From Thermoguttaceae bacterium (GTDB lineage Bacteria; Planctomycetota; Planctomycetia; Pirellulales; Thermoguttaceae), in NCBI GenBank assembly GCA_024653385.1, contig JANLFZ010000002.1:1-36756 (forward strand): 36,756 nt of DNA. Direction: 5' to 3'. The stretch's first letter is position 1. Each line of letters opens with the position of its first letter. This document shows, one piece after another, positions 1 to 36,756 of this stretch. The notes beneath the pieces were generated by a model, which saw nothing but the letters and a program-made list of their open reading frames with translations, was not told the DNA's origin and searched no databases. A program made the position numbers and the translations under genes.

Positions 1-210
1 GCTCATATCGGCCTTGCGCGGCGGCGACGTGGCCACGTCGACCGAGAACAGCTTGGTCTCTTCGAGCAGCTTCTTGAGCACGGGGGTCGTCTCTTTCCAG
101 TTGTGGCCGTTCTGCCCATCGACGATCAGGGCCTTATACGGCGCGGCGGCGGCCACGGCCGCCACGAGGGCCCAGCATCCCAGAGCGATCATCCACGACC
201 TGCGCGTCAT
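1..210 (-). CDS. ThuA-like exported protein. Only the N-terminal 70 codons are present; the gene runs off the left edge.
   Basis: Absent from the ORF track because it is truncated. The reverse complement from ATG (cat at 208-210) reads MTRRSWMIALGCWALVAAVAAAAPYKALIVDGQNGHNWKETTPVLKKLLEETKLFSVDVATSPPRKADMS. This is a signal peptide followed by the 'KxLIVDGQN.H.W..TTP' opening that I associate with ThuA-domain proteins. Confidence 0.5.
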   Translation of the reverse strand, partial: MTRRSWMIALGCWALVAAVAAAAPYKALIVDGQNGHNWKETTPVLKKLLEETKLFSVDVATSPPRKADMS

Positions 211-335
211 CGGCGTTCCTCCATACGTGTACGGGGTCTCGACAAAAAGCCTAATCGACGTGCCCAGTGTAACACGCCGGCCCGGTCCGGAACACCAGCC
301 CCGGCGAAAGACGAGGTTCGTTTTCTTCGCTGTTC

Positions 336-364
336 TTGACTTTCGGCTGCTTGCTTGGTTTACT
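336..364 (+). promoter_or_regulatory. Candidate sigma70-type promoter for the cysteine synthase/CysRS-like gene
   Basis: TTGACT at 336-341, a 17-nt spacer, then TTTACT at 359-364, about 80 nt upstream of ATG 444. It lies in the 233-bp divergent intergenic region. Assignment is by sequence match only. Confidence 0.3.
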
Positions 365-443
365 GGCGCGCTACGGCCCGCGCGGGCGGCGCGCACGAGG
401 ATCGCGCCTGCGCGGGCCATCCCACCCACGTGAGGGCCGCACG

Positions 444-2756
444 ATGCCGCCTCGCAAGGTCAACTCGATTCTCGAACTCATCGGGAACACGCCGCTTATC
501 CGCATCAACCGCCTGAACCCGGAGCCGGGGGTCGAGGTCTTCGTCAAGCTCGAGTCGATGAATCCGGGCGGATCGGTCAAGGACCGCATTGCCCTGCGCA
601 TGATCGAGCAGGCCGAGGCGACGGGCCAGTTGACGCGGGATAAGATCGTCCTGGAGGCCAGCAGCGGCAACACGGCGATCGGGTTGGCCATGGTCTGCGC
701 GGTCAAGGGGTACCGGCTGTTGGTCACGATGAGCGAATCGGCCAGCGAGGAGCGCCGGCGGATTCTGAGGGCCTACGGGGCCCAGATCGTGCTGACGCCG
801 GGCTATCAGGGGACCGACGGGGCGATCGAGGAGGCGTATCGCCTGGCGCGCGAAGAGCCCGACAAGTACATGCTCGTCGACCAGTTCAACAACGACGCCA
901 ATTGGTTGGCGCATTACGAGGGCACGGGCCGGGAGATCGTCGAGGCCACCGAGGGAAAGGTCGATGTGGTGGTGCTCACGATGGGGACGACGGGCACGCT
1001 GATGGGCACGGCCCGGGCGCTGAGGGAACTGGTCCCCACGGTGCGCGTGGTGGGCGTCGAGCCCTACAAGGGGCACAAGATCCAGGGGCTTAAGAACCTC
1101 AAGGAGAGTTATCCTCCCGGCATCTTCAACCCCGAGGTGCCCCACGCCCTGGTGAACGTCGATGACGACTCGGCCTACGAGATGGCCCGGCGTCTGGCCA
1201 GGGAAGAGGGGATCTTCGTGGGCATGAGCGCGGGCGCCGCGATGAAGGTGGCGCTGGACGAGGCCAAGGCGCTTGGCCGCGGCGTGGTGGTGGCCCTTTT
1301 GCCCGACGGCGGCGAGCGGTACTTGTCGACCTCGCTGTTCGCCTCCGAGGTGGTCCCCGAGCCGCTTCATTTCCACAACACGCTTTCCGGCAAGATCGAG
1401 CGGCTCGAGCCGACCAATCCGCGCCGCGTGACGGTGTACTCATGCGGTCCGAGTCTCGACGGCCCGCCCGACTTGGCCTTGTGCCGGAGGCTGGTGTTTT
1501 CGGACGTGCTGCGGCGCTATCTCGAGTGCCGGGGCTATGAAGTCAAGCACGCGATGAATCTCGGCGACATCGACGATCGCGTGGTCAACGAGTGCCTGAA
1601 GACGCAAGGACGCCTGCGCGAGTTCACGGCCCGCTGGGAGAAAGTCTTCTTCGAGGCCCTGGCCACGCTGCGCGTGCGGCGCGCGGAGCACTATCCCCGG
1701 GCGAGCGAGCACGTGGGCGACATGATCGAACTGACCCGCCGGCTCTTGGAAAAAGGACTGGCCTACGAGAAGCTCCGCTCGGTCTACTACCGCATCGACC
1801 GGTTTCCCGAGTACGGCAGGCTCTCGAAGGTTCCGCCCGGGCAGGTGCGAGCCGAGTCGCCCACGCTCTACGACTACTATGAAAAGGACAACCCCCGCGA
1901 CTTCGCCCTTTTCAAGCGTTCGACCCTAGCCGAGCTGAAGGCGGGCATTTTCTGGGACACGCCCTGGGGCAAGGCGAGGCCGGGCTGGCACATCGAGTGC
2001 TCGTGCATGGCGGTGCGCTGCCTCGGCCAGCCGTTCGACATCCATACGGCCAGCACCGACCTGACGTTTCCCCACGGCGACAACGAAATCGCCATTGCTT
2101 GCGGCCTGGCCGGCAAACCGCTGGCAAAGCTCTGGATGCATTGCGAAGTGGTCATGGCCGACGGGAAGAAGGTCAGCCGCGCCGCGGGCAACGACGTGAC
2201 CTTGGAAGACCTGTTGGCCGAGGGGTTCGACGGAGCCACGATCCGCTATTGGCTACTGGCTGCCCATTATCGTACTCCCTTGCACTACCACCGCGCGGAA
2301 CTTCAAAGCGCCCAGCGGTGCGTTGCCCGGCTCAACGAGTTCGCGACCCGACTGCGCCAATTCGAAGGGGGCCGGCACGCCGCGGACCTCGATCAGGCGC
2401 TTTATGAAGCCCGCGCGGGCTGGCAAGAGGCCATGGATCGCGACTTGAACACGCCCACGGCCTTGGGGAGGGTCTTCGCCTTCATCCGCCGGTGCAACCG
2501 GCTCTTGGACCAGCACGGGATGGACTGCCAGCAGTCGCAGCAGGTGCTCGAGTTCCTCGGGCAGGTGAATCGGGTGCTGGCGGTCATCGACACGCCGTCC
2601 GACCAGTCCGATGCCGAGGTGGAACGCCTGGTGGCGGCCCGCAACCAGGCGCGCCGCGCGGGCGATTTCCACCGCGCCGACCTGATCCGCGAGGAGCTTC
2701 GCGCCAAGGGAATCCACCTGATCGACAGTCCCACCGGCACGCGGTGGAGGCGTTAA
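444..2756 (+). CDS. Fusion protein: PLP-dependent cysteine synthase (CysK/CysM type) plus a cysteinyl-tRNA-synthetase-like domain with degenerate HIGH and KMSKS motifs
   Basis: Lies in ORF 336..2756. The first ATG is at 444, preceded by GAGGG at 432-436. The N-terminal half has NPGGSVKDR, SSGNTA, GTTGT, SAGAA and GERYLSTSLF. The C-terminal half (from about nt 1365) is collinear with class-I CysRS: CGP, DIDD, RPGWHIECS, DLTFPHGDNEIA, DLNTP and a C-terminal TGTRWRR. The HIGH position reads DLAL and the KMSKS position reads KVSRA. Confidence 0.85.
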   Translation: MPPRKVNSILELIGNTPLIRINRLNPEPGVEVFVKLESMNPGGSVKDRIALRMIEQAEATGQLTRDKIVLEASSGNTAIGLAMVCAVKGYRLLVTMSESASEERRRILRAYGAQIVLTPGYQGTDGAIEEAYRLAREEPDKYMLVDQFNNDANWLAHYEGTGREIVEATEGKVDVVVLTMGTTGTLMGTARALRELVPTVRVVGVEPYKGHKIQGLKNLKESYPPGIFNPEVPHALVNVDDDSAYEMARRLAREEGIFVGMSAGAAMKVALDEAKALGRGVVVALLPDGGERYLSTSLFASEVVPEPLHFHNTLSGKIERLEPTNPRRVTVYSCGPSLDGPPDLALCRRLVFSDVLRRYLECRGYEVKHAMNLGDIDDRVVNECLKTQGRLREFTARWEKVFFEALATLRVRRAEHYPRASEHVGDMIELTRRLLEKGLAYEKLRSVYYRIDRFPEYGRLSKVPPGQVRAESPTLYDYYEKDNPRDFALFKRSTLAELKAGIFWDTPWGKARPGWHIECSCMAVRCLGQPFDIHTASTDLTFPHGDNEIAIACGLAGKPLAKLWMHCEVVMADGKKVSRAAGNDVTLEDLLAEGFDGATIRYWLLAAHYRTPLHYHRAELQSAQRCVARLNEFATRLRQFEGGRHAADLDQALYEARAGWQEAMDRDLNTPTALGRVFAFIRRCNRLLDQHGMDCQQSQQVLEFLGQVNRVLAVIDTPSDQSDAEVERLVAARNQARRAGDFHRADLIREELRAKGIHLIDSPTGTRWRR

Positions 2757-2836
2757 GCCCCGCGCGCCGTGGCGGCCGGCAGCCCCCGACCACTCGCCGC
2801 GCGGGCGGGAGAGGCCCCGACGAAAACCATCCCACG

Positions 2837-4339
<1,503 letters not shown>

Positions 4340-4355
4340 TCGACGCTTGCGGGGT

Positions 4356-4841
4356 CTACAGCATGGCGCCGGCTTGGGGGTCGACCGCGATGCCGTCGGT
4401 AAGTTCCGCCAGCGCGCCGAGTACCAGGAGCAAGGTACTCGGGTCGAGCATGTCTTCCTCGTCTTCCGAACCGGCATCGGTCAATTGCTCGAAGTGGAGG
4501 ACGTCGAAGCGGGCATCGAAGTCCTTCAGGCGGTTCAGTTTGCGGCGATCGTCGGGACCGAGGTCGGGGGTCTTCATCTCGTGGATGAGGCTCTCGACCT
4601 GTTCGCGCACCTCGTCGCCGCCGATGAAACAGATGTCCAGCGCGGCGAAGTCGTCGGGGGCCAGCACCGTGACCGACTCGAACAGCCCTCGCTCCGCGGC
4701 CACGCCGTTGGCCAACGTGAAGCGGCCCCCCAGCGAAAGCAGCTTCTTCTCGACGGCCTTGAGCCGGGGTCGTTTGGACGACTCGAACAGCACAAAGTAG
4801 GTCTCTCGCCACCGGTACTGGTCGTTCTCGAACATCGACAT
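4356..4841 (-). CDS. Hypothetical acidic protein (161 aa), no family recognised
   Basis: ATG at 4841 is preceded by AAGGGG with a 6-nt spacing, inside a 15-nt gap after the upstream stop. Third codon positions are G/C-rich. The opposite-strand ORF (4347..5237) has an antisense-like R/G/V/L-rich composition. Confidence 0.6.
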   Translation of the reverse strand: MSMFENDQYRWRETYFVLFESSKRPRLKAVEKKLLSLGGRFTLANGVAAERGLFESVTVLAPDDFAALDICFIGGDEVREQVESLIHEMKTPDLGPDDRRKLNRLKDFDARFDVLHFEQLTDAGSEDEEDMLDPSTLLLVLGALAELTDGIAVDPQAGAML

Positions 4842-4856
4842 GGCGATCCCCTTGGG

Positions 4857-5087
4857 CTATTGGTCGTCGTCGGGCGAGGTTTCTCCGGACCACGCCTCCA
4901 GGGCGCGGAGCACCGCGTCGCGCTCCTCGGGGCTGGAGGCCCACACCGATTCGCCGTCCTCCAACCGGACCTCGTAGTTGCCCTCCTGCTGGCAGTCGGG
5001 CGAGCCGCAGAAGTGCGGCAGCGCGGAGACCCAGAGGATGCGGTACAGCGGGACGTATTTGTCGTCGATCAGGCAGAACGTGGGCAT
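4857..5087 (-). CDS. Hypothetical small protein (76 aa) with an HFCGSPDC motif and an acidic tail
   Basis: ATG at 5087, 31 nt downstream of the proC stop. Coding-like composition, but no clear SD and no recognised family. Confidence 0.45.
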   Translation of the reverse strand: MPTFCLIDDKYVPLYRILWVSALPHFCGSPDCQQEGNYEVRLEDGESVWASSPEERDAVLRALEAWSGETSPDDDQ

Positions 5088-5118
5088 GGGTTTGGGTTTC
5101 GAGCCCGAGCGCGCGGGC

Positions 5119-5934
5119 TCAGCTTCCGAGTTCGACGGACCGGCGCGTGGCGGCCTCGACCGCGGCCATCAGGGCGGCGCGCACGGCCCCGGCCTCCAGC
5201 GCCTGAAGCCCCGCGATCGTGGTGCCGCCCGGACTAGCCACCCGGTCCTTGAGCACGCCCGGGTGCTCCCCCCCGAAAAGCACCATTTCGGCCGCCCCGC
5301 GCACGGTCTGGGCCGCCAGGGCGGTGGCCATGGGCCGCGGCAATCCCATGCGCACGCCGCCGTCGCTGAGGGCCTCGATCATCACGTACACGAAGGCCGG
5401 GCCAGAACCCGACAGCCCGGTCACCGCGTCGAGCAATTTCTCTTCCACTTGGAACGCGATCCCGACCGCCTCGAGCATCTGCTGGACGAGCCGGCCATCG
5501 TCGGGGGTCGCATGTTCGCCAAGACAGTAGCCGCAAGCGCCCCGCGAGACCAGACAGGGCGTGTTCGGCATGACGCGAACCAGACGCACACCCGCCCCCA
5601 GCGCTTCGGCCAGGACCGCCAGGCGGACGCCGGCCGCGATGGACACGACCAGTGTCCTAGGCAGAATTGCTCCCCTCAATTGACGTAGCACCCCGAACAT
5701 CTGCTGGGGCTTGACTGCCAGAAAGAGCACCTCGCTCGAGGCAGCCACTTCGAGGTTATCGGCCGTGGTCCGCGCACCGGTGGCGTGTTCGAACCGCGCA
5801 CGTGCCTCGACAAGGGGGTCGCTGGCCACCAATTGCTCGCACGAAGCCAGTCCGGCGCGGACCAGCCCCTGCGCCAAAGCCGTGGCCATCTGCCCGGCAC
5901 CGATGAATCCGATCCTCTGTTGCAACGCGGCCAT
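5119..5934 (-). CDS. proC: Pyrroline-5-carboxylate reductase
   Basis: IGFIGAGQMATALAQG Rossmann motif at the N-terminus and SPGGTTIAGL near the C-terminus. The track start at 5949 is a TTG; the ATG at 5934 is preferred. Confidence 0.9.
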   Translation of the reverse strand: MAALQQRIGFIGAGQMATALAQGLVRAGLASCEQLVASDPLVEARARFEHATGARTTADNLEVAASSEVLFLAVKPQQMFGVLRQLRGAILPRTLVVSIAAGVRLAVLAEALGAGVRLVRVMPNTPCLVSRGACGYCLGEHATPDDGRLVQQMLEAVGIAFQVEEKLLDAVTGLSGSGPAFVYVMIEALSDGGVRMGLPRPMATALAAQTVRGAAEMVLFGGEHPGVLKDRVASPGGTTIAGLQALEAGAVRAALMAAVEAATRRSVELGS

Positions 5935-6037
5935 GCGAGCCGACCCCAAGACCGAGGAACAAGACGTCGACGGCCGTCATGCTACGGCATTCGGGCAGAT
6001 TACACAAGCCAGTCGGACATCGCCCGACGTGACCGAC

Positions 6038-8908
6038 CTATTTCCCCCCGGCAAACAGGTGCGACCAGGCCCGGCGCAGCCGCTCGAGTTCTTTCTCTTG
6101 CTCTTCACTGAAGGAGCCTTGGCGGTGGGCGTAGGTGTCCATCCAGAGCACGAGCCGGTCGAGGCTCGGGGCGTCGAGCTGGACGCCTTCGTGGCCGCCG
6201 GGCTGGGTCAACAAGGCGTAGAGCTTGCTGGTGGCCGCCGTTCCCTGGCCGGGCATCGATCGGTCGCGTTCGAAGGCCTTCTTCTTGAGGTCCTCTCCGC
6301 CGAACGAGATCAGGCTCTGGTAGGACGCCGCCGCGGTCAAATCGAGCGACTGGCCCTTGTTGCCGCTGCCCGGCTTGTGGCAACTCACGCAAGCCTTGTC
6401 AAGAACCGGCTGCACCAACTGGTCGAACCGCAACGGCCACGAGCCGCTCGGGCCGGGAGTAAGCCTGGCGGGTTCGCGCAGCGCCGCCAGCGGGGCCTTG
6501 CCGTACACCGGGGCCGTGTCGCGTGATTCGTGGCAGCCGATGCAAGCCTGCGTCTGCTGGGGCATCACGTAGGTCAAGGTCCGCATGGTCTGGATCGCCA
6601 GGCCCCTTTCGTCGAGCACCTGGAAGAAGACCGGCACGCCCGAGGGCACGCGGAAACATGCCGATCCGTCGGCCTCGATCGGGGCCGTTCCGAGGACGAA
6701 CTTGCCGGGATCCTCGGCCGAGACGCCCAGGACGGGCGAATTCATGTTCGGCTGGACCTTGGGCGGCACCGCGACGATGCGGATCCGCTTGGCCGCCCCG
6801 CGGGGAATGCCCTCCAGCCCTCGGTACACGTCCTGCACGAGGAATCGCCCCTCTTGGCTCCCTTCCCATACCACGGTGTTGGGCAACACCGGGGGACGCT
6901 CGCGCGCCACCACCGGCAGCGGGTACTGGCTGCTGATCGCCGGGTCGCGGTGCAACAGTTCGAGGTTGCCGAAGGCGTCGTAAAGGTACACGCCCATGGC
7001 GTTGGGTGGGTTGCGGTCGTCGGTGCAGATCGTGTGCGGCGGCAGGCGCTTGTCGGCCCAGCCGACCAGGAAGAACTGCTCGGACAGCGGATAGGGATTG
7101 GCGTAGTAGTGGTCGTCCCAGCCCTCGGTCTCGGGGAAGGCCACCTCGGGGGTCAATCGCGTCAGGGGCCGCTCGAACTCGGTCCCCTGCGTGCGGTCCA
7201 GCAGCACGAGCGACCCGCCGGTGATCGAATGGTGCGCGCTGGCCGTGAACACCATCCGGTGGGAGTTGGGCACGGGACGGGCCTCGAACACGCACTGCGG
7301 CCTGACCGTGAAATTGCCGTAGACCAACTGGGCATTCGTGCCGTCGGGGTTCGTCGACCACAGGCTCATGAACGGCCCGTTGAAACGGTCGATGTAGTCC
7401 CATCGGGCGTAGAAGATGCGGCCGTCGCGCCCGACCATGGGCGTCCACTCGAAGTTCTCGAAGGCCGAGATCGGCCGCAGGTTCTTGCCTTGCGCGTCCA
7501 TCACGTGGAGCGTGAAGACTCCGACGGGCCGGTACGCGTCGCCGCCGCAACGCACGTAGCTATCGGGGCACACGGGGTTCGCCTCGGTCGCCGCGGCGCT
7601 GGCGCGCCCGCACTGGATCGCCACCCCTTTGCGCGTCGAAAGGAACACGATCTCGCCGTTGGGAAGATAGCGCGGGTCGAAATCGTCGTAGCGGCCCCGC
7701 GTGATCTGCCGCCGTGAACCGCCGTCGAGATTCATCTCGTAGATGTGGTAGAAACTGTCGTCGGGCAGTTTCTCTTTTTCCAGCTTGTTCCGTACCGCGG
7801 AGACATGCGGATACCAGCGGCAGTAGGCAAACAGCACCCTCTTGCCGTCGTACGAGAGGTCGGGGCCGGCGAAGTTGCCCTCGGGCATGTCGGCCGTCAG
7901 GCAGCGAATCCGCGGGTTGGCGCTCTTGAGTCCTTCGAGCAGGTAGATCCCTCCGCCAGGTCGCGACCACCAGCCGTAGTGCTGGTCGGACATGTGGGGG
8001 AACATGGTCGGTGCCCGCTTGACGAAGAGGATCGTGTCGAAGTTCAGAAGCGGGTTAGATAGGGCCATGCGGCGGACCGCCCAGCGGGCCTGAAAATACA
8101 CCTCTCGCTGTGCGGCCTCGGGGGCGTTGGGGGGCAGGGCCTTGAACTTCGACGCGGCCTGCTCGAGCGCGGCCGCGTCGGCGTCGATCTTGGCGCCCAT
8201 CGCCCGCAGTGCCTCGGCCAGCTTCCTCCCCCGCTCGATGACGGTCGCGGTCGCGTAGGTGCGGGCCTGGACCACCGGCGGGCCATGGCGCACCGACCAC
8301 TGGCTCACGCTGCTCTGGTCGGCCGGTTTGCCTAGGGCGACGTTCTTCTGGCTGTCGCCGACGGCGTAGATCTCGACCTCATCCAGATGGAAGTAGCTCG
8401 TGCCGGGAAGTTGAAGCCGCACATACCGGGCCGTGACGCCGTTGAGCTTGACTTCCAACGGCCTCTTGTCGGTGTGGCCATAGAACACGGTGCCGTTGTT
8501 CTGGTAGACCTTTTGGAAGGTCTTGCCATCGAGCGACACCAGGATCATGAGCCGGTTGTTCCGTTCGGCCAGTTCGCAGCGGTTCCAGAGGAGCACGCGA
8601 TCCAGCACCATGGACGATTCGAGGTCCACCTGCCACCAGGGGTCCGCCTCGTTCTCGGTGTGGAAACCCCACTTGCCGTTCTTCACACCGTCGACACCGC
8701 CGGCCGCGTCCTCCTTGGTCGTCGGGCGGCCCGCCAGACCCGTTTGGCCCGGACGACGGACCTCATCCTGTCGAAGCCAATCGGCCTCGATCTGCTCGGG
8801 AGTGGTGGCAGGGCCTTCGAGCATCGGCTTCGGCGGCTCGGCAGCCAGGACCCACGGTGCCGATGCCAGCGGAACGACCACCCCGAGTAGCATGGCCAAC
8901 CTTCTCAC
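6038..8908 (-). CDS. Exported multidomain protein: F5/8 type C (discoidin) domain, PD40/TolB-like beta-propeller region and a C-terminal region with two CXXCH haem-c motifs
   Basis: GTG start at 8908 lies 6 nt after a strong AAGGAG (8915-8920, minus strand); an alternative ATG is at 8893. Signal peptide MRRLAMLLGVVVPLASAPWVLAAEP. Discoidin-like segment NGKWGFHTENEADPWWQVDL...YVRLQL...HLDEVEIY. Propeller-like repeats DGKRVLFAY, NGEIVFLS and DGRIFYARWD. CIGCH at 6530-6544 and CVSCH at 6377-6391. Confidence 0.8.
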   Translation of the reverse strand: MRRLAMLLGVVVPLASAPWVLAAEPPKPMLEGPATTPEQIEADWLRQDEVRRPGQTGLAGRPTTKEDAAGGVDGVKNGKWGFHTENEADPWWQVDLESSMVLDRVLLWNRCELAERNNRLMILVSLDGKTFQKVYQNNGTVFYGHTDKRPLEVKLNGVTARYVRLQLPGTSYFHLDEVEIYAVGDSQKNVALGKPADQSSVSQWSVRHGPPVVQARTYATATVIERGRKLAEALRAMGAKIDADAAALEQAASKFKALPPNAPEAAQREVYFQARWAVRRMALSNPLLNFDTILFVKRAPTMFPHMSDQHYGWWSRPGGGIYLLEGLKSANPRIRCLTADMPEGNFAGPDLSYDGKRVLFAYCRWYPHVSAVRNKLEKEKLPDDSFYHIYEMNLDGGSRRQITRGRYDDFDPRYLPNGEIVFLSTRKGVAIQCGRASAAATEANPVCPDSYVRCGGDAYRPVGVFTLHVMDAQGKNLRPISAFENFEWTPMVGRDGRIFYARWDYIDRFNGPFMSLWSTNPDGTNAQLVYGNFTVRPQCVFEARPVPNSHRMVFTASAHHSITGGSLVLLDRTQGTEFERPLTRLTPEVAFPETEGWDDHYYANPYPLSEQFFLVGWADKRLPPHTICTDDRNPPNAMGVYLYDAFGNLELLHRDPAISSQYPLPVVARERPPVLPNTVVWEGSQEGRFLVQDVYRGLEGIPRGAAKRIRIVAVPPKVQPNMNSPVLGVSAEDPGKFVLGTAPIEADGSACFRVPSGVPVFFQVLDERGLAIQTMRTLTYVMPQQTQACIGCHESRDTAPVYGKAPLAALREPARLTPGPSGSWPLRFDQLVQPVLDKACVSCHKPGSGNKGQSLDLTAAASYQSLISFGGEDLKKKAFERDRSMPGQGTAATSKLYALLTQPGGHEGVQLDAPSLDRLVLWMDTYAHRQGSFSEEQEKELERLRRAWSHLFAGGK

Positions 8909-9271
8909 ATCAGGCTCCTTATCGCTATGGACACGAAGTGCAGCAGCCTGGCCGTACCCGGGCCGGCGGTCGGCCCCCGGGCTGCGGCCCCCAACCTTCT
9001 GGTTATGCTACACGCACCCCCTGTTGTTTCGCAACCCAGGGATGTGTCCAGCAAGTGGCATGGGGCCCTCCGCCAAACCACACGGCCAGCGCGACTGGGA
9101 CCAAAATGCCCGTGTGCGAAGCGAGGCACCCCTACCAGCGATGCAATAGATTATGCCCGACGGAGGAGGTGGCCGACATCTTGCGTCCAGAAAGAAAACC
9201 CGGTGCCCCGCGCTGATCTCAAGTCACGGTGGGAGGCAAGATAAGGAGGTTGGGGGGAGTTGTTGCGGGAA

Positions 9272-9303
9272 GGACGCCCGATCCGCGGGAGGATCGGGTG
9301 TCC
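9272..9303 (-). terminator. GC-rich hairpin about 57 nt downstream of the lpxI stop; possible terminator
   Basis: GGACGCCCGATCC (9272-9284) pairs with GGATCGGGTGTCC (9291-9303) to give a 13-bp stem with one G:U pair and a 6-nt loop. There is no U-tract, so this is tentative. Confidence 0.3.
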
Positions 9304-9359
9304 TCGTCTCTCTTCTACCTTTCCCTCAATCAGCGCGGGGCCTCCGGGAATGGACGCCA

Positions 9360-10268
9360 TCAAGTTGCCGTTACCGGTTCGACATCCGATAACGGGTTCT
9401 CTATTGCTACGATAACCAGCTTGTGTTGGTTCGCCAGTTCCAGCGAGGCGGCCTGGTCGAGGAAGATCGTGCGGCCCGCCTCGATGGCCAGGACCTTAGC
9501 TCCGGACTCCACCATGGTCTGGATCGTCCCTAGCCCGACCGTGGGAACATCGAACCGCATGTCTTGTTGTGGCTTGGCCACTTTGACGAGGGTAAACCCT
9601 CCGGCTGGGCACAGGCTGCCCGCCCGGCGGATGCACTGGTCGGTTCCCTCGATGGCCTCCACCGCCAGGACGGTCTGGTCCTTGACGGCCACGCTTTGTC
9701 CGATGTCGAGCCGGCCCAGTTCCTTGGCCATGGTCCATCCGAAGCGGATGTCTTTCCACTGCCAGGCCGATGGGCCGCAGCGGGTCCACTGCCCGGGTTT
9801 GACCAACAGCTCCGGCACGTAGTTGGTGGCCGGCCCGAAGTGAATCCCATCGGAGGCGAACTCGTCGACGAGCATACCCAGCAGGCTATCGTCTCGGCAG
9901 TCTTTGCGTCGGGTGAGAAAGTGGGGGATGGCGGCGCGCAACGTGCGCAAGTCGGGCAGGTGACGCAGCCAGGTCCAAGGCTGAAACAACACCACTTTGT
10001 GGAACTTGCCGGCCATGGTGGCCACGCTTACCCCGTGGCGCTTGAAATAACGAATCGCGCGGCCGAGCCGCCCCAAGCCGATCCACGTGAAGTCCTCGCA
10101 CCACTGGGCGATCGCCGGGTCGGCGTGTCCGGCCACGCCCAGGCAGTACACGCTCGCCCCCTGACGCTTGAGGGCCTCGGCCACGACGATCGGGTAGCGT
10201 CCCCAACCGGCGACAAGGCCGACCCGCGATGGGGCCGAGGAGGTCGCGATGGAAACCGGCGCGGACAT
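9360..10268 (-). CDS. lpxI: LpxI-family UDP-2,3-diacylglucosamine hydrolase (DUF1009)
   Basis: ATG at 10268 in ORF 9360..10298. Motifs: GLVAGWGRYP near the N-terminus, DIGQSVAVKDQTVLAVEAIEGTDQCIRRAG, and KPQQDMRFDVPTVGLGTI. It lies directly downstream of lpxD on the same strand. Confidence 0.75.
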   Translation of the reverse strand: MSAPVSIATSSAPSRVGLVAGWGRYPIVVAEALKRQGASVYCLGVAGHADPAIAQWCEDFTWIGLGRLGRAIRYFKRHGVSVATMAGKFHKVVLFQPWTWLRHLPDLRTLRAAIPHFLTRRKDCRDDSLLGMLVDEFASDGIHFGPATNYVPELLVKPGQWTRCGPSAWQWKDIRFGWTMAKELGRLDIGQSVAVKDQTVLAVEAIEGTDQCIRRAGSLCPAGGFTLVKVAKPQQDMRFDVPTVGLGTIQTMVESGAKVLAIEAGRTIFLDQAASLELANQHKLVIVAIENPLSDVEPVTAT

Positions 10269-10301
10269 GCGTTCGTTCAAGGTCACATGGCAAAGCAAGG
10301 T

Positions 10302-10416
10302 CGAATGACGAAAGTCAAATGACGAATGCCGAAACCCAACGGCCCTTCGTCATTCGTCCTTCGTCCTTTGACTTTCGTCATTCGTCATTCGTCATTCGTC
10401 ATTCGTCATTGGTCAT
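10302..10416. repeat. 7-nt tandem repeat array (TCGTCAT on the + strand, AATGACG on the gene strand) with inverted copies forming a long hairpin
   Basis: Six tandem units at 10375-10416: five perfect TCGTCAT and one TGGTCAT. Segment 10302-10324 is the reverse complement of 10362-10384 at 22 of 23 positions. The lpxD stop codon (10406-10408) lies inside the array. Confidence 0.9.
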
Positions 10417-11461
10417 TTCCCCCGCTCCTCTGTTCCAACTCGCGTGCGAGCCGTTCGACCGTGGCCTCGAGTTGCTTGAGCCGTTGGCGCATTTCCGGAA
10501 GTTTGGCCAGCACGGCTTGTTTGACCATTTGTTCGCGTTCGGGCGTGGCGGGGATGCCGACCAGGCGGGCGTCGTCGGGCACGTCGTTGATGACGCCGGC
10601 CATGGCGCCCAACACCGCGCGGTGGCCGACGTGCACATGGTCGCGCACGCCCACCTGACCCGCCATGACCACGTAGTCGCCCGTCGTCGTGCTCCCCGCG
10701 ATCCCGACCTGGGCGCAGAGCATGTTATGCCGTCCGATGCGGCAGTTGTGGGCGATCATCACCTGGTTGTCGATTTTCGTGCCCTCGCCGATCACCGTGG
10801 CCCCGTAGGTGCCGCGGTCGATCGTCGTGTTTGCGCCGACCTCGACGTCGGCCTCGAGCACCACGTTGCCGAGTTGGGCGGAAAGCTGGTGACGTCCTTC
10901 GACGCAGCAATAGCCGAATCCATAGGCCCCCAACACCGCGCCCGCGTGAATCACGCAGCGCGGTCCGACGACCGTGTTCTCATACAGGACGGCGTTCGGG
11001 AAGATGGTGACCTGCGGGCCGATCTTCGAGTCGGCCAGGATGTGGACCCCGGCGTGGATCGTCGTGCCGTCGCCGATTTCGACGCGCTCGCCAATGGTGG
11101 CGTAGGGATGGATGGCCACGTCGCGACCGATTCGGGCGGTGGGGCTGACCACGGCCAAGGGGCTGATGCCGGGCCGTTGCTCGGTTCGGACCGGGCGAAA
11201 CCGCGAGACGATCATCGTGAAGGCGCGATGCACGTCGTCGACACGGATGACCGGCAGCCCATTGGGGGAAAACGTGCGGGGCGCCACGGCCGCCGATGCC
11301 CGGCTCGCGGCCAGCTTGCTGCCCTTGTCGACCCGGTCGATCAGTGTGATCTCCCCGGGCTTGGCCTCGCCCAACGGCGCCGCCCCTTCGACCACGAGGC
11401 TCCCCTCGCCAATCAACTCCCCGTTGACCAGGGCCGCGAGTTCTGCCAGCGTGGCCTGCAT
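10406..11461 (-). CDS. lpxD: UDP-3-O-acylglucosamine N-acyltransferase
   Basis: ATG at 11461 in ORF 10406..11743. N-terminus [20 protein letters not shown]. Long run of left-handed beta-helix hexapeptide repeats ([31 protein letters not shown]...), followed by a C-terminal helix. Confidence 0.9.
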
Positions 11462-11750
11462 CCGTGGGCGTCCTTTCCAACAATACCGCTCCGTGCAGTC
11501 CCCCCCGATCGACGGATTCGGGCGGTCTGGGTTTATCGTACTTGATGCGTGGAAACCGGGCAAGAGCAGAAGGAGGGGGGGAGCTGAGAGGCTCGAACGC
11601 ACGACCGGCCTATAATTGACCATGGGGTCGGGATCGCCCCCCGCCTGAGCGTTCCCTTCTTGCGCGCAGTACGATACCATGTGACCTTGCGACGGGGATG
11701 GGCCGTGGAATGGCTCGTCCCGAAGCCATTCTCTTTGGACCACCCCTCCG

Positions 11751-12872
11751 ATGCCCCCCGTGGTGATCGATCTCCGTGCCGCCGACGATCTTCGGGATGT
11801 CGTTCTCGAGGCGGTGCAAGCGCTGGCCCAAGGGAAATTGGTCGCGTTTCCGACCGAGACGGTCTACGGGTTGGCGGCCCGGGCGCTGGATGCCGGCGCG
11901 GTCGCGCGGCTGCTCCAGGTGAAAGGCCGTAAGCCGGGACATGCGCTAACGCTGGCCATCCGCAGCGCGGAGGAGGCCCGCGACTATGCCCCCGACATGC
12001 CGCCGCTGGCCCATCGCCTCGCGCGGCGGTGCTGGCCCGGCCCGATCACGCTGGTGCTCGACGACTCCCACCCGGAAAGCACCGTCAGGCGGCTTCCGTG
12101 CAGTGTGCGCGAGGCCGTCGCGCCTGCCGGCACGGTGGGCTTGCGCGTGCCAGGGCATTCGGTCATGCTTGATGTGCTCCAGATGATCGCCGGCCCCTTG
12201 GTCCTCTCCAGCGCCAACCGCTCCGGAGAACCCGACGCGCGCACCGCGACCGACGTCGTTGCGTCGCTGGGCGACGACGTCGACCTGGTGCTCGACGACG
12301 GTCCCACGCGATTCGGGCAGCCGTCGTCGGTGGTGCGGGTCCGGGGCAAACAGTACGAGTTGCTTCGCCCGGGCGTGGTTCCCGAGAAAACCCTGCGCCG
12401 TCTGGCCGGCTTGATGGTGTTGTTTGTTTGCGCTGGTAATACCTGCCGCAGCCCCATGGCCGAGGTCCTCTTCCGCAAGATGGCTGCCGACCGTATCGGG
12501 TGCCAACTCGGCGAGTTGGAAGACCGCGGGGTAACGGTCGTCTCGGCGGGCCTCTCCGCGATGGCAGGCGGTCGCGCCGCGCCCGAGGCCTGCCGGGTCA
12601 TGTCCGACCGCGGGCTGGACCTCTCGATGCATGAGACGCAGCCGTTGACCGAACCGCTGGTGCGCCACGCCGATGCCATCTACACCATGACGCGTGTCCA
12701 GCGCCAGACCATCGTGGCCCAGTGGCCGCAGGCCGCCGAGCGGTGCCGGATGCTCAGCGCGTCGGGCATGGACATCTCCGATCCGATCGGCGGCCCGGTC
12801 GAACGTTACCAGCGGTGCGCCGAGCAGATCCAGTCGGAACTCAAGGCCCGACTCGACGAGTTGGAGTTGTAG
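11751..12872 (+). CDS. tsaC: Fusion: L-threonylcarbamoyladenylate synthase (TsaC/YrdC domain) plus a low-molecular-weight protein phosphatase (YwlE-like)
   Basis: YrdC-domain motifs [21 protein letters not shown] and [10 protein letters not shown]. From about residue 225 onward: the P-loop [15 protein letters not shown] (CX5R-S) and the DISDPIGG general-acid motif. Confidence 0.85.
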
Positions 12873-12874
12873 CC

Positions 12875-13327
12875 ATGCGGATTGCCGTGGGTACGGACCA
12901 TCGCGGGTACGCGATCCGGCACAAGCTGATCGAGCTGCTTCGTGGGCTGGGCCACGAGGTGATCGACACCGGGAACGACAGTCCCGAGCCCGTCGACTAC
13001 CCCGACGTCGCGGCCGGCGTCGCCAGCCTGGTGAGCCGGGGCGAGGTGGACCGCGGGATCCTCATCTGCGGCACGGGGTTGGGCATGTGCATTGCCGCGA
13101 ACAAGTTTCCCGGGGTCCGCGCGGCCCCCTGTCACGACGATCTGACGGCCGAGATGAGCCGCCGGCACAACGACCTCAACGTCCTGTGCCTCTCGGCTGA
13201 TCTCTTGGGCGAACGCCTGATCGACCGCATGGTCGAAATCTGGCTCAACACCCCGTTCGAGGGCGGACGCCACGCACGCCGCGTGGAGAAAATCCGCCAG
13301 CTCGAACAAGGGCTCGGCCGACCATGA
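12875..13327 (+). CDS. rpiB: Ribose-5-phosphate isomerase B
   Basis: ATG at 12875, 2 nt after the tsaC-fusion stop. Motifs: MRIAVGTDHRGY, GILICGTGLGMCIAANKFPGVRAA, and NDLNVLCLSA...GGRHARRV. Confidence 0.9.
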   Translation: MRIAVGTDHRGYAIRHKLIELLRGLGHEVIDTGNDSPEPVDYPDVAAGVASLVSRGEVDRGILICGTGLGMCIAANKFPGVRAAPCHDDLTAEMSRRHNDLNVLCLSADLLGERLIDRMVEIWLNTPFEGGRHARRVEKIRQLEQGLGRP

Positions 13328-13352
13328 CCCGAGGCGGTCTCGGTCGAAGGGC

Positions 13353-14339
13353 CTATTGCAGCGTCGCCACCTGGCCGTCGCGCCGGTCGCCCAGGCGGTC
13401 CAGCAGCACCCGGTCCACGGTGTAGCTGATCATCCGGACCGATCCGTCGCCCAGCAGGAACTGGCAACCCGCCGGGTGGCCCGAGCCGAAATGGTAGCCC
13501 ACGTCGTCCGGGCCCGTGCCGTCGGGATCATCGCCGTCCGGCGCGTTCGAGTCGGGGCCGTAGCCGGTCCAACTTTGGCCGTAGCCCGTCAGGCGCATCG
13601 TATCGGGATCCCAGCCGTCGGCCCAGCCACAATCGTCGTGCCAATCGCCGGACTCGTAGTTCTTGACGATCAACCGCTTCTCGCCCACCACGATCGTGTT
13701 GCTCGTGCCGTCGATCAGGTTGGCCAGCGAGATCGGCGGGGTCGAGCCGGCCGGCCGCCAGTCGTTCGTGCCGAACTGCCGCCAGTTCGTCCGGACGATC
13801 GTGCCGTTGTAGACCTGGTTCTGCGGCACGTTCCACGTCTCGCCGTGCCAGAAGTCGGTGCCCGGCTCGCAGCCGGCATAGTCGTTCAGAACGCGGTCGC
13901 CCTGCTGGCGCAGTCCCCGGGTCGGGCAACCATACGCGGGAATTCTCGACCGCCGCACCTCATTGTAGTCGGGAAGCTTGTGAATCGCTCCCTGCTCCAT
14001 GAACGGGAGGATCTGGAAGAGCCAACCCAGCCCCTGCTTGTCGGCGATATACGGGCCGCCGTTGGGCGAGCGGAACTCGTACAACTCCTCACCGGCGTTG
14101 GGCGGCCAGGGATGCGTGCCGCCGGTGGGAAGGACCTTGAACGTGTCGACGTGGTTCTGCATCGCCAGGCCGATCTGCTTCAGATTGTTCTGGCACTGCG
14201 AACGCCGCGCTGCCTCGCGCGCGGCCTGAACGGCCGGCAGCAATAGCGCAATCAAGATACCGATGATGGCGATCACCACGAGCAGCTCCACGAGCGTGAA
14301 GCCGCTTCGTCGTCCGCCACGAACCCAGTGGCGCTTCAT
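13353..14339 (-). CDS. DUF1559 / H-X9-DG protein with a prepilin-type N-terminal methylation motif
   Basis: ATG at 14339 with GGGAGG about 10 nt upstream. N-terminus [48 protein letters not shown]-terminal [13 protein letters not shown] matches H-X9-DG. Confidence 0.9.
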
Positions 14340-14378
14340 GACAAAAACCTCCCATGACAACCGAATGACAGGAAAAAA

Positions 14379-14455
14379 GTAACCATTCACGGGGACGGTC
14401 CCGATTTTCGCGGCGAAGGAGCGCGAAAAGGGGACGGTTCCCTTCCGGCGTAACC
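14379..14455. repeat. REP-like imperfect palindromic element, copy A
   Basis: gtaaccattcacggggacggtccc-gattttcgcg...cgcgaaaag-gggacggttccc...gtaacc. The 34-nt arm at 14379-14412 (minus strand) matches 16312-16345 (plus strand) at 29 of 34 positions. Confidence 0.8.
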
Positions 14456-14463
14456 AGGCACCC

Positions 14464-14928
14464 TTACGGTGCGTTGGGTACAAGCTGTTTGAATTTCGCT
14501 TCGTCCACTTCTTCGACGGCGCCCACCTGAGACGCCACGAAACGTCTCCCGCCCACCCCGACCTTCTCGTAGGCAATCACGGGCTGCCCGGCCAGCGCGG
14601 CCGGCCCGGCGGGTTTTCCGTAGACGATCACGTAGGGCTGGCCATCGCGCTCCGAGACGAATATGCTGGCCGGGTCCATCACCCCGAATGTCTTGAGAAA
14701 CCGCCCTTGCGCGGTAACGAACTTCTTGAACTCCGCCTCGCTGGCCGGCGGCTGCCCCCGGTTCTGTCCCATGTACTGCCCATAGAGGATGGCAAGGGGT
14801 TTGAGGTTCGACTCCTGCTGTTTCTTGCTCGCACTACGCGAGCCGCACCCGGCGATCAGAACCAAAGCGACCGCCATGCAACCGCCCAGTCCAACCAGCC
14901 AACGCTTCTTAGATGGAAACAAGACCAT
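14464..14928 (-). CDS. Small lipoprotein (154 aa), no family recognised
   Basis: ATG at 14928 preceded by AGGGGGA. Signal peptide with lipobox ...ALVLIAGC|GS. It lies upstream of the DUF1559 gene on the same strand. Confidence 0.7.
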
Positions 14929-15049
14929 TCGTCCCCCTGAAGAAACCGATGAATAAAACGAATCGACGAAGGAGATACACCGTCACGGCCCGCGCCCCCG
15001 CACGGCGACTTTCAGAATACTTCCCCCTTACTGGGAGTGCAAGCGGCCG

Positions 15050-15058
15050 TGGTATAAT
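15050..15058 (+). promoter_or_regulatory. Extended -10 promoter candidate for aguA
   Basis: TGgTATAAT: TG at 15050-15051 and a perfect TATAAT at 15053-15058, 54 nt upstream of ATG 15112. There is no good -35 hexamer. Confidence 0.4.
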
Positions 15059-15111
15059 CGGGCTCCCTTTGCCGCGCGACGGCACGGTTTACCCTGTTTT
15101 CGGTTCCCCTG

Positions 15112-16191
15112 ATGTCGCCCATGACGCAAGCAACGCCCGCCGATTTGGGATTTTCGATGCCCGCCGAGTGGACCCCGCACGAGGCCACCTGGCTGGGCTG
15201 GCCCCAGGAACCCACGGACTGGCCCGGCAAGATGCAGGCCGTGGCGTGGGCCTACGGTGAAATCGTGCGCAAGATCGCGCCGGGCGAGAAAGTGCGCATT
15301 CTCGTCGGCTCGAAGGCCGTCGAACAACGGGCGCGCCGGGTGCTTCGCGCCGCCCGGGCCGATCCGGCTCAGGTCGAGTTTTTCCGCCTGGCCACGGACC
15401 GTGGGTGGATGCGCGACTCGGGGCCGATCTTCGTGCGCCGCGCGCGGCGCGGCCGTGGTCAGACGGCCATCGTCGACTTCCACTTCAATGCCTGGGCTCG
15501 GTACGACAACTGGCGCAACGACCGCAAGGTCTCGCGGTGGGTCAGCCGGCGGCTTGACATCCCCCGGTTCGACGCCCGGTGCCACGGCAAGCCGCTGGTT
15601 CTCGAAGGGGGCGGCATCGACGTCAACGGCTGCGGCACCCTGCTGACGACCGAAGAGTGCTACCTCGACCCGCGCACGCAGGTCCGCAATCCGGGGATGG
15701 GACGGAGCGACTTCGAGGCGTGCCTGCGTCGGTACCTTGGGGTAACCAACGTCTTGTGGCTTGGTCGTGGCATTGCCGGCGACGATACGCACGGCCACGT
15801 GGACGATATCTGCCGGTTCGTCAACCCGCGCACGGTCGTTCTGGCCCGGAGCCGCGACCCCCACGACGAAAACTATCGTCCCTTGGAAGACAACTTCGAA
15901 CGGCTCCAAGGGATGCGTCTGGAAGACGGCTCGAAGATCGAGGTCGTGTCGCTGCCCATGCCCGAGCCGCTCTACTGGCGCCGCCAACGCCTGCCCGCAA
16001 GTTACGCTAACTTTTACATCGCCAACGCCGCGGTGCTTGTGCCCACGTTCAACGACCCGCAGGACCGCAAGGCCCTGGGCATCCTTGCCGACCTGTTTCC
16101 CGATCGACCGGTCGTGGGCATCCATGCGGTCGATCTGGTGTTGGGGCTGGGCACGGTGCATTGCCTGACACAACAACAACCGGCAGCCTGA
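15112..16191 (+). CDS. aguA: Agmatine deiminase (peptidyl-arginine deiminase-like family)
   Basis: N-terminal MPAEWTPHEATWLGWP. Also GGGIDVNGCGTLLTTEEC, GHVDDICRF, and the C-terminal GTVHCLTQQQP with the catalytic Cys. Confidence 0.9.
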   Translation: MSPMTQATPADLGFSMPAEWTPHEATWLGWPQEPTDWPGKMQAVAWAYGEIVRKIAPGEKVRILVGSKAVEQRARRVLRAARADPAQVEFFRLATDRGWMRDSGPIFVRRARRGRGQTAIVDFHFNAWARYDNWRNDRKVSRWVSRRLDIPRFDARCHGKPLVLEGGGIDVNGCGTLLTTEECYLDPRTQVRNPGMGRSDFEACLRRYLGVTNVLWLGRGIAGDDTHGHVDDICRFVNPRTVVLARSRDPHDENYRPLEDNFERLQGMRLEDGSKIEVVSLPMPEPLYWRRQRLPASYANFYIANAAVLVPTFNDPQDRKALGILADLFPDRPVVGIHAVDLVLGLGTVHCLTQQQPAA

Positions 16192-16256
16192 GGCATCTTG
16201 CGGACAATCGGAAAAGTCGGAGGGTTTTGCGGCCGATAACGGTCATACGGACACTC

Positions 16257-16345
16257 GTGACCGTTCACGAACCGGGGACAGACTCGTTTTTCGGCCCCTC
16301 GTGGGCTTTGCCGCGAGCATTGGGACAGTCCCCGTGAACGGTTAC
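16257..16345. repeat. REP-like imperfect palindromic element, copy B
   Basis: gtgaccgttcacgaaccggggacagac...tcgtttttcgg...cgcgagcat-tgggacagtccccgtgaacggttac. The terminal arms are inverted copies of each other and match copy A. Confidence 0.8.
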
Positions 16346-16411
16346 GGATACTCGTCTCCAGCTTGGATGTGAGTCTGCGCAACCCAGGCAATCAGGGAAG
16401 GTGGATTTGCC

Positions 16412-16792
16412 ATGGACGACATGGGGTTCGTTGAACAAGTGCAAGCCTGGGCCAACACCGTGCTGGTCTGGATTGGGTTTGGCACCGTGGTCGGTCTTTT
16501 GGCCAAAGCGATCATGCCGGGCCGCGATCCTGGCGGCGCCGTGGCAAACTTGGCAATGGGGGTCGCTGGGACCATCATCGGATGCGCCAGCGTTTCCTAC
16601 TTCCTCGACGGAGTCAGGGTTACTCCGGTCAGTCTGGTGGGGCTCTTGGTCGGCACGGCGGGCGCCTTGCTCTTACTGCTCTTTTACCGCTTGTTCCGGG
16701 GCTACCGATATCGCGTCGGTGAACCCAGTCGCGGCTATGGCCCCGGCCCCTATTGGTTCCGCCGACGCCGCTCCACGCGCGTGGAACTCTAA
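16412..16792 (+). CDS. GlsB/YeaQ/YmgE-family small membrane protein with an Arg/Tyr/Gly-rich C-terminal tail
   Basis: ATG at 16412 after GGGAAGGTGG. Motif pattern [23 protein letters not shown]...[12 protein letters not shown]...[18 protein letters not shown]. Confidence 0.75.
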
Positions 16793-16926
16793 CGGCGGTC
16801 GCTGGGCGCGGGCCGACCAGGTACTACAATAAGGGCGCACGAGAACCCCGGCGGGCGGGAACGCCGGGCGGCGACCGGAAGGGCCACGGAGGGGCTTGCC
16901 TGTCGCCGCGAACTGCCAAAGGGCTC

Positions 16927-16955
16927 TTGAAGGGATTTGTGGACGTTTGTATACT
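16927..16955 (+). promoter_or_regulatory. sigma70-type promoter candidate for recA
   Basis: TTGAAG at 16927-16932, a 17-nt spacer, then TATACT at 16950-16955, 66 nt upstream of ATG 17021. Confidence 0.5.
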
Positions 16956-17020
16956 ATCTCTGTCCGCCGCGGGCGGGAAGCGCAGACGTCCCCATTCCTT
17001 CAGCAAAATGGAGTGTGCCC

Positions 17021-18151
17021 ATGGTCAGTGCCGCAAAGGCGAGGACGAACTCCCCGATGGCCAAGAAACCAGCGCAGCGAGGCAAGACCGCCGAGGAGGC
17101 GGAAAGGATCAGCCGGACCGACGCCTTGCTGGAAAGCCACCCGGCCCTGAAAACCACGTTGGCCCAAATCGAAAAGCAGTTCGGCGAAGGGGCCATCATG
17201 GCCCTCGGCTCGGAGAAGACCGCCCGAATCGAGGGCATCCCCACCGGCAGTCTATCCCTGGATATAGCCCTGGGGGGGCAAGGGATCCCTCGGGGCCGGA
17301 TCGTCGAGATCTTCGGGCCCGAATCCAGCGGCAAATCGACCCTGGCGTTGCACATCGTGGCCAATGCCCAGCGGGCCGGCGGTATCGCCGCCTACGTCGA
17401 TGCCGAGCACGCGCTCGATCCGAGTTGGGCCAAGAAACTCGGCGTGCAACTGGAGAACCTTCTGGTCAGCCAGCCCTCCAGCGGCGAAGAGGCGATGCAC
17501 ATCACCGAGATGCTCATCCGCTCCAACGCGGTCGATGTCGTGGTGGTCGACTCGGTCGCCGCGTTGGTGCCGCAGAAAGAGCTGGAAGGCGAGATCGGCG
17601 ACTCGCACGTCGGGCTCCAGGCGCGGCTGATGAGCCAGTCGCTCCGCAAGCTCACCGGCGTGATCTCCAAGAGCAAGACCGCGGTGATTTTCATCAATCA
17701 GATCCGCGAGAAGATCGGCGTGATGTTCGGTAGCCCCGAGACCACCCCCGGCGGACGCGCCCTGAAGTTCTACTCGTCGTGCCGCATCGACATGCGCCGC
17801 GTGGGAACGCTCAAAGAGGGCGAAGACCATGTCGTCGGCCAGCGGGTCAAGGCGAAGGTGGTCAAGAACAAGGTCGCTCCCCCGTTCCGCAACGCCGAGT
17901 TCGACATGATGCACAACAACGGCATCAACTACGAGGCCGACGTGCTCGACCTGGCCTTGAACCACCGGCTCGTCACTCGGGTCGGGGCCTGGTTCCGCTA
18001 CGGCGATCTTCAGCTCGGCCAGGGGCGCGACAAGGCCGTCCAGTACCTTCGCGATAATCCCCAACTGCTCGAGGAAATCAAACAGAAGGTGCTTGCGGCC
18101 GCCGGACTGGCCGAGGATCCCCAAGCGACCGATCCGCCCGCGGCCGAATAA
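17021..18151 (+). CDS. recA: Recombinase A
   Basis: Motifs: [15 protein letters not shown], Walker [24 protein letters not shown], and [29 protein letters not shown]. Start at ATG 17021 (alternative at 17057). Either start gives a basic N-terminal extension relative to E. coli RecA. Confidence 0.95.
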
Positions 18152-18283
18152 GGGCTCGGCGCGACGCCATCGCGAATCGTCGGTGGGTCGGGTGGCGTTC
18201 CCCAGACGCCAACACGGCTTGCCCGCTGCCGGACTCGAGCCGGCGGCTGCCCGGCATAACCCCGAAACTTCGAGGTCCAACCC

Positions 18284-19732
18284 ATGCGCGATCCTGCGGT
18301 CCTCGTGGCCTCGCGGCCTTCGCAAACCAAGATCGTTGCCACGGTCGGCCCGGCCTGCCAGAGCGAGGAGAAACTGGCCGAGCTGATCGAGGCGGGCGTG
18401 GATGTGTTCCGCCTCAACACGGCCCACGGCGACGAGGCGCAGCATCAGGCGCGGCTCGATGCGATTCGCCGCGTCAGCCGCGCGTTGGGTCGGCCCGTGG
18501 CCGTGCTGGTGGACCTGGCCGGGCCGAAGATGCGGCTGGGCGAGTTGCCGGACGGACAACTCCAGCTCGAGCGGGGCCAGACCGTGCGCTTCGTGCGCGG
18601 CCGGCCCCGATCGCCCGGGGATCTCTCGACCACGTACGAGCCGCTGGTCGATGAACTGGTCCCTGGCAACCGGGTGATGTTGGCCGACGGTACCGTAAGC
18701 CTGGTGGTCGAGGAGGTGGGGCGCGACGGCGCGCGGTGCCGCGTGGTCCAGGGAGGGGTGGTGCGCAGCCGCCAAGGGGTGAACTTGCCGGGGGCCAAGC
18801 TCAGCGCGGCCGCGCTGGGCGAGGCCGACTGGCGTTTTGCCGCCTGGGCAGCGCGCCACGAGGTCGATTTTCTCGGCCTAAGCTTCGTGCGCGCCCCCAC
18901 GGAGGTACGCGAGCTGAAGGCGTTCCTGACAGGGCAAGGCGCCTGCGCCCAGGTCGTCGCAAAGATCGAGAAGCCCGAGGCACTGGAGCAACTCGACGAG
19001 ATCGTCGACGCGGCCGACGCGATCATGGTCGCCCGGGGCGACCTCGGCGTGGAGATCGACATCGCCCGGGTAGCCGTCGTGCAAAAGGACATCATCGCCT
19101 TGTGCGCCCGGCGGCACAAGCCGGTGATCATCGCCACCCAGATGCTCGACAGCATGCAGCACGCGCGGATTCCCACGCGGGCCGAGGTGACCGACGTGGC
19201 CAACGCGATTCTCGACGGGGCCGACGCGTGCATGCTGTCGGGCGAGACGGCCATCGGCGAGTATCCCCGCGAGGCGGTCGAGATGATGCACCGCATTGCC
19301 CTGGCGACCGAGTCGGTCTACCGGCACCAGCCGCCCGCCGCGGGCCCCGACTTCTCGACGGCGGCGGTGCATGAGATTGCCGAGGCCGTGGTCCACTCGG
19401 CCGCGCGACTGGCCGCCGAACTGCGCGCGAAGATGGTCGTGGTGGCCAGCGCCTCGGGCACGACGGCCCGAGTCCTCTCGAAGAACCGCACGTTCGTTCC
19501 GACGGTGGGCGTGAGCCAGTCCGAGGCGACGCTGCGGCGCATGTGCCTTTATTGGGGCGTGATTCCCCTACCCGGCGCCCCCGCGCAGGATGGCGCGGCC
19601 TTGTTGCGGTTCGTCACCGAGCGGGGCGTTGCCTCGGGCGCGCTGGCGCCGGGCGACCGGATCGTGCTCGTGGCCGGCACCGGCCTGGCCGTCACGGCCC
19701 ACAATATGATCGTGGTTCACGAGGTCGCCTAG
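18284..19732 (+). CDS. pyk: Pyruvate kinase
   Basis: Motifs: KIVATVGPA, FRLNTAHGD, KIEKPEAL, MVARGDLGVEI, IATQMLDSM and MLSGETAIGEYP. Confidence 0.95.
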   Translation: MRDPAVLVASRPSQTKIVATVGPACQSEEKLAELIEAGVDVFRLNTAHGDEAQHQARLDAIRRVSRALGRPVAVLVDLAGPKMRLGELPDGQLQLERGQTVRFVRGRPRSPGDLSTTYEPLVDELVPGNRVMLADGTVSLVVEEVGRDGARCRVVQGGVVRSRQGVNLPGAKLSAAALGEADWRFAAWAARHEVDFLGLSFVRAPTEVRELKAFLTGQGACAQVVAKIEKPEALEQLDEIVDAADAIMVARGDLGVEIDIARVAVVQKDIIALCARRHKPVIIATQMLDSMQHARIPTRAEVTDVANAILDGADACMLSGETAIGEYPREAVEMMHRIALATESVYRHQPPAAGPDFSTAAVHEIAEAVVHSAARLAAELRAKMVVVASASGTTARVLSKNRTFVPTVGVSQSEATLRRMCLYWGVIPLPGAPAQDGAALLRFVTERGVASGALAPGDRIVLVAGTGLAVTAHNMIVVHEVA

Positions 19733-19736
19733 GCCC

Positions 19737-22700
19737 TCAAGACCACTGATCAGTCACGGTCAGCAGATAGTCGAGGGCCGCCACGGGGTCGGTCAGCTTC
19801 CGATCCCGTCCCGCCGAGTTCGTCCCTGAGGACGGCGGATCGAACGGCCAGAACGCGAGGCAATAGGCGCGGATGTCGTCCAAGAACCCTTTGGCGCCTT
19901 GTGAGTCGAACCGGAACGCACGGTCGAGATCGACGTTGTCGAGCACATCGGCTTCGACCCGAGTGAACCCCGTGAGTACGTGGGTGTGGCCTGGGCCGGC
20001 CAGCCGGCTCCACCGGCTCCGCGCGTAGAGGGTGACTGACCCCTGGGATTCGGTCAGCCATGCCTGATCGCCTTCGCCGCCGGCGTTGGCGGTAGCGAAG
20101 CCGAAGAGTTCGTCGAATCCAACCGCTGCGACCTGCTCGCCGGTGGCTAGCGCCATCCGGCCAGTGTTCGTCGCGCCGTCACCCCAGAACACGTCGTTGC
20201 CGGGTGTGTCATAGAGGTAGGCCCTATCGTTTCCGCCGCGTCCGGCGACCGTCAGATCGGCGGCGACCGACCGGAAACCGACAACCGTGTGGTAGTACTG
20301 CTGTGCATCGAAAAGCACACTCTGGCCGGGCCTGCCGTAGAACGTGTCATCCTGGTCGGAGCCGGCCAACACCGCCCAATCGCCGCCTTGGCCGGAGCCT
20401 CGTCCGGAGGCGACCACGCGATCGAAGCCGACGGCGCGGACTGCGACTCCGGTGCTGAGGACGAGTTGGGCCGTGTTGCTCGCCCCGTTGCCCAGAAACG
20501 AGTCGTCCCCCGAAGTACCGACCAGGTACACCACGTCCTGACCGCTTTCGGCCACAAGATCCACGATCCACACCTCGGAGGCATCGAACCGGTGGACCAG
20601 GCCGTTGACCGTGACCTGGATTGTCGAGCCGAGTTGTTCGAAGCGAAAGACGTCGTTGGCCGCGGTTCCCCGGATCGTTACGCGCCGATCGACCGGCGAG
20701 CCTGCTCGGAGAGCCCCGGCGGAAACGCCGCTCTGACTTGTGGGCGTCCTCCCCGGGGAGGCGGACTCGATTTGGTCGTTTCCGGGCCCGCCCTCGAGGA
20801 TGTCGTTTCCTCCGCGTCCGACGAGCCAGTCGTTGCCCTCTTCGCCGAAGAAGGCATCGTCGCCCAGCGAACCGAACATGTGGTCGTTGCCCGCCCCTCC
20901 GTAAGCGGTGCCGGTGACGCTCGACAACATGGGGAAGATCCAGAAGAGATCATTCCCCTCGCCCAGGTCCACGGTGTAGTGGACTATGGGGGCGCAAAGG
21001 AGAACGCAGTCGTTCCCTGGGCCGGCCTCCACGGTGAGGTCGACCGGCCCAGACGGAATCCCCACGATCATGATGTGATCGTTTTTCCCGTAGGAGCGCA
21101 CCACGACACGTCCCTGCATGCCGGTGAGGTCCACGAAGATGTGGTCGCTCTTGTCGGTGCCCTCGAACACAATGGCTTCGCCTGCCGGCTTCACCGTGAT
21201 CGTCACCGTGGCCACGTTCGACTCCGCCACCCCGTCGCTGGCCCGGTAGGTAAACGTGTCGGTCCCGCTATAGTCCGCCTCCGGCGTGTACGTGAACGAC
21301 CCGTCGGCGCTGAGCACCAGCGTCCCGTGCGAGGGTCCGCGGACCAGCACCGCCGCCAACGCCTCGCCCTCCACCTCCGTGTCGTTGCCCAGCACACCTT
21401 GGCCCAGGGTCGAGTTGTACTGCATCCGGCCGAACAAGGCCGGGTTCTTGTCCTCGGAGTGCTGTTCGAACGACGCATCGAATTGGAGCACCTGGCCCGC
21501 GGCGCCGTACGTCACCTGGTGGACGGTGAACTTCCCCGTGAGGATATTCGAGCCCCGCCCTTCACCCCGCACGTCCAGACCAGGCCGGAAGGCAGCTTGG
21601 AACGGGAACCGCATTGCTCCCAGATACGTCCCTGGCGTGAGCGGCTCTTCGTGAGGTGCGGCAAAATCCAAGTCCCAGTACGTCATGCCGGCGCCCACGT
21701 AGTGGACGCTGATGCCATTGTCGAAATTGCGCTCGATGGAGAAGGTGCCGCTGCTGGTGTCGAAGTCGTAGGTCTTCCCGCCTCCGACGAAGTCGCCGGG
21801 TTGGCTCTGCATGGTCAAGCGGGTCACACCCGCCGCGGCCACGACAAGGGTCTGGTCCTCGTCGACCTGGTAGCGGTCGTCCTGAGCGGTGGGCGGGTCG
21901 TTCACCGGCTTCACCTCGATGGTGGCCGTGGTCACGTCGCTGTCGAGGGCGCCGTCGTTGGCCCGGTACGTGAAGCTGTCGGTGCCACAGAAATTGGGCT
22001 CGGGCGTGTAGGTGAACGTGCCGTCGGCGTTGAGGGTCACCATGCCGTGGGCCGGGCCGCCGACCAGGGTGGCTGTCAAGGGGCTTCCTTCCACGTCATG
22101 GTCGTTGGCCAAGACGCCCGCCTTCTCGGTCGGCTGCATGTAGGTTCGGAAGCGGAGGTCGTAGGACGGCTCGACCGCGTCGCTTAGGCGCGTGCCGTTT
22201 TTCCATAGATCGCCGGGATAGTAGGTCGCCGCGCCCGCCGCATTATACCCGCAAGCCGCAAGATAAACCGGCTTGCCACCCGACCCGACGGCGCCGATGG
22301 TGAAGTAGTCGCCTGCCGTCAGGTCGATGACCGCCGACGAAACGTCGATCGTCATCCAGCCCACCATGTCGGCTGGGATCGTCACCGAGGCAGTGAACTC
22401 GGGCGCGTCGGCCTGCCACGCCGTCCCCTTGTTGACGAAGAAGTCAAGCACGGCGCCCGGCTCGGTGGCCGGGCTTACATACACGTCGACCGCCGTCAGT
22501 CGCCCCGTGACCCACGACATGACCTGCTGCTGCCACGTGGTGTCGGTTTCCGACACGTTGAACTCGGTACTACGCTCGACCTGCTTCTGGTCCACGCCGC
22601 TGCTGGCCGCCGATACCGCCAGCGTCGCGTCTTCCTGGGCGAAAAACAGATCGGCCGTGGCAAAGGGCTTGTCGTTGACCGGGTTGATGGTGATCGTCAC

Positions 22701-24329
22701 CGTGCCGGTGTCCGTGTGGCCCTGGCCGTCCGTGACCTCGTAAACGAAGGTGTCCGTACCCGAGTAGTGGGACGTGGGCACGTAGAAGAACGACCCGTCC
22801 GCGCGCAGCACGAACGCCCGGGCGTGGCTTGGTGGCGTGACGGGCGTGGTGTTCACGCTGAGCAGGTCACCGTCGGGATCGGAGTCGTTGCCCAGCACCC
22901 CCGGCTTGACCACGTTGAGAATGCCGTCTTCGTCCATGGTGTACGTGTCGTCGGTGGCGACCGGCGGGCCGTTGCCAAGCAACTCGAACGCCCCGATGTC
23001 GGCTTCGGCACCTTGCGGTCGTGGCACGCCCCGCTGGTCGGTGGCGGGCGCGGCGGCGCTGTTGGCCGCGTCGATGGCCGGGCTCCCCGGCAGAAGGGCG
23101 TGAGTCTGTGTCGGGCCTCCGTTGTCGGCCAGAGGACCAAGAAGAGGATCCACGCCGAGCAAATCGCCCGCCGCGCCGAACCCGCTGCTCCCCGCAGTGT
23201 TGCCCACCAGGTTGTGCCCGCGGCTCGTCACCGCGCTGCGCACGTCGGGGCCGCTGACATCGGCCCGGTTGTTTGCAATGATCGTGTTCTCCAAGAACTC
23301 GGTTTTTTGGGCGTCGATTCCGCCGCCCCACCGGCCGACGTTGTTGACGATGGTGCTGTTGAGCACGTCGAGCGTGCCATAGTTGATGATTCCCCCGCCG
23401 AAGATCGACGTGTTGCCCGAGACCGTGCTGTTAACGAGGTTCAGTGTTCCGTCTGACTGGTTATTAATAGCTCCACCGTTACCTTGTCCATCGACCTCGG
23501 CTCGGTTTCCCGTGAAGGTCGAGTTCTCGATAGTCATCCTCTGGTGGTTGTAGATGGCGCCGCCCCCCGACGCCGAGTTGCCGACGAACGCCGTGTTGCG
23601 GATCGTGGTCGTCGCCCCCGATCCGCCGACGTAGATCGCGCCGCCGGCGTTGCTGGCGCTGTTGTTCTCAAAGCGGCTGTCGAGAATGGTCAGCGTGCCG
23701 TTATTGGAGATCGCGCCTCCCAGGCCATAGACACTGCCGGTCGTGGCGCGTGGCGCCGAATTGCCGCTCAGCACGCAAGACGTGATCGTCACGGTGCTGA
23801 AGGAGTCGATGCGCAAGGCTCCTCCATAGTCTTCGCGCGTTATGGTGGAGCCACTGCCAATGGCGCGCCCTCCGGTGATTGTCAAGCCCGTCAGAGCGAA
23901 CTCCACGCTCTGAAGGACATCGAACACGCGGTCGCGCGACGTCAGCGAGGAGGCGTCGATGATGGTCACGGCGGCGCCGACCCCGACGATTTCCAAGTCG
24001 CTGCGGATGTCGAGATCCCCATGAAGTCCCTCGTCTTCGTTCCATCCGTCGAGCGTGAGCCGATAGGTGCCGGCGGGCACTTGCACGGTGTCGGCGCCCG
24101 CCAAGGCGTTGGCCTCCATGATGGCCGCGCGCAACGTGGTTCTGCCCGCAGCGTCGGCAGCCAGCCCATCGCCCGGGTTGGCGTCCCACGTGTCGAGCGG
24201 ACTGTTCACGGTGAAGATGCTCAACAGGCTCCGATCTTCGAGCCATTCGACGCGCAAAGGCCGACCCTTGAACAAGCGTCGGCGCGCACAACCCAAACGA
24301 TGACGGTTTGCATTGCCACGCGACCTCAT
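19737..24329 (-). CDS. Giant secreted or surface protein (1530 aa): 'LEDRSLLS' N-terminal motif, right-handed beta-helix region, three cadherin-like modules, RTX-type GGxGxD repeats and C-terminal repeat modules
   Basis: ATG at 24329 in ORF 19737..24680 (alternative at 24419). VEWLEDRSLLS falls at nt 24219-24251. GGAI/GGGI-containing beta-helix rungs run to about residue 450. Modules with DEDxxL...GVLxNDxDxxGxxL...DGSFTYTP...GTDxFTY...VNDxP. YGGAGNDHMFGSLGDDAFFGEEGNDWLVGRGGNDILEGGPGNDQI falls at about nt 20769-20909. Confidence 0.85.
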   Translation of the reverse strand: MRSRGNANRHRLGCARRRLFKGRPLRVEWLEDRSLLSIFTVNSPLDTWDANPGDGLAADAAGRTTLRAAIMEANALAGADTVQVPAGTYRLTLDGWNEDEGLHGDLDIRSDLEIVGVGAAVTIIDASSLTSRDRVFDVLQSVEFALTGLTITGGRAIGSGSTITREDYGGALRIDSFSTVTITSCVLSGNSAPRATTGSVYGLGGAISNNGTLTILDSRFENNSASNAGGAIYVGGSGATTTIRNTAFVGNSASGGGAIYNHQRMTIENSTFTGNRAEVDGQGNGGAINNQSDGTLNLVNSTVSGNTSIFGGGIINYGTLDVLNSTIVNNVGRWGGGIDAQKTEFLENTIIANNRADVSGPDVRSAVTSRGHNLVGNTAGSSGFGAAGDLLGVDPLLGPLADNGGPTQTHALLPGSPAIDAANSAAAPATDQRGVPRPQGAEADIGAFELLGNGPPVATDDTYTMDEDGILNVVKPGVLGNDSDPDGDLLSVNTTPVTPPSHARAFVLRADGSFFYVPTSHYSGTDTFVYEVTDGQGHTDTGTVTITINPVNDKPFATADLFFAQEDATLAVSAASSGVDQKQVERSTEFNVSETDTTWQQQVMSWVTGRLTAVDVYVSPATEPGAVLDFFVNKGTAWQADAPEFTASVTIPADMVGWMTIDVSSAVIDLTAGDYFTIGAVGSGGKPVYLAACGYNAAGAATYYPGDLWKNGTRLSDAVEPSYDLRFRTYMQPTEKAGVLANDHDVEGSPLTATLVGGPAHGMVTLNADGTFTYTPEPNFCGTDSFTYRANDGALDSDVTTATIEVKPVNDPPTAQDDRYQVDEDQTLVVAAAGVTRLTMQSQPGDFVGGGKTYDFDTSSGTFSIERNFDNGISVHYVGAGMTYWDLDFAAPHEEPLTPGTYLGAMRFPFQAAFRPGLDVRGEGRGSNILTGKFTVHQVTYGAAGQVLQFDASFEQHSEDKNPALFGRMQYNSTLGQGVLGNDTEVEGEALAAVLVRGPSHGTLVLSADGSFTYTPEADYSGTDTFTYRASDGVAESNVATVTITVKPAGEAIVFEGTDKSDHIFVDLTGMQGRVVVRSYGKNDHIMIVGIPSGPVDLTVEAGPGNDCVLLCAPIVHYTVDLGEGNDLFWIFPMLSSVTGTAYGGAGNDHMFGSLGDDAFFGEEGNDWLVGRGGNDILEGGPGNDQIESASPGRTPTSQSGVSAGALRAGSPVDRRVTIRGTAANDVFRFEQLGSTIQVTVNGLVHRFDASEVWIVDLVAESGQDVVYLVGTSGDDSFLGNGASNTAQLVLSTGVAVRAVGFDRVVASGRGSGQGGDWAVLAGSDQDDTFYGRPGQSVLFDAQQYYHTVVGFRSVAADLTVAGRGGNDRAYLYDTPGNDVFWGDGATNTGRMALATGEQVAAVGFDELFGFATANAGGEGDQAWLTESQGSVTLYARSRWSRLAGPGHTHVLTGFTRVEADVLDNVDLDRAFRFDSQGAKGFLDDIRAYCLAFWPFDPPSSGTNSAGRDRKLTDPVAALDYLLTVTDQWS

Positions 24330-24532
24330 GGCAGACACCTTATTCCCCGAGCGCAGGTACGTGAAGAGAAGGCCCCCTACTGCCGCAACGATCCGATGCA
24401 CTAATGAAGGCGCCGGCATCCGTACGTCAATACCTCTGTGTGGGGAGGCGAAGAGTTTTGCGCGCCTTTTCGCTGCCGCGAACTGCCGTTGCGGCATCTC
24501 GCAGCCGGTTCGACCTTCTGGTTTTCGAGAGT

Positions 24533-25423
24533 ATGTGGTACGATGCCCCCGCGGTCGGTCCGTTGCGTTGCAAGGACGGGGTGATTGTGCCTTCCAAGAG
24601 TGGTTTACGGCTGGACAACCTGACGGCTTTGGCATGCTGGGCGAGTCTCGCGTGCGGCGGATGCGCGATTTCGGGGGCATCGAAGGCAGCGCTGCCGGTA
24701 CAGCACACGGTGGTCCGCGAGCAGCTTGTCGTGCATAGCGATTTCCCCATCCCCGCCAACCATCGGCTGCTTGAAGAACTGACCGCCCGGCGGCGCGACC
24801 TCCAGCAGCTTCTGGGGCTGCCGATGTCGGACGAGCCGATTCACGTGTACCTGTTCGACAGCCCGGTGCGGTTCGACGAGTTCGTGCGCCTGGACCACCC
24901 TGGTTTTCCGCGGCGCCGGGCGTTCTTTCTCGAGACCGACACGAGGCTTCAGGTTTACGCGCAATGGGGCGATCGCGTGGCCGAGGACCTCCGCCACGAG
25001 GTGACGCACGGGTACCTGCACTCGGTTGTGCCCAACCTGCCCTTGTGGCTGGACGAAGGGCTGGCCGAGTACTGCGAGGTTCCGCGCGGTCATCGGGGAC
25101 TCGTGTGGGCGCACCTTGAACTGCTTCTCGACAGGATCAACCACTCGGGTTGGCGGCCGGACCTGCCGCGCTTGGAACGAATCGACCCGGCACGCGACAT
25201 GACTCAGGAAGATTACGCCGAGGCCTGGGCGTGGGTCCATTTCTTATTGGAGAGCGGCCCGGAGCCGCGCGCGATCGTGCGCGAATACCTCGGCGAGTTG
25301 CGTCGCGACGGCACGGCCAAGCCCGTGTCGGCACGGCTGCGGGAACGTTGGGACCGGCCCGACGAGGCGCTTATGGCGCATCTCGGGACGCTGGCCGCGG
25401 AAACACGGGCGGTGGGGAAGTAG
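24533..25423 (+). CDS. Putative MA-clan (gluzincin) metallopeptidase, DUF1570-like
   Basis: HEVTH followed 18 residues later by WLDEGLAEY, the HExxH...E pattern of M1-like peptidases. A hydrophobic N-terminal segment LTALACWASLACGGCAISGA suggests export. The start is uncertain: ATG at 24533, or a downstream GTG. Confidence 0.65.
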   Translation: MWYDAPAVGPLRCKDGVIVPSKSGLRLDNLTALACWASLACGGCAISGASKAALPVQHTVVREQLVVHSDFPIPANHRLLEELTARRRDLQQLLGLPMSDEPIHVYLFDSPVRFDEFVRLDHPGFPRRRAFFLETDTRLQVYAQWGDRVAEDLRHEVTHGYLHSVVPNLPLWLDEGLAEYCEVPRGHRGLVWAHLELLLDRINHSGWRPDLPRLERIDPARDMTQEDYAEAWAWVHFLLESGPEPRAIVREYLGELRRDGTAKPVSARLRERWDRPDEALMAHLGTLAAETRAVGK

Positions 25424-25457
25424 AAGCCTTTCATCGGTCGACACGAGGGTACTTGCC

Positions 25458-26420
25458 ATGCGTCGAATAGAACTGGGGTTTGTAGGTCGCCTCGGCACGC
25501 AGGCGCCGACAACGCTGGTGCTGGTGGCGATCGCCGCGCTACCCGCGATGGCCGCGGAGACGGGCGTGTCGAAGCCCGAGCGGATCGCGCTTTGGCCTGA
25601 ATTGGCCCCGGTGGGCGACGGCACGCACGAGGCCGCCAATGCGTACCTCACCGTTTACCGCGCGGCGCCGGAAAAGGCCGACGGCGCGGCGGTGGTGATC
25701 TGTCCTGGCGGCGGGTACGGCACGTTGGTGGTCGGGCCCGAGGGACACGGCATTGCCCAATGGCTCGTCGGACACGGCATTGCCGGGCTGGTGCTCGAAT
25801 ACCGGCTGCCGCGCGGCCGACCGATGGTCCCCCTGCTCGATGCCCAGCGGGCCCTGCGCACGGCCCGCTCGCGGGCCAGGCAGTGGAACCTCGACCCGGC
25901 GCGCATCGGCATCATGGGCTTCTCGGCGGGCGGGCACCTGGCCTCGACGGCCGGCACCCACTTCGACCAGGGCGACGCCCACGCGGCGGACCCGGTCGAT
26001 CGGGCGAGCTGCCGGCCCGACTTCATGATCCTCGTCTACCCCGTCATCACGATGGACCGAACGACCCACGGCGGGTCGCGGGCCAACCTGCTCGGCCCGA
26101 ATCCGACCCCCGACTGGATCCGGCGGTTTTCGAACGAGACTCAGGTGACCGACCAGACGCCCCCGGCGTTCTTGGCCCACGCCAAGGACGACAAGGCCGT
26201 GTCGCCCGACAATAGCCGTCGCTTCTACGAAGCGCTTCGGTCGCACCGTGTTGCGGCCGAATACCTGGAGTTGCCCGAGGGTGGTCACGGCCTGAACGGC
26301 TATAAGGGGCCGATGTGGACGGCATGGCAAACCGCGGCCCTGCGTTGGCTGGAAAGCCAGAAACTGATCGGTAAGGCGCCGCCCCCGCCGCGCGGCGGTG
26401 CCGGTGCCCCCGTGCCTTGA
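25458..26420 (+). CDS. Exported alpha/beta-hydrolase esterase
   Basis: Signal peptide ...VAIAALPAMAAE. Also PGGGYG, the nucleophile elbow GFSAGGHLA, AKDDKAV, and a GGHG C-terminal His. Confidence 0.8.
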   Translation: MRRIELGFVGRLGTQAPTTLVLVAIAALPAMAAETGVSKPERIALWPELAPVGDGTHEAANAYLTVYRAAPEKADGAAVVICPGGGYGTLVVGPEGHGIAQWLVGHGIAGLVLEYRLPRGRPMVPLLDAQRALRTARSRARQWNLDPARIGIMGFSAGGHLASTAGTHFDQGDAHAADPVDRASCRPDFMILVYPVITMDRTTHGGSRANLLGPNPTPDWIRRFSNETQVTDQTPPAFLAHAKDDKAVSPDNSRRFYEALRSHRVAAEYLELPEGGHGLNGYKGPMWTAWQTAALRWLESQKLIGKAPPPPRGGAGAPVP

Positions 26421-26483
26421 CAGCAGAGCATAGGACAACTATTCTGCCGGGCGACGAGGGAAGGACCGAGGAGGTTGTCGAGC

Positions 26484-27830
26484 ATGCGTTGGTTGCCCCG
26501 TGCATTGTTGGGTGCTGCTGTCGTCGGAGTCATTGCGCTTTGGATCTCGCCCGTTTTCGCCGCCGCGGTGAGCCTTGAACCGGCGGGCGACTGGCGCGTG
26601 AAAGTGACCGTGCCCGCCGAGGGAGACAAGCCAGGCGCCACGGCGACGATCGACGTGCCGGGCCCGACCCTTGTCACCGTGACCGCCGAGAAGCACGACG
26701 CGTTGCCGGTGTTCCGCGCCGAATCGTGGGGCGGGTGGCAACGGGGCGCGCAACTCCGCGGGGTCGTGGCCGAGGAATGCACCACCCCCGATTTGCTCGA
26801 GCCCACCAGCCTGGAGGTCCGCGAGGGTCCCGAGCCCGCTTCCCGGCTTTTCGAACGCGACAAGGATTACGCGGCCGATCTGCGCTGGGGGAGCATCGGC
26901 CGGTTGCCCAACGGCCGGATCGGCGAACGGCAGCCGGTCTACGTGAGCTACCGCCACGCGATGCTTCGCCTCGACTCGATCGTGCGTGATGCGGCGGGCA
27001 AGATCGTGTTGCGCCCGGGAACGCCCAAGGCGGCCGCCCCGCTGCCCGCGGCGCTTCAGCCCGGCGATCGGCGGCTGGGCAACATCTGGGTCGCGGGCCG
27101 GCTGGCTAAACTGGGGCCGGAGCATCTCTTTCCGATCCTGGAGGAGTTTTACCCCGAACCCCCCAAGTCATCCCCAACGCCTGCCGAGAAGCTCCTGCCC
27201 AAGACGATGCGGAAACTTCAGGAAGGCCAGCCGTTGCGGATCCTCGCGTGGGGCGACAGCGTGACGGTCGGAACCTACCTGCCCGAGCCCGAACGCTGGC
27301 AGGCCCAATTCGTCGCGAGGCTTCGCCAGCGTTTCCCCAAGGCCCAGATCGAGCTGATTACCGAAGCGTGGGGTGGCCGGAACACGGCCAGCTATCTGGC
27401 CGAGCCGGCCGGCAGTCCGCACAACTACCAGGAGAAGGTGCTCGGCTCGAAGCCCGATCTGGTCGTCTCCGAGTTCGTCAACGACGCGGGACTGACCTCT
27501 GCCCAGGTCGAAGAGCGGTACGGCAAGCTGCGGGCCGACTTCCAGGCGATCGGCGCCGAGTGGATCATCCTCACGCCGCACTATGTGCGTCCCGACTGGA
27601 TGGGCCTCAGCCGCGAACGCGAAATCGACGACGATCCTCGGCCGTACGTCTCGGGGCTGCGGCAGTTCGCGGCCAAACACTCCGTCGCGCTGGCCGACGC
27701 TTCGCTTCGTTACGGCCGGCTGTGGCGCCAGGGCATTCCCTACACCACGCTGATGGTCAACTCGATCAACCACCCCGACGCCCGCGGCATGAAGCTCTTT
27801 GCCGACAGCCTGATGGCCCTTTTTCCCTAG
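26484..27830 (+). CDS. SGNH/GDSL-family hydrolase with an N-terminal domain of about 230 aa of unknown function
   Basis: ATG at 26484, 9 nt after GAGGAGG (26468-26474); the track start at 26475 is a TTG. SGNH blocks: AWGDSVTVG, EAWGGRN, EFVNDAG and SINHPDARG. Signal peptide present. Confidence 0.8.
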   Translation: MRWLPRALLGAAVVGVIALWISPVFAAAVSLEPAGDWRVKVTVPAEGDKPGATATIDVPGPTLVTVTAEKHDALPVFRAESWGGWQRGAQLRGVVAEECTTPDLLEPTSLEVREGPEPASRLFERDKDYAADLRWGSIGRLPNGRIGERQPVYVSYRHAMLRLDSIVRDAAGKIVLRPGTPKAAAPLPAALQPGDRRLGNIWVAGRLAKLGPEHLFPILEEFYPEPPKSSPTPAEKLLPKTMRKLQEGQPLRILAWGDSVTVGTYLPEPERWQAQFVARLRQRFPKAQIELITEAWGGRNTASYLAEPAGSPHNYQEKVLGSKPDLVVSEFVNDAGLTSAQVEERYGKLRADFQAIGAEWIILTPHYVRPDWMGLSREREIDDDPRPYVSGLRQFAAKHSVALADASLRYGRLWRQGIPYTTLMVNSINHPDARGMKLFADSLMALFP

Positions 27831-27915
27831 TGGGCCCGGCTCCGGATCGGCTTTGCCGCGAATCGTCCATTCTTCGATACGAAACCGGCATGTCCAGACC
27901 AGGGAGAACCGAACC

Positions 27916-29286
27916 ATGCACCGCAATTTGCCGTCGACCCACCACGAGGGCCAGGGGACTTCGCGCCGCCAGTTTCTGAAACACGCCGGGGCGATGGCCG
28001 CCGGATCGGCGCTGGCGGGCGTGGCCGTGCCCCACGTCCACGCCGGCGAGGACAACACGATCCGCCTGGCCCTGATCGGCTGCGGGGGGCGCGGCAGCGG
28101 GGCGGCCCGCGACGCCTTCGAGGCCACCGGCGGGCCGGTCAAGCTCATCGCCATGGCCGACATCTTCGAGAACCGCATGATCGGCGCGCTCAAGAACCTC
28201 AGCAAGGAGTACGCCGACAAGATCGACGTGCCCCCGGAACGCCGCTTCGTGGGCTTCGACGCCTACAAGAAGGCCATCGACTGCCTGCGCCCGGGCGATG
28301 TCGCCATGCTCTGCGGCTACGCCGGCTGGCGGCCGGTGCAACTCGAGTACGCCGTGGCCAAGGGCGTCAACGTCTTCATGGAGAAGTCGTTCGCCACCGA
28401 CCCGCCCGGCGTCCGGCGGATCATCGCCGCGGGCGAGGCCGCCGAGAAGAAGAACCTCAAGATCGCTGCGGGGCTGATGTGCCGGCACTCGAAGAACCGC
28501 CACGAGCTGATCAAGCGGATCCGCGACGGCGAGCTGGGCGAGATCCAACTCATCCGCGCTTACCGCATGGAGCCCGTGGGACCGATGGGCCCCCGGCCGC
28601 CGCAAGAAAAAGACCTCTTCTGGCAGATCCGCAACTTCGTGCGGTTCTACTGGGTCTCGGGCGGGCTCTGGGCCGAGATGGACATCCACCAGATCGACGA
28701 GATCTGCTGGCTCAAGGACGCCTGGCCGGTCTCGGCCCACGGCATCGGCGGCCGGGCCGCCAACAGCACCGACTGCGGCCAGAACCTCGACTCGTTCTCC
28801 GTCGAGTGGACCTTCGCCGACGGCACGAAGGCCTACGACGTGGTCCGCTACCTGCCCAACTGCCACAACGAGTTCGCCACCTACGTCCACGGCACGAAGC
28901 GCGCGGCGCAGTTCTCGGGGGCGATCCATGTGGGCACGGTCCACACCTACAAGGACCAGCGCATCACGCCCGACAACATCGACTGGCGCGCGCCGAAGGA
29001 GGAAATCACCCCCTGGCAAGCCGAGTGGAACGCGCTGTTGGAAGCGATCCGCCACGACCGGCCGCATAACGAAGCCAAGCGCGCGGCCCTGTCGAACCTG
29101 GCCGACATCATGGGCCGCGCGGCGGTCCATATGGGGCGGATCATCACTTGGGACGAGGCGATGAAATCGAACTTCCAGTGGTGCCCGAACCTCGACACGA
29201 TGGACGAGAACACCCCACCGCCGGTGCAGGCCAACGCCCAGGGCCGCTACCCCGTGCCCGTGCCGGGCCAGTGGGTCGAGATCTGA
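27916..29286 (+). CDS. TAT-exported Gfo/Idh/MocA-family NAD(P)-dependent oxidoreductase
   Basis: ATG at 27916 after AGGGAGA. Twin-arginine motif SRRQFLKHAGAMAAGSALAG, then the Rossmann motif IRLALIGCGGRGSGAA. Confidence 0.85.
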   Translation: MHRNLPSTHHEGQGTSRRQFLKHAGAMAAGSALAGVAVPHVHAGEDNTIRLALIGCGGRGSGAARDAFEATGGPVKLIAMADIFENRMIGALKNLSKEYADKIDVPPERRFVGFDAYKKAIDCLRPGDVAMLCGYAGWRPVQLEYAVAKGVNVFMEKSFATDPPGVRRIIAAGEAAEKKNLKIAAGLMCRHSKNRHELIKRIRDGELGEIQLIRAYRMEPVGPMGPRPPQEKDLFWQIRNFVRFYWVSGGLWAEMDIHQIDEICWLKDAWPVSAHGIGGRAANSTDCGQNLDSFSVEWTFADGTKAYDVVRYLPNCHNEFATYVHGTKRAAQFSGAIHVGTVHTYKDQRITPDNIDWRAPKEEITPWQAEWNALLEAIRHDRPHNEAKRAALSNLADIMGRAAVHMGRIITWDEAMKSNFQWCPNLDTMDENTPPPVQANAQGRYPVPVPGQWVEI

Positions 29287-29311
29287 AGCCCAACGGCCAA
29301 GGACGGGCGCC

Positions 29312-29896
29312 CTACGGGGTCGTCCCCTGGATGACCTTCTCGAAGGCCGGCTTGAGCGTTGCCCAGTTGCTTTCGGGACAATAGCACACGATGCTGATCC
29401 GCCGATCGCGGGCCAGGGCCGTCACGCGATAGCCGCGGAGCTTGCCGCCGAACGTGGTCGAGGCGGTGAACTCCGACTGCCGCGAGTCGCCGAAGGGGGT
29501 CTGGGTTTTCTGCGCCTTCTGCTCGGTGTACCCGCTCAGTTCGTCCTGCATCTGCTTGGCGCCGAACTCGTGGACCTTGGCGACCGCGGCCAGCTCTTCG
29601 TCCTCCTCACCCGCGCCCCGGCCCAGGTTCTTGGCGATGTCGCCCAAGAGCGAACCAACCAGGTCGGCCGAGATCTTGATCGAGGCGTTTCCCTTGGTGA
29701 ACTTGACGCTGGAGTACCCGGAGCCCTGGGCGCCGCTTTGGGCCATTTCCCAGCCGGCCGGCTGCTGGGTCCGGAAGGCCTGGTCCTTGGCCTGATACGG
29801 AGTGAACGAGGTCGGCGCCGAGACCGGCTCGCTGCACCCGACCACCAACGCGATCCCCACGGCCGCCACGACGCAACACCTCGCGGAAGACTTCAT
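29312..29896 (-). CDS. Lipoprotein (194 aa), no family recognised
   Basis: ATG at 29896 in ORF 29312..29992. Signal peptide with lipobox MKSSARCCVVAAVGIALVVGC|SE. Confidence 0.6.
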   Translation of the reverse strand: MKSSARCCVVAAVGIALVVGCSEPVSAPTSFTPYQAKDQAFRTQQPAGWEMAQSGAQGSGYSSVKFTKGNASIKISADLVGSLLGDIAKNLGRGAGEEDEELAAVAKVHEFGAKQMQDELSGYTEQKAQKTQTPFGDSRQSEFTASTTFGGKLRGYRVTALARDRRISIVCYCPESNWATLKPAFEKVIQGTTP

Positions 29897-29981
29897 TCGA
29901 AAGCTCCTTGATGAGTGTGCTGGAATACGGACCAGGGGCACCAGCCCCACGAATTGCGCCAACGGGTTGTCCTGCGGGCCG

Positions 29982-30851
29982 TTAGGAATCATCGTCCTCG
30001 TCCTGCTTCTGTGCCAGCCAAGCCAGCCGGCCCAAGAGTCGGGCGTAGATCATCAAGATCGCCGCAAGGGGCGGCCCGGCCAGCGCCGCGGTGGCAAAAG
30101 GCGACCAGGGAAACGACGAGACCACGGCCAGGGCCAATGCCCCCACCATCAGCCCCGAGGTGGCATACAGGGCCAACCAGCCCCACCAAACCGTCTTGAG
30201 GCTCCGGGCGACCGGGCGCGATAGCGGCACCAGCGGCGAGGCGGTCTCGAGTGACGACAGCAGGACGAACGGATAAGCCACGAAGGCCACGACGATGCCC
30301 GGCCACCACGAAACACGCAGGGTGACCCAGTTCACCGCGGCTGCCAAGAGGGCCGCCACGATGGCCGCCCCGCCGACAAATCGCAGCGACCAGAACCATT
30401 CACGCCAGTCGCCGCTAGGCCACTCGTCGATCTTGTCGTTGCCCGCGGCCGTCTCCTGGAGGATCACCAGCATCGACTGCGAGGCGTAGGTGACCGTCAG
30501 GTACGCCACGCAAAAGACCGGCGCGGCAAAGCACCGCGCGGCGATGGTCAGCCCGATGTCGACCAGCCAGATGCAGAAGACGACCCCCAGAAAGGCCAGC
30601 GAAAGGCCCATCGACATCAGCCCCCACGGGCCGAAGGTGTCCAACCGCCAGGGGAAGTTGAACACGCCGGAGACCAGGGGAATGGCCGGGGGCGGTCGCG
30701 CCTCGTCGGCCAGCGCCGGCTTTCGCAAGGGCACGAGCGGCTCGGCCGGCAGCCGGCTTGCCGGAGGCGGCGGCTCGGCCAGGCCGTACACGTCGTCCTC
30801 GTCCGGCGGAGGCGGTACCTCGGGCTTGCGTCTATCCGGCTGCATGGCCAT
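29982..30851 (-). CDS. Polytopic membrane protein with a proline-rich cytoplasmic N-terminus; possibly DUF4013-like
   Basis: ATG at 30851 (or 30845) in ORF 29982..31322. PEVPPPPDEDDVYGLAEPPPPASRLP, followed by about 6 hydrophobic segments. The loop AAGNDKIDEWPSGDWREWFW resembles the 'LPEWDDW' loop I associate with DUF4013; that assignment is from memory. Confidence 0.55.
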   Translation of the reverse strand: MAMQPDRRKPEVPPPPDEDDVYGLAEPPPPASRLPAEPLVPLRKPALADEARPPPAIPLVSGVFNFPWRLDTFGPWGLMSMGLSLAFLGVVFCIWLVDIGLTIAARCFAAPVFCVAYLTVTYASQSMLVILQETAAGNDKIDEWPSGDWREWFWSLRFVGGAAIVAALLAAAVNWVTLRVSWWPGIVVAFVAYPFVLLSSLETASPLVPLSRPVARSLKTVWWGWLALYATSGLMVGALALAVVSSFPWSPFATAALAGPPLAAILMIYARLLGRLAWLAQKQDEDDDS

Positions 30852-31053
30852 CGCCTCTTGCGGATCAAGCAAGGCAACGCCGTCAGTATACACACCGGGG
30901 GTTTGGTGGACAACCCGCGGCGGGGAAGCCGCTCCCGGGGCCAAGATGGCGGTTGACAGGCATGCCATGCCGCCCCATACTGCGGTGGACCAACGGTGAC
31001 GGCACGTTGGGAAGCCACGCTTGCACCTTTCGATTCCCAAGGGACGACATTCG

Positions 31054-32385
31054 ATGAAACGCAGACTCTCGCTCCTGGCACTGCTGGCATTGGTTCTTGG
31101 CGCTCTTTCGAGCGGGCGCGGCGCCGACGACCTCCCTCGGTTGGCGCCGATGGGGCAGGGCAAGGGCATCCACCCGGGCCGCGTCGTTTGGGTCCACGAC
31201 CCCGCCGTGCTCGATTGGAACGGTCCGGCCGACGGCCACTGGTGGGAAGGCAACCATGTCAAGCAGGACCGCGTCGACGCCATGATGGCCCGCGCCGTCT
31301 GCGAGCTGACCGGCGCGCCCACGGTGGCCGAGGCGTGGTCGAAGCTCTTTCGTCACCTCAATAAGGCTCGCGGCAAGGGGGACGTGGGTTATCGTCCCGG
31401 CGAGAAGATTGCCATCAAGCCGAACTGGGTCGGCATGATCTGGCGCGAAGGCAACGCCAGCGGCGAGACCTACACATTCGTCCGACGCCACGATTACATG
31501 AATACGTCGCCGCAAATGATCGTGGCCCTGCTCGGGCAGCTCACGCGCGACGCGGGCGTCAAGCAGGCCGACATCACGGTTTGCGACACGCTCGCCTACC
31601 TGGTCAACGAGTACTACGACATTCTCCACAAGGCATTTCCCGAGGTCCGGTTCGAGGACTACGCCGGCAAGTTCGGGCGCATCCAGGTGAAGGCTTCCAA
31701 GGTGCCGCTTTATTGGAGCAGTCGCCCCCAGGGCAAGACGCCCGACTTCCTGCCGACCTGCTTCGCCGAGGCCGAGTACCTGATCAACTTCGCGAACTTC
31801 AAGGCGCACATGGGCTCGGGCGTGACGCTGTGCGCGAAGAACCACTACGGCTCGCTCATTCGCTGGCCGGTCCAGGAGGGCTACTTCGACATCCATCCCG
31901 GGTGCTTCTCGACCGAGACGGCCATCTACCGCCCACTGGTCGATCTGATGGGCCATGCCCATCTGGGCGGCAAGACGGTGCTGCACCTGATCGACGGGCT
32001 GTTCTCGGGCGTTCACCCGCGCGATCCCGAGCCGTCACGCATGAAGATGCCGCCCTTTGACGGCCAATGGCCCTCGAGCCTGTTCGCCTCGCAGGACCCC
32101 GTGGCCATCGACTCGGTGGCCTTCGATTTCCTCTGGACCGAGGGGACGACCTTCGCGCGCAAAGGGGGCGTCGACGACTATCTGCACGAGGCCGCGCTGG
32201 CCGGCGATCCGCCCTCGAAGACCTTTTACGACCCCGACCACGCGGCGCCCACGAAGCGGCTTTCGAGCCTGGGCGTCCACGAGCACTGGAACAACGCGCA
32301 AGAGAAGAAATACTCCCGCAATCTCGGCAAGGCCGAGGGCATCGAGTTGGTGCCGGTGCAAATCGGCTCCTCGGACCGCAAGTAA
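31054..32385 (+). CDS. Exported DUF362-domain protein
   Basis: ATG at 31054 in ORF 31021..32385. Signal peptide MKRRLSLLALLALVLGALSSGRGA. DUF362-like motifs GEKIAIKPNWV and FKAHMGSGVTLCAKNHYGS. Confidence 0.6.
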   Translation: MKRRLSLLALLALVLGALSSGRGADDLPRLAPMGQGKGIHPGRVVWVHDPAVLDWNGPADGHWWEGNHVKQDRVDAMMARAVCELTGAPTVAEAWSKLFRHLNKARGKGDVGYRPGEKIAIKPNWVGMIWREGNASGETYTFVRRHDYMNTSPQMIVALLGQLTRDAGVKQADITVCDTLAYLVNEYYDILHKAFPEVRFEDYAGKFGRIQVKASKVPLYWSSRPQGKTPDFLPTCFAEAEYLINFANFKAHMGSGVTLCAKNHYGSLIRWPVQEGYFDIHPGCFSTETAIYRPLVDLMGHAHLGGKTVLHLIDGLFSGVHPRDPEPSRMKMPPFDGQWPSSLFASQDPVAIDSVAFDFLWTEGTTFARKGGVDDYLHEAALAGDPPSKTFYDPDHAAPTKRLSSLGVHEHWNNAQEKKYSRNLGKAEGIELVPVQIGSSDRK

Positions 32386-32419
32386 TCGACCCGGATCGCT
32401 TCACCCGAAAGGACCAACG

Positions 32420-32821
32420 ATGAGTGGCATGTTCGTTCCCGCCGCCGAAGCCGTGCGCGAGAAGCTCGACTGGGGATCGCTCGCCTGGTGTTGCCGACCC
32501 AGCGGCACCGGGTCGCAGAATCTGACCGTAATCGAGGTGACGCTGGCGCCGGGCGGCGGCCACGCCTTCCACAAGCACCCCAAGCAGGAAGAAGTGATTT
32601 ACGTGGTCGATGGCCAGGTCGAACAGTGGCTCGACAAAGGCAAGCGAGTGCTCTCGACCGGCGACTCGGTCTATATCCCGGCCGGAACCGTCCACGCCTC
32701 GTTCAACACCGGCGCGCGCGATGCGAAGCTCTTGGCGATCCTCGGGCCGTGCGTCGGCCGCGAGAACGGTTACGAGGTCATCGAGGTGGCCGACCAGGCC
32801 CCCTGGAAGGGGCTGCGGTAG
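32420..32821 (+). CDS. Cupin-domain protein (133 aa)
   Basis: ATG at 32420, 34 nt after the DUF362 stop. Cupin motifs GGGHAFHKHPKQEEVIYVVDG and GDSVYIPAGTVHASFN. Confidence 0.8.
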   Translation: MSGMFVPAAEAVREKLDWGSLAWCCRPSGTGSQNLTVIEVTLAPGGGHAFHKHPKQEEVIYVVDGQVEQWLDKGKRVLSTGDSVYIPAGTVHASFNTGARDAKLLAILGPCVGRENGYEVIEVADQAPWKGLR

Positions 32822-33021
32822 GGCAAACCGGTCCGTGGCGACCAGTCACGTCCGGCCGCTGGCCCGCACAATCGGTGCGGCCGTTGTAAGCGGCTTACCA
32901 CAAATGGTATCCCCCGCGGTGGCACGCGAAGGGAGCGGGGGGGAAACCCGCACGCCGCTGCGCAAATGCTATCCTTCCACGTGGTTTTTGAACGGATGGC
33001 ATAGTTCGGTCAGCGGCGTCC

Positions 33022-34995
33022 ATGCGATTCGGGTTTGGTTCTCTGTTCCGGCGAATCTCCCTCCGGCAGTGTTTCTGGCTGGTCACCCTGGGATGGACCA
33101 CCGTCGTGGTAAGCCTCTCGGGGCTGTTTCTCGTCGGCAAACAGCGCGGGATCCGGGAACAGGCCCAAAGCCAAGTCCGGGGCATCTACGAGACCGATAT
33201 GACCTACCGCCATTGGGTCGCGCGGGTAGGCGGTGTTTACGTCCAAGCGAACGATCGGGTTCCGCCCAATCCTTGCCTCGAAGTCGCCGATCAAGAAGTC
33301 GTCACCACCGACGGCCGGGTGCTTACCCTGCTGAATTCAGCCTACTTGATGCGTCTGATCCATCAAGACGATGCCCATCACGACGGAAGATCGGTGCGGC
33401 TGGTAAGCCTGTGGCCGGTCTGCCCCGAGAATACTCCCGATCCTTGGGAGCGCCGAGTTCTGGAGTCGTTTAGTCGCGGCGTGCCGGAAGCCGAGGAGTT
33501 CGTGAGCGATCAGGGGCGAGTCTTGGCTCGCTTGGCCCGGCCGCTTGTGGCCGAGCGGGCGTGCCTGAAGTGCCACGCCGCGGGCGGCCACCAGATCGGA
33601 GGCATTCTCGGCGCCGTGAGCGTCTCCCTCCCGGTGCCAAGCGTCTGGGAGTCTGCCGCGCAGGACTGCTGGCTGGCCTTGGGGGGCTACGGCGTACTCT
33701 GGCTGATCGGCATGGCTGGCTTGCTGTTGGTCACGGCGAGGCTCTCGACGCACTTGGCGGAGCGGGACCGCTGCGCCGCGGAACTGGACCGGGCCAAAGA
33801 AGCCGCCGAGGCGGCCAGCCGCGCCAAGAGCGAGTTCCTGGCCCACGTCAGCCATGAGATCCGCACGCCGCTGACCGCCGTTCTCGGGTACGCCGAACTC
33901 CTGCTCGGCCCCCCCTTGCCCCGCGACGAACACCTCGACTGCGTCGAGACCATCCACCGCAATGGCCAGTTGCTGCTCCGACTGGTCAACGACATCTTGA
34001 ACCTCTCGCGAATCGAGGCGGGCAACCTGGTGTTGGAGATCGCCGAGTGCTCGCCGTGGGAGGCCGTGCAGGATGCGGTGTCGGTGGTTCGGCCCCGGGC
34101 GGCGGAAAAGGGCATCGACCTGCGCGTCGATCCCACGTTCCCCCTGCCGCGCACGATCCGCAGCGATCCGGCGCGCCTGCGGCAGATTCTGGTGAACCTC
34201 GTGGGCAATGCGGTGAAGTTCACGGAGCGCGGCGAAGTACGCATCGAAATGAGCTGGAAGAGCGGTCCCGGCGCGCGCCCCGTCCTCCGCATGACGGTCC
34301 GCGACACCGGCATCGGCATGACCTCCGAACAGATCGAGCGGTTGTTCCGCCCATTCGGCCAAGCCGACCCGTCGACGGCCCGGCGGTACGGCGGCACGGG
34401 GCTCGGACTGGCGATTTGCAAGCGGTTGGCAGCCGCGCTGGGAGGCGATATCGAGGTCGAAAGCCACCCGGGCGCCGGCAGCGCGTTTGCCTTCTGGCTC
34501 GAAGCCGCACCGGTCGATGGTGTACTGCTCCACGCGCCGCCGGAGGATTCCGGACCGTCTGAGCCGCCCGCGGAATGGTCGGGCGAGCCCCTTCATGGCC
34601 GTGTTCTGCTGGCGGAAGACGGTCCCGACAACCAGCGGCTGATCCACACCCTGCTCCGCCGTCAGGGCTTGGAAGTCGAGGTCGCGGAAAACGGCCGCGT
34701 CGCCTGCCGCAAGGTGTGGCTGGCCGCGGCGGAAGGCAAACCGTACGACCTCGTGCTCATGGACATGCACATGCCCGAGCTGGACGGTTACCAGGCCACG
34801 CGCCAACTGCGCGAGGAAGGTTGGTCTGGCCCGATCGTGGCCATGACCGCCTCGGCCATGGATGGCGACCGCGCCCGGTGCCTCGAGGCCGGATGCGACG
34901 ACTACCTCGCCAAACCGATCGGCAAGGCGGCGTTTCTCCAATCGGTCGGGCGCTGGCTGAGCGTTCAGACCGGCGCCGCGCGCTCGCGCGTGTAG
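33022..34995 (+). CDS. Hybrid sensor histidine kinase: DUF3365-type haem-c sensor domain, TM segment, HisKA, HATPase_c and receiver domain
   Basis: CLKCH at 33562-33576, preceded by [17 protein letters not shown]-box SHEIRTPL (His at 33853-33855). N/G boxes [18 protein letters not shown] and GGTGLGLAI. Receiver motifs [24 protein letters not shown] and AMTA...KP. Confidence 0.9.
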
Positions 34996-35285
34996 GTCGG
35001 TAGATAGTCGCTCTTCACGTTGTGGGTGTGAACATACTCGCCCGGCGCGATGTCGCGTGTCGCCGAACCGATCGGAGCGCCGTACTTGCGCACCTTCTCG
35101 CCCGCGGCGATCGGTGCGATCGCCACCTTGTGGCCCGTGGGAATCCGCTGCGCGACGCGAATCGGCCGGCCTTGGAAGAGGAGGGTCTGGCCGGCCTCGA
35201 TCGTCGTGGTGACGGCGCACACGTTGTCTTCCGGCGCCAGGTGAAGCAATCGCGGGTCGGTCGTCGACGTCGAATCGGCGGTCAT
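34965..35285 (-). CDS. Stand-alone SAF domain protein (UxaA/altronate-dehydratase N-terminal type)
   Basis: [13 protein letters not shown]...[46 protein letters not shown] aligns with the E. coli UxaA N-terminus (DNVAVAL...ARGHKFALTDIAKGANVIKYGLPIGYALADIAAGEHVHAHN). Confidence 0.75.
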
Positions 35286-35396
35286 CGGTCGGCTCCGTCA
35301 GGGCGGGTCGTGTCGGATGCCTTCGAGTATACCCGTAAACGCCCCCCGGCCGGAATCCCCGCGGAGCCGCGCACCCGATCCGCCCGCACGGCGAGG

Positions 35397-36629
35397 TCAG
35401 GTGCCATTGGGCCACGAAAGAGGCAAATGCACGTGAATCGAGGTCCCCTGGCCCGGCGCGCTTTCGATGGTCGCCTCGCCGCCGAGCAGGCGGGCCCGTT
35501 CACGAATCCCCTCCAGCCCGAAATGCCCCGGGGGAATCCCATGCGGGTCGAAGCCCGTGCCCCAGTCCCGGATCTCCACGCGCAAGCGATCGGCTTCTTC
35601 GCTTAGCGCGATTCGGACCCGCTTGCTCCGGCTGTGCCGGCGCGCGTTGGTCAGCGCCTCCTGGACGATGCGGAACAGGGCGCTTTCGATCGTCGGGGCA
35701 AGCCGGTCGAACCGTACGTCGGGGACGTACTCGACTTCCAGCCCCCAGCGGTCGCGCACTTGTCCGACCAACGCCTCGATCGCGGGAAGAACGCCGTCTT
35801 CTTCGAGGGCCAGCGGCCGGAGGCTGTCGATCAGCCGCCGCGATTCGGCCATCGCCTCATCGAGCAGTTGGCAGGCCGCGTCGAATGTGCTCCACGACTC
35901 CGAAGGCAGCGACGCGCTCCGCTGCTCGCGGAAGGACTGCAACAGCAAGATCGCGCCGGCCAGTTGCTGCGCCAGACCGTCGTGGATCTCGTAGCCGATC
36001 AGCCGCCGTTCGTGCTCTTGGAACTCGAGCATCTCCCGAAGGGTCTTGCGTTCCCGACGCAGTTCGGCCTCGGCACGCTTCCGCTTGGTGATGTCCAAGA
36101 GCGAAACCAGCACGGTCGGGCTGGAGGTCCCGGCATCGGGGACGACGCTCAAGTAGACCGCCACGTCGATCACCTCGCCGGTCAGCGTGCGGTGGACGGA
36201 CTCGGCCTCGAAGTGGCGTTTGCCGCTGGCCAGGGCGATCAGCTCCTGGCGGAAGGTGTCGAGCGATGCCTCGGTAAAGAACTCCTCCAGGTTCCGCACC
36301 AGCTCCTGCTTGTCGCGCGCGTGAAGGAGGTCCAGCGTCACCTGGTTCACGTCGAGCACGCGCACCCGACGCACGCACTCCAAGACCGACTCGGGATGCT
36401 CGTCGAACCAGGCGGCCAGATCGGTCACGCCCCGTACTCGAAGGCGCTCAAAATAGTCCTGGACCTCGGACCAATCCTCTTCCCATAGCGAGAGCGGGGA
36501 GTTCTCGAACAAGATCCGGTACCGCCGCTCGCGATCCGACTCGAACGGGTCGTGGGATGGGTTCTGAGGAGGCCCCCGAACGTCGCGTCCCTCCTGGTGC
36601 CTTGGCAATGATTGGTCTTCGTGCGACAT
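35397..36629 (-). CDS. Cytoplasmic sensor histidine kinase: PAS, HisKA_3 and HATPase_c (NarX/DegS type)
   Basis: ATG at 36629 (a GTG at 36632 is possible). PAS-like segment YRILFENSPLSLWEED. H-box EHERRLIGYEIHDGLAQQL. Also ALTNARRHS, DWGTGF and GLEGIRERARLLGG. Confidence 0.85.
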   Translation of the reverse strand: MSHEDQSLPRHQEGRDVRGPPQNPSHDPFESDRERRYRILFENSPLSLWEEDWSEVQDYFERLRVRGVTDLAAWFDEHPESVLECVRRVRVLDVNQVTLDLLHARDKQELVRNLEEFFTEASLDTFRQELIALASGKRHFEAESVHRTLTGEVIDVAVYLSVVPDAGTSSPTVLVSLLDITKRKRAEAELRRERKTLREMLEFQEHERRLIGYEIHDGLAQQLAGAILLLQSFREQRSASLPSESWSTFDAACQLLDEAMAESRRLIDSLRPLALEEDGVLPAIEALVGQVRDRWGLEVEYVPDVRFDRLAPTIESALFRIVQEALTNARRHSRSKRVRIALSEEADRLRVEIRDWGTGFDPHGIPPGHFGLEGIRERARLLGGEATIESAPGQGTSIHVHLPLSWPNGT

Positions 36630-36756
36630 CACACACTCACCTCGAACAGGTTATCATGGTGTCTACAACGCGCGGGACCGCTCTACCATCATTATACTCG
36701 CTTTGTGCGAAATGAATCCCCCCATAGGAACGATATCACTGGGCTTCTTTGCTACC

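Follow-up and report, generated by a model that had tools for sequence, protein, structure and literature searches.

In a 36,756-nt stretch of DNA from a Thermoguttaceae bacterium (hereafter referred to as the window), we found a gene that joins a CysK/CysM-type cysteine synthase to a full-length cysteinyl-tRNA synthetase (CysRS)-like body, in which the ATP-site signatures have been replaced and the zinc/cysteine site and anticodon domain are kept. This core reading had been put forward in an initial annotation of the sequence and was upheld by our comparison with 71 canonical CysRS. Based on conservation patterns and on analogy with known synthetase paralogues, we tentatively favor the explanation that the CysRS-like half may be a non-charging tRNA(Cys)- and cysteine-binding module that couples or regulates cysteine synthesis.

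Architecture of the fusion gene and its cysteine synthase half

The gene lies within a single ORF (336..2756), in which the N-termini of homologues match the ATG at position 444. It encodes, in order, a PLP-dependent cysteine synthase, an 11-residue linker, and the CysRS-like body:

444..2756, + strand: fusion gene, 770 aa plus stop codon
471..1307, + strand: fold-type-II PLP cysteine synthase domain (CysK/CysM family), residues 10-288 (Pfam PALP, 2e-76)
579..581, + strand: K46, Schiff-base lysine of SVKDR, invariant in the family
660..677, + strand: SSGNTA substrate-carboxylate ("Asn") loop, conserved in the family
984..998, + strand: GTTGT loop, PLP phosphate binding, conserved in the family
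1071..1127, + strand: lid loop GHKIQGLKNLKESYPPGIF, residues 210-228, signature of the PALP subfamily paired with a CysRS-like partner
1227..1241, + strand: SAGAA motif, coordinates confirmed
1332..1364, + strand: linker SLFASEVVPEP, length conserved within clade A (see below)
1365..2753, + strand: full-length CysRS-like body, residues 308-770, matching CysRS 8qhp end to end (phmmer, 2e-91)

As initially annotated, both parts are encoded by one ORF; the 770-aa product has Pfam PALP, tRNA-synt_1e (residues 322-624, 1e-81), DALR_2, and CysS_C domains in the same protein. An AlphaFold model of the fusion predicted each domain confidently, but its pTM was 0.61 and pLDDT was low for the linker and the lid (below 50 at residues 289-304, and low in the lid region at residues 208-222).

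The N-terminal half scored 359.3 bits against the NCBIfam cysKM profile TIGR01136 (cut-off 344.15), fell under the cut-offs of the two narrower equivalogs, cysK and cysM, and matched CysK/CysM structures with Foldseek TM scores of 0.85-0.90. The motifs on which the annotation of a complete synthase had been based, among them SVKDR (with K46), SSGNTA, GTTGT, and SAGAA, were all found in place, and Q147 is retained as well. Going by CysK structures, we take the SSGNT loop and Q147 to be binders of a free alpha-carboxylate, and their retention together with K46 and the phosphate loop argues for a free amino-acid substrate. This half is apparently a working cysteine synthase. It has a CysM-type lid whose lysines are conserved, and this lid is near-invariant in fused and split forms alike; the lid signature was not found in the 11 stand-alone-length CysK/M representatives checked.

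The joint between the two halves is genuine and not an assembly artefact, because at least 114 full-length homologues from independent assemblies, spread across phyla and 65-79% identical, share an identical continuous architecture with a conserved linker, and the identical fusion occurs in more than 100 independent assemblies. The CysRS-like half is also under purifying selection, with a dN/dS of about 0.12-0.20 in pairs with unsaturated dS. Although the disappearance of catalytic motifs is what a functionless, decaying remnant would display, the low dN/dS, the 65-79% identity across phyla, the shared architecture, and the conservation of family-specific residues all argue against such a remnant or an assembly or frameshift artefact, either of which we consider barely credible and have rejected.

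Loss of the ATP-site motifs and retention of the zinc pocket and anticodon-reading residues

In agreement with the initial annotation, nt 1365 is where the CysRS-like body begins; it matches CysRS structures 8qhp and 1u0b with Foldseek TM scores of 0.91 and 0.80 respectively. Its score against the NCBIfam cysS profile TIGR00435 (351.8 bits) is above the cut-off of 340. Alignment to E. coli CysRS located the following features:

1443..1445, + strand: C334, zinc ligand 1 (E. coli C28)
1470..1481, + strand: DLAL replacing HIGH (E. coli H37-IGH40)
1482..1490, + strand: C347-R348-R349, the "xRR" signature that marks most of the paralogue family
1563..1565, + strand: G374 replacing E. coli T68
1578..1589, + strand: RVVN replacing KIIK
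1986..2000, + strand: WHIEC, with W515/H516 of the cysteine pocket and C519 as zinc ligand 2 (E. coli C209)
2043..2054, + strand: HTAS replacing HGGG (G226A, G227S)
2073..2087, + strand: HGDNE replacing HHENE (E. coli H234-HENE238; H235 to G, E236 to D), including zinc ligands 3 and 4 (H544, E548)
2169..2183, + strand: KVSRA replacing KMSKS (E. coli K266-MSKS270; K269R, S270A)
2421..2582, + strand: DALR_2 helical domain, residues 660-713 (Pfam)
2610..2750, + strand: CysS_C anticodon-binding domain, residues 723-769 (Pfam), with 8/8 canonical-conserved columns retained
2640..2690, + strand: anticodon-reading helix RNQARRAGDFHRADLIR, aligned with E. coli R423, A426, R427, W432 (F here), D436, and R439

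The substitutions in HIGH, KMSKS, and HHENE had been noted before and were borne out by the alignment, while those in HGGG, KIIK, and T68 are ATP-site losses beyond the earlier list. With its ATP site altered at five places, the fusion has neither the HIGH signature nor the second KMSKS lysine of a canonical CysRS (EC 6.1.1.16), and no H-x-G-H/N or K-M-S-K string that could take their place occurs anywhere else in the whole protein. When the columns of the fusion family were compared with those of 71 canonical CysRS representatives, positions conserved in both groups with differing residues were H37, T68, K73, G226, G227, H235, E236, M267, K269, and S270, which we take from the CysRS literature to form the ATP/adenylate pocket, and ten more (T31, V32, Y33, I75, T115, W184, G201, Q241, S242, and L260). 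In a structure study of E. coli CysRS with cysteine, T68 is said to anchor the amino group of the bound amino acid. The changes of T68 and H235 to glycine are specific to clade A rather than family-wide, and suggest that the ligand of the pocket in this clade is perhaps other than plain cysteine. Next to the former active site, a near-invariant cysteine (C347) has newly appeared, though it is not universal across the paralogue family. K266 is retained, the K269 to R change is conservative, and a pair of arginines comes directly after the defunct HIGH motif; this half may conceivably have a nucleotide or anion site of a non-canonical kind. KIIK and KMSKS also reportedly contain the lysines proposed to hold PLP in a study of cysteine persulfide formation by CARS.

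In the same comparison, the zinc/cysteine pocket was unchanged (C28, G29, P30, W205, H206, C209, H234, and E238), as were 8/8 conserved columns of the anticodon domain and 19/22 of the CP domain. The four zinc ligands that the annotation had described as kept are C334, C519, H544, and E548 in the fusion, corresponding to C28, C209, H234, and E238, and all are invariant. The anticodon-reading residues are R737, F742, D746, and R749 (E. coli R427, W432, D436, and R439 respectively); R427, D436, and R439 are retained and W432 is F or Y, and the anticodon domain is preserved, as annotated. In a paper citing PDB 1U0B, R427, W432, D436, and R439 were targeted as the anticodon-binding positions, and R427 is described as hydrogen-bonding to G34. 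The helix pattern R-x2-A-R-x4-[WFY]-x3-A-D-x2-R persists family-wide, apart from conservative exchanges (R/K or A/S) in three members, and survives even in members without any zinc ligand.

A CysRS paralogue clade paired with PALP genes

In a neighbor-joining tree, all bacterial fused and "RR-type" sequences (42/42) formed one clade with 93% bootstrap support and no canonical CysRS inside, and the fusion falls outside the radiation of the canonical CysRS sampled. This paralogue clade was found in Planctomycetota, Desulfobacterota, and Acidobacteriota, and the pairing of a CysRS-like protein with a PALP protein recurs in many anaerobic bacteria, the hosts being sulfate reducers and anaerobes from sulfidic sites. 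A scan of genome contigs recovered clade A only from metagenome-assembled genomes (MAGs), with no cultured isolates. Carriers of the family include clade A contigs of 2.6-2.8 Mb (CAWJUD010000001, CAVWXT010000005, and CAWJKP010000001), Desulfopila sp. IMCC35008 (NZ_CP050700) and Desulfobulbus rhabdoformis DSM 8777 for clade B, and Desulfovibrio ferrophilus IS5 for the branch without zinc ligands. Every member with genomic context checked is either fused to a PALP gene or located 2-4 nt behind one, and the PALP partner has the signature lid loop. This includes the two seemingly "stand-alone" members with context checked, each of which follows, at a distance of 2-4 nt, a separate PALP gene that has the same lid signature. 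The split and fused forms are in a Rosetta-stone relation.

Loss of the ATP site is graded among the clade members. The less degenerate ones retain HLGN or HIGL plus KMSRS, some others also lack zinc ligands, and all have the anticodon helix. As read from the aligned motifs, the decay is stepwise, with the second lysine of KMSKS and the final position of HIGH lost first, then the whole of HIGH, and then the zinc ligands. The persistence of the anticodon readers throughout this decay indicates which function selection maintains. A fusion with fully canonical CysRS motifs (P0124) is present in a Nanoarchaeota MAG; it grouped with canonical CysRS with weak bootstrap support and appears to be an independent fusion.

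A Cys-type sulfatase gene (CVPSR motif, Pfam Sulfatase) begins 81 nt downstream of the fusion gene, confirming the presence of the sulfatase in the initial annotation. The suggested link between this sulfatase and cysteine synthesis was not supported, and we consider it a coincidence, since no sulfatase or other conserved neighbor was found in clade A (three neighborhoods examined, and neighbor-ORF clustering of 80 loci). With its surroundings otherwise unconserved, the synthase/CysRS-like pair of clade A looks self-contained. Clade B has conserved neighbors (dciA, glnA, glnD, P-II, amtB, and tRNA-Arg(UCU)), which look like housekeeping synteny and were not accepted as a functional link. No tRNA(Cys) gene lies beside the fusion in the window or at 86 loci, and no leader RNA or riboswitch was matched by Rfam within the window. 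The window also contains no canonical cysS, SepRS, or cysE, and a second CysRS-like gene was found neither there nor in any other locus examined.

Possible roles and comparison with known systems

In our favored explanation, the PLP half would combine an activated serine with a sulfur nucleophile to yield free cysteine or a closely related compound. The CysRS-like half would have lost ATP binding, and with it both cysteinyl-adenylate formation and tRNA charging, but its zinc-thiolate pocket is still there, as is the entire surface for binding tRNA(Cys), readers of the GCA anticodon included. This combination of loss and retention makes a ligand-binding module its most likely function. Its ligands would be tRNA(Cys) and, for clade A, probably cysteine or a similar thiol as well, so that the cysteine synthase could be controlled in activity or placement according to the state of the tRNA(Cys)/cysteine pool. 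The anatomy, the lost and kept motifs, purifying selection, the separate clade, and the pairing with one PALP subfamily are direct results; that the module binds ligands, no longer uses ATP, and regulates or couples the synthase is what we infer.

Alternatively, the enzyme may perform tRNA-dependent chemistry, with the CysRS-like half holding tRNA(Cys) and the PLP half acting on a 3'-esterified amino acid, or with Cys-tRNA(Cys) serving as a cysteinyl donor. The former could, for instance, be a fold-type-II equivalent of SepCysS, with Sep- or Ser-tRNA(Cys) as the species converted; in the donor variant, ready-made Cys-tRNA(Cys) would sit in the CysRS-like pocket, similar to the use of aminoacyl-tRNA by cyclodipeptide synthases. 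No feature of the family is more conserved than its tRNA-binding surface, which outlasts the zinc ligands; an ATP site would be dispensable if activation happens elsewhere, and C347 adjoins the old active site. However, C347 is not family-universal, no SepRS-like or acceptor-related gene is linked to the fusion in the neighborhoods examined, and Planctomycetes go unmentioned in the main text of two surveys of bacterial SepRS/SepCysS. Retention of the presumed carboxylate-binding loop and glutamine likewise disfavors the SepCysS-like role suggested in the initial annotation, and we regard tRNA-dependent chemistry as rather unlikely. The broader proposition that a fold-type-II PLP enzyme of bacterial sulfur metabolism truly works with tRNA(Cys), be it as a substrate, as a cofactor, or as an activator it cannot do without, is improbable, yet compatible with the evidence. 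If true, there would be, for cysteine or a derivative, a second route or control point that involves tRNA, of independent origin and built on a class-I synthetase shell without ATP use.

It is also conceivable that the CysRS-like half still charges tRNA(Cys) using substitute residues (R348/R349, K576, and R579), in which case a bifunctional protein would channel new cysteine onto tRNA(Cys). Some ArgRS manage without a canonical KMSKS, the less degenerate clade members are closer to canonical motifs, the TIGR00435 score exceeds its cut-off, and the Nanoarchaeota fusion indicates that a bifunctional design is viable. That fusion, however, appears to be independent, and in clade A substitutions have affected the two histidines of HIGH, the two conserved HGGG glycines, H235, T68, and the second lysine of KMSKS together. 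Loss of the zinc ligands in sister branches further indicates that aminoacylation is not what selection keeps in the family; with clade A found only in MAGs as a further point against it, we consider a working CysRS quite unlikely. A new sulfur-chemistry role of the pocket, in which a larger thiol such as cysteine persulfide or S-sulfocysteine is handled by the zinc, C347, and the RR pair, appears very unlikely. The pocket of clade A is enlarged by the two glycines with its zinc ligands kept, a new Cys-Arg-Arg occupies the former ATP-phosphate position, the lid is CysM-like with conserved lysines, the hosts are sulfate reducers and anaerobes of sulfidic habitats, and canonical CARS is reported to make cysteine persulfide with PLP (PMC5660078). 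Yet K73, K76, and K269 are all replaced in the fusion (KIIK by RVVN, K269 by R), so that it lacks the lysines proposed to hold PLP in a cysteine persulfide synthase (CPERS), the pocket changes are not family-wide, and the retention of every anticodon-reading residue would be left unexplained.

We found no description of a CysK/CysM-CysRS-like fusion in the literature searched. Public records name the protein "cysteine--tRNA ligase", as annotation pipelines would given its TIGR00435 score, and synthetase inventories and pathway reconstructions of Planctomycetota and Desulfobacterota MAGs can be wrong as a result. If the module reading is correct, the family may link cysteine synthesis to tRNA(Cys), and would offer a clear example from bacteria of a tRNA-binding pseudo-enzyme that derives from a synthetase and has been connected to the pathway making its cognate amino acid. 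A 2022 review lists MshC and CysRS* as the only CysRS paralogue families (PMC9437257), to which the fusion family would add a third.

The fusion resembles MshC, the cysteine:GlcN-Ins ligase, in being a CysRS paralogue with a zinc/cysteine pocket (Foldseek TM 0.83-0.84). MshC retains both HIGH and KMSKS and lacks an anticodon domain. It is ATP-dependent (PMC9437257), whereas the fusion has lost the ATP motifs, has an anticodon domain, and scores only 173.8 bits against the MshC profile TIGR03447 (cut-off 485.1); we therefore rejected the fusion as an MshC. CysRS* of Desulfobacterales is likewise a CysRS copy that sulfate reducers have in addition. Its proposed role is the charging of a dedicated tRNA, and it has lost its anticodon domain (PMC5389517), the opposite of the loss pattern in the fusion.

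Cysteine synthesis, PLP chemistry, and tRNA(Cys) are also united in the SepRS-SepCysS(-SepCysE) transsulfursome. SepCysS is a fold-type I enzyme that acts on Sep-tRNA(Cys), and its partner SepRS is an active class II synthetase. The PLP half of the fusion, unlike a SepCysS-type enzyme, is fold-type II (PALP, Foldseek) with a free-substrate site, and its synthetase-like part is class I and lacks an ATP site. Within the CysK/CysM family, to which the N-terminal half belongs with a subfamily-specific lid loop, modulation by a protein partner is a known theme, as in the CysK-CysE complex; the partner there is serine acetyltransferase, compared to a CysRS paralogue in the fusion.

The closest analogies in regulation may be HisZ and GCN2. 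The HisRS-like domain of GCN2 is a dead synthetase fused to an effector enzyme, and senses uncharged tRNA via its retained tRNA binding; it differs from the fusion in being eukaryotic, in having a kinase as effector, and in binding many tRNAs rather than one isoacceptor family. HisZ, a HisRS paralogue and regulatory subunit of HisG, is a separate subunit without an anticodon-binding domain, unlike the fusion family, which keeps this domain and is fused or translationally coupled to its synthase. HisZ, a class II protein, operates at the first pathway step, while the fusion is class I and tied to the last enzyme. By analogy only, the fusion shares with HisZ the loss of aminoacylation motifs and a physical link to the cognate biosynthetic enzyme, and HisZ mediates the allosteric inhibition of ATP-phosphoribosyltransferase by its amino acid (PMC9437257).

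The fusion gene and its cysteine synthase half

The initial annotation proposed that a single ORF joins a cysteine synthase to a full-length CysRS-like body, and both the Pfam domains and an end-to-end alignment with CysRS uphold this; its coordinates were exact throughout.

Fusion gene and Pfam matches of its product
336..2756, forward strand: one ORF; starting at the ATG at 444, as the N-termini of all homologues indicate, it encodes 770 aa
Residues 10-288: PALP, the domain of the PLP half
Residues 322-624: tRNA-synt_1e
Residues 660-713: DALR_2
Residues 723-769: CysS_C

In NCBIfam, the N-terminal part falls in the cysKM subfamily (359 bits vs. a cut-off of 344), and the C-terminal part barely exceeds the TIGR00435 cysS equivalog cut-off (351.8 vs. 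340 bits). CysRS of solved structure aligns with the C-terminal 463 residues over their full length (8qhp, 2e-91; E. coli 1li5, 4e-74). In an AlphaFold2 model (mean pLDDT 83), with each half superposed by itself, the CysRS-like half has a TM of 0.91 to 8qhp and 0.80 to the tRNA complex 1u0b, and the PLP half 0.85-0.90 to CysK/CysM; the placement of one half against the other is not given by the model, because confidence is low in both the linker (residues 289-304) and the lid loop (208-222), and pTM reaches only 0.61. The best 120 database matches are all fusions, and the full-length ones (at least 114) are 65-79% identical to the window protein. Independent assemblies supplied them (Pirellulales/Thermoguttaceae, Desulfarculaceae, and other MAGs), and the junction is thus not an artefact.

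The PLP half retains the Schiff-base lysine, SSGNT loop, Gln147, and phosphate loop. From CysK structures, we take the SSGNT loop and Gln147 to bind the free carboxylate, and by its motifs this half looks like an ordinary enzyme acting on a free substrate. A lid, GHKIQGLK(N/S)(L/M)(K/Q)E(S/A)YxPG(I/V)F, is common to all fused PALPs and two split-form PALPs, and occurs in none of the 11 stand-alone-length CysK/M representatives checked. In this split form, seen for two members of the paralogue clade that at first look stand-alone, a separate PALP gene ends 2-4 nt before the CysRS-like gene (loci L087, 5108-7455, and L089, 4209-6537). Given the shared lid and these adjacent genes, the PLP enzyme and CysRS-like protein are therefore a co-evolving pair, fused or split. 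At L089, in one case only, a ThiF/MoeB-family E1-like gene directly follows the pair (6553-7293). Such a neighbor recalls the CysO/MoeZ sulfur-carrier route to CysM.

The ATP site, zinc pocket, and tRNA-reading parts

Alignment to solved CysRS bore out the three motif replacements read earlier from the sequence: DLAL lies opposite HLGH/HIGH, KVSRA opposite KMSKS, and HGDNE opposite HHENE, and a motif search found no other H-x-G-H/N or K-M-S-K string anywhere in the protein. We then aligned 109 close members of the family with E. coli CysS (whose numbering is used here) and 71 representatives of canonical CysRS, counting columns at least 80% conserved in canonical CysRS. Ten positions that we take to form the ATP/adenylate pocket are conserved in both groups with the residue swapped (H37→D, T68→G, K73→R, G226→A, G227→S, H235→G, E236→D, M267→V, K269→R, and S270→A), and ten more columns are swapped as well (T31, V32, Y33, I75, T115, W184, G201, Q241, S242, and L260). 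A near-invariant Cys-Arg-Arg directly follows the dead HIGH position, and T68→G and H235→G enlarge the pocket in the window clade.

The zinc/cysteine pocket is unchanged (C28, G29, P30, W205, H206, C209, H234, and E238), as are 19 of the 22 conserved CP-domain columns and all eight in the anticodon domain (R423, A426, R427, D436, R439, G446, D451, and G455), so the retention of both sites claimed initially stands. A recent engineering paper working from 1U0B targeted R427, W432, D436, and R439 as anticodon-binding positions, with R427 hydrogen-bonded to G34; their equivalents in the window protein are R737, F742, D746, and R749.

In pairs with unsaturated dS, dN/dS is 0.05-0.10 in the PLP half and 0.12-0.20 in the CysRS-like half, which is therefore under purifying selection and not decaying. 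Frameshifts break the fusion gene in several long-read "MFD" MAGs (L040, L044, and L048, and also L009, L010, L028, and L037, which show a short upstream ORF); as the remaining sequence is conserved, these are most likely homopolymer sequencing errors, not pseudogenes. Two differing clade A copies (L034 and L036) in the Desulfarculaceae MAG JAMOVV01 reflect either true paralogy or a mixed bin.

Branches of the family and their gene neighborhoods

We scanned a single genome for each GTDB species, finding 134 relatives, and searched 1.8 billion cluster representatives; together these place the window protein within a larger set, as part of the branch here called clade A. In the scan, clade A occurs in MAGs only, with no cultured isolates, and the closest relative (95% identity) belongs to a Pirellulales-type MAG whose site carries the label SulCav.

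Branches of the paralogue family, with hosts and motif states
Clade A (window): Pirellulales, Desulfarculaceae, others; HIGH, DL[GA]L-CRR; T68, G or A; HHENE, HGDNE (few HGENE); KMSKS, KKVSR
Clade B: Desulfobulbales, including cultured Desulfopila sp. IMCC35008 and Desulfobulbus rhabdoformis; HIGH, N[LI][AS][HL]-CRR (intact in one member); T68 kept; HHENE kept; KMSKS, KM[SAT]x, second lysine gone
Clade C: Desulfobacterales; HIGH, HLGQ, HPGE, or ALSE; T68 kept; HHENE kept; KMSKS, KKVD-E
Zinc-less branch: includes a Desulfovibrio ferrophilus protein; HIGH degenerate; T68, A; HHENE lost; KMSKS lost; all zinc ligands gone

The anticodon helix R-x2-A-R-x4-[WFY]-x3-A-D-x2-R is kept in every branch, apart from conservative exchanges (R/K or A/S) in three members. 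It is intact in the zinc-less P0126 (D. ferrophilus WP_126381224.1, named "cysteine synthase" by NCBI), P0129, and P0134, which have C28→V/F, C209→M/Q, and E238→L. In a neighbor-joining tree (114 sequences, 459 columns, 200 bootstraps), a simple method in which long-branch effects are possible, a single clade (93% support) takes in every one of the 42 bacterial sequences of the fused and "RR-type" kinds and no canonical CysRS, and clade A has 96.5% support. A 768-aa fusion from a Nanoarchaeota archaeon MAG (P0124, MFW6014224.1) is fully canonical in its HIGN and KMSKS motifs and its zinc ligands; it clusters, with weak support, with canonical CysRS, which suggests an independent fusion that is presumably truly bifunctional.

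Clade B lies within conserved housekeeping synteny: at most of its loci that are long enough (L049-L086, Desulfobulbales) the fusion is followed after ~90-130 nt, on the same strand, by a tRNA-Arg(UCU) gene, and dciA is directly upstream in 28 loci of this set, both probably inherited synteny. In neither the window nor any fetched locus did we find a second CysRS-like gene, SepRS, cysE, a tRNA(Cys) gene, or an Rfam element. Clade A neighborhoods vary from genome to genome, and we rejected the suggested link between cysteine synthesis and the sulfatase gene 81 nt downstream as coincidental, this planctomycete being rich in sulfatases. DUF1559 and N-methyl proteins are also encoded in the window, as are the following:

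4356-4841, reverse strand: 160-aa ORF between the sulfatase gene and proC, without a Pfam match
6038-8908, reverse strand: 955-aa protein in which a pair of F5/8 type C (discoidin) domains is combined with a hydrazine-synthase-alpha middle domain (PF18582, 2e-22); cytochrome c matches it weakly
11751-12872, forward strand: Sua5/YciO/YrdC (t6A synthesis family) fused to a low-molecular-weight phosphotyrosine phosphatase domain

Proposed function and comparison with known families

At the sequence level, the data show a synthetase shell that appears to have given up ATP and to remain selected for its tRNA(Cys)-holding parts and, in clade A, also for its zinc-thiolate pocket, permanently attached to a cysteine synthase predicted to be catalytically intact. 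The simplest account, which we favor tentatively and at slightly less than even chances, is that a non-charging binding module links cysteine synthesis with cysteine itself and with tRNA(Cys), perhaps by demand sensing, feedback, or localization. This model offers no explanation for the Cys-Arg-Arg, the enlarged pocket, or the invariant lid. We infer that a canonical cysS is present in the same genome, because of the extent of motif loss, the MAG-only occurrence of clade A, and the zinc-less family members, which cannot be synthetases.

We think it unlikely that the PLP site carries out tRNA-dependent chemistry or that the protein is a transferase using Cys-tRNA: the retained free-carboxylate site is at odds with this reading, and the main text of two SepRS surveys does not mention Planctomycetes. 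We consider it rather improbable that aminoacylation persists through substitute residues, as at least 10 ATP-pocket positions were lost together and sister branches lose zinc. A new sulfur-chemistry pocket, which would leave the anticodon readers unexplained, seems slightly less probable still. Junk or artefact has a negligible chance and is refuted by the purifying selection on the CysRS-like half and by the recurrence of the fusion across assemblies.

Window-type proteins (P0010, P0002, and others) are named "cysteine--tRNA ligase" or "cysteinyl-tRNA synthetase" in public records with both ATP motifs gone, and synthetase inventories of MAGs may be miscounted through such naming. MshC and CysRS* are the only CysRS paralogues given in a 2022 review (PMC9437257), and our full-text literature search turned up no account of a cysteine synthase paired with a CysRS-like protein. 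The window protein belongs to the CysK/CysM family, falls outside canonical CysRS by its HIGH, KMSKS, and tree position, and lacks what defines MshC, CysRS*, SepCysS, or the CARS persulfide-synthase mode. We rate it as an aaRS-derived pseudo-enzyme tied to amino-acid biosynthesis, whose CysRS-like half may be functionally similar to HisZ and the HisRS-like domain of GCN2.
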